Shown here: positions 1 to 64,000 of the stretch, piece by piece
Position numbering within the stretch: position 1 is the first letter of the stretch
Layout of the letters: each line of letters starts with the position of its first letter
IMG/VR virus record: IMGVR_UViG_3300027708_000024
Direction: 5' to 3' (one strand)
From: a virus
DNA: 64,000 bases
The notes under the pieces: generated by a model
The model's input: only the letters and a program-made list of their open reading frames with translations
Told to the model about the DNA's origin: nothing
Databases searched by the model: none
Program-made: the position numbers and the translations under genes

Positions 1-222
1 AATGCAGAATATGATGGTGCTGGTAATTGGGTAACAATTCCAAATAATGCAAAAGGAACATCTGGATGTACTGGTGATATTGGTATTACATCGAGAGCAT
101 ATGCAGCAAATTGTTCTTACACAATCGTTATGGAATTGCGTAAAGAAAATGAATACTATCAGCGTGGTCAGTTTAATGATCCAGCAGCATTCAACTACAC
201 ACCATATGGATTAAAACCATAA
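1..222 (+). CDS. 3' end of hypothetical head-module protein (partial)
   Basis: Frame 1 open from window start (NAEYDGAGNW...PYGLKP) to TAA 220-222, overlapping the next ATG. Confidence 0.7.
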   Translation, partial: NAEYDGAGNWVTIPNNAKGTSGCTGDIGITSRAYAANCSYTIVMELRKENEYYQRGQFNDPAAFNYTPYGLKP

Positions 223-650
223 TGAACTTGGTTGATGCTATCTTATCAGAAAACTGGAACATAGCAAAAGAGTTGATAGAAAAAAGAGTTGCTGAAATAA
301 TAGAAGAAAAAACTCAGCAACTCAAGCAAGAAATTGCTTTTGAAGAATATGGTGATTATGATGAAGAATATTATGAAGAACTAGACGAAGCAAATGTTCA
401 GAGAATGGGTAGAACCAAATTGGTTCGTATTCGTATTCGTGGCGGTAAAGTACAAAGAAGAAAAAAGTTTTCTGCGGTAAAAGGATATACAATTCGAGGT
501 GGTAAATTGACTCGAATGTCATCGTTAGAAAGAAGGCATCGCAAGATGGCCGCAAGAAAATCAAAATTTAAACGCCGTGCTAAATTAAGTCAGTCATTGC
601 GTAAAAGAAGAATGTCTTTAAGAAAAAGAAAGGCGATGGGAATCCGATGA
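222..650 (+). CDS. Prohead core protein (gp67/gp68-like); acidic N-half, very basic C-half
   Basis: Immediately before gp21; ELDE protease-type site then Arg/Lys-rich tail. Confidence 0.6.
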   Translation: MNLVDAILSENWNIAKELIEKRVAEIIEEKTQQLKQEIAFEEYGDYDEEYYEELDEANVQRMGRTKLVRIRIRGGKVQRRKKFSAVKGYTIRGGKLTRMSSLERRHRKMAARKSKFKRRAKLSQSLRKRRMSLRKRKAMGIR

Positions 651-1291
651 AGCTCATTAAAGAAGTAACAGAAACAGTACAATACATTACCGAAGAAAAA
701 GACGGTAAGAAGAATATGTATATCGAAGGTCCTTTCTTGGTATCAGAAAAGAAGAACCGCAACGGTCGTTTATATGAATATGAAACGATGAAAAATGAAG
801 TTGCCAGATATTCAGAAAACTATATTAACAAAAATCGTGCCTTTGGTGAACTAGGTCATCCTGATACACCAACCATTAATCTGGAAAGAGTGTCACATCT
901 AATCGTAGGATTGAGAGAAGATGGTACACAATGGATAGGCAAAGCAAAAATTCTTGAGACACCATATGGTGAAATTGTTAAAAATCTTATTGACGGTGGA
1001 GCACAACTAGGTGTATCTTCTAGAGGTATGGGTTCTTTAGTAAATAAAAATGGTGTTAATGTTGTACAAGGAGATTTCTATCTAGCCACAGCGGCAGATA
1101 TTGTAGCAGACCCATCTGCTCCTGGTGCTTTTGTAGAAGGCATCATGGAGAACAAAGAATGGATGCTAGTCAACGGTGTATGGACTGAACAACACATCGA
1201 ACAGGCGAAAACGCAAATTCGTAAAGCATCTCGTAAAGAGATCGAACAAGTAAGTCTCAGCATCTTTGAGAACTTTATCAAAAAATTATAA
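647..1291 (+). CDS. gp21: Prohead protease gp21
   Basis: NRNGRLY, GELGHP and GVSSRGMGS motifs; DIVADPSAP. Confidence 0.96.
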   Translation: MKLIKEVTETVQYITEEKDGKKNMYIEGPFLVSEKKNRNGRLYEYETMKNEVARYSENYINKNRAFGELGHPDTPTINLERVSHLIVGLREDGTQWIGKAKILETPYGEIVKNLIDGGAQLGVSSRGMGSLVNKNGVNVVQGDFYLATAADIVADPSAPGAFVEGIMENKEWMLVNGVWTEQHIEQAKTQIRKASRKEIEQVSLSIFENFIKKL

Positions 1292-1293
1292 TT

Positions 1294-1301
1294 TATAAAT
1301 A
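1294..1301 (+). promoter_or_regulatory. T4-type late promoter TATAAATA
   Basis: Exact gp55 consensus upstream of gp22/gp23. Confidence 0.8.
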
Positions 1302-1331
1302 TCCAATATAAAAACCTAGGAGACACACAAA

Positions 1332-2654
1332 ATGGTTAAAAAGTTCAATTTATCTGAAGCTGCTAAAGAAATTCTGTCTGCATCAGTTTCGTCAAAGCAA
1401 TCAGGTCAAGATAAACCTGCAAGACTATCAACATCAGTTGCTTATGGTCAACATGATGTGGGTCACATTGGTGATTCACCAGAAGAAGAACATGATGAAT
1501 TGCCAGATTACACAAAAGGCACACCAACTGCAACTCCACCTGGTGCAACACCTCCAGTTGGATCAGAGCCAATGAAGAAATTATCAAGTCAACCTGGCGA
1601 ACACGAAGGTGCAGAGCATGATGCAGTTCAAGAACCAGCAACTGACTATTCTTCAATCCGTGATCGTATCAAAGCAAAACTTGCTATGCAAACAATGAAA
1701 CCAAATCCTGGTGCTCATTTTGATTCATATGGCGAAGATACAGAATATGACGAAGAAATGGTTGCAGAAGAAGAAAACGAAAAACATGAAGATGAAAAGC
1801 AAGATAAAGCCATGATGAAAAAGATGGTTAAAAAATCTGCTATGAAAGAAGAAGAAGAACACGAAGATGAAAAGCAAGATAAAGCCATGATGAAAAAGAT
1901 GGTTAAAAAATCTGCTCTGAAAGAAAAGATGAAAGAAGATATGGATGCACTTCTTTCTGGTGAAAATCTTTCTGAAGAATTTGTTACAAAAGCAACTACA
2001 ATTTTTGAAACAGCAGTTCTTTCCCGTGTTGCAGAAATTCAAGAGCAACTCGAAGAAGAAATTATTTCTGAATTTGAAGTAGTTGTAGATGAACTAAAAG
2101 AAGATTTTGGTACTAAGATCGATGATTACCTGAACTATGTTGTTGAAAACTGGATGAAACAAAACGAATTGGCAATTGAAAGTGGTCTACGTGCCGAGAT
2201 CGTTGAAGATTTCATTACTGGTTTGCGTGACTTGTTCGTAGAGAACTATATTGATGTACCAGAAGATAAAGTTGACGTTGTTGAAGAAATGGCATCTCAA
2301 GTTGAAGAACTTGAAGCAAAACTCAACGAAGAAATTGCTCGTTCAATTGAAATGAAAAAAGAATTGAATGAACATAAGAAGTTCGAGGCTGTTCACGCAG
2401 TGTGTGAAGGTCTCACACAGACACAAGTAGAAAAAATGAAGGCACTCGCAGAGAATGTCGAATACACTACTGAAGAAGAATTTGCCGATAAACTAGTGAC
2501 TCTTAGAGAATCATATTTCCCTAATGGTATAGTTCAAGCAAATAAGTCTGCTTTGGAAGAAGGCGTAGAAATCGAAGATGAAAAAGCAACTAAAATTGCT
2601 GATCCATTGATGGAAGTATATGCTAAAACTATCTCTAAAACATTAATCAAATAA
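1332..2654 (+). CDS. gp22: Prohead core scaffold protein gp22
   Basis: Acidic coiled coil between gp21 and gp23; LSEEF..KA.TIFE, DDYLNYVVENW, LRESYF. Confidence 0.93.
   Translation: MVKKFNLSEAAKEILSASVSSKQSGQDKPARLSTSVAYGQHDVGHIGDSPEEEHDELPDYTKGTPTATPPGATPPVGSEPMKKLSSQPGEHEGAEHDAVQEPATDYSSIRDRIKAKLAMQTMKPNPGAHFDSYGEDTEYDEEMVAEEENEKHEDEKQDKAMMKKMVKKSAMKEEEEHEDEKQDKAMMKKMVKKSALKEKMKEDMDALLSGENLSEEFVTKATTIFETAVLSRVAEIQEQLEEEIISEFEVVVDELKEDFGTKIDDYLNYVVENWMKQNELAIESGLRAEIVEDFITGLRDLFVENYIDVPEDKVDVVEEMASQVEELEAKLNEEIARSIEMKKELNEHKKFEAVHAVCEGLTQTQVEKMKALAENVEYTTEEEFADKLVTLRESYFPNGIVQANKSALEEGVEIEDEKATKIADPLMEVYAKTISKTLIK
1783..1925 (+). repeat. Near-perfect in-frame 75-nt-period tandem duplication in gp22
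   Basis: HEDEKQDKAMMKKMVKKSA(M/L)KE encoded twice (1783-1850, 1858-1925). Confidence 0.9.
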
Positions 2655-2671
2655 AAATAGGAGAATACTAA

Positions 2672-4021
2672 ATGTATTTGACAGAAGAACTACAAAAAAA
2701 ATGGAACCCAGTTCTAGAGCATCCAGAACTCGCAGCCATTAAAGATCCATACAAAAAAGCAGTTACCGCAATGATTCTTGAGAATCAGCAGCAGGCAATG
2801 CAATCCGAAGCACAATCTCTGAATGAGACTGCATACGGTACAGGTGGTCCTACTAACGTTGCAGGTGGTGTTCAGAACTTTGACCCAATCTTGATTTCGT
2901 TAGTACGCCGTGCATTACCTAACCTGATCGCTTATGATGTTGCTGGTGTTCAACCAATGACTGGTCCTACAGGTCTTATTTTCGCAATGAGAGCTCGTTA
3001 CACTGGACAAAGTTCTGGTAACCCAGAAGCATTCTTCAACGAAGCAAACACAATCTTCTCTGGTCAACGTTCCAGCGATCATAGTGGTAACCCATTGCAA
3101 GGTTTTGCTAACAGCACAACTGGTGATACAATCACTAACCCAGTTAATTCATTGACTGCTAACGCATTCACAACTGGTGTTGGACTAAACACTTCTGATG
3201 CTGAGAACCTAGGTTCCGATACAACTACTCCATTCCAACAAATGGCGTTCTCTATCGAGAAAGTAACTGTTACTGCTCAAAGCCGTGCGTTAAAAGCAGA
3301 ATACTCACTAGAACTTGCACAAGACTTGAAAGCAATTCATGGTCTTGACGCTGAGACAGAATTGTCGAACATTCTTTCTACAGAAATTCTTGCTGAGATC
3401 AACCGTGAAGTTATTCGTACCATCTATTCAACTGCTGTTGCAGGTGCTCAGTACGGTACAACTAACGCTGGTACTTTTGACTTAGATACAGATTCGAATG
3501 GCCGTTGGTCAGTTGAACGTTTCAAAGGTCTGATTTTCCAAATCGAACGTGATGCTAACGTTATTGCCAAGCAAACTCGTCGTGGAAAAGGTAACGTTCT
3601 GATCGTTTCTTCAGACGTTGCTTCTGCAATGGCTATGGCTGGTGTTCTGCAATATACACCTGCTCTGTCTGCTGATCTGCAAGTTGACGACACTGGTAAT
3701 ACATTTGCTGGTTTGTTGCATGGTCGTATCAAAGTTTACATCGATCCATACTTTGGTGGTTACACAAGCAATCAAGAACTCGTTACTATCGGATATAAGG
3801 GTACTTCACCTTACGACGCTGGTCTGTTCTATTGCCCATACGTTCCTCTCCAAATGGTTCGTGCTGTTGACCAGTTTACATTCCAACCAAAAATTGGATT
3901 CAAGACTCGTTACGGCATGGTTGCAAACCCATTTGCACAAGGTCTGACACAAGGTAATGGTGCGTTGAACCCACGTACAAACGTTTATTACAGAATTTTC
4001 CAAGTGAAAAATTTGATGTAA
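2672..4021 (+). CDS. gp23: Major capsid protein gp23
   Basis: DPILISLVRR, GVQPMTGPTGLIFAMR, ELAQDLKAIHGLDAE, FQPKIGFKTRYG. Confidence 0.98.
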   Translation: MYLTEELQKKWNPVLEHPELAAIKDPYKKAVTAMILENQQQAMQSEAQSLNETAYGTGGPTNVAGGVQNFDPILISLVRRALPNLIAYDVAGVQPMTGPTGLIFAMRARYTGQSSGNPEAFFNEANTIFSGQRSSDHSGNPLQGFANSTTGDTITNPVNSLTANAFTTGVGLNTSDAENLGSDTTTPFQQMAFSIEKVTVTAQSRALKAEYSLELAQDLKAIHGLDAETELSNILSTEILAEINREVIRTIYSTAVAGAQYGTTNAGTFDLDTDSNGRWSVERFKGLIFQIERDANVIAKQTRRGKGNVLIVSSDVASAMAMAGVLQYTPALSADLQVDDTGNTFAGLLHGRIKVYIDPYFGGYTSNQELVTIGYKGTSPYDAGLFYCPYVPLQMVRAVDQFTFQPKIGFKTRYGMVANPFAQGLTQGNGALNPRTNVYYRIFQVKNLM

Positions 4022-4061
4022 TATCCCTCACGGGACAAGAAGCACCAATAAGAGTGCGTTT

Positions 4062-4093
4062 AAAGAGAGAGTAGAAATACTCTCTCTTTTTTT
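4062..4093 (+). terminator. Rho-independent terminator after gp23
   Basis: AAAGAGAGAGTA-GAAA-TACTCTCTCTTT plus T run. Confidence 0.9.
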
Positions 4094-4135
4094 GGTTCAT
4101 AAATAGTAGTAGTATACACTTTTAGAGAAATCAAA

Positions 4136-4630
4136 ATGACAGCAATAGCAAGAACACCAGTTAATACCAACTTGTTGCAATCAACAAAGTTTCAGTTAAT
4201 ATTTCCAAATATAAAGAATATGACATTCTTTTGTCAAGATGTTAGTATACCTGGTGTGAGTATTAATGAATTACCGCAGACAACACCATTCGTAAATCTT
4301 GCTAGGCCTGGACAAAAAATAACGTATGATGAGTTTACCGTGCGTTTTATGGTAAGTGAAGATTTAAGTTCGTGGTTGGATATTCATAATTGGATTCGTG
4401 GTATGGCAGATCCAGTAACTTTTCCGCAACTATCAACAACTGAAAAATATACAGATGGTACATTGTTGATATATTCGAATTTAAACAATCCAAAATTCAA
4501 AGTGGAATTCAAGAATATGTTTCCACATACGTTATCTGAATTAGAGTTTAGTACAAAGAATTCGGCAGATGATATTATGACTGCCAGTGTAACTTTTAGG
4601 TATGATTACTATGATTTTGTTGCCACTTGA
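4136..4630 (+). CDS. gp3: Tail tube terminator / tail completion protein gp3-like
   Basis: Tail-tube-like sequence (FFCQDVSIPG, F.NMFP..LS.LEF) between gp23 and uvsY; CATAAATA late-type promoter at 4098. Confidence 0.8.
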   Translation: MTAIARTPVNTNLLQSTKFQLIFPNIKNMTFFCQDVSIPGVSINELPQTTPFVNLARPGQKITYDEFTVRFMVSEDLSSWLDIHNWIRGMADPVTFPQLSTTEKYTDGTLLIYSNLNNPKFKVEFKNMFPHTLSELEFSTKNSADDIMTASVTFRYDYYDFVAT

Positions 4631-4655
4631 CAAATCCAATTCGTTATGATATACT
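4627..4655 (+). promoter_or_regulatory. sigma70-type promoter for uvsY
   Basis: TTGACA-17-TATACT with TG extension. Confidence 0.8.
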
Positions 4656-4685
4656 AAGAATATAACATTATTGTGAGTTTATATT

Positions 4686-5120
4686 ATGGAAAACTTAGAA
4701 CAAATATTAAAGTATTGGGAAAAAGATTCTCAAATCGATCAAACCGAACCAAGTAAAGAATTGATTCGTATACCAATACTTCACAGTCAATATCTCAATA
4801 TACTAACTAAACATCGAATTGCTGTCAAGAAGGCAACATTTGATTACCAGCGTATGCGTAAAACCAAGTGGGAATACTATACAGGTAAGATGTCTCAAGA
4901 AGAATTGCAAGAACACGGTTGGTTACCTTTTGCATTTACATTGAAATCTGATGTGTCTACATATCTAGAAGCAGATAATGATTTAATTAAATTTCTCGAA
5001 AAGAAAGCATATCATGAAGAAGTGGTTGCGGTAGTTGAATCTATTATGAATGAGTTAAAACAAAGAACTTGGCAATTGCGTGATTATATCTCTTGGGAGA
5101 AATTTGTTGCAGGACAATGA
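4686..5120 (+). CDS. uvsY: Recombination mediator UvsY
   Basis: KWEYYTGK motif; adjacent to uvsW. Confidence 0.9.
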   Translation: MENLEQILKYWEKDSQIDQTEPSKELIRIPILHSQYLNILTKHRIAVKKATFDYQRMRKTKWEYYTGKMSQEELQEHGWLPFAFTLKSDVSTYLEADNDLIKFLEKKAYHEEVVAVVESIMNELKQRTWQLRDYISWEKFVAGQ

Positions 5121-6600
5121 TATATTAATTACCAAAGTAAATGAAGCATATGTAAAAGTTCATTGTGAACGACATCTTGCACAAGAACTTTCAGAATACT
5201 TTACTTTTACAGTTCCTGGTCATCAATTTACTCCAGCATTTCGCAATCGTATATGGGATGGAAAGATTCGTCTTTTAGATTTACGAAATAACCAAATTAC
5301 ACATGGTCTCATTTCATACATTGAACAATTCTGTATAGAACGTGATTATAAATTTGAATATGGTGAACCAAGAGCAGATTTAACTGAAGAATTCAGTGTG
5401 TATCTTGCAAAGAAGTTTATTGAAGAATTAAATTTAAAATTAGAAGTTCGTGACTATCAAGTTGACGCATTTGTACATGCCATAAGAAACAAAAAAGCAG
5501 TATTACTTTCACCAACTGCATCTGGTAAATCACTCATCATATATCTACTAGTAAGACAATTTATTGATTATCGTTGCAAGAAAGGTCTTATCATTGTACC
5601 GACAACATCACTTGTCGAGCAATTGTATACTGACTTTGCAGATTATGGTTGGAACGTTGCAGAACATACTCATCGAATATATCAAGGTAAAGATAAAGTA
5701 ACAGATTTACCTTTGACTATATCAACATGGCAATCGTTATATAAGTTACCCAAAGAATACTTTGAGCAATTTGATTTTATTATTGGTGACGAAGCACATC
5801 TATTTAAAGCACAATCATTAACTACCATTATGTCAAGTTGTATTAATGCTGGTTATAGAATAGGATTAACAGGAACATTAGATGGCACAAAGACTCATAA
5901 ACTTGTTTTAGAAGGTTTATTTGGTCCGGTAGAGCAAGTAACTACAACCAGAAAATTAATCGATTCAGGTAAGGTTGCAGACTTTGAGATCAAATGTTTG
6001 GTACTAAAGCATGATGATGCAATATGTAAAGAGATGAAAGGCAAAGAATATAAGGATGAAATAGAGTATTTGGTTCTCAATGAGTCTAGGAATAAGTTCA
6101 TCAAGAACTTAGCATTATCACTTGGTACAAATACCTTAATTCTTTATCAATATGTTGACAAGCATGGTAAGATCCTGTATGATCTAATTACCGGTGCCAA
6201 AAACATCAAAGATAGAAAAGTCTTTTTTATCCATGGTGGTGTAGATGCCGAGATGCGTGAAGAAGTTCGTAGAATAACTGAAGGTGAACAAGATGCTATT
6301 ATTGTTGCTAGTTATGGAACTTTTTCTACTGGAGTCAATATTAAAAATTTGCACAATATTATATTTGCAAGTCCTTCAAAATCAAGAGTGAGAAATCTAC
6401 AATCGATTGGTCGTGGTTTAAGACAATCTGAAGGAAAAGAAAAAGCAACATTATATGATATAGCAGATGATATGAGAGTAGGAAAATATATGAATTTTAC
6501 ATTAAGACACTTTGTCGAAAGAGTAAAGATATATAATGATGAGAAGTTCGATTATAAACTTTACAAGATAGGACTCAAAAATGTATCAACAGGAAATTAA
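5107..6600 (+). CDS. uvsW: SF2 helicase UvsW (probable TTG start at 5107)
   Basis: PTASGKS, DEAH, QSIGRGLR; GGGAG SD at 5095-5099. Confidence 0.95.
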   Translation: MQDNDILITKVNEAYVKVHCERHLAQELSEYFTFTVPGHQFTPAFRNRIWDGKIRLLDLRNNQITHGLISYIEQFCIERDYKFEYGEPRADLTEEFSVYLAKKFIEELNLKLEVRDYQVDAFVHAIRNKKAVLLSPTASGKSLIIYLLVRQFIDYRCKKGLIIVPTTSLVEQLYTDFADYGWNVAEHTHRIYQGKDKVTDLPLTISTWQSLYKLPKEYFEQFDFIIGDEAHLFKAQSLTTIMSSCINAGYRIGLTGTLDGTKTHKLVLEGLFGPVEQVTTTRKLIDSGKVADFEIKCLVLKHDDAICKEMKGKEYKDEIEYLVLNESRNKFIKNLALSLGTNTLILYQYVDKHGKILYDLITGAKNIKDRKVFFIHGGVDAEMREEVRRITEGEQDAIIVASYGTFSTGVNIKNLHNIIFASPSKSRVRNLQSIGRGLRQSEGKEKATLYDIADDMRVGKYMNFTLRHFVERVKIYNDEKFDYKLYKIGLKNVSTGN

Positions 6601-6958
6601 AATAGTCCGTTTTAAATCAGGTGAAGATGTGGTTGCGGAATTAACAGAAGGTGAATACGGTAAAATTGTTATGAAGAATCCAATGGAAGTCAAAATTATT
6701 CCTGATAGAAAATTAGGTAAAAATATTGTTTATATGCAACAGTGGTTACCAGTTACTATATTAGCACAAAATCAAACTGAGGTCTTTGAGACTGATATCC
6801 TGAGTGTGATGCATCCAAGTGATGAGTTTACTACGTATTATATTAATATGGCATTAAATGTAGAGACGTTATTAGAATCAGATGAAGAACTAGACGACGA
6901 TGATGGTGACTTACTATCACAAGTAGAAGAAGCTAAGATACTAAATCAGATACATTAG
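6581..6958 (+). CDS. Conserved hypothetical (Sm-like fold) upstream of gp55
   Basis: IVRFKSGEDVVAE N-terminus; T4-like synteny. Confidence 0.6.
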   Translation: MYQQEIKIVRFKSGEDVVAELTEGEYGKIVMKNPMEVKIIPDRKLGKNIVYMQQWLPVTILAQNQTEVFETDILSVMHPSDEFTTYYINMALNVETLLESDEELDDDDGDLLSQVEEAKILNQIH

Positions 6959-7043
6959 ATTTATACTTTTATAGGGTACATACTCAATATACACATATGT
7001 CAAGCAACTGTCAACAACAAATTATGGTAAACATGAATAATAT

Positions 7044-7595
7044 ATGAAAATAAAACACTACGTTAATAATGCCGATTTTCTTGCTTCGTTAATCAAGTAC
7101 AAAGAAGATTGTGCCATTGCAAAAAAAGAAGGTAAGATCAAACCTCAGATACCAAATTATATTGGTGAGTGTTTTATGAAGATTGCAGAAGGTCTATCTC
7201 ACAAACCCAACTTCATCAATTATACTTATCGTGATGAGATGATTGCCGACGGTATTGAAAACTGTTTAATGTACTTTGAAAACTTTGATCCGGCAAAGAG
7301 TAATAATCCATTTGCATATTTCACTCAAATCATATATTATGCTTTCTTGAGGCGAATTCAAAAAGAAAAGAAGCAGATGTATGTGAAGTACAAGGCTACC
7401 GAACAATATGGTATACTTGATGAATTTGAGATGTTAGAATCAGAAGATGGTAAAACTAGACAATTTGAATTGTATGATAATATATCAGAGTTCATTGAAA
7501 ATTATGAAGAATCACGCAAGAAGAAAAAAGAAAATACCAAAACTAAAATTGTTGGTATTGAAAAGTTTCTTGATGATGAGGATGATGAAGTATAA
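7044..7595 (+). CDS. gp55: Late-transcription sigma factor gp55
   Basis: HYVNN, IGECFMKIAEGLS, NPFAYFTQI. Confidence 0.96.
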   Translation: MKIKHYVNNADFLASLIKYKEDCAIAKKEGKIKPQIPNYIGECFMKIAEGLSHKPNFINYTYRDEMIADGIENCLMYFENFDPAKSNNPFAYFTQIIYYAFLRRIQKEKKQMYVKYKATEQYGILDEFEMLESEDGKTRQFELYDNISEFIENYEESRKKKKENTKTKIVGIEKFLDDEDDEV

Positions 7596-7617
7596 ATTTT
7601 GAAAGAAGGTATTTGAA

Positions 7618-8700
7618 ATGAAAGTAGCAATAATCACCGACCAACATTTTGGGAGTCGGAATGACTCAATACATTTTTTAGATTTTTATCAAAAGTTCTA
7701 TGAACATACTTTTTTCCCTACTATTGATGCAGTGGGTATTGATACTGTTCTTATTCTTGGCGATACTTTTGATAGAAGAAAGTATGTGAATTTTTATTCA
7801 CTCAAACGAACAAAAGAAATGTTCTTTGATGAATTAGTAAAACGTAATATTCAAGTGTATATGCTGGCAGGTAATCATGATACGTATTTTAAAAATACGA
7901 ATGAAGTGAACTCTGTTGAATTGCTATTGCGTGAATATGAAAATATTACAGTCATCGATTCACCACAAACAATCCATTTAAACTATGAAGATATCAATTA
8001 CGATATCTGTATGATCCCATGGATATGTGCAGATAACTATGATACCAGTTTATCAGAAATAAAAAATACTTCTGCACAGATTTGTATGGGTCACTTTGAA
8101 ATTGCAGGATTTGCAATGTATCGTGGTATGCCTTCTCATGAAGGATTAGATCGTAGTATGTTCAAACGTTTTGATATGGTATTCAGTGGTCACTATCACC
8201 ATCGCAGTAGTGCTGATGGTATATACTATCTAGGTAATCCATATGAACTCACATGGCAAGATTATAATGATACCCGAGGTTTTCATCTATTTGATTTATC
8301 CAATCGTGAACTAGAGTTTGTACCAAATCCAAATGTGATGTTCCATCGTATCATATATGATGATAAGACAGAATCGATTACCGAAATTAGCAATAAAGAT
8401 TTGAGTGTATACAAAGACAAATACGTCAAAGTGGTTGTGGTAAATAAAACAAATCCATTTTTGTTTGATACCTTCATGAATAATCTATACAATTCAAACC
8501 CTATCGATATTACCATTGCCGAAGATGTTATTGACTTGACAGAAGAATCAGAAAATGATATTATTGATGAAGCTGAAGATACTATGACTATCTTAAACAA
8601 GTACATAGATGCTGTCACACCAGAAAATATCGATAACGATAAACTCAAAAGTATTATGCGTGAACTATACGTTGAGGCACTAAACACTGAGAACGAATGA
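7618..8700 (+). CDS. gp47: Recombination endonuclease gp47 (Mre11-like)
   Basis: TDQHFG, LGDTFD, GNHD, SGHYH. Confidence 0.96.
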   Translation: MKVAIITDQHFGSRNDSIHFLDFYQKFYEHTFFPTIDAVGIDTVLILGDTFDRRKYVNFYSLKRTKEMFFDELVKRNIQVYMLAGNHDTYFKNTNEVNSVELLLREYENITVIDSPQTIHLNYEDINYDICMIPWICADNYDTSLSEIKNTSAQICMGHFEIAGFAMYRGMPSHEGLDRSMFKRFDMVFSGHYHHRSSADGIYYLGNPYELTWQDYNDTRGFHLFDLSNRELEFVPNPNVMFHRIIYDDKTESITEISNKDLSVYKDKYVKVVVVNKTNPFLFDTFMNNLYNSNPIDITIAEDVIDLTEESENDIIDEAEDTMTILNKYIDAVTPENIDNDKLKSIMRELYVEALNTENE

Positions 8701-10412
8701 TAATATTTGAAAAATGCAGATGGAAGAATTTTCTTTCAACTGGAAACTATTTTACAGAAGTTGACTTTACTAGATCAACAAACACACTAATTATCGGACA
8801 GAATGGTGCAGGTAAGTCTACTATATTAGATGCGTTGTGTTTTGGTTTGTTTGGTAAACCATTTCGTAAAATTAATAAACCGCAACTTCTAAATTCTATC
8901 AATCAAAAAGATGGTGTTGTTGAAGTTGAGTTTACTATTGGCACAAAGAAATATAAAATCATTCGTGGTATCAAACCAAATGTGTTTGAAATCTATTGTA
9001 ATGGAACAATGGTTAATCAAGATGCAGCAGTCAAAGATTACCAAGAACATCTTGAACGATTGATTCTCAAATTAAACTACAAATCGTTTACACAAATTGT
9101 TATTCTTGGGTCTGCATCATTTGTTCCATTTATGCAGTTATCTGCAAGTGATCGTAGAACAATTATTGAAGATTTGCTTGACATTCAAATATTTTCTTCC
9201 ATGAATGGTTTAGTTAAAACTAAATTATCGGAAATAAAAGATTCAAACACAAGAGTCAAATATTCATTAGAGTTGACTGGTGAGAAGATTACACTTCAGA
9301 AACAAAATATAGAAGAACACAAGAAACACAATGACGCAGAAATAGAAAAGAAAAGACAAGAAATACTTAACAGCGAAACTCAAGTACGCAAGTTGCAAAC
9401 TGATATAGAATTGATACAAAAACATATCAATGTATTGAACAGTAAAATTAATGATTCGGTAGCAATGCAAAAGAAAAGTACCAAGTTGTTACAACTAGAA
9501 TCGAAGTTGGAATCAAAAGTTAAAAAGATCGATAAGGAAATTACTTTTTATGAAGAAAACGACAATTGCCCAACCTGTAAACAGCATATCGATGACACGT
9601 TCCGACATGGAGAGCTTGCTAGAAGCAATCAAACAAAAGGAGAAATTGGCGTTGGCCTTAAGGACATCGAAAAAGAAATCGAAAAAACAAACAAACGCAT
9701 TGAAGAAATCCAAAAGATAGTTAAACATATCCAAGAACATAATAACGAAGTAGTAAAACACAATTCAACTATTTCTGCCGTTAATAAGTACATAGGAAAA
9801 ATTCAACAAGAAATTAGTGAGTTATCCAATCGTAAAGACAATCTTGAAGAAGAAAATGCCAAACTAAAAGAACTGAAAAAACAACTTGGTGATATTTTAA
9901 AAGAACAAGAAGTAATATCAACAGAAAAGCAGTATTATGATTTTGCATCTGCTCTATTGAAAGATGGTGGTATTAAAACTAAAATCATCAAACAATATTT
10001 GCCTGTGATGAATAAGTTGATTAACAAATATCTTGCGGCAATGGACTTCTTTGCAAACTTTAATATCAATGAAAATTTTGAAGAAATTATTAAGAGTAGA
10101 CACAGAGATGAATTCTCATATGATAGTTTCTCTGAAGGTGAAAAGATGCGTATCGATTTGGCACTATTGTTTACATGGCGTCAAATAGCAAAATTAAAGA
10201 ATTCAACAAACACGAATCTGCTTATTTTAGATGAAGTATTTGATAGCAGCCTAGATACAGTAGGTACGGATGAGTTTTTAAAATTGTTGCATAGTCTAGA
10301 TAACGATACCAACGTGTTCGTTATTAGTCATAAAGGTGACCAGTTATTCGATAAATTTAGATCGGTAATTCGGTTTGAGAAAAAGAATAATTTTTCAAGG
10401 ATAGCAAAATGA
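8697..10412 (+). CDS. gp46: Recombination ATPase gp46 (Rad50-like)
   Basis: GQNGAGKS, CPTC zinc hook, FSEGEK, LDEVFD. Confidence 0.96.
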   Translation: MIIFEKCRWKNFLSTGNYFTEVDFTRSTNTLIIGQNGAGKSTILDALCFGLFGKPFRKINKPQLLNSINQKDGVVEVEFTIGTKKYKIIRGIKPNVFEIYCNGTMVNQDAAVKDYQEHLERLILKLNYKSFTQIVILGSASFVPFMQLSASDRRTIIEDLLDIQIFSSMNGLVKTKLSEIKDSNTRVKYSLELTGEKITLQKQNIEEHKKHNDAEIEKKRQEILNSETQVRKLQTDIELIQKHINVLNSKINDSVAMQKKSTKLLQLESKLESKVKKIDKEITFYEENDNCPTCKQHIDDTFRHGELARSNQTKGEIGVGLKDIEKEIEKTNKRIEEIQKIVKHIQEHNNEVVKHNSTISAVNKYIGKIQQEISELSNRKDNLEEENAKLKELKKQLGDILKEQEVISTEKQYYDFASALLKDGGIKTKIIKQYLPVMNKLINKYLAAMDFFANFNINENFEEIIKSRHRDEFSYDSFSEGEKMRIDLALLFTWRQIAKLKNSTNTNLLILDEVFDSSLDTVGTDEFLKLLHSLDNDTNVFVISHKGDQLFDKFRSVIRFEKKNNFSRIAK

Positions 10413-11014
10413 GTAATAGTGACGTAATTACATTTGATACTGAAAGTTGGATGAGAGAATCGGTTAGAGTCGAACCAACATTCACTATCTATAACTTAGT
10501 TAAGAGTTCAGATCCAATTCTGACTACACCAATCATTGATTTTGATTTTACTAATCCACCAATCAATCCAAATACTCTTGCAAGTAATCTTGTAGAAACA
10601 TGTAAGAAATATAATGGTATTGGTCTATCTGCAAATCAATGTGGTCTACCATACAAAGTATTTGTAATTGGTGCGAATGATGAATACGTTGCATTCTTCA
10701 ATCCAAAAATTGTTACCATATCAGAAAATATGGTGAAGATGGAAGAAGGTTGCCTTTCTTTTCCAAATTTATTCCTAAATATAAGCAGACCAGATAGTCT
10801 CACAGTAGAATACAAAGACTTTAATGGCATATCAAGAACAACAACTCTTACCGGATTAACTGCACGTTGTTTCTTGCATGAGCTTGACCACATGAATGGT
10901 ATCGTGTATACTAGCAAAGTTGGTCCAGTTTCGATGCAGATGGCAGAAAAGAAAAGGAAAAAATATGAAAGATTGGCAACAAGGTTACGAACTGGACTAT
11001 CTAAAATCAATTGA
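10409..11014 (+). CDS. def: Peptide deformylase
   Basis: GIGLSANQCG, EGCLS and HELDH motifs. Confidence 0.93.
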   Translation: MSNSDVITFDTESWMRESVRVEPTFTIYNLVKSSDPILTTPIIDFDFTNPPINPNTLASNLVETCKKYNGIGLSANQCGLPYKVFVIGANDEYVAFFNPKIVTISENMVKMEEGCLSFPNLFLNISRPDSLTVEYKDFNGISRTTTLTGLTARCFLHELDHMNGIVYTSKVGPVSMQMAEKKRKKYERLATRLRTGLSKIN

Positions 11015-12056
11015 AGCACTTTATAGTGACTACAACAAGTTTTCACTTTCACCATTTGCAGAATACAAGAAAAACAATATTGCTGCCGACTTGCATGAAG
11101 GCAAACTCATCTTAGAAGATGAAGGCAGTTATGTTATCACAGAAGCAAAAGTAACATCACCAATCACATTATATCAAAATGTAGAAATTGGTTACAAACT
11201 ACCTGGCGACAAGATCATTACAAAATTAAGAGGAACACCAGACTTCATTGAGAAGGTTCTTTTTAATTGCGGTGGTAATGTTTGGAGTTATTGCTGGGCA
11301 GAAGATAAAGAAACAAAAAAATATCTCAACAAATATTTTAGATATGTTGGTAGCAAAATAACTACGTTTGGTGAAATCTATGCCATTTATTTTAAAGGCG
11401 AAAGAACTCATCCGTATATTGATTCAGTTGAGCATATTGGATTAAAACAAGTTGGCATATGTAATATTGATCTGATTGAAAGTATCAATACTAAGTTGAC
11501 CACACTCAATCTAAATTTTAAAAATCACTATAGTAACTACAATAAAAAGAATGCATGGTCTGCACTTTCATTGCGTGGGTATTATTCAGATATATCTCGT
11601 ATTGAAAAACCTATTGAAATGAGTAAGAAGTGGAAAGAGGAACATAAAGATGAAGAATCTTATTTACAAGATACAGTCCTTCGCAATCAATTTCCAGAAG
11701 TTGATGAACTACTCAGAGACTTTGATGGGAACATGCATCGCATCCGTTTTATGCGTCTTACTCCTGGTGGCGGTGAATTAGAAAGACATACCGATCAAGT
11801 TGATCCAGATTCAGGTGGCACACTAGGTAAATTGGCACGTATTCATTTTCCAATTAAAACTAATCCAGATGTTAAGTTTACCGTGTGGGACTTGACAGGT
11901 GATGCAAGAACTGATAATATGAAAGTTGGAGAGTATTGGTTTCTAGATACTCGTAAACCGCATCAGGCAATTAATGGTGGTACTGAAGAACGTATTCATT
12001 TGGTTATTGATGTTGAAGTGACAGAAAGTATTAAGGATATGATATTACATGGATAA
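10965..12056 (+). CDS. Two-domain protein with C-terminal Asp/Asn beta-hydroxylase-like 2OG-Fe(II) domain
   Basis: HTD..RIHFPIKTN..W.LDTRKPH..N...RIHLVID; AAGGA SD before ATG 10965. Confidence 0.7.
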   Translation: MKDWQQGYELDYLKSIEALYSDYNKFSLSPFAEYKKNNIAADLHEGKLILEDEGSYVITEAKVTSPITLYQNVEIGYKLPGDKIITKLRGTPDFIEKVLFNCGGNVWSYCWAEDKETKKYLNKYFRYVGSKITTFGEIYAIYFKGERTHPYIDSVEHIGLKQVGICNIDLIESINTKLTTLNLNFKNHYSNYNKKNAWSALSLRGYYSDISRIEKPIEMSKKWKEEHKDEESYLQDTVLRNQFPEVDELLRDFDGNMHRIRFMRLTPGGGELERHTDQVDPDSGGTLGKLARIHFPIKTNPDVKFTVWDLTGDARTDNMKVGEYWFLDTRKPHQAINGGTEERIHLVIDVEVTESIKDMILHG

Positions 12057-13617
12057 TTATTTCTATGAAAAGAATCGAGAGTTATTAGAATCACCAGTCA
12101 ATAAAACATTTGAAGAAGTTTTATGGATGTGTAAAGGTGACTTTAGAGAATGGGTCATCGACTTGCGTAAAACTGTTGTTGATCTATGGGATAACAAAGG
12201 TTTACCACCTCGTGTTGGTTATACTAGAGATGATATTATCGATCAATTCAATCAGATGGAATCTTTTCCTGTCTATAAGTTTGAAACTGTAGATGAACTG
12301 ACTGGTGAGAAAGATGTAATTCGTAATACTAGTGTTATTGGTAATGCAGTCAATCAATGGTTTCCTACCATGATGAAAACTCGTATCAACTATACTAAAA
12401 AAGATGATGGTAAATCCATCTACGATTACTTTGCAAAAGATGAACTCCTTGATACATTCGTTACTTATGCTACTCGTCATTTCAAGCGTGATTCTTTCTA
12501 TCATTATTCTAACCCGATAAAATCAAATGATAAATCGACTTATGGTAGTTTACCTGTTGCTAGTTCAGCAGTAGAATGGATAAAACAATTTGAAGAATCG
12601 TTTCGTCAAAAAGATGAGTACGACTATTGGTTGAATCCAATCAATGTAGAAAAAACATACACTGGTTATAATGAAGAACTGAAAGGCAAAGTATACCTGA
12701 CTTTGACTAAAGATGAAATCGAAAGTTTGAATATACCAGATAAATGTAAGACCAATGTTGACTATTTAAAATCAGAAACATATCATATTCGACCATTCAA
12801 GTTTGGTCAGAAATTATTTCCTGTAGGGCTAAAAGCATTCAGAGTTTCATTCTGCCAATATGCTGTAAATTTTCCACCATTAACTGCAAAATATCTTTAT
12901 GAAAAATACACTGAACATCTTATTGGACAAGATACTATCCGCATCTACGATCCTTCTAGCGGGTGGGGTGGTCGGCTTCTTGGCGCTATGTCTATCAGCG
13001 ATAACCGTAATGTGGTTTATATTGGTACTGATCCTAACACCGATCATTGTACTGGGACAAATCGTACAAAATATCACGAAATTGCTGACTTCTACAGGGC
13101 GAACATCAACAGAGGCGGACTCTGGGAATCAAAACACACAGACACAGAAATCTACCAACTTGGATCAGAAGTAATACAATTTGATGAGAATTTCCAAAAA
13201 CATAAAGGCAAATTGGATCTAGTATTTACTAGTCCTCCATATTTTGCAAAAGAAGCATATTCGGAAGATCCAGAACAGTCATATAAGAAGTTTGGTCAGT
13301 ATGAAGAATGGCGTGAAGGATTTCTAAGACCAACTTTGGAAACTGCCGTTGAGTGGTTAAGAAGTGACAGATATCTTCTTTGGAATATTGCCGATGCTGT
13401 CTTTGGTGGTGATATGTTACCATTGGAAGAAGATAGCAAAAAGATTTTAGAATCTCTTGGTATGCAATACCGTGGGAAACTAAAAATGTCTCTGGCACAG
13501 ATGCCTGGTGGTAACAGGATCGATGAGGAGACAGGACTACCTAAAGCAAAGAACTTTTGCAAGGTGGATGGTATGTGGTTGAAATACGAACCGGTATTTG
13601 TTTTCTATAAACCGTAA
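12049..13617 (+). CDS. DNA amino-methyltransferase-like (N4-C/N6-A)
   Basis: SAM motif YDPSSGWGGRL and catalytic TSPPYF. Confidence 0.8.
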   Translation: MDNYFYEKNRELLESPVNKTFEEVLWMCKGDFREWVIDLRKTVVDLWDNKGLPPRVGYTRDDIIDQFNQMESFPVYKFETVDELTGEKDVIRNTSVIGNAVNQWFPTMMKTRINYTKKDDGKSIYDYFAKDELLDTFVTYATRHFKRDSFYHYSNPIKSNDKSTYGSLPVASSAVEWIKQFEESFRQKDEYDYWLNPINVEKTYTGYNEELKGKVYLTLTKDEIESLNIPDKCKTNVDYLKSETYHIRPFKFGQKLFPVGLKAFRVSFCQYAVNFPPLTAKYLYEKYTEHLIGQDTIRIYDPSSGWGGRLLGAMSISDNRNVVYIGTDPNTDHCTGTNRTKYHEIADFYRANINRGGLWESKHTDTEIYQLGSEVIQFDENFQKHKGKLDLVFTSPPYFAKEAYSEDPEQSYKKFGQYEEWREGFLRPTLETAVEWLRSDRYLLWNIADAVFGGDMLPLEEDSKKILESLGMQYRGKLKMSLAQMPGGNRIDEETGLPKAKNFCKVDGMWLKYEPVFVFYKP

Positions 13618-13634
13618 GTTCACCAACATATCTA

Positions 13635-13663
13635 TTGACTACACGCATATATAATGTTATGAT
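13635..13663 (+). promoter_or_regulatory. sigma70-type promoter
   Basis: TTGACT-17-TATGAT. Confidence 0.65.
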
Positions 13664-13724
13664 GTGTGTTCTCGCAGTAAAAACAAATGCGAGTTTTTTT
13701 ATTTTATATTATAGGAGTTTTATT

Positions 13725-13994
13725 ATGACTAAATTGTCTGCTAAAGAAAAAATGTTGAACGCCCTGAAACAAACTTCAGGTTATAACACCTTCACAGTTG
13801 CACAAGGACAACGCCGTTTTGGTATTCAAAACGTTTCTCAACGCATTGAAGAATTGCGTAAAGAAGGTCACTGCATCTACACCAACACCCGTACACTTGA
13901 AAATGGTCGTAAGATCAAATTCTATCGCCTAGGCACACCAACTAAAGCACTAGTTAAATCAGCAATTGCTGCTGGTTACTCCTTCGCTGCTTAA
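13725..13994 (+). CDS. Small winged-HTH DNA-binding protein
   Basis: FGIQNVSQRIEELRKEGHCIYTN; AGGAG SD. Confidence 0.7.
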   Translation: MTKLSAKEKMLNALKQTSGYNTFTVAQGQRRFGIQNVSQRIEELRKEGHCIYTNTRTLENGRKIKFYRLGTPTKALVKSAIAAGYSFAA

Positions 13995-14010
13995 TTTGCC
14001 TTAATCTGAG

Positions 14011-14044
14011 AGGGAGTTCTGCATAAGCAGTTCTCCCTTTTTTT
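14011..14044 (+). terminator. Rho-independent terminator
   Basis: AGGGAG..CTGC-ATAA-GCAG..CTCCCT plus T run. Confidence 0.8.
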
Positions 14045-14061
14045 GTACCCATGGAGTAAAA

Positions 14062-14859
14062 ATGGAAATAACAATTAAAAAAGAAGAATTGCAAAAGAAA
14101 AGTTTGTTTATTGCAACACCAATGTATGGTGGCATGAACCATGGTTTGTACATGAAGGCATGTCTTGACTTGCAAGGTTTATTGATTGCATATGGTGTTC
14201 AAGTTAAATTCTCATTTCTTTTCAATGAATCTTTAATTACCCGTGCAAGAAATTATCTTGTTGATGAATTTTTGCACCGTTCTGACTGCACTCACTTTTT
14301 GTTTATCGACTCTGATATTAACTTTGATCCTCGTGACGTTGTTGCACTATTGGCACTAGACAGAGATATCATTGGTGGTCCGTATCCAAAGAAAGCAATC
14401 AAATGGAAATCTGTTAAGACTGCAATCACAAAAAATCCTGACATTGATCCACAAATGCTTGAAAAAGTTGTTGGTGATTATGTTTTCAATCCAGTTAAAG
14501 GTACTGCACAATTTAGTGTATCTGAACCACTTGAAGTTCTAGAAATTGGAACTGGTTTTATGATGGTGAAACGTGAAGTATTTAAGAAGTATGAAGATGC
14601 TTATCCAGAGTATCGCTATAAACCAGATCATGTAGGTCAAGCAAACTTTGATGGTACTCGTTACATTCATGCATACTTTGATACTATCATTGATCCTGAT
14701 TCGCAACGTTATCTTTCAGAAGATTATATGTTCTGTCAATGGGCACGTAAGATAGGTATTCAGATTTGGTTGTGTCCATGGATGCGTACAGAACACATTG
14801 GTACGTATCACTTCAAAGGTGATATGCCTGCTGTTGCTAACTATGTTGGTGAGATGTAA
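14062..14859 (+). CDS. Glycosyltransferase-like (GT-A) conserved phage protein
   Basis: IATPMYGG, ITRARN, FIDSDI (DxD), SEDYMFC. Confidence 0.7.
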   Translation: MEITIKKEELQKKSLFIATPMYGGMNHGLYMKACLDLQGLLIAYGVQVKFSFLFNESLITRARNYLVDEFLHRSDCTHFLFIDSDINFDPRDVVALLALDRDIIGGPYPKKAIKWKSVKTAITKNPDIDPQMLEKVVGDYVFNPVKGTAQFSVSEPLEVLEIGTGFMMVKREVFKKYEDAYPEYRYKPDHVGQANFDGTRYIHAYFDTIIDPDSQRYLSEDYMFCQWARKIGIQIWLCPWMRTEHIGTYHFKGDMPAVANYVGEM

Positions 14860-15524
14860 TGATTATTGGATTTGTCGGATTCATTGGTTCAGGTAAAGGA
14901 ACTGCTGGTGATATTCTGAAAGACTTAGGTTTTATTCCTATAAGTTTTGCGGGGCTAGTTAAAGATGTAACTGCTGTTATGTTCGACTGGCCTCGCCATT
15001 TACTTGAAGGTGATACCGACGAATCCCGTTTATTCAGAGAAACACCAGATGCATATTGGTCATCAAAGCAAGGTTATGATTTTACTCCACGTGAAGCATT
15101 ACAGAAGATAGGAACAGAATGTGGTCGTGATGTATTTCATAAAGATTTTTGGATTCTTGCACTAGAGAAACAAATAGACAAGAATAAAAATTATGTCATT
15201 ACCGATGTTCGTTTTCCAAATGAAATAGAATGGATACAAAAAGAAGAAGGTTTTGTTATTGAAATTCAAAGAGGTGACAATCCTTTTTGGTATGACAAAT
15301 TGACTGATACTTTGTTTGATAAAAGTAAAACCGAGTATATGTCTACATTTGATGTACACTATTCTGAATGGGCATGGGTAGGAGAAGAAATTGATGCTAT
15401 AATCCTAAACAATGGAACTGTGGAAGATTTAAAAAATAATATTGTTGTAGTATTGACAAATTATCTAGGTAAGTCTATAATGAATGAATTATTACATAAT
15501 GGAGAACAAGATGAAATTATCTAA
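14859..15524 (+). CDS. gp1: Deoxynucleoside monophosphate kinase gp1
   Basis: GFIGSGK, TPREALQKIGTE, ITDVRFPNE. Confidence 0.9.
   Translation: MIIGFVGFIGSGKGTAGDILKDLGFIPISFAGLVKDVTAVMFDWPRHLLEGDTDESRLFRETPDAYWSSKQGYDFTPREALQKIGTECGRDVFHKDFWILALEKQIDKNKNYVITDVRFPNEIEWIQKEEGFVIEIQRGDNPFWYDKLTDTLFDKSKTEYMSTFDVHYSEWAWVGEEIDAIILNNGTVEDLKNNIVVVLTNYLGKSIMNELLHNGEQDEII
15453..15481 (+). promoter_or_regulatory. sigma70-type promoter for gp45
   Basis: TTGACA-17-TATAAT. Confidence 0.85.
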
Positions 15525-16191
15525 TGATACCATTGATGTGTTGAAGAACTTTTCAAGCATCAATTCTGGTATATTCTTTAAACAAGGTACTAAACTCGCA
15601 ACAGTATCTTCAAACAAAAACATTCTTGCTGAAGCAGGAATTAAAGATGAAATCCCATCTGACTTTGCAATCTATGACTTAAACAATTTACTTCAATTGT
15701 TGAGTTTGGAGAAAGATTGTCCTGATTTGGAATTCGATGACAAAAATGTCATTATCAAAACATTGAATGGTCGTAGTAAAATTAAATATCGTTTTGCCGC
15801 AAAAGAAATGATTGTTACTCCACCAGAAAAAAGATTGACATTACCTACGGTTGATGTTCAGTTTACTCTGAGTGAAGGTGACTTTGGTTGGATCATGAAA
15901 ACTGCATCTATTCTTTCCGCACCACATATCATGATTGAAAACTCTGGTACTGGAATCAAATTGACTGCATGTGATGCAAAAGATGATTCTAAAAGCACAA
16001 ACTCAATCGGTGTTGGTGACGATGATGGTAAAAAATACAAGTTTACTTTTTCTACAGAGAATCTTAAAATGGTTCCTGGATCATATGATGTTGAAGTCTG
16101 TGCTAAAGGTCTAGCACATTTTAAAAACAAGGCAAAAGACATTCAGTATTGGATTGCACTTGAACCTAAATTCTCAAAATTTGAAGGATAA
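15511..16191 (+). CDS. gp45: Sliding clamp gp45
   Basis: MKLS..T..VLKNFSSIN, FAIYDLN, YWIALE; GGAG SD. Confidence 0.95.
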   Translation: MKLSNDTIDVLKNFSSINSGIFFKQGTKLATVSSNKNILAEAGIKDEIPSDFAIYDLNNLLQLLSLEKDCPDLEFDDKNVIIKTLNGRSKIKYRFAAKEMIVTPPEKRLTLPTVDVQFTLSEGDFGWIMKTASILSAPHIMIENSGTGIKLTACDAKDDSKSTNSIGVGDDDGKKYKFTFSTENLKMVPGSYDVEVCAKGLAHFKNKAKDIQYWIALEPKFSKFEG

Positions 16192-16193
16192 TT

Positions 16194-16391
16194 ATGTTAC
16201 TATATTTCACTGATGCAAACACACAACGTTCAGTTGCAGTTAATCCTGCTTTTGTTGCAGTTGTTTATGAAACAAAATTGAATGAAGAATCCGAAACGTT
16301 GATTACTGTTATCAACACCACAACGGGTAATATTCCTGTAGATTTGCCTATGATTGAAGTTGTTGGTAAGTTGAACGGAGAATTAAAATGA
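16194..16391 (+). CDS. Small hypothetical protein
   Basis: ORF with AGGA SD, translationally coupled to next gene. Confidence 0.6.
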   Translation: MLLYFTDANTQRSVAVNPAFVAVVYETKLNEESETLITVINTTTGNIPVDLPMIEVVGKLNGELK

Positions 16392-16666
16392 CAACTGTCC
16401 AAACCTTGTTTGGAACGTTCGATGAGAATCAATTAAAAACACTTGCAGGTGCCATCGATGAGATGGTACTTGTAATGCATAGAATGGATTCAGAAAAAGA
16501 ATCAATGAAAGATATCATCGATGCCACTTATGATAACTTGAAATTACCTAAGAAGATTATTCGTAAAATGGCGAAAGTCAAATACAAACAATCTTTTCAA
16601 AGTGAAGTTGCAGAACATAAAGAATTTGAAGCATTATTTGAAGGTATTAGTGAAGTAAAATCTTGA
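16388..16666 (+). CDS. dsDNA-binding protein (T4 DsbA/GapR-like)
   Basis: KDII....LKLPKKIIRKMAKV..K helical pattern. Confidence 0.6.
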   Translation: MTTVQTLFGTFDENQLKTLAGAIDEMVLVMHRMDSEKESMKDIIDATYDNLKLPKKIIRKMAKVKYKQSFQSEVAEHKEFEALFEGISEVKS

Positions 16667-16691
16667 TAGTTTGATGTGCGTGATGTATAAT
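16663..16691 (+). promoter_or_regulatory. sigma70-type promoter for gp44
   Basis: TTGATA-17-TATAAT. Confidence 0.7.
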
Positions 16692-16716
16692 TATGTTTTT
16701 ATTATGGAGAATGTGA

Positions 16717-17655
16717 ATGAACCAAGAATTTTTGTGGGTGGAGAAGTATCGCCCAAATAAAATTGAAGATTGTATTCTTCCGGATGCAATCAAAAAATCA
16801 TTTCTTGAGTATGTCAAACAAGGTGAAATTCCAAATCTTCTTCTCGCAGGCACAGCAGGCGTAGGTAAAACTACAATTGCCCGTGCCTTGTGTGAAGAAA
16901 TTGGTTGTGACTATATCATCATTAACGGTTCTGATGAATCTGGAATTGATGTATTAAGAAACAAAATCAAAAACTATGCTTCCTCCATGAGTTTAACGGG
17001 CGGAAGAAAGGTTATTATTTTAGATGAAGCAGACTATCTAAATCCCAATTCAACGCAACCAGCACTGCGTGGAGCAATCGAGGAGTTCTCTTCCAACTGT
17101 TCTTTCATCTTTACTTGTAACTATAAGAATCGAATCATCGAACCATTGCACTCTAGATGTGCTGTCGTTGAATTCAAAATTCAAAATGGTCAAAAAGCAA
17201 AGATGGCATCACAGTTCTTCAAACGTGTCGAATGGATCCTTGCACAGGAAAACATTCAATACAGTAAAGAAGTTGTTGCTGCCGTTATCACAAAACACTT
17301 TCCAGATAATCGTAGGATTCTAAATGAGTTGCAACGATATGCTGCATCAGGTGTAATTGATGAAGGTATTCTTGGATCGGTTGCTGATATTCAAATTTCA
17401 GGTCTAATCAAAGCAGTAAAAGAAAAAGACTTTGGTTCAACACGCAAATGGGTTGCACTCAACTTAGATAATGATCCTGTACGAATCTATCGTAAGATTT
17501 ATGATGCACTCTATGAGTTTCTAAAGCCTAACTCTATTCCTCAAGCAGTATTAATTCTTGCAAAATATCAATATCAAGCAGCATTCTGTGCTGATCAAGA
17601 AATCAATCTTGTTGCATGTCTGACTGAATTCATGATAGAATGCGAGTTTCTATGA
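16717..17655 (+). CDS. gp44: Clamp loader large subunit gp44
   Basis: LWVEKYRP, GTAGVGKT, DEAD, SRC. Confidence 0.96.
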   Translation: MNQEFLWVEKYRPNKIEDCILPDAIKKSFLEYVKQGEIPNLLLAGTAGVGKTTIARALCEEIGCDYIIINGSDESGIDVLRNKIKNYASSMSLTGGRKVIILDEADYLNPNSTQPALRGAIEEFSSNCSFIFTCNYKNRIIEPLHSRCAVVEFKIQNGQKAKMASQFFKRVEWILAQENIQYSKEVVAAVITKHFPDNRRILNELQRYAASGVIDEGILGSVADIQISGLIKAVKEKDFGSTRKWVALNLDNDPVRIYRKIYDALYEFLKPNSIPQAVLILAKYQYQAAFCADQEINLVACLTEFMIECEFL

Positions 17656-17942
17656 ATCCGATTATTATAGGTATTATAGATTGGATTAAAGATGATTGGA
17701 AATCAAATTCATTTCGTTTCTGTGTAGAGTTATTTGTTTGGTTATTGAGCATTACATGTTCACTAGTGGTGGCAATAACTGTTCCTACTCCACCTTTTTT
17801 CATATTGTATCCTATTTGGATTACTGGATGTGCCTTATATACATGGGTGGCATATAGTAGAAAATCTTTTGGTATGTTAGCAAATTATCTTTTGTTGACT
17901 AGTATTGATCTTTTAGGATTTGTGAGGTTACTCAATGCCTGA
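17652..17942 (+). CDS. Small multi-pass membrane protein between gp44 and gp62
   Basis: Three hydrophobic segments; overlaps both neighbours. Confidence 0.6.
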   Translation: MNPIIIGIIDWIKDDWKSNSFRFCVELFVWLLSITCSLVVAITVPTPPFFILYPIWITGCALYTWVAYSRKSFGMLANYLLLTSIDLLGFVRLLNA

Positions 17943-18321
17943 TCTATTCAAAGAGATTATTCCATCAATCTTACAAACCAAAAAAAGTGTCATTAACGAT
18001 GAAATAGATGAAAAAGACTACGCTCCTTTCATAGTTAATCGTGCATTGTCTTACCATATGGATTGCATTCTTTATGCAAATCAAATGAATATGTCCCATA
18101 ATGTTGATAAAAAACTACAATATTCGTATCTTCTAAATAGTGTCAGACCCATGAAAAGAAAGTTTCAATCTTGGATTAAACCTGAAAAAGAGACAGAATT
18201 AGAATATATCAAGAAATATTATGGTTATTCAAATCAAAAAGCCAAAGAGGCTTTGCGTATTCTAAATCATGAACAAATTTCTGCTATAAAAGAAAAACTA
18301 CAAATAGGCGGAGTGAAATAA
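17935..18321 (+). CDS. gp62: Clamp loader small subunit gp62
   Basis: Y.PFIVNRALS, KYYGYS..KAKEAL. Confidence 0.93.
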   Translation: MPDLFKEIIPSILQTKKSVINDEIDEKDYAPFIVNRALSYHMDCILYANQMNMSHNVDKKLQYSYLLNSVRPMKRKFQSWIKPEKETELEYIKKYYGYSNQKAKEALRILNHEQISAIKEKLQIGGVK

Positions 18322-18726
18322 ATGATAAAAATAGAAAATATGGTAGAAGTAACTTTGAATGAAAAAGATGATTTTCTCAAAGTTCGTGAGACCCTAACAC
18401 GTATTGGTGTTGCATCAAAAAAAGATAAAATACTCTTTCAATCTTGCCATATACTGCACAAGCAAGGTAAGTATTATATTACTCATTTTAAAGAGTTATT
18501 TGCACTTGATGGAAAACCAACAGACATTACAGAAAACGATATTGCTCGTAGGAACACAATTGCCAATTTACTAGAAGATTGGGAATTGATTACTATTCTT
18601 GATCCAGAAAAAACAAAAGAACCAGAAGTTTCTTTGTCTCAGATTAAAATCATTGCTTTCAAAGAAAAGAATGATTGGCAATTAACTCCCAAGTATAATA
18701 TTGGCAAAAAACCACAAAGAGATTAA
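18322..18726 (+). CDS. regA: Translational repressor RegA
   Basis: DDFLKVRETLTRIG, QSCHILHK.G.YYI.HFKELF. Confidence 0.97.
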   Translation: MIKIENMVEVTLNEKDDFLKVRETLTRIGVASKKDKILFQSCHILHKQGKYYITHFKELFALDGKPTDITENDIARRNTIANLLEDWELITILDPEKTKEPEVSLSQIKIIAFKEKNDWQLTPKYNIGKKPQRD

Positions 18727-18733
18727 ATTCTCG

Positions 18734-18741
18734 TATAAATA
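18734..18741 (+). promoter_or_regulatory. T4-type late promoter TATAAATA upstream of hsp20 leader
   Basis: Exact consensus. Confidence 0.75.
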
Positions 18742-18747
18742 CTATTA

Positions 18748-18847
18748 TTCTCAACGGGATGGGAAGACTTCACCTTAGGACCGCTATGGTACGAAGCGTT
18801 ATTAAATCGGACACAACGATATGGTGTCACTGGAATCCGTAACCAGT
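18748..18847 (+). ncRNA. Unidentified structured RNA in hsp20 leader
   Basis: Several hairpins plus potential pseudoknot pairings in a GC-richer intergenic stretch. Confidence 0.45.
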
Positions 18848-18854
18848 TTTTACA

Positions 18855-18911
18855 TGCTATGCCTTCGGGGTAGCAAAATTATTAACTTGCTTATTTAAGG
18901 AGTCAATTATG
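18855..18911 (+). promoter_or_regulatory. ROSE-like RNA thermometer of hsp20
   Basis: ACUUGCUU-AUUU-AAGGAGU hairpin with bulged G opposite SD, preceded by UUCG hairpin. Confidence 0.65.
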
Positions 18912-19352
18912 ACAAAGCAAATCACCTCCACATTTAACCCATTTTTTGACATGAAGCGTCTTGATCCATTTTCAATTGGATTCGATAAGATGTTTGAACA
19001 ACTGGTTTTAGAAACCTCAAAAACAGTTCCAACATATCCACCATATAATATCAAAAAAGTAAAAGATAACAAATATGTCATCGAGATGGCAGTTGCTGGT
19101 TTTTCACAATCTGATATTGAAGTTACTGTTGAAGGTAACACATTAGTTGTTCAAGGTAATGTTAATGATAATGATCCAAAAGATGGCACAATGTTATATC
19201 AAGGTATCGCAAACCGTGCATTCAAACGTACATGGACACTTGCAGATAAAGTAGAAATTCAAAATGCCGAGATGGTAAATGGTATGTTGAAAATCTGGTT
19301 GGAAAACTTGATTAAAACACAAGAAACTATCAAAAAGATAAAAGTTAATTAA
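18909..19352 (+). CDS. hsp20: Small heat shock protein Hsp20 (IbpA-like)
   Basis: YPPYNI, IEMAVAGF, YQGIA.RAF.R, A...NGML.I. Confidence 0.95.
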   Translation: MTKQITSTFNPFFDMKRLDPFSIGFDKMFEQLVLETSKTVPTYPPYNIKKVKDNKYVIEMAVAGFSQSDIEVTVEGNTLVVQGNVNDNDPKDGTMLYQGIANRAFKRTWTLADKVEIQNAEMVNGMLKIWLENLIKTQETIKKIKVN

Positions 19353-19363
19353 CTTTGGCAAAC

Positions 19364-19406
19364 ATGGTGGGTTGATCTTGACCCACCATTCTTTCTGTGA
19401 TATACT
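19364..19406 (+). promoter_or_regulatory. Terminator-like hairpin overlapping a sigma70 promoter
   Basis: ATGGTGGGT..ACCCACCAT hairpin; TTGACC(19378)-17-TATACT(19401). Confidence 0.6.
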
Positions 19407-19415
19407 GTTTACATC

Positions 19416-19616
19416 ATGAAAAAACATTCAATAAAACCTACAGTCCAAACGGTTCGGAACAGACTGAACCCTGAGGATATCTATTACACTTGGAACAATT
19501 GGGAACCAAGGAGTATCGACGGCGTATTATTTTTGCCCGTAGTCAAAAAATATCCATCTAATCAAACACAACAAATACATTATGTCAAAAAAGACAACAT
19601 GGAATTTATAAAATGA
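19416..19616 (+). CDS. Hypothetical protein
   Basis: ORF after promoter, coupled to next gene. Confidence 0.55.
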   Translation: MKKHSIKPTVQTVRNRLNPEDIYYTWNNWEPRSIDGVLFLPVVKKYPSNQTQQIHYVKKDNMEFIK

Positions 19617-20419
19617 AAATTGCTGTTTGTAGTGATCTGCATTTGGAATTTGGTACTGTCAATCTCGAAAATACAGAGAATGCGGATGTCCTGATTCTTG
19701 GTGGTGATATTTGTGTTGCCGCAGATTTGAATATGAAAGATGAATATGCAATTGACTCAAGTTCTAATCGCTCTGAAAGACTTCATGAATTCTTTGATAG
19801 ATGTTGTGGAAGATTTTCCCACGTTATTTACACCACCGGAAATCATGAACACTATCACGGTAATTTTAGCAATACTTATCGAGTTCTCCTTGATAGGCTT
19901 GGCTATCTACGGAATCTACATATCCTAGATAAGGAAACATTTGTATTGGATGATATTACATTCATTGTTGGTACATTATGGACTGATATGAATAAAGAAG
20001 ATCCTATCACCCTAATGCAAATGCCAAAAGTGATGAATGATTTTCGTTATGTAAAAAATGGTGAAGTAACATTTACACCAAGAGATGCCGTTGCTGACCA
20101 TAAAAAAATGCTAGACTGCATCAAGACTACAATCGAAGGTCGAGTTGATGAGAAATTTGTTGTAGTTGGTCATCATGCACCAAGTAGAATGTCTACGCAT
20201 TCTGTGTATGCAAAAGAAGTAATTATGAATGGTGGTTATAGTTCTGATTTGAATGATTTGATCTTATCTAATCCACAAATAAAATTATGGACTCATGGCC
20301 ATACTCACCATGAATTTGATTACATGATTGGTGATTGTCGTGTGGTATGTAATCCTCGTGGTTACAAGAATTATGAAGATCGTGCTGATAATTTTGAATT
20401 GAAATTTGTAGAGGTTTGA
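19613..20419 (+). CDS. Calcineurin-like metallophosphoesterase
   Basis: SDLH, GDI, GNHE, HGHTH, NPRGY. Confidence 0.9.
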   Translation: MKIAVCSDLHLEFGTVNLENTENADVLILGGDICVAADLNMKDEYAIDSSSNRSERLHEFFDRCCGRFSHVIYTTGNHEHYHGNFSNTYRVLLDRLGYLRNLHILDKETFVLDDITFIVGTLWTDMNKEDPITLMQMPKVMNDFRYVKNGEVTFTPRDAVADHKKMLDCIKTTIEGRVDEKFVVVGHHAPSRMSTHSVYAKEVIMNGGYSSDLNDLILSNPQIKLWTHGHTHHEFDYMIGDCRVVCNPRGYKNYEDRADNFELKFVEV

Positions 20420-20420
20420 T

Positions 20421-20699
20421 ATGGAAAAAAAATTATACTTAGTTGAAACCGTTTCAATGTTTCGTATGCGATATGTTGTTGAAGCAAAAGAAGCAGAACA
20501 TGCTACTGATGAAGTAGTAATGCGTACCGATCAAATAACAGAATTCTCACAACATCATGTTGATGAGAACATTCTCTCGGTTCGTGAATTGAGTAGATTG
20601 GATTATCTTGATCTATTTGATAAAGACAATGACTATTTGTCATCATGGGATGAAGAAGCAAAAATGAATTTTATTAATAAGATTGATTATGATAACTGA
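20421..20699 (+). CDS. Hypothetical protein
   Basis: ORF with GAGG SD. Confidence 0.65.
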   Translation: MEKKLYLVETVSMFRMRYVVEAKEAEHATDEVVMRTDQITEFSQHHVDENILSVRELSRLDYLDLFDKDNDYLSSWDEEAKMNFINKIDYDN

Positions 20700-20970
20700 T
20701 AAAAATGAAGAAGCATTAAGAATTCTTCAAGAAGAATGCGCTGAAGTGATTCAAGCAATTAGTAAAATATTTAGGTTTGGTGCAGACATGAGTTACCCAA
20801 CAAATGATTCACCAACCAATAGAAATAAACTTGAAGAAGAAATTGGTGATTTGCTTGCAATGGTAGAAATTCTAGTTGCAGCAAAATACTTAGATGAAAC
20901 TCATCTTAGCGAAGCATCAAAAAATAAAAAATTGAAACTATTAAAATGGTCATCCATTTATGAAAACTAA
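20683..20970 (+). CDS. MazG-like NTP pyrophosphohydrolase
   Basis: QEECAEV...LEEEIGDL. Confidence 0.8.
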   Translation: MIMITDKNEEALRILQEECAEVIQAISKIFRFGADMSYPTNDSPTNRNKLEEEIGDLLAMVEILVAAKYLDETHLSEASKNKKLKLLKWSSIYEN

Positions 20971-21394
20971 ATTTGTTAATGCATATATGAAAGTTGCGGA
21001 AACGTTTGCAGAACTTTCATCAGCAAGACGCCTTCATGTTGGTGCGGTTATTGTAAAAGATGACCGCATCATTTCTATTGGATATAATGGTACACCAACT
21101 GGTTGGGATAACAATTGCGAAGATGAATTTCTATCTGAAGATGGTAGTTTCATGTTGAAAACTAAACCAGAAACCCTTCATGCAGAAACCAATGCAATTG
21201 CTAAGTTAGCAAAATCTACAGAATCTGGTGATGGTGCTACTCTTTTTGTTACTCATGCACCATGTTTAGATTGTGGTAAACTTGTATATCAAAGTGGAAT
21301 TCGTACAGTATTTTATCGTAATGAATATCGTGATACTAGAGGAATTGAGTTTCTAAAAAAAGCAGGCGTTACAATAGAAAAAATAAATACTTAA
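20960..21394 (+). CDS. cd: dCMP deaminase
   Basis: GYNG, HAE.NAI, PCLDC. Confidence 0.92.
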   Translation: MKTKFVNAYMKVAETFAELSSARRLHVGAVIVKDDRIISIGYNGTPTGWDNNCEDEFLSEDGSFMLKTKPETLHAETNAIAKLAKSTESGDGATLFVTHAPCLDCGKLVYQSGIRTVFYRNEYRDTRGIEFLKKAGVTIEKINT

Positions 21395-21440
21395 CTGGAT
21401 AATGCATATTTGAAATCGGAGTGATTTTAAGGAAACCAAG

Positions 21441-21947
21441 ATGCGTATACAGGTATTTAATTGTCCTGATAAAGAGTTCAAACCTTACATTATTGATGCT
21501 GTTGAATTTTATAGTCAGTCTTTATTTTCTAATAAGATGTTAGAATCAGACTTGAATATTAAAATCAAATTTAATAGTAAATTGACTGTTTATGGTTACG
21601 CATCAATTATTGGATACAACAAATCGAAGAAAGCCAGAAAATTTTTAATCGAACTGCATCCAGGTATTGGTTCTAGAAGAATACTGGAAACATTGGCACA
21701 TGAGATGGTTCATGTAAAGCAGTTTGCATACAATGAGACTAATGAAAAATTAAGCAGATGGAAAGGCACAAAAATCAATCCTGAGCAGGTAGATTACTTT
21801 GACCATCCTTGGGAAATAGAAGCATACGGTAAAGAAGTTGGATTGTTTACCAAATATGCCATACATAATCAATTGTGGCATGTGTTTAGTGATATCAGAA
21901 ATCCAGATGATCCGATAGAAATTGGCAAGATTAATTGGAAAATGTGA
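21441..21947 (+). CDS. Zincin-like metallopeptidase domain protein
   Basis: LAHEMVHVKQ and PWEIEAY. Confidence 0.7.
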   Translation: MRIQVFNCPDKEFKPYIIDAVEFYSQSLFSNKMLESDLNIKIKFNSKLTVYGYASIIGYNKSKKARKFLIELHPGIGSRRILETLAHEMVHVKQFAYNETNEKLSRWKGTKINPEQVDYFDHPWEIEAYGKEVGLFTKYAIHNQLWHVFSDIRNPDDPIEIGKINWKM

Positions 21948-21964
21948 TAAATTTATTAACTTTT

Positions 21965-22017
21965 TGTTGTTTTTTTACAACAAAACCCTTGACTTTATAA
22001 AAAAAATACTATATAAT
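21965..22017 (+). promoter_or_regulatory. sigma70 promoter of tRNA-array leader with upstream palindrome
   Basis: TGTTGT-N6-ACAACA (21965-21982); TTGACT(21989)-17-TATAAT(22012). Confidence 0.8.
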
Positions 22018-22050
22018 AGCAGAATATTAAATTTTAACTGAAAGAAAAAA

Positions 22051-22146
22051 ATGTTGTCCTTACATAAACCCACAACCAGTCAACCAGGATATCGCACAAT
22101 TAATTGCGGCGAAGCGTCATGGTTTGCCTTCGGGGTTCGTGTATAG
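22051..22146 (+). CDS. Leader peptide MLSLHKPTTSQPGYRTINCGEASWFAFGVRV (31 aa, 30 distinct codons)
   Basis: GAAAG SD-like at 22040-22044; ORF between promoter and terminator; its end overlaps the antiterminator. Confidence 0.7.
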   Translation: MLSLHKPTTSQPGYRTINCGEASWFAFGVRV

Positions 22147-22202
22147 ATAGTAAAAGTTAAACTCTAAACACAAGACCCCTAATCAAAAGTTAGGGGTTTT
22201 TT
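22132..22202 (+). terminator. Attenuator: intrinsic terminator with overlapping antiterminator
   Basis: Terminator ACCCCTAA(22175-82)/TTAGGGGT(22190-97) plus T run; antiterminator 22132-22147 pairs with 22163-22179. Confidence 0.8.
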
Positions 22203-22214
22203 GTTTGTAGTTTT

Positions 22215-22304
22215 GGAAGTGTGCCAGAGTCCGGTTTATTGGAACAGTCTTGAAAACTGTCGTATCGAAAGGTACCGTGAGTTCGAATCTCACCGCTTCC
22301 GCCA
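22215..22304 (+). tRNA. tRNA-Ser(UGA)
   Basis: Cloverleaf, long variable arm, loop CTTGAAA, GTTCGAATC, encoded CCA. Confidence 0.93.
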
Positions 22305-22312
22305 GATTAACT

Positions 22313-22406
22313 GGAACATTGGCCGAGTTGGTCTAAGGCACTTTCCTGCTAAGAAAGCATCGGGTCAAAAACCTGATCGTTGGTTCGAATCCAACATGTT
22401 CCGCCA
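22313..22406 (+). tRNA. tRNA-Ser(GCU)
   Basis: Anticodon arm CTTTC-CTGCTAA-GAAAG, long variable arm, CCA. Confidence 0.92.
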
Positions 22407-22415
22407 AAGTTTCAT

Positions 22416-22491
22416 GTACAGGTGGTCTGAGTGGTTAGGCGGCAGGTTGCAACCCTGTCCTATGCAGGTTCGATTCCTGTCCTGTACTCCA
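22416..22491 (+). tRNA. tRNA-Cys(GCA)
   Basis: Acceptor GTACAGG/CCTGTAC, U73, loop TTGCAAC, CCA. Confidence 0.9.
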
Positions 22492-22509
22492 GTTGCAAAA
22501 ATAGTAACA

Positions 22510-22560
22510 TGTTGTATAAAAACAACAGCGCTTGACAAAACGATTAATTGGTAGTATAAT
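22510..22560 (+). promoter_or_regulatory. Consensus sigma70 promoter inside tRNA array with upstream palindrome
   Basis: TGTTGT-N6-ACAACA (22510-22527); TTGACA(22532)-17-TATAAT(22555). Confidence 0.85.
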
Positions 22561-22740
22561 TGTTTCTGTTGAGTTGATAAACAAACGGAAATAAACGATC
22601 CGTCTCCCTAGTGGAGTTTAGCAAGGGTTTGGTGTGGTAATGACTTCGGCACCATGTAACAGTCAGTTCCTTGTTAGTTTTCGATCAGATGGTAGGTAAC
22701 TACCCAATGGTTGTAGGTGACGATGGGCTTTATAGGAACC
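22561..22740 (+). ncRNA. Unidentified structured RNA with nested H-type pseudoknot
   Basis: Multiple stems, no plausible ORF; begins at the promoter start site. Confidence 0.5.
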
Positions 22741-22753
22741 TTCAAGAGTTTAT

Positions 22754-22828
22754 GCACCGTTCGTCTATCGGTTAGGACACTGCCCTTTCACGGCGGTAAG
22801 AGGAGTTCGATTCTCCTACGGTGTACCA
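22754..22828 (+). tRNA. tRNA-Glu(UUC)
   Basis: GCACCGT/ACGGTGT, loop CTTTCAC, CCA. Confidence 0.92.
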
Positions 22829-22831
22829 TAT

Positions 22832-23052
22832 TGAAACACATTACTAAGAGTCCAGGTTCAGAGCGTGGCATAGTGTGTTTCACTATGTTAGACTTGAGTT
22901 GTGGCAAGTATAGTCCACAAACAGGAGTGTAACCTGATGAATACAGAACATAAGTATTCAACGTGATGAGCCATTTTTGACCGTGGGATTTAGGCAAGAA
23001 ACACATAATAAAACGGCAGACGTAAAACACGACTACAATCGTCTAGGTAGTC
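22832..23052 (+). ncRNA. Unidentified multi-hairpin/pseudoknot RNA(s) after tRNA-Glu
   Basis: 12-bp stem 22832-43/22871-82, then several hairpins and two potential H-type pseudoknots. Confidence 0.5.
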
Positions 23053-23080
23053 AATTTTTTAACTGATAATGGAGATACAC

Positions 23081-23269
23081 ATGAGTAAAGTTTACTTGGG
23101 TCGTTTCAATCAGTATAAAGTCGGTACTAGAACTGCTACTGGCATGAAAGAAGCAAAGTTCTATCAACGTGGTTATAAATTACTTAGTGGTAAAGAATAC
23201 AAGATCAAAAAATTAAATAAGATTGTGCAAGTATGGCACGATATCGATGAAGGTTTTATTGTAGTATAA
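23081..23269 (+). CDS. Small basic hypothetical protein within tRNA array
   Basis: GGAG SD, ATG 23081. Confidence 0.6.
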   Translation: MSKVYLGRFNQYKVGTRTATGMKEAKFYQRGYKLLSGKEYKIKKLNKIVQVWHDIDEGFIVV

Positions 23270-23276
23270 AGTCTAT

Positions 23277-23352
23277 TGCCTTGTAGCTCAGTCGGTAGAG
23301 CAGGTGACTGTTAATCACCCTGTCGTTGGTTCGATCCCAACCTCTGGAGCCA
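23277..23352 (+). tRNA. tRNA-Asn(GUU) with mismatched acceptor stem (possible pseudo-tRNA)
   Basis: Normal D, anticodon and T arms and GCCA end, but acceptor TGCCTTG/CTCTGGA has 4 mismatches. Confidence 0.7.
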
Positions 23353-23391
23353 CTTTTAAGTTTACAGTGTACTAGTTTTAAGTTTACAATT

Positions 23392-23466
23392 CTCGGTGTG
23401 GTGTAATTGGCAGCACCACGGTCTCCAAAACCGTTAGTTGCGGTTCAAATCCGTACACCGAGGCCA
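23392..23466 (+). tRNA. tRNA-Trp(CCA)
   Basis: CTCGGTG/CACCGAG, loop CTCCAAA, CCA. Confidence 0.92.
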
Positions 23467-23474
23467 AGTTTATT

Positions 23475-23548
23475 GCGGGATTAGTTTAATGGTAAAACTA
23501 GAGATTTCCAATCTTTCGTCATCAGTTCGATTCTGATATCCCGCTCCA
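23475..23548 (+). tRNA. tRNA-Gly(UCC)
   Basis: GCGGGAT/ATCCCGC, U73, loop TTTCCAA. Confidence 0.92.
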
Positions 23549-23565
23549 TCAATTTAAGGAATGTT

Positions 23566-23805
23566 ATGCGACCATTGAATGATAATATTATAGTTGAACG
23601 AATTGAAAAAGAGAATGTTACTAGTTCTGGTATTCTTTTGAAATCTAGTGATGAAGCAGACAAAGCAAAAGTTACTGCTATTGGATCTGATGTTGTTGAT
23701 GTCAATATTGATGATATTCTATTGATCAATTGGAACAAAGCAAGAAAAATCTCTGACAACATCTATCAAGTAAACATTGAAGATGTTATTGGTGTATTTG
23801 AATAG
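23566..23805 (+). CDS. groES: Co-chaperonin GroES-like
   Basis: MRPLND.IIV, T.SGILL, V.AIG, DVIGV. Confidence 0.88.
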   Translation: MRPLNDNIIVERIEKENVTSSGILLKSSDEADKAKVTAIGSDVVDVNIDDILLINWNKARKISDNIYQVNIEDVIGVFE

Positions 23806-23826
23806 ATACTGTAAGGTCTAGTAAAT

Positions 23827-23901
23827 CTGCCCGTAGTTAAATGGATATAACACTAGCCTTCTAAGCTTGCGTTCCAGGTTCGATTCCTGGCGGGCGGACC
23901 A
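23827..23901 (+). tRNA. tRNA-Arg(UCU)
   Basis: CTGCCCG/CGGGCGG, loop CTTCTAA, CCA. Confidence 0.9.
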
Positions 23902-23943
23902 AATATTAAAGTGCATAAATATATACTTTAAAGGACAGTCATA

Positions 23944-24249
23944 ATGAACTACTTAAAAGCAGTATTTTTGGCTGTACTATGCACATTCTATGCAGTATCC
24001 TACGCCGCAGCACCTATTCCTTTCGATTTTGAAAAACCAGTAAAGTGCGCCAAGACGGTGGAATTACTTGAGTATTTTGAAAGTGAATATGGTGAAACAG
24101 TAAAGTGGTTAGCAAAAGATGGATCGTCAGATTCATATTTCGCAGTTTTGATGAATGATAACAAACTCACATGGACTATCATGCAGTTTGACACCGAAGT
24201 TGCTTGTGTACTAGGTACTGGAAAACAAGTAAAATTAACTCATCTATAA
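23944..24249 (+). CDS. Exported hypothetical protein (signal peptide)
   Basis: Hydrophobic N-terminus ending SYA; CATAAATA late-type promoter at 23914. Confidence 0.65.
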   Translation: MNYLKAVFLAVLCTFYAVSYAAAPIPFDFEKPVKCAKTVELLEYFESEYGETVKWLAKDGSSDSYFAVLMNDNKLTWTIMQFDTEVACVLGTGKQVKLTHL

Positions 24250-24255
24250 ATCAAT

Positions 24256-24330
24256 CGCAGGATAGCGCAGCGGTAGAGCACCGGACTCATAATCCGGAGG
24301 TCGAAGGTTCGATTCCTTCTCCTGCAACCA
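24256..24330 (+). tRNA. tRNA-Met(CAU), initiator-like
   Basis: C1xA72 mismatch, loop CTCATAA, CCA. Confidence 0.88.
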
Positions 24331-24352
24331 TCACATTCTCACCAAAAAATAC

Positions 24353-24381
24353 TTGCAACCTGCAATGGGTTGTGTTATAAT
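24353..24381 (+). promoter_or_regulatory. sigma70-type promoter
   Basis: TTGCAA-17-TATAAT with TG extension. Confidence 0.7.
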
Positions 24382-24411
24382 TATTGAACTTGAGATTATT
24401 TAGGAGACATC

Positions 24412-24723
24412 ATGATTTTGATATTTAAATTGACAACCGGAGAAGAAGTTCTCGGTGAAATGGTTAATGCCACATTGGGTGATTTTTATTATTCGATTAA
24501 AAATCCAGTCGCCGTTGCAGTTGTTCGTGGTAAAGATGGACAACCTAATGTAGGATTTGCTCCATTCCCAATACACTCAGAACAGAAAAAAGATTTCACT
24601 ATTGACATTCCTAGAGAGCATGTAGTATACTCATATACTCCTGCTGAAGATTTTATTAATAATTACAATCAAATCTTTGGTTCTGGTATCGTGCTTCCAT
24701 CTAAACAACTGATAACTGGTTAA
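24412..24723 (+). CDS. Conserved hypothetical (Sm-like) upstream of DNA polymerase
   Basis: FKLTTGEEVLGE; YNQIFGSGIVLP. Confidence 0.7.
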   Translation: MILIFKLTTGEEVLGEMVNATLGDFYYSIKNPVAVAVVRGKDGQPNVGFAPFPIHSEQKKDFTIDIPREHVVYSYTPAEDFINNYNQIFGSGIVLPSKQLITG

Positions 24724-27251
24724 TGTCAAACTTCTATACGAATGTTCAAACTTCAGGTAACTATATTCTATATCGTGGTATTCTTGACGGTAAACGTGTC
24801 AAACAACGTATAGAATATTTTCCTACATTATATGTGCCTTCTAAGAAGGTCACAAAATTCACTTCTCTGCAAGGTGAATATCTTGATGAAATCAAGCCTG
24901 GTGGTCTAAGAGACGCAAGAGAGTTTATTAAAAGTTACGAACACGTTGATAATTTTCGTATCTTTGGAAACACCAGACATGAGTATTCTTTCATCGCTGA
25001 TCAACACACTACCGATGTTGATTGGGATCAATCACTAATTCTAACAGCAATCATTGATATCGAGGTTGGATCAGAAAATGGATTCCCGCATCCAGAAACT
25101 GCATCTGAACCAATTACTGCAATCTGTCTCAAATACGTTGGTGGTATAACTTATGTTTTTGGTTGTGGTGATTACAAAGTACAAGGTAAAGAAATCTATG
25201 TACAATGTAGAGATGAAGCAACACTCATCAAACGGTTTATAAAAGTATGGACAGAAAACTATCCAGATATCATCAGTGGTTGGAACATTAAGTTCTTTGA
25301 CTTTCCATATATCATTAATCGGATTCGTAAAGTTCTAGGTGAAGATGATGCAAAAAAACTTTCACCATGGAACTATATTGGCACACGCAAAGCAATTCTG
25401 ATGGGTAAAGAACACACCGTTTATGATATGAATGGTGTTGCAATGTTAGACTACATCGAACTATATCGTAAATATGCTCCTGGTGGTGCATCACAAGATT
25501 CATACAAGTTGGATAATATTGCATCTGTAGAGATTGGTCAGAATAAAATTTCTTATGATGAATATGATTCATTGTATGACTTGTACAAACTAAACTATCA
25601 AAAGTTTATTGAGTACAACATCAAAGACGTTGAGTTGATTGAGAAGTTGGATGATAAACTGAAATTGTTTGAGTTGGCACTAACTCTTGCCTATGATAGT
25701 AAAACTAATTTTGATGATGTGTTTGCACAAGTTCGTATGTGGGACGTTTTGATTTACAATCACTTGCGTGAGCGTGACATTATTATTCCACCATCAGGTA
25801 ACAATCGTAAAGACGAAGCATATGAAGGTGCATATGTCAAAGACCCACAAGTTGGAATGCACAAGTGGGTAGCATCGTTTGACTTGAATAGTCTGTACCC
25901 ACATTTGATTATGCAGTACAATATAAGTCCTGAGACTTTAATTGAACCAGAAAACTACACAGACACACACAGAGACATTTTGGCACAAGGTGTTGATGTA
26001 GATGCATTGTTGAAAAACAAAGTTGATCTAAGTCAATTATCTGCATCTACCATCACACCTAATGGTCAATTCTTCAGAACAGACATTCAAGGTTTTCTTC
26101 CTGCAATGATGGAGAAGATGTATGAAGATCGAAAAGTCTACAAGAAGAAATCAATCGATGCAAAGAAAGCACTTGAGTTGGAATCAGATCCAACTAAACG
26201 ATATGAAATTGAAAAGCGTGTTGCTCGGTATAATAACTTGCAACTTGCAAAAAAAGTTTGTTTGAACTCTGCTTATGGTGCTCTTGGTAATCAATTCTTC
26301 AGATTCTTTGATGTACGACAAGCAGCAGGTATTACATTATCTGGTCAGTTATCTATCCGTTGGATTGAAAACAAGTTAAATGACTACATGAATAAACTGT
26401 TAGGTACAAATGACGATTATGTCATTGCATCTGATACCGATTCGATCTACTTGAAACTTGGTCCACTCATTGATAAATTTGTAAAAAATAAAGATGCAAA
26501 ACAAACAGTCGAAGTGATGGATAGAATTTGTGAAGAAAAGATTCAACCATTTATCGATAAGTCATATGAAGAACTAGCATCGTATGTTCATGCATCTTCT
26601 CAGAAGATGCAAATGAAACGTGAAGCACTTGCAGACAAAGGTATCTGGACTGCAAAGAAACGTTATATTCTCAATGTCTATAACAACGAAGGTGTGCAAT
26701 ATGCAACACCACAAAAGAAAGTCATGGGTCTTGAAATGGTGAAGTCATCAACACCCGCAGCAATTCGTGAGAAGATGGGTCAATCGATTGATATTATGAT
26801 GAATGGAACTGAAGATGAATTACATGAATTCATCGATAAATTCCGTGATGAGTTTAGATCGTTACCACCTGAAGAAATTTCTTTCCCACGTGGAGTAAAT
26901 GGCATAACGCAATATAGTGACAAGTCTGCATTATATAAGAAAGGCACACCAATGCATGTTAAGGGTGCAATACTATATAATCACTATCTGAAAGAAAAAG
27001 GATTAACAAAGAAGTATCCAGAAATTAATGAAGGTGAGAAAATCAAGTTCGCCTATCTAAAGCAGCCAAATCCATTTCAATCAGAAACCGTAATTGGTTT
27101 CCCTGTCAGACTTCCAAAAGAATTTGAATTGGAAGATTATATTGATTATGAAACACAATTTGAGAAAGCATTCATTGATCCAATTACTGTTGTTTTAAAC
27201 TGTATGGGTTGGAGTGCAGAACGTAAGAATTCAATATTCGATTTATTCTAA
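24723..27251 (+). CDS. gp43: DNA polymerase gp43 (family B), uninterrupted
   Basis: DIEV exonuclease, SFDLNSLYP, K..LNSAYG, SDTDS. Confidence 0.98.
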   Translation: MSNFYTNVQTSGNYILYRGILDGKRVKQRIEYFPTLYVPSKKVTKFTSLQGEYLDEIKPGGLRDAREFIKSYEHVDNFRIFGNTRHEYSFIADQHTTDVDWDQSLILTAIIDIEVGSENGFPHPETASEPITAICLKYVGGITYVFGCGDYKVQGKEIYVQCRDEATLIKRFIKVWTENYPDIISGWNIKFFDFPYIINRIRKVLGEDDAKKLSPWNYIGTRKAILMGKEHTVYDMNGVAMLDYIELYRKYAPGGASQDSYKLDNIASVEIGQNKISYDEYDSLYDLYKLNYQKFIEYNIKDVELIEKLDDKLKLFELALTLAYDSKTNFDDVFAQVRMWDVLIYNHLRERDIIIPPSGNNRKDEAYEGAYVKDPQVGMHKWVASFDLNSLYPHLIMQYNISPETLIEPENYTDTHRDILAQGVDVDALLKNKVDLSQLSASTITPNGQFFRTDIQGFLPAMMEKMYEDRKVYKKKSIDAKKALELESDPTKRYEIEKRVARYNNLQLAKKVCLNSAYGALGNQFFRFFDVRQAAGITLSGQLSIRWIENKLNDYMNKLLGTNDDYVIASDTDSIYLKLGPLIDKFVKNKDAKQTVEVMDRICEEKIQPFIDKSYEELASYVHASSQKMQMKREALADKGIWTAKKRYILNVYNNEGVQYATPQKKVMGLEMVKSSTPAAIREKMGQSIDIMMNGTEDELHEFIDKFRDEFRSLPPEEISFPRGVNGITQYSDKSALYKKGTPMHVKGAILYNHYLKEKGLTKKYPEINEGEKIKFAYLKQPNPFQSETVIGFPVRLPKEFELEDYIDYETQFEKAFIDPITVVLNCMGWSAERKNSIFDLF

Positions 27252-28237
27252 TGATATACTTAACATTCCTTTCGGCATTCTTGTTATCAAGCATTGCTGC
27301 ATATTATTCTGTAATTGGATTAGCATCAATATTTGTTGGTGCTTTTTGGCCTGTTGTTGTCATGGGTTCTAGTTTAGAATTTGCTAAAGTTATTACGACC
27401 TCATGGTTATATCGAAACTGGAAAACTATACCAATTTTACTAAAAACATATTTGACGCTTGCCGTTGTAGTATTGATGTTTATCACCTCGATGGGTATTT
27501 TTGGTTACCTATCAAAATCTCATTTAGAGCAATCGACTATGATTGGTCCTATTGCAGATAAAGTAATGCTATATGATGAGAAGATTAGAACAGTGAAGGA
27601 GAATATAGATGCAAACAAGTTGGCACTTAAACAGCTTGATGCGGCTGTGGATCAAGTCATGGTACGAACAGAAGATGCGAAAGGAGCAGAGCGGTCGGTT
27701 CAAATCCGCAAAACCCAACAGAAAGAGCGCATACAACTTACTGATGAAATTGCGAGGCAACAAAAAGAAATTACCAAACTCACGGATGAAAAGGCGCCAC
27801 TTGCGAATGAGCTCCGCAAGGCTGAATCGGATTTCGGCCCGATTAAATATGTTGCCGAATTAATCTATGGTAGTTCAGATAGAGATATTATTGATAAAGC
27901 AGTTCGTGTGGTAATTATTTTGATTATGCTTGTGTTTGATCCTCTTGCCGTGTTATTATTGATAGCAGGAAATATGTCATTGAAGGAACAAAAATCTGAG
28001 AAACCGTCATCTGTACCAAAGAAAACAGAAGTCAATTTAGATATACCGGTATTTGTTCCAAAAGAAAAAGCAAAAGAAACTGATGAAGTCTCAACAAAAA
28101 TTGAAGTGGAAAAAGAAAATCTCATAATGATAGATGAAGCGTCAGGAGAAACAATTCCTCCTATAACTAAATCAAAGTATGATGATGATGCATTATCATT
28201 TCGTGAGAAACCTCATCTTGATGGTGGTAAATTTTAA
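27251..28237 (+). CDS. Membrane protein with central coiled coil
   Basis: 3 N-terminal TM segments, coiled coil, GPIKYVAE, TM VFDPLAVLLL. Confidence 0.7.
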   Translation: MIYLTFLSAFLLSSIAAYYSVIGLASIFVGAFWPVVVMGSSLEFAKVITTSWLYRNWKTIPILLKTYLTLAVVVLMFITSMGIFGYLSKSHLEQSTMIGPIADKVMLYDEKIRTVKENIDANKLALKQLDAAVDQVMVRTEDAKGAERSVQIRKTQQKERIQLTDEIARQQKEITKLTDEKAPLANELRKAESDFGPIKYVAELIYGSSDRDIIDKAVRVVIILIMLVFDPLAVLLLIAGNMSLKEQKSEKPSSVPKKTEVNLDIPVFVPKEKAKETDEVSTKIEVEKENLIMIDEASGETIPPITKSKYDDDALSFREKPHLDGGKF

Positions 28238-28246
28238 AGGAAAACT

Positions 28247-29317
28247 ATGAGCGTACTTGACAAAATCAAAAAGAACAGTAGCATCAAAGAGTCTGCTGTT
28301 CTATCAAAATCTAAATTCTTCTTAGAAAAAGATTTTATTCCTACTGCAATTCCAGCAATAAATATTGCATTGAGTGGAAGAATAGATGGTGGCCTAACGC
28401 CTGGTCTTACCATGTGGGCAGGTCCATCAAAACATTTTAAAACTGCCTTCAGTCTACTGATGGCAAAATCTTATTTGGACAAATACAAAGATGCTGCTCT
28501 ATTATTTTACGATAGCGAGTTTGGGACTCCTCAATCTTATTTCGATTCATTCGGTATTGATACCGATCGTGTGCTCCATACCCCTCTTACTGATATCGAA
28601 CAGTTGAAATTTGATATCATGCAACAAATCACCAGTTTAGATAGAGATGATAAAATTATAATTGTTATTGATTCTATTGGTAACTTAGCATCGAAGAAAG
28701 AAGTTGATGATGCACTTGAAGGTAAATCTGTTGCTGATATGAGCCGTGCAAAACAAGTAAAATCATTGTTCAGAATGGTCACACCTCATTTGACAATGAA
28801 AGATATTCCAATGATTGTTGTCAATCATACCTATAAAGAAATTGGTTTATATCCTAAAGATATCGTTGGTGGTGGTACAGGTTCGTACTATTCCGCAGAT
28901 AACATTTTTATTCTTGGTCGTCAACAAGAAAAAGAAGGAACAGAAGTTGTTGGATATAATTTTATAATTAATGTAGAAAAAAGTCGATATGTTAAAGAGA
29001 AATCTAAAATCCCTATCACTGTATCTTTTGATGGTGGTATTAGTAAGTGGTCTGGTCTCCTTGATATTGCTCTTGAGTCCAAACATGTTGTTAAACCATC
29101 CAATGGTTGGTATTCACGGGTAGATGTTGAAACAGGTGAAATTGAAGATAAGAAATTTAGAATTAAAGATACCGACACAAAAGAATTCTGGTTACCTATC
29201 TTAGAAAAAAAATCATTCAAAGATTATGTTGAAAGTAGATATAGTATTGCAAATGGAAATATTATGCAAGAAGATATAGATGACGCATTTTCTGTAGAAA
29301 CTATGAATGGAGCATAA
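28247..29317 (+). CDS. uvsX: RecA-like recombinase UvsX
   Basis: AGPSKHFKT, YDSEFG, DSIGNLAS. Confidence 0.96.
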   Translation: MSVLDKIKKNSSIKESAVLSKSKFFLEKDFIPTAIPAINIALSGRIDGGLTPGLTMWAGPSKHFKTAFSLLMAKSYLDKYKDAALLFYDSEFGTPQSYFDSFGIDTDRVLHTPLTDIEQLKFDIMQQITSLDRDDKIIIVIDSIGNLASKKEVDDALEGKSVADMSRAKQVKSLFRMVTPHLTMKDIPMIVVNHTYKEIGLYPKDIVGGGTGSYYSADNIFILGRQQEKEGTEVVGYNFIINVEKSRYVKEKSKIPITVSFDGGISKWSGLLDIALESKHVVKPSNGWYSRVDVETGEIEDKKFRIKDTDTKEFWLPILEKKSFKDYVESRYSIANGNIMQEDIDDAFSVETMNGA

Positions 29318-29642
29318 AATGATCGAAGGTATTGATTATTGTTTTATTTACCCAAAAGGAAATGAAACCGATGTACATATCAAATTACTAAAAGGACAAT
29401 ATACCGACACCACTTTTAAATACGGTAAAGTAAAATTTAAAGAAGAAAGTGATGGTGTTCATTTACTTTTTGCTTACGATGTGTTAGAATCTACAGTTGA
29501 TAAACCAAAAAAATTAGAGAAGGATAAGGCCTTCAAAAATTATCTTGGTGATTTTCTTGTAGAACTCATGTCGGGAAACTTAGAACAGGATATTATTGAT
29601 GAATCTGGAAACGACGATACTGAAAAATTTGATTTACAATGA
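29307..29642 (+). CDS. Hypothetical protein (gp40 position)
   Basis: Between uvsX and gp41. Confidence 0.6.
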   Translation: MEHKMIEGIDYCFIYPKGNETDVHIKLLKGQYTDTTFKYGKVKFKEESDGVHLLFAYDVLESTVDKPKKLEKDKAFKNYLGDFLVELMSGNLEQDIIDESGNDDTEKFDLQ

Positions 29643-30972
29643 AGAATATTTAAGAAAAGTTTTACCATTTCTAAAGTCTGAATACTTCACTAATCGAATT
29701 GAGAAATTAATTTATAATGAGATTTCATCATTCGCAACAAATTACAATACTTCACCAACGACTGAATCACTCGGTATTGCCATCAGAGAAAAGAACAATA
29801 TCTCGGCTGAAGAAGTTGAGAAGTGCGAAACTTATATCAAAGAAATTGAGGCATCTAAGGAAACGCAGACCAAGATGGAATGGCTTATTGATAAGTCAGA
29901 GTTGTTCTGCCAAGAGAAAGCAATTTACAATGCTGTATTGGGGTCTATTTCTATTCTCGATGGAAAAGACAAAACTCACGAGAAAGGTGCGATTCCCAAG
30001 ATACTATCGGATGCCTTAGCAGTAAGTTTTGACAACTCAATTGGCCATGATTATCTAGATGACTCAGATAGTCGATTTGAATTCTATCATCGTGTTGAAC
30101 AACGCATTCCTTTTGATCTAGACTATTTCAACAAGATAACTAAAGGTGGTCTACCTAAGAAAACACTAAACATTGCACTTGCGGGTACTGGTGTAGGTAA
30201 GTCCTTGTTTATGTGCCATGTTGCTGCTGGTTGTATGACACAAGGTAAAAATGTGTTATATATAACATTAGAGATGGCAGAAGAAAAGATTGCAGAACGT
30301 ATTGATGCCAATCTATTGAATGTTACAGTTGATGAATTATCTGAGTTGCCAAAAGACTTATATGATAAAAAAGTAAATAAAGTAAAACAGATGACTACGG
30401 GTAAACTTATTATCAAAGAATACCCAACTGCATCTGCTTCTTCAATTCACTTCAGGACACTATTAAATGAATTACATCTCAAACGTAATTTCGTACCTGA
30501 CATTATCTTTATTGACTATCTCAATATTTGTTGCTCAGCTCGTATTAAGGCTGGCGCAAATGTTAATTCCTATACCTACGTTAAAGCAATCGCTGAAGAA
30601 CTCAGAGGATTGGCTGTGGAATTTGGTGTTCCTATTGTTTCTGCTACTCAAACCACAAGGAGCGGTTTCACAAGCAGCGACCCCGGCCTCGAGGACACAA
30701 GTGAATCGTTTGGACTCCCAGCAACTGCCGATCTCATGTTCGCTCTTATCTCATCTGAGGAACTCGAAGCACTTGGTCAAATAATGGTGAAACAATTAAA
30801 GAATCGATATTCTGACCCGACATTACATAAAAGATTTGTTCTAGGTATTGACAGATCAAAGATGAGACTGTATGATGTTGAACAACAAGCACAAAATGGT
30901 ATTGTCGATTCAGGTAAACCACAAGTTGATAATAAATTCAAAAAGAAATCATTTGACGATATTAAAGTATGA
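29599..30972 (+). CDS. gp41: Replicative helicase gp41 (DnaB-like)
   Basis: AGTGVGKS, IDYLNI, SATQTTR, KQLKNRY. Confidence 0.96.
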   Translation: MNLETTILKNLIYNEEYLRKVLPFLKSEYFTNRIEKLIYNEISSFATNYNTSPTTESLGIAIREKNNISAEEVEKCETYIKEIEASKETQTKMEWLIDKSELFCQEKAIYNAVLGSISILDGKDKTHEKGAIPKILSDALAVSFDNSIGHDYLDDSDSRFEFYHRVEQRIPFDLDYFNKITKGGLPKKTLNIALAGTGVGKSLFMCHVAAGCMTQGKNVLYITLEMAEEKIAERIDANLLNVTVDELSELPKDLYDKKVNKVKQMTTGKLIIKEYPTASASSIHFRTLLNELHLKRNFVPDIIFIDYLNICCSARIKAGANVNSYTYVKAIAEELRGLAVEFGVPIVSATQTTRSGFTSSDPGLEDTSESFGLPATADLMFALISSEELEALGQIMVKQLKNRYSDPTLHKRFVLGIDRSKMRLYDVEQQAQNGIVDSGKPQVDNKFKKKSFDDIKV

Positions 30973-32237
30973 TTAATGAAGAAATAATTGAGTATTTTTC
31001 TAAGAATTGTGATGACAGAGGAATACCCGAAGTATCATTTGATGGTTGGCAAAATCTAATTACCACTTATCGAAAAGATGATATCAGAGAATCACTTGCT
31101 GAGTATGTTCATAGAAACAATATACCTTTCCCAATAAAGAGAATACACAAAGATAATTTTGGTAATCTTTTTATTCGTTTTTGTATGAAGTCGCATTTAC
31201 CTTTATATAAAGAGTTTGATGACGTACAAGAAAGGTACGATTACAAATACAAGTATAGTGATAAACCTTTGGGTGTAATTGATAAGACACATGCATTCAA
31301 TGATGTCAGTGATTATTTTCAACAAGAAAACAGAATGAAGTGTGGTAGTAATGCCTCATTGGCACCAATGGAAATTTGGAACGATAAAGGTAATCTTTCC
31401 AGAATGAATTGGATCTTCTGGCGTAATGGTGTTATGGAAGACTCTGGTGTAAATGAGAAAACGTTCCGTTCATCATTTCGACTAGGAACATACACAGCAA
31501 CACAGTTTAAACCGTCTGTAGCAAAGGCAATCTATGAGAAACATGAAGCAGTCAATGTGCTAGACACCTCCTGCGGATGGGGTGACAGACTTGCCGGTTT
31601 CTATGCAACACCATCTACAAAACTATATGTTGGTTGTGATCCAAATCCTGAAGTGTTTGAGGTATATAAGAAACAATGTGTTGCCTATGAAGAATTGCTA
31701 GGTGCAACACCAGTCTTGACTGAATCGGAAGATTACTTTGAGTGCATTGGTACAAAGACAGTTAAGATATGGAGAAAACCATGTGAGGATGTGAATTGGG
31801 ATTTATACATTGATACGTTTGATTTATACTTCACCTCACCACCATACTTTGATACCGAGACATATGGAACAACAACAAACAAGACTGAAGATCAATCTTG
31901 GTCGAGATACAATTCATTTGATGCATGGAAATATAATTTCTTTTTCAAAGTCACCAATTTGGTTTGGAAAACTATAAAGAGTGATGGTTATATGATGATA
32001 AATATCATAGAACCTAGAAGTCGCCGTGGTGTAAGACTTAAACTATGTGACGATATGGTAGAGACATTTCAGTCATTCGAAGGTTCAAATTACATAGGTA
32101 AAATTGGTATGCGAATGGTTGCACGACCAAATACCCAAGAACTTAATAGTGTTTTTATTGAACCTGTTTGGGTGTTCAGAAAAAATAACAGTAGTTACAT
32201 AGACGACGATAAACTTACCATAGAGGACTTTTTATAA
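30969..32237 (+). CDS. Second DNA amino-methyltransferase-like protein
   Basis: LDTSCGWGDRL and TSPPYF. Confidence 0.8.
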   Translation: MINEEIIEYFSKNCDDRGIPEVSFDGWQNLITTYRKDDIRESLAEYVHRNNIPFPIKRIHKDNFGNLFIRFCMKSHLPLYKEFDDVQERYDYKYKYSDKPLGVIDKTHAFNDVSDYFQQENRMKCGSNASLAPMEIWNDKGNLSRMNWIFWRNGVMEDSGVNEKTFRSSFRLGTYTATQFKPSVAKAIYEKHEAVNVLDTSCGWGDRLAGFYATPSTKLYVGCDPNPEVFEVYKKQCVAYEELLGATPVLTESEDYFECIGTKTVKIWRKPCEDVNWDLYIDTFDLYFTSPPYFDTETYGTTTNKTEDQSWSRYNSFDAWKYNFFFKVTNLVWKTIKSDGYMMINIIEPRSRRGVRLKLCDDMVETFQSFEGSNYIGKIGMRMVARPNTQELNSVFIEPVWVFRKNNSSYIDDDKLTIEDFL

Positions 32238-33583
32238 TGGCAGCATTATCCGCCGCAGATTTCTTCAAACAACCAACAGCAAATAGACCTGACCGTAAAA
32301 TGATTATATTGGAAAAATATAAAAACGGAGAGGCATTTGAGATGGCCATTGGTCCTTCTCCGGTAGTATTTAAATATGAAAAATCTGTTTATGATAAAAT
32401 TGCTGCTTTGATTCCTGGTGATAACAAAGGATACAACTCGATTGTATTGAAAGATAAAAATAATAAACAATACTATTTAAAAAATATATCTAAGAGTAAA
32501 GATTTAGGTGGTGGAGGCGGTTCTGGTGCAGGAGCAGAAAACACAAAGATGAATGAATCCTCGGTTTGTTTATGGTGTGCAGTATATACAAAATATGGTG
32601 TTGCTGATAAAAATGCAGTGGTAAAATATTATAAAGATGTTAAAGACATCTATAATGTAGACGAATCAGATGAGAACATGATATCACAAACTGATGATGC
32701 TTGGTTAAAACATTATGAACGTACTGCTAAATTTTTAGTTGATGGTCTTTTTAATCAAGGTAATTACATATTTCATCGTGGATCTGACCTTGTTGATATG
32801 ATCAATAAAAAATTTTCTGAACTCAACAAGAAAATGGAAGTACCATTTGCAAATATTAATAAATGGTCGCCAGCTGATATATGGGCAGTGAAAAAAGGAT
32901 TCAAGTTAGATATTTCTGAGTGTCAAACATTAGACTGTTTGAATCGTGATTTATTAAATGCATTAAAAGATAGAAATTTAGTAGGAATATCTTTAAAGAA
33001 AACTTTAAATGGCATTCATCAAACAAATTATAATGTTGGTGAAAAAAGACCGCCCATGACTTGGAATGGGTTTAGAGTTAAGGCCGATAAAAAAGATTCT
33101 AACATATTATCATCTAAAGATGTATACATTTATGGTAAAGGCGAAGATGAAATTGCAATGCAGCTACGCTCATTTGCAGATTTATCTGGTTGGCAAGGTG
33201 AACTGATTGGTGCTGTCGCAAAATATGGAAAGATAGCATATGGTCCAATCAATTTAATATTAAAAGATTTAGGTTTAGATCAATTACCAAATCAACAACA
33301 TATAATCAGTCTAGCAAGAGTTAAAGATAAAAAAATGATTGATGATTTATATAACACATTCTCAAAGTATGATAGTCCAGGAATGACAAAAGAAGCATTC
33401 AGATCGGCGGTACAATCTAAAGATACTTCATCAGATAAATTATATTCAAAATACTTAGGTGTAACATTGATAGATATATTAATGTCTACAACAGAAAAGA
33501 ATAGAAATGCATTTGTGCAAGGTGCTTTAGGATATGCACTTTCAAACACTAAAAATAGTGCTCCATTTATTAAGGTATCATAA
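32237..33583 (+). CDS. Putative PD-(D/E)XK-like endonuclease
   Basis: E..., KWSPADIW...VGISLKK pattern. Confidence 0.55.
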   Translation: MAALSAADFFKQPTANRPDRKMIILEKYKNGEAFEMAIGPSPVVFKYEKSVYDKIAALIPGDNKGYNSIVLKDKNNKQYYLKNISKSKDLGGGGGSGAGAENTKMNESSVCLWCAVYTKYGVADKNAVVKYYKDVKDIYNVDESDENMISQTDDAWLKHYERTAKFLVDGLFNQGNYIFHRGSDLVDMINKKFSELNKKMEVPFANINKWSPADIWAVKKGFKLDISECQTLDCLNRDLLNALKDRNLVGISLKKTLNGIHQTNYNVGEKRPPMTWNGFRVKADKKDSNILSSKDVYIYGKGEDEIAMQLRSFADLSGWQGELIGAVAKYGKIAYGPINLILKDLGLDQLPNQQHIISLARVKDKKMIDDLYNTFSKYDSPGMTKEAFRSAVQSKDTSSDKLYSKYLGVTLIDILMSTTEKNRNAFVQGALGYALSNTKNSAPFIKVS

Positions 33584-34057
33584 ATGACACTAGATGATAT
33601 TCCAAATTCAATTCATAGTGGGTCTGTTGGTATCTCCAATGCTTTTGATTTGGTAGATAAGTATTCAAAAAAACCTGGACTACCTGAACCAAAAGCAAAC
33701 AAACTTAAATTGTTACTTATTCAAACCAAAGATATCTACAACACTATACCTAGTGGATTTTTGAATAGACTATCAATGACAGGCAAACTAAAAGACTATG
33801 TAAAAGATTGGGATAGTAAACATCTAAAAGATGCATGGGTTGATCCTGAAAATTATGCAATGCAGCTGCGTACTCATGTTGAATATAAGTTGAATATGGA
33901 TATCATTGCTGCAAAACAATCAGATACTAAATTGAATCGTCAAAAAGAAAAGAAATGGGTACTGGAATATTTTTATGCAAACCACAATTCTTTTATTCAA
34001 CTATATAACCTGTATAATAATTTTTTAAAAATTAAGGATGTGATAAATGGCAATTGA
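33584..34057 (+). CDS. Hypothetical helical protein
   Basis: ORF; weak resemblance to C-terminus of 40974 ORF. Confidence 0.55.
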   Translation: MTLDDIPNSIHSGSVGISNAFDLVDKYSKKPGLPEPKANKLKLLLIQTKDIYNTIPSGFLNRLSMTGKLKDYVKDWDSKHLKDAWVDPENYAMQLRTHVEYKLNMDIIAAKQSDTKLNRQKEKKWVLEYFYANHNSFIQLYNLYNNFLKIKDVINGN

Positions 34058-34331
34058 TTATAATTTTGATAAAGTGTTTGCAGAGTATCAGGATTTATCT
34101 GATGACTTTGGATTTTCTGCCGTAAGTGAAGATGAGTACAACAAAGTTGTTAATGAATCCGAACAGACTGTTGAAACATATAAAGATAAACTAAAAGAAG
34201 TAGAAAAGTTAGTTATTCCATTTCTACAGAAATTGTACCAAACTGCTGACAAAGAATACATTTACTGGCCAAATCGCAAACCTACCATAGAAAAACAAAT
34301 AGAGAAAATCCTAAAACTAACTCGTTCCTAA
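34047..34331 (+). CDS. Conserved hypothetical protein
   Basis: DFGFSAVSE...KEYIYWPNR. Confidence 0.65.
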   Translation: MAIDYNFDKVFAEYQDLSDDFGFSAVSEDEYNKVVNESEQTVETYKDKLKEVEKLVIPFLQKLYQTADKEYIYWPNRKPTIEKQIEKILKLTRS

Positions 34332-34335
34332 TATT

Positions 34336-35061
34336 ATGACTCCTTTGATTACAGTAATAACACCTACGACAGGTGCACCCACCTTTAAGCAAACACTTGA
34401 TTCTGTCAAATCACAAACATATAAAAACATACAACACCTAGTTGTTATTGATGGTGATTATCCTAAAGCAAAATTAACATTACAAGAATATCAAAATGTA
34501 GATGTTATTAAACTACCATACCCAACAGGTAAAGATCAATACAATGGCCATCGAATTTATGGTGCAATGACTTATATTGCCAAAGGTGATTTCATATGCT
34601 TTTTAGATGAAGATAATTGGTATGAAGAAAATCATATTGAATCATTAGTTGATGTTATATCAAAAGGAAATACTTGGGCATACTCACTACGCAAAATAGT
34701 CAGTCAAGAAGGCGAATACATATGTAACGATGATTGTGAATCGTTAGGTAAGTGGACTTCGGTAATCAACGATATGTTTGTTGATGTGAACTGTTTTATG
34801 ATACCAAAACTATCAGCATTGCAGTTTTCACCATACTGGTATCGTAGAGCAAGGCATCCACAAGAACAACCAGAAGTAGATAGAATCTTGTCACCATTTA
34901 TGATGCAAACTCAAGATAAATTTGACACGAACGGTCAATATAGTGTAAACTACAGAGTAGCAAGTAGAGCAGATTCGGTACAGGCAGAATTCTTTATAAG
35001 AGGCAATGAGCAAATGATGAAGAAATATAATGGAGAATTACCATGGCAAAAAAAGATTTAA
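34336..35061 (+). CDS. Glycosyltransferase family 2
   Basis: ITVITPT, SV..QTY.N, FLDED. Confidence 0.85.
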   Translation: MTPLITVITPTTGAPTFKQTLDSVKSQTYKNIQHLVVIDGDYPKAKLTLQEYQNVDVIKLPYPTGKDQYNGHRIYGAMTYIAKGDFICFLDEDNWYEENHIESLVDVISKGNTWAYSLRKIVSQEGEYICNDDCESLGKWTSVINDMFVDVNCFMIPKLSALQFSPYWYRRARHPQEQPEVDRILSPFMMQTQDKFDTNGQYSVNYRVASRADSVQAEFFIRGNEQMMKKYNGELPWQKKI

Positions 35062-35903
35062 TTATTGGTGCATTTAAAAACTACTCATACAACACAATTA
35101 AACCTTGGGTAGAATCAATACGTGAATGTGGATTTGAAGGTGACAAAGTAATCGTATCTATTGGTTCTAGTGAATCAACAAATCAAAAACTAGCAGACGA
35201 AGGATTTCATGTATTATCTGGTGAATCACAATCAGGTTCAATGTTTCATATGGAACGATTCATTCACATCTATCAATTTCTAAAACAAAACGCACTAAAT
35301 TATAGATATGTAATCACAACCGATGTTCGTGATGTTATCTTTCAAACGAATCCAATTCCTTATGTAGAGACCATTCTTGATCAAAATCCTCTCACAAAAT
35401 TGATTGCTGTATCTGAAGGCATCAAGATCAAAGATGAATCATGGAACAGAGAAAACATAATCAAGTCTTTTGGTCCTTATTTCTATGATGATATAAAAGA
35501 ATCAGAAGTTTTAAATGTAGGTACACTAGTAGGAACAGCAAATCACATTAGAGACTTGTGTGGTATTATTTTTCAGTTGTCGATGAATCGTGCCGATTGG
35601 GTTGCAGATCAGGCAGCATATAATATTCTGATGAATTGGATTCCATACAACATGATTACTCATATTTCAAAATTGAGTGAAGGTTTTGCATGTAATCTAC
35701 ATGTGACAAATAAACCAGATCAACTACAAGAATTTGGTCCGTATCTGTTAGAAGAACGTCCTATCTTTGAAGATGGTCTAGTTAAAGATGGAAAGAACAA
35801 ACAACCATTTGCTATTGTTCATCAATACGATAGAGTTCCAGAAATGTTGGATTTCTACAAGAAGAAATACCAACAAGATGAGTATATCACCATCAATACC
35901 TGA
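35043..35903 (+). CDS. Glycosyltransferase-like (GT-A)
   Basis: TDVRDVIFQ, DQAAYN, VHQYDR. Confidence 0.7.
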   Translation: MAKKDLIIGAFKNYSYNTIKPWVESIRECGFEGDKVIVSIGSSESTNQKLADEGFHVLSGESQSGSMFHMERFIHIYQFLKQNALNYRYVITTDVRDVIFQTNPIPYVETILDQNPLTKLIAVSEGIKIKDESWNRENIIKSFGPYFYDDIKESEVLNVGTLVGTANHIRDLCGIIFQLSMNRADWVADQAAYNILMNWIPYNMITHISKLSEGFACNLHVTNKPDQLQEFGPYLLEERPIFEDGLVKDGKNKQPFAIVHQYDRVPEMLDFYKKKYQQDEYITINT

Positions 35904-35909
35904 TAGTGT

Positions 35910-35917
35910 TATAAATA
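35910..35917 (+). promoter_or_regulatory. T4-type late promoter TATAAATA in glycan island
   Basis: Exact consensus in intergenic gap. Confidence 0.7.
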
Positions 35918-35961
35918 CATAAACCAAAGAAGTATAAAAAACTAAATATGCGAGGTGTGAA

Positions 35962-36819
35962 TTGAGTGATATTACCATTGTTACAGCATTCTTTGATATA
36001 GGTCGAGGTGATTGGACTCCAGACAAAGGTCTACCTCATTATCTCGAACGTTCCGTCGATACATATATTGACCGATTCTCTCATCTAGCACAACTTGATA
36101 ATGAGATGGTTATCTTCACAACAGAAGATTTGATTCCAAAAATAAAACAGCACCGAGACAAACAAAAACAAAAAACAAGTTATGTTACCTATGATCCTAG
36201 AGTTCGTATGGTCGATGTTCGTGATAAAATTATCAAAGTTCAAAGTGATCCAGAATTTCAAAAGAAGGTACTAATAAGTCAAAGTAAAAATCCAGAGTAT
36301 TGGAATCCAGACTACGTTCTAGTTACAAACCTGAAAGCATATTTTGTAAATGCATCAATCAAAAATGGAACAGGTTTAGTGTCCAATGATATGGTTGCAT
36401 GGGTTGACTTTGGTTATTGTAGAGACTCTAGCAAAATACCATCAAGTAAAAAATGGGAATATGATTTTGATCCAAACAAAATTCATATGTTCAATTATAA
36501 ACCATATGATGGTAAACCTATTGAAGATGTTGTTGCAGAAAATGATGTCTATATTCTTGGTGCGAAAGTTGTAGCACATAAAGATAAGTGGGCAGATATG
36601 GAACGATTGATGTGGACAAGTTTCAATGAGTTTCAAAAGAAAAACATTGTTGATGATGATCAGGGTCTATGGTTGAACTCATACATACTTGAACCAGATT
36701 TGTTTGAATTACATATGATTCCCGATCATCAAAAAGGTCACGACCCATTTGTTTTATTTAACAAATTCAACTCAACAGTACCACCCGAAGATGATTTAAT
36801 TAGAATTAGCACACTATGA
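35962..36819 (+). CDS. HtrL/YibB-family protein
   Basis: ITIVTAFFDIGRG, NPEYW, AWVDFG, DDDQ. Confidence 0.75.
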   Translation: MSDITIVTAFFDIGRGDWTPDKGLPHYLERSVDTYIDRFSHLAQLDNEMVIFTTEDLIPKIKQHRDKQKQKTSYVTYDPRVRMVDVRDKIIKVQSDPEFQKKVLISQSKNPEYWNPDYVLVTNLKAYFVNASIKNGTGLVSNDMVAWVDFGYCRDSSKIPSSKKWEYDFDPNKIHMFNYKPYDGKPIEDVVAENDVYILGAKVVAHKDKWADMERLMWTSFNEFQKKNIVDDDQGLWLNSYILEPDLFELHMIPDHQKGHDPFVLFNKFNSTVPPEDDLIRISTL

Positions 36820-38186
36820 ATAAATTAGTTATATTTGACCTTGATGGTGTATTGATTGATTCCCGTGAACTGCATTATGATGCACTCAACGATGCATTAC
36901 GCAAAGTGGATGAAAAATACGTTATTTCCCGTGAAGAACATCTTTCCGTATTTGATGGTTTAAACACAACCAAGAAATTAGAATTGCTCAGTGAACGTAA
37001 AGGTTTACCTAGAGAATACTATAATCAAATATGGCAAGACAAACAGAAAGCAACGTTTCATTTGATTCCTGATGCACCAAAGAACGTATCTGCACAGTAT
37101 ATAATGCAGCAACTAAAAATGCGTGGATGGAAAGTTGCAGTTGCATCAAATAGTATTCGTGAAACAGTTAGAATTTCTTTACACTCAATGGGTGTTTTAA
37201 ATTTGGTAGACTACATTGTCAGTAATGAAGATGTATTTTTTCCAAAACCATTTCCTGAGATGTATTGGAAATGTATGACTGCAATGAAAGCATTGCCTAA
37301 AGACACCATTATAATTGAAGATAGTCATATCGGTCGTGAAGGTGCAACAAACTCTGGTGCTCATTTATATCCAGTCAAAGATGCATATGAATTAAATGGT
37401 AATAAATTTCTTGATATGATTGATGAGTTTACGAAAGAAGAAACAAAGAAAAACATACCATGGAGAAATAAAAAAATGAATGTTGTTATTCCAATGGCTG
37501 GTGCTGGTAGTAGATTTGCTGCCGCAGGTTATACTTTCCCAAAACCTTTGATTGAAGTCAATGGTAAACCAATGATTCAAGTTGTTGTTGAGAATTTGAA
37601 TGTTGATGCACATTTCATCTACCTTGTGCAAAAAGAACACTATGAGAAATACAATCTCAAGCAACTATTGAACTTAATTACTCCTGGTTGTGACATTGTA
37701 CAGATTGATGGATTGACTGAAGGTGCAGCATGTACAACACTACTCGCAAAAGAGTTGATTAATAACGATGAACCATTGTTAATGGCAAACTCAGACCAGT
37801 TTGTTGAGTGGAATTCAAATGAATGTCTCTATGCATTTACTGCCGATAGTGTAGATGGTGGTATCGTAACGTTTGAGGCAACTCATCCTAAGTGGTCTTT
37901 TGCAAAACTAGGAGATGATGGTTTTGTATCTGAAGTTGCAGAAAAGAATCCAATTTCAAATATTGCTACCGTAGGTATCTATTATTGGAAACATGGTTCT
38001 GATTATGTAAAGTATGCTGAACAAATGATTGACAAAAACATTCGTACTAATAATGAATTCTATGTATGCCCAGTATTCAATGAAGCAATTGCAGACGGTA
38101 AGAAAATCCGTGCAAAGAATATTGCTAAGATGTGGGGCATAGGCACACCAGAAGATTTGAATTACTTCTTGGAGCACTATAAATGA
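36816..38186 (+). CDS. HAD phosphatase fused to sugar nucleotidyltransferase
   Basis: FDLDGV, KP.P, IEDS; IPMAGAGSRF...PKPLI, GTPEDL. Confidence 0.88.
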   Translation: MNKLVIFDLDGVLIDSRELHYDALNDALRKVDEKYVISREEHLSVFDGLNTTKKLELLSERKGLPREYYNQIWQDKQKATFHLIPDAPKNVSAQYIMQQLKMRGWKVAVASNSIRETVRISLHSMGVLNLVDYIVSNEDVFFPKPFPEMYWKCMTAMKALPKDTIIIEDSHIGREGATNSGAHLYPVKDAYELNGNKFLDMIDEFTKEETKKNIPWRNKKMNVVIPMAGAGSRFAAAGYTFPKPLIEVNGKPMIQVVVENLNVDAHFIYLVQKEHYEKYNLKQLLNLITPGCDIVQIDGLTEGAACTTLLAKELINNDEPLLMANSDQFVEWNSNECLYAFTADSVDGGIVTFEATHPKWSFAKLGDDGFVSEVAEKNPISNIATVGIYYWKHGSDYVKYAEQMIDKNIRTNNEFYVCPVFNEAIADGKKIRAKNIAKMWGIGTPEDLNYFLEHYK

Positions 38187-39139
38187 ACAAAGACTATTCT
38201 GATTATAATGTGCAAAAAGATATATTATTAGAATATTTGCAAGTAGTAATTATAAATCAAGATTGGCATACCCTAAAAAAATTATCTACTATTATAATAG
38301 ATTTAGAAAAAAGTATCAATAATCAGGCTTGTTTTCTTGTACCAGTGCATCGAGATAAATTTGGGTATGCCACAGGATTAGTAGACAGTTATAATAAATT
38401 GTATGATCAAGATAATATCTATTTAATATTTGGTGATCAATTAGAAGAAACAGATTTCAAAAATTCCAATCCTACATTGAAATATAGAAGTCTGGTATAT
38501 TCAGGTAAAGAAACTTCTGGTATTATAACAAGAAAAAAATTTGAAGGATTGATTCAAATATATGAAAGCACTGATTATATCAATGTTGCTGTTATAGACT
38601 GCGATAGTATTTTTACAAAAAAATTAAATTATGTTGAACTATTCGATTCATATTTGAAAAAAAATATATTGTATGGAAACATAACAAATACCTCTCAAAA
38701 TATTGTTCAATCACCATATAAGTTTTTTGCGGGTGAAGATTACCACAAAATAAAAGATATTACAAGAGACGGTAAAATTTATTATTTTTTTACTGATATA
38801 CCTGTTTATCATAAAAAACATTTTAATAATTTTATTAAACATATAAAATTTGACGAAGATGACACGGATAAATTTGCTTGGGCAGATTTTGATTGGATAA
38901 TTTATACTTATTATTTGCTTATTAATGATATTATGAAATTAAAAGTTGTTCGTGATCTCAATGGTGAAGAGCTCGTATGTGATACGGCATGGGGTGAACA
39001 TTGTAATACTATTGATAAGGATACTTGGATTAATTTATTAAAACAAACTAATCCAATGTGGCTTACAAAATTAATAGAAGAAGAACATATGGAAAATGTG
39101 TTTATTAAACTCCATATGGATAGACCCAATATGAATTAA
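38183..39139 (+). CDS. Glycosyltransferase-like protein with small N-terminal domain
   Basis: VIDCDS (DxD); N-terminus resembles 60250 ORF. Confidence 0.5.
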   Translation: MNKDYSDYNVQKDILLEYLQVVIINQDWHTLKKLSTIIIDLEKSINNQACFLVPVHRDKFGYATGLVDSYNKLYDQDNIYLIFGDQLEETDFKNSNPTLKYRSLVYSGKETSGIITRKKFEGLIQIYESTDYINVAVIDCDSIFTKKLNYVELFDSYLKKNILYGNITNTSQNIVQSPYKFFAGEDYHKIKDITRDGKIYYFFTDIPVYHKKHFNNFIKHIKFDEDDTDKFAWADFDWIIYTYYLLINDIMKLKVVRDLNGEELVCDTAWGEHCNTIDKDTWINLLKQTNPMWLTKLIEEEHMENVFIKLHMDRPNMN

Positions 39140-39154
39140 TTAGGATGATATAGA

Positions 39155-39745
39155 ATGAAAACACTTATAGAAGTTGGCGCCAATACTGGTAGTGATACTC
39201 AAAAATTTATTAATGAAGAATATCAAGTTTATGCGTTTGAGCCTGTTCCTGATTTAATTAAAACTTTAACTTCTAAATTTAAAGATAGAGAAAATTTTAA
39301 TTTGATTCCCATGGCAGTTGATTTGACAAACGGATTCAAATGGTTTAATATTGCAAATGATGTTGGGTGTTCATCATTATATAATTTTACAGAAGATATC
39401 TATAAATTATGGCAAGGTAGAAATGGTCATTTTGAATATAATGACAAATTCAAAGCCATGACAATACGATTAGATACATTCATGGATTTGTATAATATTG
39501 ACTCGGTTGATTATCTATGGATTGATGCACAAGGTAATGACTTCAATGTATTAAAAAGTTTAGGTGATAAACTGAGTCATATCAAAGAAGGAAAGTGTGA
39601 AGGTTCATATTCAGTAGACTTATACCAAAATACAAATAACAATGTTGTTGATATTGCCAATTGGTTACAGGTACGTGGTTTTTCTTGTGACATTAAACCA
39701 GATGCAGTTGGTAAAGAAGCAGATGTACATTTCAAAAGGATTTGA
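39155..39745 (+). CDS. FkbM-family methyltransferase
   Basis: EVGANTG, AFEP, LD, IDAQG.D. Confidence 0.85.
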   Translation: MKTLIEVGANTGSDTQKFINEEYQVYAFEPVPDLIKTLTSKFKDRENFNLIPMAVDLTNGFKWFNIANDVGCSSLYNFTEDIYKLWQGRNGHFEYNDKFKAMTIRLDTFMDLYNIDSVDYLWIDAQGNDFNVLKSLGDKLSHIKEGKCEGSYSVDLYQNTNNNVVDIANWLQVRGFSCDIKPDAVGKEADVHFKRI

Positions 39746-39747
39746 TT

Positions 39748-40461
39748 ATGAGAGTTGCAGTAGTATTGACAGGGCATATGAGATGTTGGGATCAAGTTGC
39801 GCCAAACTTCCAAGAAAGAATATTAAAAAGATTTAATCCTGATGTATTCATTCATACATGGAAAGATCAAGCATATTGGGATCCTCATAGCAAAGCAGGA
39901 TTCGTAGAAGGTACACCAGAAATTGATGCTCAAAGTGTTGCCAATGCATTCAATGCTAGAGTCATGAGTGTTGAGAACTTTGAAGATTTTAAAGATAATT
40001 TTCAAGAAAGAGCATCCGAGTATCCTAACTTCTATCATGTACCAAAAAATATCATATCCATGCTTTATAAGATGGGTCAAGGTATTTTGATGCTAGAAGA
40101 TTATATGCTAAAGACTGGCAATACCTATGACCTAGTAATGCGATTGCGACCAGACATGATCTACAATCAAGAACTACCAGATTTTGATCCAACTAAATTC
40201 TATACGTTAAGTCATAGAAACCATACTGGTACTGGTACTGGAGACATGATGCAAATTGGCAATCCTTATTTTGTCACAAATTTCTGTAAGTTATTAAATT
40301 ATTTACCATTTATTTACAAAGAGACTGACTTATTATGTCCTCATGTAATATCAGAACATTTCATTAGAAAACTAGGATTACCTTGGCAGGAGTTTCAGAT
40401 AAGTAAAACAATTATGCATACTCCAAAAGGAGAATATAAACCAAAAGAGACATACCAATGA
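39748..40461 (+). CDS. Glycosyltransferase-like hypothetical
   Basis: VAVVLTGHMR, DVFIHTW, YDLVMRLRPD. Confidence 0.55.
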   Translation: MRVAVVLTGHMRCWDQVAPNFQERILKRFNPDVFIHTWKDQAYWDPHSKAGFVEGTPEIDAQSVANAFNARVMSVENFEDFKDNFQERASEYPNFYHVPKNIISMLYKMGQGILMLEDYMLKTGNTYDLVMRLRPDMIYNQELPDFDPTKFYTLSHRNHTGTGTGDMMQIGNPYFVTNFCKLLNYLPFIYKETDLLCPHVISEHFIRKLGLPWQEFQISKTIMHTPKGEYKPKETYQ

Positions 40462-40901
40462 TCTACATTGCCCACCGAGGTCTAATTGATGGACCTGATG
40501 AAGATTTAGAGAATACACCAGAGAACATTATGGAAACTCTAAACAAAGGATTCCATGCAGAAATTGATGTTAGATATATCAATGGGTCTTGGTATTTGGG
40601 TCATGATGATGCCCAATACAAGGTAACTGACAAATTCTTGTCTCACCCTAATCTTTGGATTCATTGTAAGAATTTAGACGCATTATTACACATTCCAACT
40701 ATTAGTCCTTTGGTCAAATATTTCTGGCATCAAGAGGACGATTTCACTTTAACTTCAAATGGTTACATCTGGACCTATCCTGGAAAAGAACTAACCAATA
40801 GAAGCATTTGTGTTTTACCGGAAAGACAATTTCCTGGATTGTCTGACTTTCAAGCAGATTGCTATGGAGTTTGCAGCAAATATGTAAACTTGATGAAATA
40901 A
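40458..40901 (+). CDS. GDPD/PLC-like phosphodiesterase
   Basis: IAHRG, EN, EIDV, LGHD, WIHCKN. Confidence 0.75.
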   Translation: MIYIAHRGLIDGPDEDLENTPENIMETLNKGFHAEIDVRYINGSWYLGHDDAQYKVTDKFLSHPNLWIHCKNLDALLHIPTISPLVKYFWHQEDDFTLTSNGYIWTYPGKELTNRSICVLPERQFPGLSDFQADCYGVCSKYVNLMK

Positions 40902-40973
40902 AAATACTAAATAGTGATATCGACAACCGCAGAGTGTTGTTTTCCATATGTTGTTTTCCATAATAAAATCAAT

Positions 40974-42155
40974 ATGCTATCATTTAGAACGTTTTTAAGA
41001 GAACAGGAAGAAGAGCCTCGTCAAATTAAACATCTGACGCATGTAGAGGATCGTCCTTTGCAAAATGGCGCAAAAGGTGCAGAACATGCCATTTCTTCTT
41101 TGAGTGCAGCAGCACATCATATTAAGCAAGGAAAACAAAGTTCGGAGTTGACCACAAAGTATGATGGTTCTCCTGCTCTAGTCTATGGTCATCATCCAAC
41201 GACTAAGAAATTTTTTGTTGCATCAAAGTCTGCATTCAATAAAACACCAAAGATTAACTATAGCAATTCTGATATTGAGAAGAATCATGGTCATGCTCCA
41301 GGATTGGCAAGTAAATTAAAAGACGCACTAAAACATTTACCTAAGATTGCACCTAAAAAAGGTGTCTATCAAGGCGATATGATGTTCTCGCATGATGATG
41401 TTAAGCACGATAAACACGGATCACACTTTCATCCCAATCCTTCTGGATTGACATATACAGCAACAGGTGAGAATGCCAAAAAAGTAAAAAAAGCAAAAAT
41501 TGGTCTAGTAACTCATCTTCAATATCACGGTAAAGATCCTGCAAGTTTATCTGCCCATCATGAAGTAGATAGTGAAAACTTTAAACATCATCCAGATGTA
41601 TTTACTGTCGATCCTAGACATGATACGTCAAAAGTTCATTTCTCTAAGGCTGCACAGTCACAATTTAATAAACATATTGCTGCTGCTAAGAAAATACATG
41701 ACGAACATGGTGATGATATGTACCCTGCTACGAAAATGCATCATGGTGCGGGTGGACATTTAGAGACATATATAAATCATACTGTTAGAACTGGTGAGAA
41801 ACCAAACCATGAAAATTTTAAGAAATTCATGGAAAAACAATACCAGAAAAAAATAGACAGCGTAAAGACTGACAAGAAAAAAGAAGAATATAAGACTGAC
41901 TCGATTAAACATTTATTTCATATTGAGAAAAATAAATCTCATTATAATAATTTGTTCAAGATGCATGGTCATTTACAAGCAGCAAAGCATACATTGATTA
42001 ATACACTAAACCATCATCAAGATTTTGAACATACACATCATGGCGAAGCAGCGAACCCAGAAGGTTACGTTTTTCATCATAATGGAGAATCAGATAAGTT
42101 AGTTAATAGATCCGAATTTAGCAGAAGAAACTTTGCAGGAATGCGTAACTTTTAA
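40974..42155 (+). CDS. His-rich ligase-like nucleotidyltransferase with capsid-targeting-like N-terminus
   Basis: MLSFRTFLRE; TKYDG motif I, QGD, EGYV, KLV. Confidence 0.6.
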   Translation: MLSFRTFLREQEEEPRQIKHLTHVEDRPLQNGAKGAEHAISSLSAAAHHIKQGKQSSELTTKYDGSPALVYGHHPTTKKFFVASKSAFNKTPKINYSNSDIEKNHGHAPGLASKLKDALKHLPKIAPKKGVYQGDMMFSHDDVKHDKHGSHFHPNPSGLTYTATGENAKKVKKAKIGLVTHLQYHGKDPASLSAHHEVDSENFKHHPDVFTVDPRHDTSKVHFSKAAQSQFNKHIAAAKKIHDEHGDDMYPATKMHHGAGGHLETYINHTVRTGEKPNHENFKKFMEKQYQKKIDSVKTDKKKEEYKTDSIKHLFHIEKNKSHYNNLFKMHGHLQAAKHTLINTLNHHQDFEHTHHGEAANPEGYVFHHNGESDKLVNRSEFSRRNFAGMRNF

Positions 42156-44108
42156 ATGAAAAAATTTCTAGAAAAAATAGAAGAACAAACCAAAACACAC
42201 AATCCTGTGGTGATGGCGTTTGGTCGCATGAATCCTCCAACTGTTGGACATGAGAAGTTAGTAAACAAGGTTAAAGAGATTGCTGCGGATTATCATGCAC
42301 CACATCATGTGATTCTTTCACATTCGGTAAATGCCAAAAAAGATCCATTGGATACTAAGACTAAAGTTAAACACGCAAAGCGTTTCTTTCCAAATACGAA
42401 CATAGAATCATCATCTAAAGAACATCCAACATTCTTACATCATGCTGCAAAATTGCATCAAGCAGGACACGACCATCTAATTATGGTTGCTGGTTCGGAT
42501 CGTGTTGATGAGTATAAGAAAAAACTACATCAATATAATGGTACAGGTGAAGGTAAACTATACAACTTTAAAAAGATCGAAGTTAAATCAGCAGGACAAC
42601 GTGATCCTGATTCTGAAGGCGTAGAAGGCATGTCTGCATCTAAGATGCGTGAACATGCAAAGAACAATGATCTGCATTCATTCAAACAAGGTGTGCCGCA
42701 TCATGTACCAGAAAAGCATGTAAAAGAATTGATGAAAGATGTTCGTAAAGGCATGGGTATTCATGAGAATTACCAGCATGGAATGTATAAAGCATTATTC
42801 ATTACTGGTGGTCCAGGTAGTGGTAAAGACACCGTAATTCGTGAAGCAGTTGCCGAAAAGGTAGTTGAAATCAATACCATTCAAGCATATGAATTTTTAA
42901 TGGATAAACAAAAACTTGCAGAACAAACTAAAGATGAAAGACGCAATGCGATTAAAAAACGTTTGCCATTAATCATCAATGGTTCTGCAAATGATATCGA
43001 ACGAATCGTTACAATCAAAGAAGAATTAGAAGATTTTGGTTATGAGACCATGATGATTTTTGTTGATACTTCAGACAAAATAAGTGCTGATAGAAATCAA
43101 AAATTAAAGAGAATGATGGTCGAAGATGTTCGTCATGAAAAATGGTTAAATGCACAAAAGAATGCTCAACAATTTGAAAAATTATTTAATGAATTTGTTG
43201 TGTTCGATAATACAATAAATCTTGATTCAGCAGATATATTCAATGTTGCAAATAATGAAAATGATATCACTGATTTACTAGAAAATACTAAATATTTTTT
43301 TAGTAAAAAATCTGATTTACTTGAAAATGATATTGATAAGAAATTTCAAAATATTTTTGAATTTTCAACTTCAGAAAATCAAAGACAGACTTTGAGAAAC
43401 CTTATCAGAAATCGTCAAGAAATGAAGCGCCGTGATGCAGAAAAGCATGACCTATCTGTTGATAAACTAAGACAAGCACTCAGAGGAGAAGAAAAAGATG
43501 TTGAGCAAACTACTAAACCTATTCAGAAGCAAGCCGGAGCAGCCAAAGACATTACCTATCGAACCGACACTGGAAAGTGTAAACACGGAAAATTCCTCGT
43601 CGATAACAACTGCCCAACCTGTCAACTCGCAAGGATCTCGGCGCAAAAAGATGAAGTCCGATACGGAGACGTCCCAAGTAACTCAGGCTATACCTTCAGA
43701 ACCTACCACGAAGAAGCCAAGAGCAAAGAGCCAACCCTCAAAACGTTCCCCGAGCCAAAAGAGCCAAACTTCCAGCAAGACAAAGAAAAAGTAAAGAAAA
43801 GAAAAGCAGGAAGTCAGGATGTCAATAAGGTTATGAAGGTACCAGGTCTTGGTCCAGAGTTCAGCACCAGAGGTTCCGGTACTGTTTATCCAATGAGTGG
43901 TTTAGGTAATGTGACTTATGGTGAAGAAACAAAAGTTAAAACTTTTAGTCAGTTTAGAAAACAAAAAACAGAAGCAATTGATGATCCTGGTGTGAATGAT
44001 ATGGGTGTGAGTGGTGGTGAGTATGGTGCCACAAACAAAGAACCTATGCAGTCATATAAAGATGATGACCGAAAAATTAGTTTAGAGACAAAGAAGAAAA
44101 AGAAATGA
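42156..44108 (+). CDS. HxGH-type nucleotidyltransferase fused to P-loop kinase and long tail
   Basis: FGRMNPPTVGH, AGSDR, MSASKMR; GGPGSGKD. Confidence 0.75.
   Translation: MKKFLEKIEEQTKTHNPVVMAFGRMNPPTVGHEKLVNKVKEIAADYHAPHHVILSHSVNAKKDPLDTKTKVKHAKRFFPNTNIESSSKEHPTFLHHAAKLHQAGHDHLIMVAGSDRVDEYKKKLHQYNGTGEGKLYNFKKIEVKSAGQRDPDSEGVEGMSASKMREHAKNNDLHSFKQGVPHHVPEKHVKELMKDVRKGMGIHENYQHGMYKALFITGGPGSGKDTVIREAVAEKVVEINTIQAYEFLMDKQKLAEQTKDERRNAIKKRLPLIINGSANDIERIVTIKEELEDFGYETMMIFVDTSDKISADRNQKLKRMMVEDVRHEKWLNAQKNAQQFEKLFNEFVVFDNTINLDSADIFNVANNENDITDLLENTKYFFSKKSDLLENDIDKKFQNIFEFSTSENQRQTLRNLIRNRQEMKRRDAEKHDLSVDKLRQALRGEEKDVEQTTKPIQKQAGAAKDITYRTDTGKCKHGKFLVDNNCPTCQLARISAQKDEVRYGDVPSNSGYTFRTYHEEAKSKEPTLKTFPEPKEPNFQQDKEKVKKRKAGSQDVNKVMKVPGLGPEFSTRGSGTVYPMSGLGNVTYGEETKVKTFSQFRKQKTEAIDDPGVNDMGVSGGEYGATNKEPMQSYKDDDRKISLETKKKKK
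43498..43794 (+). CDS. Candidate overprinted gene (+1 frame)
   Basis: GAGGAG SD 9 nt upstream; amphipathic MLSKLLNLFRSK and Lys/Ser tail. Confidence 0.45.
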   Translation: MLSKLLNLFRSKPEQPKTLPIEPTLESVNTENSSSITTAQPVNSQGSRRKKMKSDTETSQVTQAIPSEPTTKKPRAKSQPSKRSPSQKSQTSSKTKKK

Positions 44109-44446
44109 AAAGTTTTAAACAATTTGTAAATGAAAGATGTTGGTCTGGATATAAATCTGTTCCTGGTAAGACGCCTTACTCTAAAGGAAGTTGTAAAAAA
44201 GAGGACACAGATATAACAGAAGATTTAAGACAATGGTTTAAACAAAAGTGGGTTCGTGTAGATACTAAAGGTAATATTAAAGGTCATTGCGCTCGTGACC
44301 CAGGTGAAGGTAAACCAAAATGCCTACCACAATCTAAGGCACATAGTTTAGGTAAAGAAGGTCGAGCATCTGCGGCTAAACGTAAACGCAGAGAAGATCC
44401 AAATCCAGAACGTAGAGGAAAACCAATTAACGTTAGGACAAAGTAA
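44105..44446 (+). CDS. Putative head-internal basic protein
   Basis: MKSFKQFVNE N-terminus; basic Cys-containing domains. Confidence 0.6.
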   Translation: MKSFKQFVNERCWSGYKSVPGKTPYSKGSCKKEDTDITEDLRQWFKQKWVRVDTKGNIKGHCARDPGEGKPKCLPQSKAHSLGKEGRASAAKRKRREDPNPERRGKPINVRTK

Positions 44447-44956
44447 ATGAAAACTTTTAAACAATTCATAAACGAACATCTCGAAGAAGAATATTTGGAA
44501 GAGAAGAATAAACCAACAAGTCCTGAAAAGTGGGCAACAGCAAAGGCTGCAGCCAAATCAAAATTTGCGGTTTATCCTTCTGCATATGCTAATGCTTGGG
44601 CTTCAAAGAAATATAAGGCCATGGGTGGTGGATGGAAATCAGTTAGTGAAGAAAATGAGACAGAAGAAGTTGAACTTGATGAAGTTGCTGCATGGCAACG
44701 CAAAGAAGGTAAATCAGAATCTGGTGGTCTGAATCGCAAAGGTATAGAATCATATCGTAGAGCGAATCCAGGTTCTAAATTATCTATGGCAGTAACAACA
44801 AAACCAAGTAAATTAAAACCAGGTTCTAAAGCAGCAAATAGAAGAAAGAGTTTTTGTGCTAGAATGTCAGGAATGAAAAAAAGATTAACTTCTGCTAAGA
44901 CTGCACACGACCCAAATTCAAGAATCAATAAATCCTTAAGAAAATGGAATTGCTAA
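44447..44956 (+). CDS. Putative head-internal basic protein
   Basis: MKTFKQFINE; two basic modules separated by ELDE. Confidence 0.6.
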   Translation: MKTFKQFINEHLEEEYLEEKNKPTSPEKWATAKAAAKSKFAVYPSAYANAWASKKYKAMGGGWKSVSEENETEEVELDEVAAWQRKEGKSESGGLNRKGIESYRRANPGSKLSMAVTTKPSKLKPGSKAANRRKSFCARMSGMKKRLTSAKTAHDPNSRINKSLRKWNC

Positions 44957-44969
44957 AACGGAGAAAAAA

Positions 44970-46499
44970 ATGAACAATTTTAATAAAAAAGATTCAGTAG
45001 CAGAAGAAGTCGAAAAAATTCTTGCACAAGAAGCTGAACTGTCACACAAACAAAAAAAGATTGCTGCATTAGCAGGTGATAAGAAAGTTATTGATGCTTT
45101 AGACTTGGCAGCATTACGTGCTGGTAAGAAACCTGTAGATGTTGAAGAAGGTTTCGGTGATATGGATAAGTACCTGAAAGACAAAGAGAAAGAAAAAGGT
45201 ACTGGTAAGTATGATAAGAAAAAGATTTCTACTGGTACAGTATATCAGAAGAAACACAATGCACCAAAAGAAGATGAAAAAGATGATATGAAAGAAGATG
45301 TTGAGCAAATTGATGAACTGAAAAAGTCTACAGTGGCTTCTTATATTCAGAAGAAGTTTGGTAAGATGAGTGATGAACCTGTTTCAAAAAATCAATATGG
45401 ATATGCCAAAAAAGATGCAAAAGGTATTCAACGTGCTGGTTTGCGTATGAGTGGTATTAAAGCAACACAAAAAGAAGAAGTTGAATTGGATGAAGCAGTA
45501 TCACGCAAACACTTCCAACAAGTTGCTGATTTGATTAAGACACACGACAGTCAAGAAAAACGTAAAGAGTTGGCACAACATCATGCAAGTATTTTCAAGA
45601 CACAGAACCCACGTTTTGATCATGCTAAGTTTATGAAGGCTGCTGGTGTAAATGAAGGCACATGGGCAGAAGAAGCAGATTGCGTAACTCCACCACAAGC
45701 AAAAAAGATTGCTAAAAAAGAAGTTAAGGGTCATGAAAAATCTATGCATCATCAAGAAGAAATTGATACTGATGTTCGCACTAAAGATATGTTGAAAGGA
45801 CGTAAACCAACAAAACAGACTGATGATGTTGGTCCTGGTTCAGATGGTAAGAGCACCAAAGTAAGATATCATGGTGGTCCGCATCCAAGTAATGAAGAAG
45901 TTGAACAGATGGATGACTTTCAAGCAGAAGAATTAATTGAGAATTTTGAAATGATTAATGAAGTTTCACTTGGTGCGAAAATTAAAGCTTATGCTCATCA
46001 CTCAGCAAGTTCATGGGAAGCAGGCGATTATGGCCACGATGAAGATATGGAAAAACACCAAAAACGTGCTGATAAAATTCATGCACATATTTTAAAACAC
46101 CATGGTACTGATGCTGCTCATCATGCAGAAAAAGCAGCAGATTCAGCAATATTTGGAACAGAACGTAGTCAGTCTCGTGGTAAAGATACACTATCAGGTG
46201 GTTTACGAAATATACTATCTAAGAATGTAACTAAAGCAGGAAAAATTCCTAAGACAACGCAAGGTGGAATGAAAAATGTTGCTAAAGGTTCTTATGGTAA
46301 TAGAGTTTCTGGTCCTAAAGGTAATTTACCAGAAGAAGTTGAATTGGATGAACGTTCATTGACACCAACAGAAAAGAAAGAAAAAGAACACATGGTAATG
46401 TCAATGAAACCAAAACTCAAAGACTTCAAAAAACGTTATGGTGAAAGAGCAAAAGAAGTTATGTATGCTACTGCAACGAAAAGAGCAAAAGGCGAATAA
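44970..46499 (+). CDS. Putative protease-processed head-internal polyprotein
   Basis: Repeated EEVELDE/EQIDE linkers between basic modules. Confidence 0.55.
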   Translation: MNNFNKKDSVAEEVEKILAQEAELSHKQKKIAALAGDKKVIDALDLAALRAGKKPVDVEEGFGDMDKYLKDKEKEKGTGKYDKKKISTGTVYQKKHNAPKEDEKDDMKEDVEQIDELKKSTVASYIQKKFGKMSDEPVSKNQYGYAKKDAKGIQRAGLRMSGIKATQKEEVELDEAVSRKHFQQVADLIKTHDSQEKRKELAQHHASIFKTQNPRFDHAKFMKAAGVNEGTWAEEADCVTPPQAKKIAKKEVKGHEKSMHHQEEIDTDVRTKDMLKGRKPTKQTDDVGPGSDGKSTKVRYHGGPHPSNEEVEQMDDFQAEELIENFEMINEVSLGAKIKAYAHHSASSWEAGDYGHDEDMEKHQKRADKIHAHILKHHGTDAAHHAEKAADSAIFGTERSQSRGKDTLSGGLRNILSKNVTKAGKIPKTTQGGMKNVAKGSYGNRVSGPKGNLPEEVELDERSLTPTEKKEKEHMVMSMKPKLKDFKKRYGERAKEVMYATATKRAKGE

Positions 46500-48181
46500 T
46501 GAATATCCATAACAACATAAGATTGATTTTGGAAGGTAAAGATACAACAGATTCAATCTCCCTTGACATTCCTCTCCTGATTCGTGTTTTAGAATTGGCA
46601 CGTGAGGATGTAAAGGATGATATGGAGTTGCATCGTATTACTGAAAGACTTCTAAAGATTCGACACCAAGGTGTGTTGACAATGGATGATTATAATTTTA
46701 TTGCCAACATGAAAGAAGAATTTGCACACGAATTGCAAGAATTCAAAAAGCAACCTGATGTTGCTGAAGATAAGACTTCACCAGTTAAAGGTTCATCAAA
46801 ATCAAAAGGACATAAGGAATCGCAAGACTCCTTAAATCCTTATGACCAGTATTCAGCAATGGCACCCGCAAGAACAGAAGAAGTAAAAGAAGAAAAAGAT
46901 GATGATGTAGGTGAAATGATTAAAGACAAACTGAGAATCATTATTCATAATGCTGAAAAAATGCATGATGAATTGAAAGATACTGATGATTTGCCAGAAT
47001 GGGTAAAATCTAAAATCACACTAGCACAAGACTATGTTTCTACTGCATATGATTACACATGTGGCACTCATGAACTTGGTGAGGCTGCTAATGCAGCACA
47101 ACAAGCAGCAATTGCAATCAATATGAAAAAGAAAGGCATTAAGCCTAAGAATGAAGAAGTTCATGAAGATGATGATGCGCCATTCGAAAAACCTTATCGT
47201 AAAACTTCAGGAACAACAACCGATAAATCTGGTGCTAAACACACTCCGATGTCCAAAGCAAGACATTTGGCACAACAAATGATGAAGAAAAATGCAGAGA
47301 AATCTGTTAAAGAAGAAGCTGAGCAGATTGATGAATTATCACCTGCAACTAAAGCGTCATATGTAACTAAAGCAAAAGACCAAATAAAACAGTCTAGGCC
47401 TTTTACTAAAAAGAGTGATGAGTATAGAGATATTGCAAAGAACTTTATTGCTAAACGTGAAAAAGGTATTGCTAAGGCAAATGAAGAAGTCCACGAACTT
47501 GATGAAGCAGGACACTTAGACAGATATATTAAATCTTTAGGTTGGGATCCAGACCTTCTTGATATGAGCAGAAAACAAAAATATGCTCAATCTGCTCAAT
47601 ATGCATCATGGAGACAAAGACAAGCATCAGTAAGAACTGAATCTATGACTGCACATGATAAATTCAAAGCAGGCGTGAAGAAAGCAGGATATGACATGGA
47701 TGCTGGTGCAAAACGTTTAGAAGATTTACTTGCAAAGCAGAAGAAAGAACGTGAGGAACGTGAGAAGGCAGAAAAACCAGAAATGAAACAAGAAACAATG
47801 ATGGGTAAACTTGCCAATTCATATGAACCTGAAGGCGATTCTCTTGTTGAAAGTAAACATCCTTCTAAAGCAGCAATGATGGTAAAAGGTATCTTTAATC
47901 TGCATAAGAAAAGAAAAATGAATGAAGAAACCTATGACCATGAAAAGGATGATAAGCAAGAAAAAAGTTTAGGCAAAAAACCTAAGTTAGAAGTAAGTGA
48001 TGAGAAAGATGAATTTGGTAAAGAGAAAGCATCTGCCCGTGCAGTTTTGTCTGGTGGTAAAACAGAAACTGGTACACCCCGTGATACGATTGAAATTGAT
48101 CCTATGATGAGAAATCGTCCGGGTCAAGGAAATATTGGCAAAAAAGTAGGAAAACTTGGAATCAAAGGCCAAGAACAATAA
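46499..48181 (+). CDS. Putative protease-processed head-internal polyprotein
   Basis: Repeated EE..E.DE linkers; LPEWV.SKIT.A.DY module. Confidence 0.55.
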   Translation: MNIHNNIRLILEGKDTTDSISLDIPLLIRVLELAREDVKDDMELHRITERLLKIRHQGVLTMDDYNFIANMKEEFAHELQEFKKQPDVAEDKTSPVKGSSKSKGHKESQDSLNPYDQYSAMAPARTEEVKEEKDDDVGEMIKDKLRIIIHNAEKMHDELKDTDDLPEWVKSKITLAQDYVSTAYDYTCGTHELGEAANAAQQAAIAINMKKKGIKPKNEEVHEDDDAPFEKPYRKTSGTTTDKSGAKHTPMSKARHLAQQMMKKNAEKSVKEEAEQIDELSPATKASYVTKAKDQIKQSRPFTKKSDEYRDIAKNFIAKREKGIAKANEEVHELDEAGHLDRYIKSLGWDPDLLDMSRKQKYAQSAQYASWRQRQASVRTESMTAHDKFKAGVKKAGYDMDAGAKRLEDLLAKQKKEREEREKAEKPEMKQETMMGKLANSYEPEGDSLVESKHPSKAAMMVKGIFNLHKKRKMNEETYDHEKDDKQEKSLGKKPKLEVSDEKDEFGKEKASARAVLSGGKTETGTPRDTIEIDPMMRNRPGQGNIGKKVGKLGIKGQEQ

Positions 48182-48224
48182 AGAATAAATAATAAACAAA
48201 CCTAGGATTTTTAAGGAGAAAAAC

Positions 48225-49397
48225 ATGTCCTCATGGGGAAATAACGATAACGCAGCAAACTCACCTTACTGGGCTGTAACAACAGTCAACAAGATGAACC
48301 GGGCTGCTGCTGCACCCACAGCCGCAAATGTTGCGTTTCTGTATGGTAATACAACACCAGACGTTTATGTTACAGATCAAACTGTCGGTCTGTTCATGGT
48401 AGACGCCAATGAAATTCATTCGGGTGGTGGTAAAATAACTGATGTATCCATTTCTTATGGTGGAACACAGTATATGGAAACACCAAGTGTTTCTTTCAGT
48501 GGTGGTGGTGGATCAAGTGCTGCTGCAACTGCAACTATCTCTGGTGGTGCAGTTACTAACATTCAAGTAACGAATACTGGTTCATCATACGAAACAGTTC
48601 CTACCGTTGCAATTCAAGGTCCATACGTTACAATGAATCTTGCAAGTGCATCAGTCGTAAGTGTATCAACAAACAAGTTCACCTATGCAAATCACAGATG
48701 GAACACCGGTGATGAATTGTTCTATACAGATAACAGTTCTGGTCGTGTTCGTGGTGATGTAGTTACTGTCAATGGTTCTAGTGCTGCTGTGGTAAACACA
48801 ACAACAAATATTATCACTGCAACTGGTCACCCATTCTTAACTGGTGATGAAGTACTTTACGAAAAGTCTGGTTCCAATCCAATTGGTGGATTGACAACTG
48901 GTACTACGTATGGTGTTCATAAAATCAATGATAACTCATTTGCTTTGTATGATACACAAGCTCATGCCATTACACATGATGGTACAGGTCTTAAAGATTT
49001 AACATCAGTTGGTAATGGCACTACAGATTTATTCACCTACATATTCAATGGACAACAATACTACTACGTCATCAAGACTGGTGCGAATGATTTCCAGTTA
49101 GCAAGAACCGCTGCATTGGCTACTGCTGCAACACCAATCGATATTTCTGCAATCTTTATGCCTAATAACGGTTCAAATTTCACTTTAACTAGTGGTAATG
49201 CAACTGCTATTGCAGACAAAGGTCTAGGTGAAGATGGTAGTGCAAATAGTTCATATACTCATACTTCACATGTAGGATGGAATATCAAGAGAGTCGGTGA
49301 AGGTGGTCGTGCTGGCCGTGTACAGTGGGAAACACTTGTTGCACTAGCAAATCCAATCGGTGATGGTTCGGACGATATCACTCTACCTGACGCTTAA
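48225..49397 (+). CDS. Virion structural protein (Gly/Thr/Ser-rich, fibre or decoration-like)
   Basis: G.GY..P repeats, repeated beta modules, GGRAGRVQWETLVA C-terminus; TAAATA promoter-like site and AAGGAG SD. Confidence 0.65.
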   Translation: MSSWGNNDNAANSPYWAVTTVNKMNRAAAAPTAANVAFLYGNTTPDVYVTDQTVGLFMVDANEIHSGGGKITDVSISYGGTQYMETPSVSFSGGGGSSAAATATISGGAVTNIQVTNTGSSYETVPTVAIQGPYVTMNLASASVVSVSTNKFTYANHRWNTGDELFYTDNSSGRVRGDVVTVNGSSAAVVNTTTNIITATGHPFLTGDEVLYEKSGSNPIGGLTTGTTYGVHKINDNSFALYDTQAHAITHDGTGLKDLTSVGNGTTDLFTYIFNGQQYYYVIKTGANDFQLARTAALATAATPIDISAIFMPNNGSNFTLTSGNATAIADKGLGEDGSANSSYTHTSHVGWNIKRVGEGGRAGRVQWETLVALANPIGDGSDDITLPDA

Positions 49398-49401
49398 TAA
49401 T

Positions 49402-49430
49402 ATGGTGGGTGGCTTCGGCCACCCCATTTA
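49402..49430 (+). terminator. Terminator-like UUCG hairpin
   Basis: GGGTGGC-TTCG-GCCACCC followed by short T run. Confidence 0.65.
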
Positions 49431-49432
49431 AT

Positions 49433-49819
49433 ATGATCGATGACTTGACTGAAGATAATTTTATAATGTATGCAATGAAGGCATATGAATCTCCACATTG
49501 CATTATGAGTGAGTTTGAAGGTGATTTAAAAAGAACAAAGTATTTAAAAAGATTGTTTCGTAGATATAAAATAACAAAGACGTTAAAAGAACGATTAATC
49601 ATCAATCATCTGATTTGTTTATATAATGTATTTGGCGCAGAAGCCGCAACCAAAATCTTGTTTTTTAGAATCGATGAACGTGATTATGATATTCTAAAAA
49701 CATTTCTGATTTATCTAAATTTTATGCCAGAAGTAATAGGTAAGATTAACGGGAAAATTATCTATTCTTCTGACATAAAAGTGGATTTATCAATAGCAGA
49801 GATATTAAGAAAAATATGA
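49433..49819 (+). CDS. Conserved T4-like hypothetical protein
   Basis: NF..YAMK.Y..P.C, EF..DL.R..YLKRL, RLIINH. Confidence 0.7.
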   Translation: MIDDLTEDNFIMYAMKAYESPHCIMSEFEGDLKRTKYLKRLFRRYKITKTLKERLIINHLICLYNVFGAEAATKILFFRIDERDYDILKTFLIYLNFMPEVIGKINGKIIYSSDIKVDLSIAEILRKI

Positions 49820-49831
49820 TAAGGTAACAAA

Positions 49832-50410
49832 ATGACATCTATTCAAAAATTAATATGGTTACAAAGAGCAGGTATAATATCTGAAAACTTTGATTTGGTT
49901 GAAGAAAAGAAATTATCAGATGAAGAAATAGATAAGATAGTAAAACGCCTAAGACATGAGGATGATAAAGAAGAAAAAAATGAACTAAAACATTTAATTG
50001 GCGAAGAAGATGAAGAAGATAGTTTTGATGAACTGTGGGAAGATACAGCAGCACCAGTAGAAGGAAAGGTATCCTCCGACACTAAAGGTAAATTACACGA
50101 ACTATTAGTTGGATATCATTTACTTGGTCGCAAGCATATGGAAAAACATCCAGATAAAAATGGAGATAGTCCAGAAGAAGCACATTCTAAATTGAAAAAG
50201 AAGGTTCATCCTGAAGATTATAAGAAAATAAATGCGAGAGCAAAGTCAGCAGCAAATGATATTAAAAAGAAGGTTGAGGTAAATGGTCACAAAATACATA
50301 ATGTACATTGGACCTCACAGCCAAATGACTTATTGAGAACGACTGGAATAAAAGCAACACAAAAAGAAGATTCGTCTGATATAGTTGTTACGACACGAAA
50401 AGCAAAATAG
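49832..50410 (+). CDS. N-terminal half of split PD-(D/E)XK-like protein
   Basis: GKLHELLV...SSDIVV just before the stop. Confidence 0.5.
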   Translation: MTSIQKLIWLQRAGIISENFDLVEEKKLSDEEIDKIVKRLRHEDDKEEKNELKHLIGEEDEEDSFDELWEDTAAPVEGKVSSDTKGKLHELLVGYHLLGRKHMEKHPDKNGDSPEEAHSKLKKKVHPEDYKKINARAKSAANDIKKKVEVNGHKIHNVHWTSQPNDLLRTTGIKATQKEDSSDIVVTTRKAK

Positions 50411-50420
50411 GAACAATAAA

Positions 50421-51035
50421 ATGGAAGAAATACATCACGGTATCAGTCTAAAAGTTACAGACTCAACTTCAAAACACGTGCCGACTTCTAATCCTGGTAT
50501 TAACTATGCTGGACCCAAAGCAAAAAAAATACACGATGCACATAGAAAAGATATAATTAAAAAATATCCAAAACTGGTTACTCAGGCCTCGAATGCTGGT
50601 GAAAGAAAAGCAATGATGAACTCTAGTCCTAGAATGAAAGCTTATGTTAAAGCAAAGAATACTGAGACATTACATAAAATAGCAAAAGGTTTGCACGACC
50701 ACTTGTCTAAAGCACCTAAGCATGAGTTGGTTGCACATATCAGACATGTCATCCATGCACAACAGACGCCTATGCAAAAACAAGGGCATAACCATTTAAG
50801 ACATGTTACTCATTCGGGTGGTAAAAATGGTGATTATGCTCACCATTCAATTGATCCAAGCAAACACCACGAACATATACTTAATAATCCGGACCATATT
50901 GAAGTGCATCATAAAGGAACATCTATTCATTTCAAGCATAATGGTAAAACTTTTGCAAGACATTCAATTAAATTTAGTTCACAGTCCGATCCATTAAGTT
51001 CAGTAAAAGGTTCTGGCGAAACTTCAGGAGATTGA
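50421..51035 (+). CDS. C-terminal half of split PD-(D/E)XK-like protein, His-rich
   Basis: Begins MEEIHHGISLKV; AGGA SD. Confidence 0.5.
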   Translation: MEEIHHGISLKVTDSTSKHVPTSNPGINYAGPKAKKIHDAHRKDIIKKYPKLVTQASNAGERKAMMNSSPRMKAYVKAKNTETLHKIAKGLHDHLSKAPKHELVAHIRHVIHAQQTPMQKQGHNHLRHVTHSGGKNGDYAHHSIDPSKHHEHILNNPDHIEVHHKGTSIHFKHNGKTFARHSIKFSSQSDPLSSVKGSGETSGD

Positions 51036-51037
51036 AT

Positions 51038-51241
51038 ATGAAAACTTTCAAACAATTTAGAGAAGATGGCATGGGTGGCGGCGCACTAGGTAGTAGCGGA
51101 CCAACAAATGTTGTTGGTAGTGGTGCAATCGCAGGTACTGGTGGTAAAGGTGGTGAACCTGGTGTTGATTTAAGAAAGAAAAGAAAAGCACATAACCCAG
51201 TAATGCTTCCTATTGGAAAAAGAAAAGCACCTACAATCTAG
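51038..51241 (+). CDS. Small Gly-rich head-internal-like protein
   Basis: MKTFKQFRE N-terminus; AGGAG SD. Confidence 0.6.
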   Translation: MKTFKQFREDGMGGGALGSSGPTNVVGSGAIAGTGGKGGEPGVDLRKKRKAHNPVMLPIGKRKAPTI

Positions 51242-51250
51242 GAAAAACAT

Positions 51251-51679
51251 ATGTGGATATTAAATTGGTTACCTAGTTGGATTTTTGATGCAATGGTTAT
51301 TGGTGGACTGATAGGTGTCTTAGTTACACAATTTCTTTCCTACATACCTTTAATTGGTAACTACTTACTCCCAATCAGAATCATCGCAATTGCCATTTTA
51401 GTGACAGGTGTTTGGTTTGAAGGTGCAAATCACAATAACGAAGTTTGGCTTGCCCGTGTTAAAGAATTAGAAGAAAAACTAAAAATAACAGAAGAAAAAT
51501 CTAAAGAAGTAAATACAATAATACAAGAAAAAATTGTATACAAAACAAAGATAGTAAAACAGATACAAGTTAAAGTGGAAGAAAGAATCAAAGAAGTCGA
51601 AAAACAAATTGATTCAAAGTGTGAAGTTGATACAGAAGCACTTAAAATTTTAAATGACGCTGCTGAGATGCCAAAATGA
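51251..51679 (+). CDS. Inner-membrane spanin (Rz-like)
   Basis: N-terminal TMs, coiled coil, C-terminal Cys; precedes a lipoprotein. Confidence 0.7.
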   Translation: MWILNWLPSWIFDAMVIGGLIGVLVTQFLSYIPLIGNYLLPIRIIAIAILVTGVWFEGANHNNEVWLARVKELEEKLKITEEKSKEVNTIIQEKIVYKTKIVKQIQVKVEERIKEVEKQIDSKCEVDTEALKILNDAAEMPK

Positions 51680-51942
51680 ATAAACTAATAATCATTATCA
51701 CATTATTGCTTGCTAGTTGTTCAACTACAGTTCCTGTTGTTGCTAAGTTTCCTGATGCGCCAAATGAATTGAAACAAACATGTCCCGATTTAAACAAAGT
51801 TGATATTGAGGACCACAAGTTGAGTAGTGTGTTAAAAACTGTCACGAAAAATTACGAACAATATAAAGAATGTAAAATTAAAGTTGATAGTTGGAATGAA
51901 TGGTATGCAGAACAAAAAAAACTGTTTGAAAATGTAAAATAA
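51676..51942 (+). CDS. Outer-membrane spanin lipoprotein (Rz1-like)
   Basis: Lipobox LLASC; Pro-rich linker with CP.L. Confidence 0.75.
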   Translation: MNKLIIIITLLLASCSTTVPVVAKFPDAPNELKQTCPDLNKVDIEDHKLSSVLKTVTKNYEQYKECKIKVDSWNEWYAEQKKLFENVK

Positions 51943-51957
51943 TAATAAGGATTCAAC

Positions 51958-52572
51958 ATGGAACTGACAAAAGAACAACTAAAACAATTGCTTCCAAAAA
52001 ATCCATATATTGACCAATGGCACAAAGCATTAAGTCAATTACTTCCGGATTATGAAATCAATACACCTCAACGTATTGCAGCATTCATGGCACAATGCGC
52101 CCATGAATCTGGTGGGTTCATTTTCTTATCTGAGAATTTGAATTACAAAGCAGATAGTCTAATGAAGATATTTGGAAAATACTTCAAAGATATCAATATT
52201 GCTTACATGTATGAAAAGAAACCAGAAAAAATTGCTAATAAAATCTATGCAGATCGTATGGGTAATGGTAATGAAGCATCTGGTGATGGATTCAAATACC
52301 GAGGCCGTGGTCTAATTCAATTGACTGGTAAAACAAACTATACATGGTTTGCAGCATCATTAGAAATTACATCAGAAGAAGCAGCAGAATACATGGGTAC
52401 CTTTGAAGGTGCAGCACAGTCAGCATGTTGGTTCTGGGAAACTAATAAACTAAATCAATGGGCAGACAAAGGCGACATTGAAAAGATGACTAAAATCATC
52501 AACGGTGGCACAATTGGACTTGAAGATAGAAAAAAACATTATGCTCACGCCCTACATGTATTGGGGGCATAA
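51958..52572 (+). CDS. Endolysin, glycoside hydrolase family 19
   Basis: AQCAHES, YRGRGLIQLTG..NY, INGG..GLEDR. Confidence 0.92.
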   Translation: MELTKEQLKQLLPKNPYIDQWHKALSQLLPDYEINTPQRIAAFMAQCAHESGGFIFLSENLNYKADSLMKIFGKYFKDINIAYMYEKKPEKIANKIYADRMGNGNEASGDGFKYRGRGLIQLTGKTNYTWFAASLEITSEEAAEYMGTFEGAAQSACWFWETNKLNQWADKGDIEKMTKIINGGTIGLEDRKKHYAHALHVLGA

Positions 52573-52799
52573 TGAAATATCTATTAATTCTATTGTTACC
52601 ATTAACTCTGTTTGCATGTGATGAACGTTATCGTTACCCATGCCAAGATCCAGAGAATTGGGAAACTAAACAATGTCAGAAACCATACTGCACAGCAAAC
52701 GGTACATGTCCTGAAGATTTAAAGCACTATGTAAAAGATAAGACTGGGCAACCTCTGCAACCACAACAACCAGTTTCGTCAAAAGGAGATTGCAAATGA
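52572..52799 (+). CDS. Small Cys-rich lipoprotein
   Basis: Lipobox LFAC; RYPCQDP.NW...C..P.C...G.CP. Confidence 0.7.
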   Translation: MKYLLILLLPLTLFACDERYRYPCQDPENWETKQCQKPYCTANGTCPEDLKHYVKDKTGQPLQPQQPVSSKGDCK

Positions 52800-53269
52800 T
52801 TAACCAACTATGGTCTGGAGAGAAATACACAACCGAAGAACTAAACGCCAGATTAAAATTTTTTATTGGTATTATTTTAGGTCTAACACTATTCGGTATT
52901 GTGTTTGTTGTATTGTATAGTTTGATCTTTGTTACACAACCAATGAATGGTATGAGTCCAGTGGATAATAAATTCTTTGAATTGATTATTCCTATTGCCA
53001 CATTCTTAACTGGTACATTGTCGGGCATTATGCTTGCTGGTGACGATAAAGACTTGAGATCAAAAGCAATTGATGCAGCAAACAGACCTTATACTCCACC
53101 ACCAGAACCACCATCTGTTGCCAAAGCATCAGCAGCACCTATCAACGGAATTGGAGCATCATTCTCCTATACTAGTGAAACGGTAGCAGTTGCACCAACT
53201 TTCGGAACAGAAGTAACTGGATTTGGTGGTAAACCAGCACCAGCTCAACCACCACATCCGGAGATTTAA
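52790..53269 (+). CDS. Two-TM membrane protein, Pro-rich tail (holin-like)
   Basis: Two hydrophobic segments in lysis cassette. Confidence 0.55.
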   Translation: MQMINQLWSGEKYTTEELNARLKFFIGIILGLTLFGIVFVVLYSLIFVTQPMNGMSPVDNKFFELIIPIATFLTGTLSGIMLAGDDKDLRSKAIDAANRPYTPPPEPPSVAKASAAPINGIGASFSYTSETVAVAPTFGTEVTGFGGKPAPAQPPHPEI

Positions 53270-53270
53270 T

Positions 53271-53498
53271 ATGGATTTTTTATCTAAGATGTTAACCGGA
53301 GAAGGCGAAAATAATCCAAGCAGCAAACGGACTATTGCCTTTTTAGCATTTTTATTACTTGCTGCTGGATTTATTTCTGACCTTGTTTTTGGATTAAAAG
53401 CAAGTCAAGGTAGTATCGATACTATGATGTATATTGTTGTTGGTGGACTAGGTTTTACTTCAGTGGAAAAATTTGTCAAAAAGGAAGAAAAAAAATGA
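53271..53498 (+). CDS. Small two-TM holin-like protein
   Basis: SSKR then TM; GLGFTS.EKF. Confidence 0.55.
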   Translation: MDFLSKMLTGEGENNPSSKRTIAFLAFLLLAAGFISDLVFGLKASQGSIDTMMYIVVGGLGFTSVEKFVKKEEKK

Positions 53499-53695
53499 AA
53501 AAAGAATTAGCCGTAGGTTCAATGATTTTGTTTTTGTTATTTGCACCTTTAACTAAAGCAGCATTTGGTGCTGAAGAAAAGAAAGTTTGTGTTAAAGAAG
53601 TAGATGCAAAAACTAAAAAAGAAAAAGAAGTTTGCAAAACAATCAAAGTGCATAAAAAACTAGAAGGCACTGCTATTCCTGATAAGAAGAAATAA
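53495..53695 (+). CDS. Small exported protein
   Basis: Signal peptide, two Cys, Lys-rich. Confidence 0.55.
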   Translation: MKKELAVGSMILFLLFAPLTKAAFGAEEKKVCVKEVDAKTKKEKEVCKTIKVHKKLEGTAIPDKKK

Positions 53696-54118
53696 ATGTC
53701 TCAAGAAAACCAAGAATGTGTCGAAATTAAGGTTGATATCGGTGTTCTAAAAACGCAGGTATTAACCTTGACTGCATTGTGCAATAAAATGGATGTAGTC
53801 ATAGAAAAACTAGTCGATCAACACGATAGACATTTAACGAAAGTATATGCCACCATGGAAGATCGTAGACTAGAAAAAGAAGCAGATATTGGTGAATTAC
53901 ATGACCGCATCGATGTGGTGTTAGATAAGATGCAGACATCCGAACTTCGCATTATGGACGAAATAAAAGCTTTACGGAATGAAATGCAAGACCACAATAA
54001 AAGAGAAAAGGCTGCATTAGATTCACTTCTGCAATGGAAGTGGATGATCGTTGGTGGTATTGTATTATTGTCTTGGTTGGTAAATAGTTATGGGAATTTA
54101 ATTAAAATTACCAATTGA
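53696..54118 (+). CDS. Coiled-coil protein with C-terminal TM
   Basis: Heptad pattern then WKWMIVGG TM. Confidence 0.6.
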   Translation: MSQENQECVEIKVDIGVLKTQVLTLTALCNKMDVVIEKLVDQHDRHLTKVYATMEDRRLEKEADIGELHDRIDVVLDKMQTSELRIMDEIKALRNEMQDHNKREKAALDSLLQWKWMIVGGIVLLSWLVNSYGNLIKITN

Positions 54119-54143
54119 CAAGACGCTCATTTTGTAGTATAAT
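54115..54143 (+). promoter_or_regulatory. Consensus sigma70 promoter giving leaderless primase mRNA
   Basis: TTGACA-17-TATAAT; ATG begins 7 nt after the -10 box. Confidence 0.8.
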
Positions 54144-54149
54144 TACTGA

Positions 54150-55151
54150 ATGAGCATTTATATTGACAGAAAATTCCTATTACTCCTATCTCCTCGGTTA
54201 GATAGGTTTGCCCAAAAGAAAGACGACCTCTATAACTTTAGGTGTCCTTTCTGTGGTGATTCACAAAAAAACAAATACAAAGCAAGAGGGTACATTTACA
54301 AGAAGAAGAATGATTACTTCTATAAATGCCAGAATTGCGGCGTTGGTCATACCATGTATAACTTCATCAAGTATATTGATCCAAGCATGGTAAAAGAATA
54401 TGCAATGGAACGATATGCAAATGGTGAGACAGGAAACAATAATTATCCTAAACCTACATTTGAAGAATTCAAAGCAAAACCAGAGTTTAAGAACACAATT
54501 AATCTTCCAACTATAGAATCATTACCGGATCAGCATCATGCTAGGGTGTATGTTCAATCGAGACAAATACCAGACGCACAATATTCCAATTTGTACTTTG
54601 CGGAAGATTTTAAGAAATTTGTAGAAGAAATTGGTGTAGAAAAAGAACTCAAAGAAAAAGATCAAAGACTGATTATTCCATTCTATAATCAACAAAAAGA
54701 ATTGGTTGCGTTTCAGGGTAGAGCATTGGGTGAATCTAAAATCAGATACATCACAATCAAATTACAAGACGATACAGACAAATTCTTTGGGGTTGATAGA
54801 GTAGACTGGACTAAAACGGTTTACGTCCTAGAGGGTCCCATAGACAGTATGTTCATTGAAAATTCTATTGCAACTGCCGACTCAAATCTTATGGCAGTTG
54901 GTAAAACAGACAATGTGGTACTAGTCTATGATAATGAACCTAGAAATAAAGATATAGTGAAAAATATTCAAAAGGCAATTGAAAATAATTTTTCCGTGTG
55001 TTTATGGCCTAAGACCATTGATTATAAAGACATTAATGAAATGATACTAGGTGGCATATCACCAGATGAAATTAAGAGTATTATAGATACACATACGTTC
55101 TCTGGACTTAGAGCAACATTAGAATTCACCAATTGGAAAATATGGAGTTAA
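54150..55151 (+). CDS. gp61: DNA primase gp61
   Basis: RCPFCGDS zinc finger, FQGRAL, EGPIDS, YDNEPRN, KDINEM. Confidence 0.96.
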   Translation: MSIYIDRKFLLLLSPRLDRFAQKKDDLYNFRCPFCGDSQKNKYKARGYIYKKKNDYFYKCQNCGVGHTMYNFIKYIDPSMVKEYAMERYANGETGNNNYPKPTFEEFKAKPEFKNTINLPTIESLPDQHHARVYVQSRQIPDAQYSNLYFAEDFKKFVEEIGVEKELKEKDQRLIIPFYNQQKELVAFQGRALGESKIRYITIKLQDDTDKFFGVDRVDWTKTVYVLEGPIDSMFIENSIATADSNLMAVGKTDNVVLVYDNEPRNKDIVKNIQKAIENNFSVCLWPKTIDYKDINEMILGGISPDEIKSIIDTHTFSGLRATLEFTNWKIWS

Positions 55152-55152
55152 A

Positions 55153-55824
55153 GTGAAAGTCGAACTATTATCATACACACAGTCTGCACAACATTTTGCA
55201 GAAAACATGACGGAACTGGTAGCATTTTGTGCCAGAGTTTCAAACCCGTCAAATCAAAACAACAAAGAAACCTCTGAGAAATTAATTAGATATTTGATTA
55301 ACCATCAGCACTGGTCACCACTAGAAATGGTGAGCATTTGTTTAGAGATAGAAACAACAAGAGATATCGCAAGACAGATTTTGCGTCACCGTAGTTTTTC
55401 TTTTCAGGAATTCAGTCAACGATATGCTGACCCTGTACAAGAACTTAGTTTTGAAGATAGATTGGCAAGATGGCAAGATACTAAAAATAGACAGAACAGT
55501 ATAGAAATTGATTTGGCAGATCCGGATCAAAGAGAAACAGCAAGAATTTGGAAAGAAATGCAAACTCATGTAATTAATGCTGCAAAGGAAGCATATATTT
55601 GGGCAGTCACTAATGGTATTGCAAAAGAACAAGCAAGAGCAGTATTACCCGAAGGCAATACACAATCAAGAATATACATGAATGGAACACTTCGTTCTTG
55701 GGTACACTACATACAACTCAGGAGTGAAAACGGAACACAAAAAGAACATCGTGAAATTGCTTTGGCATGTGCTGATGCTATTGAACCAATCTTTCCGATG
55801 ATTAGAGAATTTGTTACAAAATAA
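55153..55824 (+). CDS. thyX: Flavin-dependent thymidylate synthase
   Basis: RHRSFSFQEFSQRY. Confidence 0.95.
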   Translation: MKVELLSYTQSAQHFAENMTELVAFCARVSNPSNQNNKETSEKLIRYLINHQHWSPLEMVSICLEIETTRDIARQILRHRSFSFQEFSQRYADPVQELSFEDRLARWQDTKNRQNSIEIDLADPDQRETARIWKEMQTHVINAAKEAYIWAVTNGIAKEQARAVLPEGNTQSRIYMNGTLRSWVHYIQLRSENGTQKEHREIALACADAIEPIFPMIREFVTK

Positions 55825-55835
55825 TAAGGAAGCAT

Positions 55836-57620
55836 ATGGAATACCTAGGCATTACTATAGACTTGGAAAGAGATAAATTATTCGATGAACTCGGAATCAA
55901 ACGACTTAAAGAATCATACATGCGTGATGAGGAAACATCACCTCAAGAGAGATTTGCATTTGTATCTAAAGCATTTGGAAGTAATATCGAGCATTCACAG
56001 CGCCTTTACACCTATAGCAGTAAGCATTGGCTTTCTTATTCTACCCCTATATTGTCTTTTGGTCGTAGTAAGAGAGGTATGCCTATATCCTGTTTCCTTA
56101 ATTACATTGAAGATACTGCGGAGGGACTAGTTGACAATCTTTCAGAAACTAATTGGCTTTCTATGCTCGGCGGTGGTGTTGGGATTGGTTTTGGTATACG
56201 TTCGGCGGATGATAAATCTACTGGAGTTATGCCTCATCTCAAAATTTACGATGCTTCATCTTTGGCGTATCGTCAAGGTAGGACTCGTCGTGGTTCTTAT
56301 GCTGCTTATCTTGATGTTTCCCATCCAGATATTATTCCATTCTTAGAAATGCGTAAACCAACTGGAGATCAAAATCTAAGATGTTTGAATCTTCACCATG
56401 CAATCAATATCACTGATGACTTTATGCAGATTGTTGAAAATTGCATGTTAGATCCAAATATGAGTGATGACTGGCCACTGATTGACCCCAAAACAAAAGA
56501 AGTAAGAGAAGTTGTATCTGCAAAACATCTATGGCAGATGATTCTTGAATTACGAATGATGACAGGTGAACCATACCTGCATTTTATTGATGAATCGAAT
56601 CGTAAATTACCAGATTGGTTAAAAGATAAAGGTTTGAAAGTACACCAATCGAACCTGTGTAGTGAAATTATATTACCAACTAGTGAAGAACGAACAGCCG
56701 TATGTTGCTTATCGTCATTAAATTTGGAGACTTATGATGAATGGAAAAATGAACCAATGTTCCTCAGAGATGTTGCTGAGATGCTTGATAATGTGTTACA
56801 GTATTTTATTGATAACGCTCCTGACTCAATCAGCCGTGCAAAATATTCTGCATCCCGGGAACGTAGCATTGGTGTTGGTGCTCTCGGTTTTCACGCTTAC
56901 TTACAACGCAATGGTATTGCTTTTGAAGGTGTTATGGCCAAAGTTGCAAACAATAAAATCTTTAAATATATTAGAGAGGGATTAAATGAAGCAAATAAGG
57001 AACTTGGTGCCGAACGAGGCGAGGCTCCTGATGCTGTCGGTACTGGTAATAGGTTTTCTCATCTTATGGCCATTGCTCCTAACGCCAGTTCTTCCATCAT
57101 CATGGGTAATACTAGCCCTAGTGTTGAACCTTATCGGGCAAATGCTTACCGCCAGGATACTCTATCTGGTTCTTACTTAAACAAAAACAAATGGCTAGAT
57201 AAATTGATAAAAGAAAAAATAAATGATGAACAGGTTTATGCTGATGTTTGGTCAAGTATTATCGCTAACGATGGTTCTGTACAGCATCTAGATATTTTAG
57301 GCGAAAATGAAAAAGCAATATTCAAAACAAGTATGGAAATCGATCAACGTTGGGTCATCGACTTAGCAGCAGACAGACAACAATATATTGACCAAGCACA
57401 ATCACTTAATCTGTTTTTTAGACCAGATGCAAATATCAAATATGTACATGCAATTCATTTCATGGCATGGAAAAAAGGATTAAAGACATTGTACTACTGC
57501 CGTTCAGAGAAGATTGGTAAAGCAGATAAAGTATCAAAGAAAATTGAAAGACAAGTAATTAAAGAACTTGATATGACACAAATTGCACAGGGCAACGATT
57601 GTATAGCATGTGAAGGGTGA
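55836..57620 (+). CDS. nrdA: Class I ribonucleotide reductase alpha subunit (short, no ATP cone)
   Basis: SCFL, SNLCSEI, APNASSS, KTLYY, CIACEG. Confidence 0.95.
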   Translation: MEYLGITIDLERDKLFDELGIKRLKESYMRDEETSPQERFAFVSKAFGSNIEHSQRLYTYSSKHWLSYSTPILSFGRSKRGMPISCFLNYIEDTAEGLVDNLSETNWLSMLGGGVGIGFGIRSADDKSTGVMPHLKIYDASSLAYRQGRTRRGSYAAYLDVSHPDIIPFLEMRKPTGDQNLRCLNLHHAINITDDFMQIVENCMLDPNMSDDWPLIDPKTKEVREVVSAKHLWQMILELRMMTGEPYLHFIDESNRKLPDWLKDKGLKVHQSNLCSEIILPTSEERTAVCCLSSLNLETYDEWKNEPMFLRDVAEMLDNVLQYFIDNAPDSISRAKYSASRERSIGVGALGFHAYLQRNGIAFEGVMAKVANNKIFKYIREGLNEANKELGAERGEAPDAVGTGNRFSHLMAIAPNASSSIIMGNTSPSVEPYRANAYRQDTLSGSYLNKNKWLDKLIKEKINDEQVYADVWSSIIANDGSVQHLDILGENEKAIFKTSMEIDQRWVIDLAADRQQYIDQAQSLNLFFRPDANIKYVHAIHFMAWKKGLKTLYYCRSEKIGKADKVSKKIERQVIKELDMTQIAQGNDCIACEG

Positions 57621-57621
57621 T

Positions 57622-58266
57622 ATGAAAACAATTGCAATGTTTATGCACCAACCTTATTGCTCCGTGCAATCGGGTAACGGTATAATCAAAGCTTTAACTC
57701 CAAATTATAGATTTAAAATATTTACAAAACATGAAATGGAAAGTGATTTTTTTGATGATGTAGATATGATTTGCATTCCTGGTGGCATAGGTGATGTTAG
57801 TAAGTTTGATATGTGTTCAAATGCTAATGGAAATAGTATTCGGCAGTTTGTACAAAACGGTGGAAAATATTTAGGAATTTGCATGGGTGGGTATTGGGCA
57901 GGTCCTAATTACTTTAACCTTCTGCCTGAAGAATGTGATGTTGTTCAATATATCACGCAACCCAATACCGATACAAGACGCCCTCATGCCAAAAATTTAG
58001 AAGTTATTTGGAATGGTAGACGGGAACAAATGTATTTCTATGATGGATTTGCAGTAACTGGAAATGAAAATAATTTTGAAGTAGTAGGGAGATATATGAA
58101 TAGTGATCCAATGGCTATAATCAAAGATAATATAGGATTGATTGCTTGTCATTTAGAAAGTGAACCACATTGGTATAATTCTTACAGTTGGATGAAAGGT
58201 AAGTATCATGATGGCCAGCATTATGAATTATTATTAGAATTTGTTGATAAATTGATGGAGAAGTGA
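57622..58266 (+). CDS. Class I glutamine amidotransferase-like (BPL_N-type) protein
   Basis: IPGG, GGKYLGICMG, HLE. Confidence 0.7.
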   Translation: MKTIAMFMHQPYCSVQSGNGIIKALTPNYRFKIFTKHEMESDFFDDVDMICIPGGIGDVSKFDMCSNANGNSIRQFVQNGGKYLGICMGGYWAGPNYFNLLPEECDVVQYITQPNTDTRRPHAKNLEVIWNGRREQMYFYDGFAVTGNENNFEVVGRYMNSDPMAIIKDNIGLIACHLESEPHWYNSYSWMKGKYHDGQHYELLLEFVDKLMEK

Positions 58267-58267
58267 T

Positions 58268-58420
58268 ATGGTAATTTTAGAATTATTGGTTGGAGGTTTC
58301 TTTTCAGCACTCGGTTGGTGGGGTGCAAATCACTATGTTGTTGAACCATATTTTCCTCCCGCAATAGAAAAGAAAAAAGAAGAACCAAAAAAACAAGAAC
58401 CCAAAGATGCGGTAGAATAA
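58268..58420 (+). CDS. Small membrane-anchored protein (50 aa, not in ORF track)
   Basis: GGAG SD; MVILELLVGGFFSALGWWGA... Confidence 0.55.
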   Translation: MVILELLVGGFFSALGWWGANHYVVEPYFPPAIEKKKEEPKKQEPKDAVE

Positions 58421-58446
58421 TAGAAAAGAAAAAAGAGGAAAAATAA

Positions 58447-59229
58447 ATGCATTACAGAAGCATATTCATTAGTGATGTGCATTTGGGAACTAAAGATTGT
58501 AAAGCAGAAGCATTAAATAATTTTTTAAAAAACAATACATGTGATACCTTATATCTTGTTGGTGACATAATCGATGCTTGGAAAATACAACAGAATAAGT
58601 GGAGATGGAAACAAAGTCACACCAATGTTGTGAGACGAATCATGGGCCACGCCAAACGTGGAACTAGGGTAATATATGTTGCTGGGAATCATGATGAATT
58701 TTTAAGACCATTAATTCCATACGGTATTGGTTTTGGTCTAATTGAAGTTTGTAATCAAATAGAACATATCGGCATTGATGGCAAACATTATCTAGTCACA
58801 CACGGCGATTTGTTTGATGGTATAACAAGACTTGCTCCATGGTTAGGATTCTTAGGAGATAAACTATATGACCTTATTCTCAGTATTAACAGCCGTTATA
58901 ATTGGATTCGCCATAGGATGGGTTTTGGTTATTGGAGTCTATCTAAGTATCTCAAGCATCGAGTCAAAAAAGCCGTGGACTTTATTTTTCAGTTTGAGCT
59001 TAATCTTGCTAGCTATTGCCGCAAGCGTGGTTTCGATGGAGTCATTTGCGGGCATATACATCATGCAGAAATAAAAGAGATAAATGGTGTAACATATATG
59101 AATGATGGTGATTGGGTTGAATCTTGTACTGCTCTTGTTGAACATGTGACTGGTGAATGGGAAATAGTTACTTGGACAAAGGAGAGAGACAATGTGGTTA
59201 CTGATACTGATAGCAGTAAACATGAATAA
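58447..59229 (+). CDS. LpxH-like (UDP-2,3-diacylglucosamine hydrolase family) metallophosphoesterase
   Basis: ISDVHLG, GDIID, GNHD, HGDLFD, CGHIH, NDGDWVES. Confidence 0.8.
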   Translation: MHYRSIFISDVHLGTKDCKAEALNNFLKNNTCDTLYLVGDIIDAWKIQQNKWRWKQSHTNVVRRIMGHAKRGTRVIYVAGNHDEFLRPLIPYGIGFGLIEVCNQIEHIGIDGKHYLVTHGDLFDGITRLAPWLGFLGDKLYDLILSINSRYNWIRHRMGFGYWSLSKYLKHRVKKAVDFIFQFELNLASYCRKRGFDGVICGHIHHAEIKEINGVTYMNDGDWVESCTALVEHVTGEWEIVTWTKERDNVVTDTDSSKHE

Positions 59230-59365
59230 TTCAAAAGATCAACCGGGAAGAGTAGAACTGACATTTCAGGATCAAAAAACCTGCGAACAAGTATTATCTA
59301 CAATGAGATATGATTTAAAGTTCAAGACTTTTAAAGTCGAAGGTGAATGTAAAAAACAAGGTTGA
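59192..59365 (+). CDS. Small exported protein (57 aa, not in ORF track)
   Basis: AAGGAG SD; MWLLILIAV, two Cys. Confidence 0.55.
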   Translation: MWLLILIAVNMNNSKDQPGRVELTFQDQKTCEQVLSTMRYDLKFKTFKVEGECKKQG

Positions 59366-59432
59366 AATATAAAGGAAATACTTACCAAAACTAAATAGCT
59401 GACTAGGGACATAACAATGGAAAATAAGAATA

Positions 59433-60206
59433 ATGGATCCATTAACTCTCTTTGCTCTGGCCAACGGTGCGGTAAATGCAATAAAACAGGGCTGCAAACT
59501 TTATAAAGAGATTAAAGGTGCAGCCGGTGATATTAAAGGCGTACTTGCGGATCTTGATGACCAGTTTCGTAATGCACATAAAGATCGACCCCCAACAATT
59601 GCTGAACATAATCAGTATATTGAGGAAAAAAATCGAGTAATAAATTTAAATAAACGTGACGGGGAAACTACCAATATCTATCAAGAAATTGGTGATCAAC
59701 TAGGTGCCTATTATGACAACTATTATAAATGTATGGCAATATTTGAGGAAGAAGAATACCGCAGTCATACCGAAGTTTATACCGGTGATGAAAGCATAGG
59801 CAAGCGTGCCCTAAAACGGGTATTGATGCGTAAACAGTTACAACAAATGGAAACTGAAATACGTGAACTGATGGTATATCAATGCCCAGCTGAACTTGGT
59901 GCTCTTTATACAGAAGTTGAGAAAATGATGAAAGAGATGGGAAAAGAACAAGCGGTATTGATTGCTCAGGCTATGCGTCAAAAAATCATAGACGATAGGC
60001 TCCGACACAAAAGACGCCGTAAAATGTTCAATAAACTAGCATGTAATTCCGTAGTGGTCATAGCAATTCTATTTTCTATTTTTATATTCTCTTGGGTTAT
60101 TAAAGAGAGAATTGAAAGATTTCCAGAATACGGTAACTGTGTCCCACCAAGAGGAACATGGTTATATAGGCAATGGACGAATACCATTTGGGCCACTTGT
60201 GAATAA
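59433..60206 (+). CDS. Helical hypothetical protein with C-terminal TM
   Basis: MDPLTLFALA N-terminus, coiled coil, TM. Confidence 0.6.
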   Translation: MDPLTLFALANGAVNAIKQGCKLYKEIKGAAGDIKGVLADLDDQFRNAHKDRPPTIAEHNQYIEEKNRVINLNKRDGETTNIYQEIGDQLGAYYDNYYKCMAIFEEEEYRSHTEVYTGDESIGKRALKRVLMRKQLQQMETEIRELMVYQCPAELGALYTEVEKMMKEMGKEQAVLIAQAMRQKIIDDRLRHKRRRKMFNKLACNSVVVIAILFSIFIFSWVIKERIERFPEYGNCVPPRGTWLYRQWTNTIWATCE

Positions 60207-60249
60207 AGATGAATTGTGTTATACTATTAATTTAATAAAGGTGAAATAG

Positions 60250-60411
60250 ATGGAAAATAAAGACTATACAAATTTTGCAGTACAAAAAAAAGTGTTATTA
60301 GATTATTTGCAGGTGATGATTGTAATGGAAGATTGGCATGGTGTATCTGATGTCGCAAATGATCTTCGTGAATTGGAAGCAAAAAATAATAACGATTACA
60401 AAAGTAAATGA
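60250..60411 (+). CDS. Small hypothetical protein (53 aa, not in ORF track)
   Basis: AAGGTG SD; MENKDYTNFAVQKKVLLDYLQVMIVMEDWHGVSDVANDLRELE. Confidence 0.65.
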   Translation: MENKDYTNFAVQKKVLLDYLQVMIVMEDWHGVSDVANDLRELEAKNNNDYKSK

Positions 60412-60412
60412 G

Positions 60413-61405
60413 ATGATAAAAAAAACTACCAATAATGTAACAGAAGAAAGAAATTATTTTAAACCATTCAACTACCCATGGGCATACAATGCCTGGTTGA
60501 AACATGAACAGTCCCATTGGTTGCATACTGAAGTTCCAATGTCAGAAGATGTGAACGATTGGAAAAAGAAATTATCAAAAGAAGAAAAACAATTCTTAAC
60601 GCATATCTTTAGATTCTTTACACAAGGTGATATTGATGTTGCTGGTGGATATGTCAAAAACTATTTACCATATTTCAGTCAACCAGAAGTACGAATGATG
60701 CTACTTGGATTTGCTGCCAGAGAGGCTCTACACGTTGCTGCATACTCGCACCTCATTGAAACGCTAGGCCTCCCAGAGACTACGTATAATGAATTCTTAG
60801 AGTATTCCGAGATGAAAGAGAAACACGATTATCTACTTGATGTATCCATGCAAGGTGGATCAAGTAGTGACATTGCTACTCATATTGCCGTATTCTCTGC
60901 TTTCACCGAAGGAATGCAACTATTCAGTTCTTTTATTATGTTACTTAACTTTCCACGCCACGGTAAAATGAAAGGTATGGGTCAGATAGTAACATGGTCA
61001 ATTGTAGATGAGACACAACATTGTGAATCGATGATTAAACTGTTTAGGACATACATAGAAGAAAATAAAGAAATTTGGAATGACGAATTGAAATCTAAAA
61101 TTTATTCTATTGCAGAAAGAATGGTAGAACTTGAAGATAAATTTATCGACCTTGCGTTTAGTATGGGACCAATGGAAGGACTCGATTCTGCTGACGTTAA
61201 GCAGTATATCCGCTACATTGCTGATCGTAGGCTCATTAGCCTTGGTCTTAAAGGCATCAATAAAGTAAAACGTAATCCATTACCATGGGTTGAAGAAATG
61301 ATTAACGCACCAACACATACCAATTTTTTCGAAAATCGTGCAACAGATTATGCAAAAGGTGCTTTGAGTGGTGATTGGTCAGATGTGTGGGCCAAAGCAG
61401 CATAA
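60413..61405 (+). CDS. nrdB: Class I ribonucleotide reductase beta subunit
   Basis: FFTQGD, EALH..AY, EGMQLFSSF, DETQH, NFFE. Confidence 0.95.
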   Translation: MIKKTTNNVTEERNYFKPFNYPWAYNAWLKHEQSHWLHTEVPMSEDVNDWKKKLSKEEKQFLTHIFRFFTQGDIDVAGGYVKNYLPYFSQPEVRMMLLGFAAREALHVAAYSHLIETLGLPETTYNEFLEYSEMKEKHDYLLDVSMQGGSSSDIATHIAVFSAFTEGMQLFSSFIMLLNFPRHGKMKGMGQIVTWSIVDETQHCESMIKLFRTYIEENKEIWNDELKSKIYSIAERMVELEDKFIDLAFSMGPMEGLDSADVKQYIRYIADRRLISLGLKGINKVKRNPLPWVEEMINAPTHTNFFENRATDYAKGALSGDWSDVWAKAA

Positions 61406-61420
61406 CACTAAAGGACTAAA

Positions 61421-61609
61421 ATGTCAGTTAAAATAATTTCAGGTAATTGTCACGAATGCGAATCATCTTTTGATGTTCAGTATGTTGAACAATTAGTTTC
61501 CCAAGAGATGCCCGAACACTGCCCATTCTGCGGAGAAGTCATTGACGATATCATCGATGAATATATAGATGAAGAAGATGACTTTGATGAGAATGAGGAA
61601 TGGAAATAA
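61421..61609 (+). CDS. Small zinc-ribbon protein
   Basis: CHEC...CPFCG, acidic tail. Confidence 0.7.
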   Translation: MSVKIISGNCHECESSFDVQYVEQLVSQEMPEHCPFCGEVIDDIIDEYIDEEDDFDENEEWK

Positions 61610-62043
61610 ATTGGAAGTATAAAGGTGCCGATTTTACTGACGACTTGATTGGTGATAACTACGGTTTCGTCTATATCATTACGAATATAGCGAACAATAA
61701 AAAATACATAGGCAAGAAATTATTTTACTCTGCCAAAACCAAACAAGTCAACGGTAAAAAAAAGAAAACGAAAGTTGGAAGTAATTGGCAGAAATATTAT
61801 GGATCGAATGACAATCTCATAAAAGATGTGTTATCATTAGGTAGTGAAAACTTTAGTCGAGAAATAATTCACTTGTGTAAATCTAAAGGTGAGTGTAATT
61901 ATCTTGAGGCAAAAGAACAGTTCACCAGGTGTGTATTGGAGTCGGAAGAATATTACAATACATGGATAATGGTAAGAGTGCATAAGGCACATATAAAGGC
62001 ATATAATGACCGCATCACTAAAGGAGATGGTGAAAGAACTTAA
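61600..62043 (+). CDS. GIY-YIG endonuclease (endonuclease II/Seg-like)
   Basis: GFVYIITN....KYIGKK, YYGS, YYN. Confidence 0.85.
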   Translation: MEINWKYKGADFTDDLIGDNYGFVYIITNIANNKKYIGKKLFYSAKTKQVNGKKKKTKVGSNWQKYYGSNDNLIKDVLSLGSENFSREIIHLCKSKGECNYLEAKEQFTRCVLESEEYYNTWIMVRVHKAHIKAYNDRITKGDGERT

Positions 62044-62362
62044 TTCGGTTAAGTTTGATGGTATAATGTTTGTTCCTCATCCTGATAAAGATAATGCTCA
62101 TCATGTTGAAACATTCCAATATATTGATTCTGGTGATAAATTGGGTGGTAGTGAATTGGGTGATGAATATGAAATTATCACATTTAAAGAAGATGGTGAT
62201 GGACCTAAACACAAAGATCGATTCTCGGCAATATTGATTGATCCATCAGAATATGTGGTAAGAATGATCGATTGTGACTTTTTTGGTGTTGTCGGAAAGA
62301 AAACAACCACATCGGAAAAATTCTTTGATGATATTTACCAAAAATTGGAAGAGTGGGCTTGA
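62006..62362 (+). CDS. Hypothetical protein
   Basis: ORF; alternative start 62027 after AAGGAG. Confidence 0.55.
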   Translation: MTASLKEMVKELNSVKFDGIMFVPHPDKDNAHHVETFQYIDSGDKLGGSELGDEYEIITFKEDGDGPKHKDRFSAILIDPSEYVVRMIDCDFFGVVGKKTTTSEKFFDDIYQKLEEWA

Positions 62363-62414
62363 CAAAAGACATAAAGTGTAGTAATATAGTCAGACTTACT
62401 CATTAGGAATTATT

Positions 62415-63269
62415 ATGATACTCGTTGATTTGAATCAGGTCTTATTATCTGGTCTAATGGCACAGATTGCAGGACAAAAAGGTGTAAAGATTGAAGAAGG
62501 TCTTGTACGCCATATGGTTATGAATATCCTCAGAACTCATGTCAAAAATTTCAAATCAGAATATGGCGATGTTGTGCTGTGTTGTGATAATAGAAAGTAT
62601 TGGCGCAAAGAAGTTTTCCCCCTATACAAAGCAGGTCGCAAAAAGGCTAGAGATAAGTCTGACCTCGATTGGCATCTGATATTTGATACACTATCAGTTA
62701 TTAAAGCAGAACTCAAAGAATACTTACCATACAAGACAATTGATGTTGACGGTGCAGAAGCAGATGATATCATCGGCACACTAGTACCACGTTATGCACA
62801 ATCAGAAAAGATTTTGATTCTATCAAGTGATGGTGATTTTCTACAATTGCAGAAATATGGTCCGAATGTTAAGCAATATAATCCATCGTTGAAGAAATAT
62901 ATCAAATCAATTGATCCAGAAACTGAACTGAAAGAAAAAATCATCCGCGGTGATAAAGGTGATGGCATACCAAACATCCTTTCTCCTGCTGATACCTTTG
63001 TTCGTGAGTTGAGACAAAAAGCAATTACTGCAAAAAAGATAGAAGAACTGATTGCGATTGATTATTCAGATAAAACACTTGCAGAAGATTTGCAACATGG
63101 ATTCTCACGCAATCAAACTCTGATTGATTTGTCTTATATACCAAAAGAAATCAAAGAAGCAATTATACATACATATGATAATACTGAAGTGCCTTCTCGT
63201 AGTAAGTTGTTGACTTACTTTATCGATAAGAAATTGAAAAACTTAATGGATGTTATAGAGGAATACTAA
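62415..63269 (+). CDS. rnh: RNase H / 5'-3' exonuclease
   Basis: ILVD, YWRK, YKAGR, EADDII, SSDGDF, GDKGDGIPN. Confidence 0.95.
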   Translation: MILVDLNQVLLSGLMAQIAGQKGVKIEEGLVRHMVMNILRTHVKNFKSEYGDVVLCCDNRKYWRKEVFPLYKAGRKKARDKSDLDWHLIFDTLSVIKAELKEYLPYKTIDVDGAEADDIIGTLVPRYAQSEKILILSSDGDFLQLQKYGPNVKQYNPSLKKYIKSIDPETELKEKIIRGDKGDGIPNILSPADTFVRELRQKAITAKKIEELIAIDYSDKTLAEDLQHGFSRNQTLIDLSYIPKEIKEAIIHTYDNTEVPSRSKLLTYFIDKKLKNLMDVIEEY

Positions 63270-63694
63270 TGATTTATAATTTGTATGAAATATTTGATGC
63301 GTTTGAATTGGCAGAGACAAAAGACGCAAAAAAACAGGTTTTGTTAAATAATAACAGTAAACTATTGCAGCAAACCTTGCAGTTAGTATTTGATCCAAAG
63401 TATGAGTTTTATTTCAAAAAAATGCCAACCGAGTATATTAAACCTGATACCATTCCAGGAATTAGATTTGCAGGACTAGAAACAGAATTACGTAGGTTGT
63501 ATCTTTTCCAAAAAGGAAATGAAACAGCAGACAAATTAAGCGAACAAAAAAGAAAAGAACTATTTTTGCAAATTGCCGAAGCACTAGAACCAAGAGAAGC
63601 TGAAATACTTATCAATATTATGAAAAAAGACCTTGGGGTAAAAGGCTTGACAGCAAAATTCGTCAAAGATACTTTCCCTGGTCTTATTCCATGA
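63269..63694 (+). CDS. Conserved T4-like hypothetical protein
   Basis: E.RRLY.F, KR.ELF.Q..E.L.P.EA, VK..FP.L. Confidence 0.7.
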   Translation: MIYNLYEIFDAFELAETKDAKKQVLLNNNSKLLQQTLQLVFDPKYEFYFKKMPTEYIKPDTIPGIRFAGLETELRRLYLFQKGNETADKLSEQKRKELFLQIAEALEPREAEILINIMKKDLGVKGLTAKFVKDTFPGLIP

Positions 63695-64000
63695 CAAGAA
63701 AAGAAAAAATCACCATACTTACAGGAACATACGATCCGGTAACTGTCTCCGACCTACATAAAATAAAAAAAGCAAAAGCCAATTGTGATATCCTAGTTAT
63801 TGGAATTCACAGTGATTATTGGTTGCTTAATAATATTGGTGGGTATTTTTTAGAATATGAAGATAGGAGAGAAATAGTTGAGAGTTTGAAAGAAGTAGAT
63901 GAAGTGTTTACATATGATGATCGAATTGATAATGTGCAATTGATAAAGTTAGTTAAGATATGTTACCCAAATTCAGAAATATTATATATCTGTGAGACAC
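63691..64000 (+). CDS. Cytidylyltransferase-like protein (TagD/RfaE family), partial
   Basis: TGTYDP, D.LVIGIHSD, R..IVESLK.VDEVF; HxGH replaced by TVSD. Confidence 0.65.
   Translation, partial: MTRKEKITILTGTYDPVTVSDLHKIKKAKANCDILVIGIHSDYWLLNNIGGYFLEYEDRREIVESLKEVDEVFTYDDRIDNVQLIKLVKICYPNSEILYICET

Follow-up and report, generated by a model that had tools for sequence, protein, structure and literature searches.

Why do phages carry arrays of tRNA genes, and how do they time and dose them? A cis-acting sensor at the head of an array would make this question testable. A candidate for such a sensor is found in the window analysed here, a stretch of 64,000 nucleotides from an uncultured T4-like phage (IMG/VR virus record IMGVR_UViG_3300027708_000024). 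Judged from sequence and comparison, the region is probably a ribosome-dependent leader-peptide transcription attenuator that heads the phage tRNA array and has a leader of flat composition (rough probability 0.55). The leader is not rich in any single amino acid; it holds about one of each, together with most of the tRNA decoding groups.

Layout and distribution of the leader unit

A preliminary description of this DNA listed a promoter, a Shine-Dalgarno site, an ORF at 22051-22146, a pairing between the end of this ORF and the flank of a terminator (regions 2 and 3), the terminator itself, a first tRNA and a second promoter. All of these sequence statements are correct, and the order of promoter, 31-codon ORF, terminator and tRNA-Ser in the window is confirmed. 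The parts are as follows:

21962-21985, plus strand: stem-loop of 9 bp adjoining the 5' side of promoter P1 (fold -7.9 kcal/mol), with P1 a PeSL-like cassette
21989-22017, plus strand: promoter P1, sigma-70-type, TTGACT-17 nt-TATAAT, with 11 of 12 consensus matches; the hexamers TTGACT (21989-21994) and TATAAT (22012-22017) are both kept in the 19-sequence alignment A2
22040-22044, plus strand: weak Shine-Dalgarno-like GAAAG in an A-rich leader
22051-22146, plus strand: leader ORF of 31 codons plus TAG, with 30 distinct codons, 19 amino-acid types and 20 of 24 decoding groups
22062-22071, plus strand: region 1 (codons His-Lys-Pro), 5' strand of the leader hairpin and predicted anti-antiterminator with region 2 (minimum free energy (MFE) folds)
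22090-22112, plus strand: apical hairpin of the leader in the predicted fold, TATCGC.. / ..GCG, a possible pause hairpin
22132-22147, plus strand: region 2, the final four codons and the stop; the strand used both in the leader hairpin (opposite region 1) and in the antiterminator (opposite region 3)
22163-22179, plus strand: region 3, an A-rich flank and the four leading C of the terminator stem; its partner is region 2, or region 4 and the U-tract
22172-22206, plus strand: intrinsic terminator, 22175-22182 paired with 22190-22197, a 7-nt loop, then U6GUUU
22215-22491, plus strand: tRNA-Ser(UGA), tRNA-Ser(GCU) and tRNA-Cys(GCA), intact (45.7-56.3 bits)
22510-22560, plus strand: second stem-loop/promoter cassette, P2, TTGACA-17 nt-TATAAT, with the promoter at 22532-22560 (12 of 12 matches)

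Transcription from P1 would start near 22024. The GAAAG motif is weaker than the GGAG or AGGA sites of the long genes of the same phage, and Asp is the amino acid that is absent from the leader ORF.

Are the tRNA genes transcribed only by read-through? The array begins with tRNA-Ser(UGA) at 22215, and the two tRNA-Ser genes and tRNA-Cys are the sole genes between the terminator and P2. A scan of the plus strand from 22017 to 22532 found no promoter-like site, and these three genes thus depend on read-through, while P2 drives the remaining tRNAs of the array independently. The window and at least four other clades have no promoter between the terminator and intact tRNA genes. In most relatives, a stem-loop and a near-consensus promoter stand between the terminator and tRNA-Gln; there the switch would modulate, adding to constitutive tRNA transcription rather than gating it. 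The idea that the leader gates the tRNA array therefore holds for tRNA-Ser/Ser/Cys in the window and does not extend to most relatives. The array of the window is reduced to nine tRNAs and its leader still samples 19 amino acids; leader and array are unmatched here.

The cassettes around P1 and P2 resemble the PeSL elements of T4-like phages, which have been described as cassettes for the recombination and expression of ORFans (PMC2839356, PMC4122927). PeSLs are defined by a stem-loop directly 5' of a sigma-70-like early promoter that has a ribosome site and a start codon after it, and PeSL-mediated indels occur between close T4-like relatives (PMC4122927). The P1 cassette (21962-22053) has all of these parts and also lies at an indel boundary; the P2 cassette (22510-22560) has the stem-loop and the promoter, with no ORF after them. 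The window has 10 strong promoters, and only P1 and P2 are preceded by the TGTTGT..ACAACA stem-loop. Unlike the leader unit, PeSLs are described with neither an alternative terminator pairing nor a link to tRNA genes. The indel is seen by comparison with locus L001, whose neighbouring gene is 99% identical and which is without the whole cassette (21975-22515 of the window); there the upstream gene runs straight into a P2-type cassette and tRNA-Glu. About half of the related loci have no copy either, and the element is thus dispensable.

At least 67 distinct versions of the unit are present in T4-like phage contigs of IMG/VR, and the unit directly precedes the first tRNA of the array wherever the flank is long enough; nhmmer found it in 131 of the 166 loci scanned. 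When 54 unique instances were collected by the terminator motif alone, the ORF was evident at once in 50, emerged on closer look in three more, and was cut by the contig end in the last. A tRNA gene starts 0-94 nt past the terminator in all 46 instances with enough flank, and this first tRNA may be Gln, Ser, Trp or Glu. A search with one 14-mer from the ORF core gave 103 chance matches among 104 new loci, and hence no terminator-independent sample.

Is the short ORF translated? In all 67 unique homologs the frame is open and starts with ATG, GTG or TTG, while only 7-33% of composition-matched shuffles are free of stops. The start codon is kept in three contexts among relatives, including AGAAAG or AGGAAG with ATG or GTG, and a leaderless ATG 6 nt past the -10 hexamer. 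Regions 1 and 2 lie 77, 80, 83, 86 or 89 nt apart in 39 of 45 sequences, whereas the non-coding spacer and the terminator loop can have any length, so that indels in steps of three are confined to the ORF. By these comparative signs, the ORF between the promoter and the tRNAs is evidently translated.

Composition of the leader

The codon diversity to which the preliminary description had drawn attention was set against two nulls. No segment among 16,274 segments of 31 codons, taken from the long ORFs of the window, reaches the 30 distinct codons of the leader; the probability of 28 or more is 0.0009, and that of 19 amino-acid types is 0.005 under the same null. Against stop-free dinucleotide shuffles of the leader itself, P = 0.02 for the 19 types and P = 0.004 for the distinct codons. 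Identical synonymous-codon pairs number 1 of 15, with 5.4 expected. The leader is the most diverse of the 151 small ORFs with ATG starts in the window, and chance alone should give about 0.75 ORFs of this kind there. Thus the window copy by itself is only marginal after multiple testing, and the weight lies with the relatives.

Among the 67 leaders, which are 30-42 residues long, 40 contain all 20 amino-acid types and 17 contain 19, including lineages only ~30-40% identical; the null probability of 20 types in 31 residues is ~6e-5 to 3e-4. Small ORFs with 20 types are rare across all loci (29 among 4,618), and 25 of these 29 belong to the leader family. Base composition is no explanation of the amino-acid diversity, which exceeds that of stop-free shuffles of each leader in 16 lineages (P = 0.0007-0.03). 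With the residues that agree with the consensus taken as given, P is still 0.004-0.02 in 11 divergent lineages, and His, Cys, Gln, Pro and Trp reappear at new positions in divergent leaders. The short ORF ahead of the array is found in related phages with its diversity kept while much of the peptide diverges, largely as the preliminary description would predict. Such selection on the composition of a peptide rather than on its sequence is unusual, and it can be measured.

What does the diversity consist of? At least 22 of the 24 decoding groups are covered by 48 of the 67 leaders (null P = 5e-4 at 31 codons). Over the whole family, 390 identical synonymous-codon pairs are observed against 588 expected, so synonymous codons are switched more than by chance. 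The enrichment in a single amino acid that marks known attenuators is not seen: no residue exceeds 10.6%, and the composition is flattened, Cys and Trp, otherwise rare, reaching 5.1% and 3.2%. This flat composition is the feature that would make the leader a variant of the leader-peptide attenuators. The signal is clearer for amino acids and tRNA decoding groups than for codons as such, a point on which the preliminary reading needs changing. Moreover, several of the rare GC-rich codons fall within RNA helices, and structure, besides sensing, may fix them. The Gly codon GGG, which makes up 3% of the Gly codons of the phage, is nearly invariant in the leader opposite CCC, and this speaks for the RNA switch.

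The peptide also has a conserved core, Tyr-Arg ... Ser-Trp ... Gly, in which Tyr and Trp are invariant family-wide and Gly is nearly so. Synonymous changes are only mildly favoured (33%, against ~24% for neutral change), and the peptide is under weak purifying selection. Its conserved residues lie where the RNA forms helices (in regions 1 and 2 and in the middle and apical stems), and nucleotide conservation extends to third codon positions. For these reasons, namely the overlap with helices and the weak purifying selection, a function of the peptide or an effect of the nascent chain is kept only as a rival. Searches gave no match by DNA in cultured phages and no PHROG family for the leader peptide, and the exact leader peptides were absent from the protein collection searched. 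By the gene next to the unit, the closest cultured phages infect Caulobacter, Sinorhizobium, Methylophilales and cyanobacteria, with an identity of only about 30-36% in this gene.

Alternative RNA structures and the proposed switch

An intrinsic terminator lies between the leader ORF and the tRNA genes, as expected of an attenuator, and its stem covaries: pairing holds in 94.9% of the cells of alignment A4, and 65 cells have changes on both sides, which none of 500 shuffles equalled. An alternative helix, formed by regions 2 and 3, uses one strand that the terminator also needs and another from the 3' portion of the ORF. In the window this duplex has 14 pairs with two small internal loops (-17.3 kcal/mol). 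Across the family, 87.3% of its cells are paired, with double changes at three pairs; cognate strands give -17.1 kcal/mol and non-cognate strands -14.9 kcal/mol (permutation P<2e-5 for the whole helix). Each half of the helix alone gives P = 2e-5, and two negative controls are flat. Compensatory changes can be followed from L048 to L015 (G-C to G-U to A-U), and occur also in L042, L047, L065 and L003. The helix between the ORF end and the terminator flank thus co-evolves; together with the covariation of the terminator, this gives the unit the build of an attenuator that depends on the ribosome.

Which structure forms when the leader is not translated? According to the preliminary description, the absence of translation would free the antiterminator strand. 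The MFE folds speak against this: in 18 of 20 homologs the RNA of the untranslated ORF is predicted to be one long hairpin, in which the ORF end, and with it the antiterminator strand, is sequestered. An RNA without ribosomes would probably terminate by default, like that of trp. The 1:2 helix is paired in 79% of the cells of A4, shows no covariation above shuffles, and gives P = 0.02 for cognate versus non-cognate strands. The apical hairpin is predicted in nearly all homologs despite insertions of 3, 6 or 9 nt that lengthen it, in a register that differs by clade.

An equilibrium map of stalled ribosomes with a 30-nt footprint, which says little about a kinetic switch, predicts the terminator for almost every position of the stall. 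The antiterminator is favoured only for stalls in about the first dozen codons of L010, L008, L069 and L004, and never in the window copy, whose antiterminator is comparatively weak. L015 (4588-4769) and L023 (4089-4280), by contrast, have a perfect antiterminator of 11 bp.

The A-rich flank of region 3 can also pair with the U-tract, and it occurs in an ordinary tRNA-operon terminator in a bacterium; part of the invariance of the flank thus needs no switch. An Rfam search of 20000-27000 (E<=1) returned only tRNAs, weak matches of plastid models over the tRNA genes, and one sub-threshold NsiR1-like match on the terminator (21.7 bits, cut-off 39); neither a T-box nor, apart from tRNAs, any other curated RNA family was matched in this interval.

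How might the switch work? The promoter step and the RNA anatomy rest on sequence and comparison, and we infer the remaining steps. P1 would fire and RNA polymerase would transcribe the leader, on which a ribosome would initiate at 22051. If decoding is fast, the ribosome would be on or past region 2 (22132-22147) as region 3 (22163-22179) emerges; region 3 would then pair with region 4, the terminator would form, and the transcript would end near 22202-22206. Should the ribosome be delayed at one of the ~25 upstream codons, by a missing, uncharged or cleaved tRNA or by generally slow elongation, the leader hairpin would be opened and region 2 would be free. Pairing of regions 2 and 3 would block the terminator, and polymerase would enter tRNA-Ser/Ser/Cys in the window or the whole array in relatives. 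When the ribosome is absent, region 1 would hold region 2 and transcription would terminate. The net effect would be homeostatic, in that slow decoding would yield more phage tRNA. Several observations weigh against this reading: the promoter behind the terminator in most relatives, the loci that do without the cassette, the stall map, the missing covariation of the 1:2 helix, the conserved peptide core, the mismatch of leader and array in the window, the pairing of the A-rich flank with the U-tract, and the weak Shine-Dalgarno site.

Known attenuators and alternative explanations

How does such a leader compare with known attenuators? The trpL, hisL, leuL, thrL and pheL leaders of E. coli and Salmonella contain runs of the amino acid that they sense, and control its biosynthesis. 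The phage unit has in common with them a promoter, a short leader, a four-segment RNA (2:3 and 3:4, with 1:2 predicted), an intrinsic terminator before the regulated genes and an ORF that ends in segment 2; it differs in its flat leader (19-20 types in 30-42 residues) and in the tRNA genes downstream. The attenuators of ilvGMEDA (Ile/Leu/Val) and thr (Thr/Ile) also respond to more than one amino acid through one leader, but these are two or three related amino acids rather than all twenty, and the targets are enzymes. In pheST, with its pheM leader, and in the T-boxes of aminoacyl-tRNA synthetase genes, a component of the decoding machinery is regulated by how much charged tRNA is available, as proposed here. 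However, pheM senses Phe only, and a T-box needs no translation, since its RNA itself binds a single uncharged tRNA.

In resistance leaders of the ermC, cat and ABC-F types, a ribosome stalled in a short ORF remodels a terminator or a sequestering hairpin. Like the proposed phage leader they are generic sensors of ribosome stalling, a resemblance by description; unlike it, their stall is specific to drug and peptide, and none is known to have an all-amino-acid composition.

If the attenuator reading is true, attenuation would extend beyond single amino acids to the decoding set as a whole, and its targets would include tRNA genes besides those of enzymes. As a sensor, the leader would let the phage measure the speed of decoding itself and respond with tRNA. 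A further proposal is more tentative, with odds somewhat against it: a family of T4-like phages might autoregulate a near-complete tRNA set by a single test-strip leader, in which delay at any codon group would open the terminator and raise tRNA synthesis. No leader-peptide attenuator of tRNA genes is known so far, nor one under selection for an even use of all amino acids, and this would be the first of both kinds. The leader would serve as a general sensor of decoding capacity, and it could answer host defences that cleave tRNA; the link to anticodon nucleases is speculation. No account of tRNA genes controlled by a leader peptide, or of a leader with all amino acids, turned up in the literature covered, which leaves out most subscription journals. 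The 180-nt element would also be a compact natural reporter of global translation elongation, whose read-through reports hunger for any codon, useful for synthetic biology and for assays of tRNA-targeting defence systems.

Does the unit regulate the tRNA genes at all, or might it be an autonomous small-gene cassette? Promoter, micro-ORF and terminator would then form an independent early unit of the PeSL-flanked ORFan type, a protein of 31-42 residues or an RNA of ~180 nt would act in trans, and the tRNAs would be transcribed from their own promoters or by leakage. The promoter cassette that separates the terminator from tRNA-Gln in the majority layout fits this account, as do the repeated stem-loop/promoter elements that bound the unit, its absence from the near-identical L001, as in PeSL-mediated indels (PMC4122927), and the conserved peptide core. 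Action in trans is described for a terminated attenuator RNA and a leader peptide, rnTrpL and peTrpL of Sinorhizobium (PMC6614838, PMC7298713). The account is nevertheless unlikely. It leaves unexplained why a helix in competition with the terminator stem co-evolves and why the unit always stands in front of a tRNA array; nor does it account for the layouts whose intact tRNAs have no other promoter and the flat composition kept through divergence; selection on the peptide is weak and no matching protein is on record in PHROG or the protein collection.

Alternatively, the unit could be an attenuator with another input, such as ribosome-polymerase coupling, a stall caused by the nascent peptide or a ligand (TnaC, ErmCL, pyrBI), or translation shut-off, and the all-amino-acid make-up would be secondary. 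The RNA anatomy would be identical. The constancy of Tyr, Trp and Gly points in this direction, and the thermodynamic stall map, in which only stalls at the first dozen codons favour the antiterminator, suggests that residues would be sensed unequally. Yet the conserved residues may be fixed by the helices in which they lie, the stop follows Trp at a distance that ranges between 7 and 14 or more residues, and diversity beyond the conserved positions would go unexplained; this reading is improbable. It is more improbable by far that the region is an untranslated structured 5' leader or small RNA whose open frame is incidental, with codon diversity as a by-product of GC-balanced structured sequence. 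The RNA is clearly structured (z = -4.6 for 22024-22214 and down to -4.1 for the ORFs), third codon positions are conserved, the Shine-Dalgarno site is weak, and chance ORFs over tRNA genes also reach 19-20 types. Against this stand the frame that is open in every variant where few shuffles are free of stops, the indels in steps of three within the ORF only, the start codons kept in three different contexts, and a diversity above that of composition-matched shuffles.

The ORF was also considered as a decayed tRNA-Gln, the tRNA that occupies the first array position in relatives. This was rejected: the relatives carry both the leader and tRNA-Gln, and the ORF folds into one long hairpin, not a cloverleaf.

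Setting and distribution of the leader unit

The window belongs to a T4-like myovirus genome, for which no close cultured relative was found; its encoded genes include major head protein, scaffold, gp43-type polymerase, gp41-type helicase, clamp loader and gp46-like nuclease. Its tRNA array comprises eight tRNAs called by ARAGORN and one Asn-like tRNA found by Rfam only. The elements leading into the array are as follows.

21441-21947: metalloprotease-like gene (168 aa), which together with a dCMP deaminase gene precedes the tRNA array
21962-21985: 9-bp stem-loop, the first element after the 168-aa gene
21989-22017: near-consensus sigma-70 promoter P1, 3' of the stem-loop
22051-22146 (+): leader ORF of 31 codons, between P1 and the terminator
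22172-22206: intrinsic terminator, between the leader ORF and the first tRNA
22215 (start): tRNA-Ser, first tRNA of the array, directly after the terminator

On rechecking, everything that the preliminary description had stated about the sequence of promoter, ORF, terminator and tRNA was correct. The Asn-like sequence (23283-23342; Rfam 48 bits, model positions 7-64 only) has no ARAGORN call and an acceptor stem unpaired by eye, and is possibly an unusual tRNA or a decayed one.

In IMG/VR, relatives of the 168-aa gene number more than 560, and a tRNA array comes after most of them. Just 5' of the first tRNA, the promoter-ORF-terminator unit recurs at 67-77% nucleotide identity (BLASTN and alignment). 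An nhmmer profile placed it in 131 of 166 loci, with 42 full-length copies (45 hits) in the first 80. A pattern built solely from the terminator and its flank retrieved 87 further loci; among their 54 unique instances the ORF was evident immediately in 50 and on closer reading in three, and was cut by a contig end in one. In all 46 cases with sufficient flank a tRNA, variously Gln, Ser, Trp or Glu, starts 0-94 nt 3' of the terminator.

The element is dispensable, since it is missing from the near-identical relative L001 and no copy was seen in about half of the related loci. In L001 the neighbouring gene is 99% identical and is followed directly by the second promoter cassette and tRNA-Glu. 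Aligned with window 21850-22900, L001 4400-4881 lacks 21975-22515 (P1, leader, terminator, tRNA-Ser/Ser/Cys) and, additionally, about 22590-22745; its stem-loop leads straight into a P2-type promoter and tRNA-Glu. This difference looks like an indel of the kind associated with promoter-early stem-loop (PeSL) cassettes, which mediate indels in T4-like phages (PMC4122927). Of the window's ten strong promoters, only P1 and P2 (22532-22560) share the same upstream stem-loop, which fits such cassettes. Between P2 and tRNA-Glu the window has about 185 nt without an ORF (22561-22745), absent in L001, where tRNA-Glu starts about 25 nt after the promoter.

Several related loci differ in other ways. Those without the leader (L011, L022, L036, L046, L056) often have a Lys-rich ORF of 53-58 aa upstream of the first tRNA, ending 1-5 nt before it in L011, L046 and L056. 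L060 and L070, missed by the nhmmer profile, carry short ORFs (25 and 31 aa, 17 and 18 amino-acid types) ahead of tRNA-Trp and tRNA-Gln; their endings resemble the window clade, and both ORFs probably belong to the family as more remote members. A long tRNA of about 90 nt, absent from the window, is third or fourth in the array of other relatives (L002, L005, L008, L014, L017 and others), between tRNA-Ser(GCU) and tRNA-Cys; ARAGORN calls it Ile(UAU) and places its anticodon unusually, at 31-34.

Reading frame and competing helices

Is the leader ORF translated? The case is a comparative one. The frame is open and has a start codon in all 67 unique versions (43 ATG, 21 GTG, 3 TTG). Three start contexts occur: in two of them a weak ribosome site precedes either ATG or GTG, and in the third a leaderless ATG follows the -10 hexamer by 6 nt. 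In 39 of 45 aligned sequences the spacing from region 1 (22062-22071) to region 2, the ORF end (22132-22147), is 77, 80, 83, 86 or 89 nt and no other value. The remaining six belong to two clades with offset boundary columns, in both of which the frame stays open all the way from its start codon to its stop. The neighbouring non-coding spacer and the terminator loop have lengths in every residue class. Only 7-33% of composition-matched shuffles are free of stops. Entropy at the three codon positions is 0.73, 0.64 and 0.85, third positions being slightly more variable. Of the codon differences that involve a single base, 33% are synonymous (about 24% expected). Conserved peptide residues coincide with RNA helices, and selection on the peptide as such is weak.

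The leaderless clades (n = 2; L023 4060-4100, L014, L020, L078, L041, L037 and others) lack the ribosome-site segment of about 27 nt found elsewhere. With 6-7 nt between the -10 hexamer and the ATG, their mRNA would be leaderless.

The predicted terminator is strongly supported by covariation: pairing holds in 94.9% of cells, 65 cells have changes on both sides, and none of 500 shuffles is as high. The antiterminator helix proposed in the preliminary description joins region 2 to region 3 (22163-22179), that is, the ORF end to the A-rich flank and the terminator stem's first C residues. In this helix 87.3% of cells are paired, and three pairs have changed on both sides. Clades use shifted registers, and therefore cognate and non-cognate duplex energies were compared: -17.1 versus -14.9 kcal/mol (permutation P<2e-5; 2e-5 for each single half), with P = 0.99 and 0.36 for two control segment pairs. 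The two strands co-evolve; clear compensatory series run from L048 to L015 and occur in L042, L047, L065 and L003.

Folding of the untranslated ORF RNA gives one long hairpin in 18 of 20 homologs (whole-leader z = -4.6), with region 1 (His-Lys-Pro codons) paired to region 2 at its base. This 1:2 helix is complementary (duplex-energy P = 0.02), and convincing covariation was not found in it. Because of these three helices, the predicted layout is the classical 1:2, 2:3, 3:4 scheme of an attenuator.

Among 185,579 bacterial genomes, the only exact match to the terminator-plus-flank motif is in Haliea sp. E1-2-M8 (L271 5451-6080, NZ_JAUTDR010000001.1), where it forms the trailer and the terminator of a host tRNA-Val gene. 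It is present there four times at 171-nt spacing, along with the final ~18 nt of the tRNA, in the manner of tyrT-like repeats. In the same family, 7 of 151 genomes carry versions with one mismatch. The phage module may have originated as a bacterial tRNA-operon terminator or may imitate one, and the match is a possible hint to the phage host.

Amino-acid and codon diversity of the leader

All 20 amino acids occur in 40 of the 67 leaders (30-42 residues long), and 19 in a further 17. For windows of 31 residues taken from the proteins of the phage itself, the probability of at least 19 types is 0.005 and of 20 types 6e-5. Across all loci, 29 of the 4,618 distinct small ORFs reach 20 types, and 25 of the 29 belong to the leader family. 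Base composition is not the cause, because stop-free dinucleotide shuffles made from the individual leaders yield fewer types (15.4-17.4; P = 0.0007-0.03 in 16 lineages). Nor is shared ancestry the whole cause: when consensus-identical residues were kept and the rest redrawn from the proteome, P was 0.004-0.02 in eleven divergent lineages, and all tested lineages with differing residues lay at or above the null mean. The positions of the rare residues His, Cys, Trp, Gln and Pro differ between clades.

At least 22 of 24 decoding groups, counted as one for each of the 20 amino acids plus AUA and the second boxes of Leu, Ser and Arg, are covered by 48 of the 67 leaders (null P = 5e-4 at 31 codons), and synonym switching at repeated residues exceeds the codon-usage prediction. 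Codon adaptation of the window leader is low (0.51 versus 0.71, P = 0.02). By itself, the diversity of the window copy is marginal, its 19 types being the single highest value among 151 small ORFs. L132, 94% identical to it, has all 20 amino acids; the window copy lost Asp by one base change.

Proposed translation sensing and its alternatives

In its predicted structure the phage unit matches the trp and his attenuators, and it would work like them. However, trp and his leaders are enriched in one amino acid and the phage leader is not, and its targets, unlike theirs, are tRNA genes. No description of such a tRNA-gene leader attenuator was found in the literature searched, and no Rfam family, PHROG or protein record matched the unit or its peptide. 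We put the probability of a translation-sensing attenuator at roughly 55%. An autonomous small gene or sRNA is an unlikely alternative reading of the same unit, and an attenuator responding to a different input is rather improbable. It is very improbable that the element is an untranslated structured RNA, as the frame is open behind a start codon in every version.

How might a translation-sensing attenuator work? A ribosome at region 2, in step with the polymerase, would let the terminator form, and one held up upstream would leave region 2 available for the antiterminator. The preliminary description had supposed that the absence of translation also frees the antiterminator. The folding points the other way: with no ribosome, region 2 would stay in the leader hairpin, and termination is therefore expected. 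Thermodynamic stall maps favour the terminator almost everywhere; the antiterminator wins in some relatives, and there only when the stall falls within the first dozen codons, but at no stall position in the window copy. Because equilibrium favours the terminator so widely, these models imply that the switching decision, if real, must be made kinetically, and switching in the window copy may be weak.

Gating of the tRNAs, as first proposed, would hold for part of the family. An intact tRNA abuts the terminator, with no promoter between them, in the window as well as in at least four more clades, and Ser/Ser/Cys in the window therefore need read-through. The majority layout places a stem-loop and a near-consensus promoter between the terminator and tRNA-Gln, so that the switch could only add to a constitutive level there.
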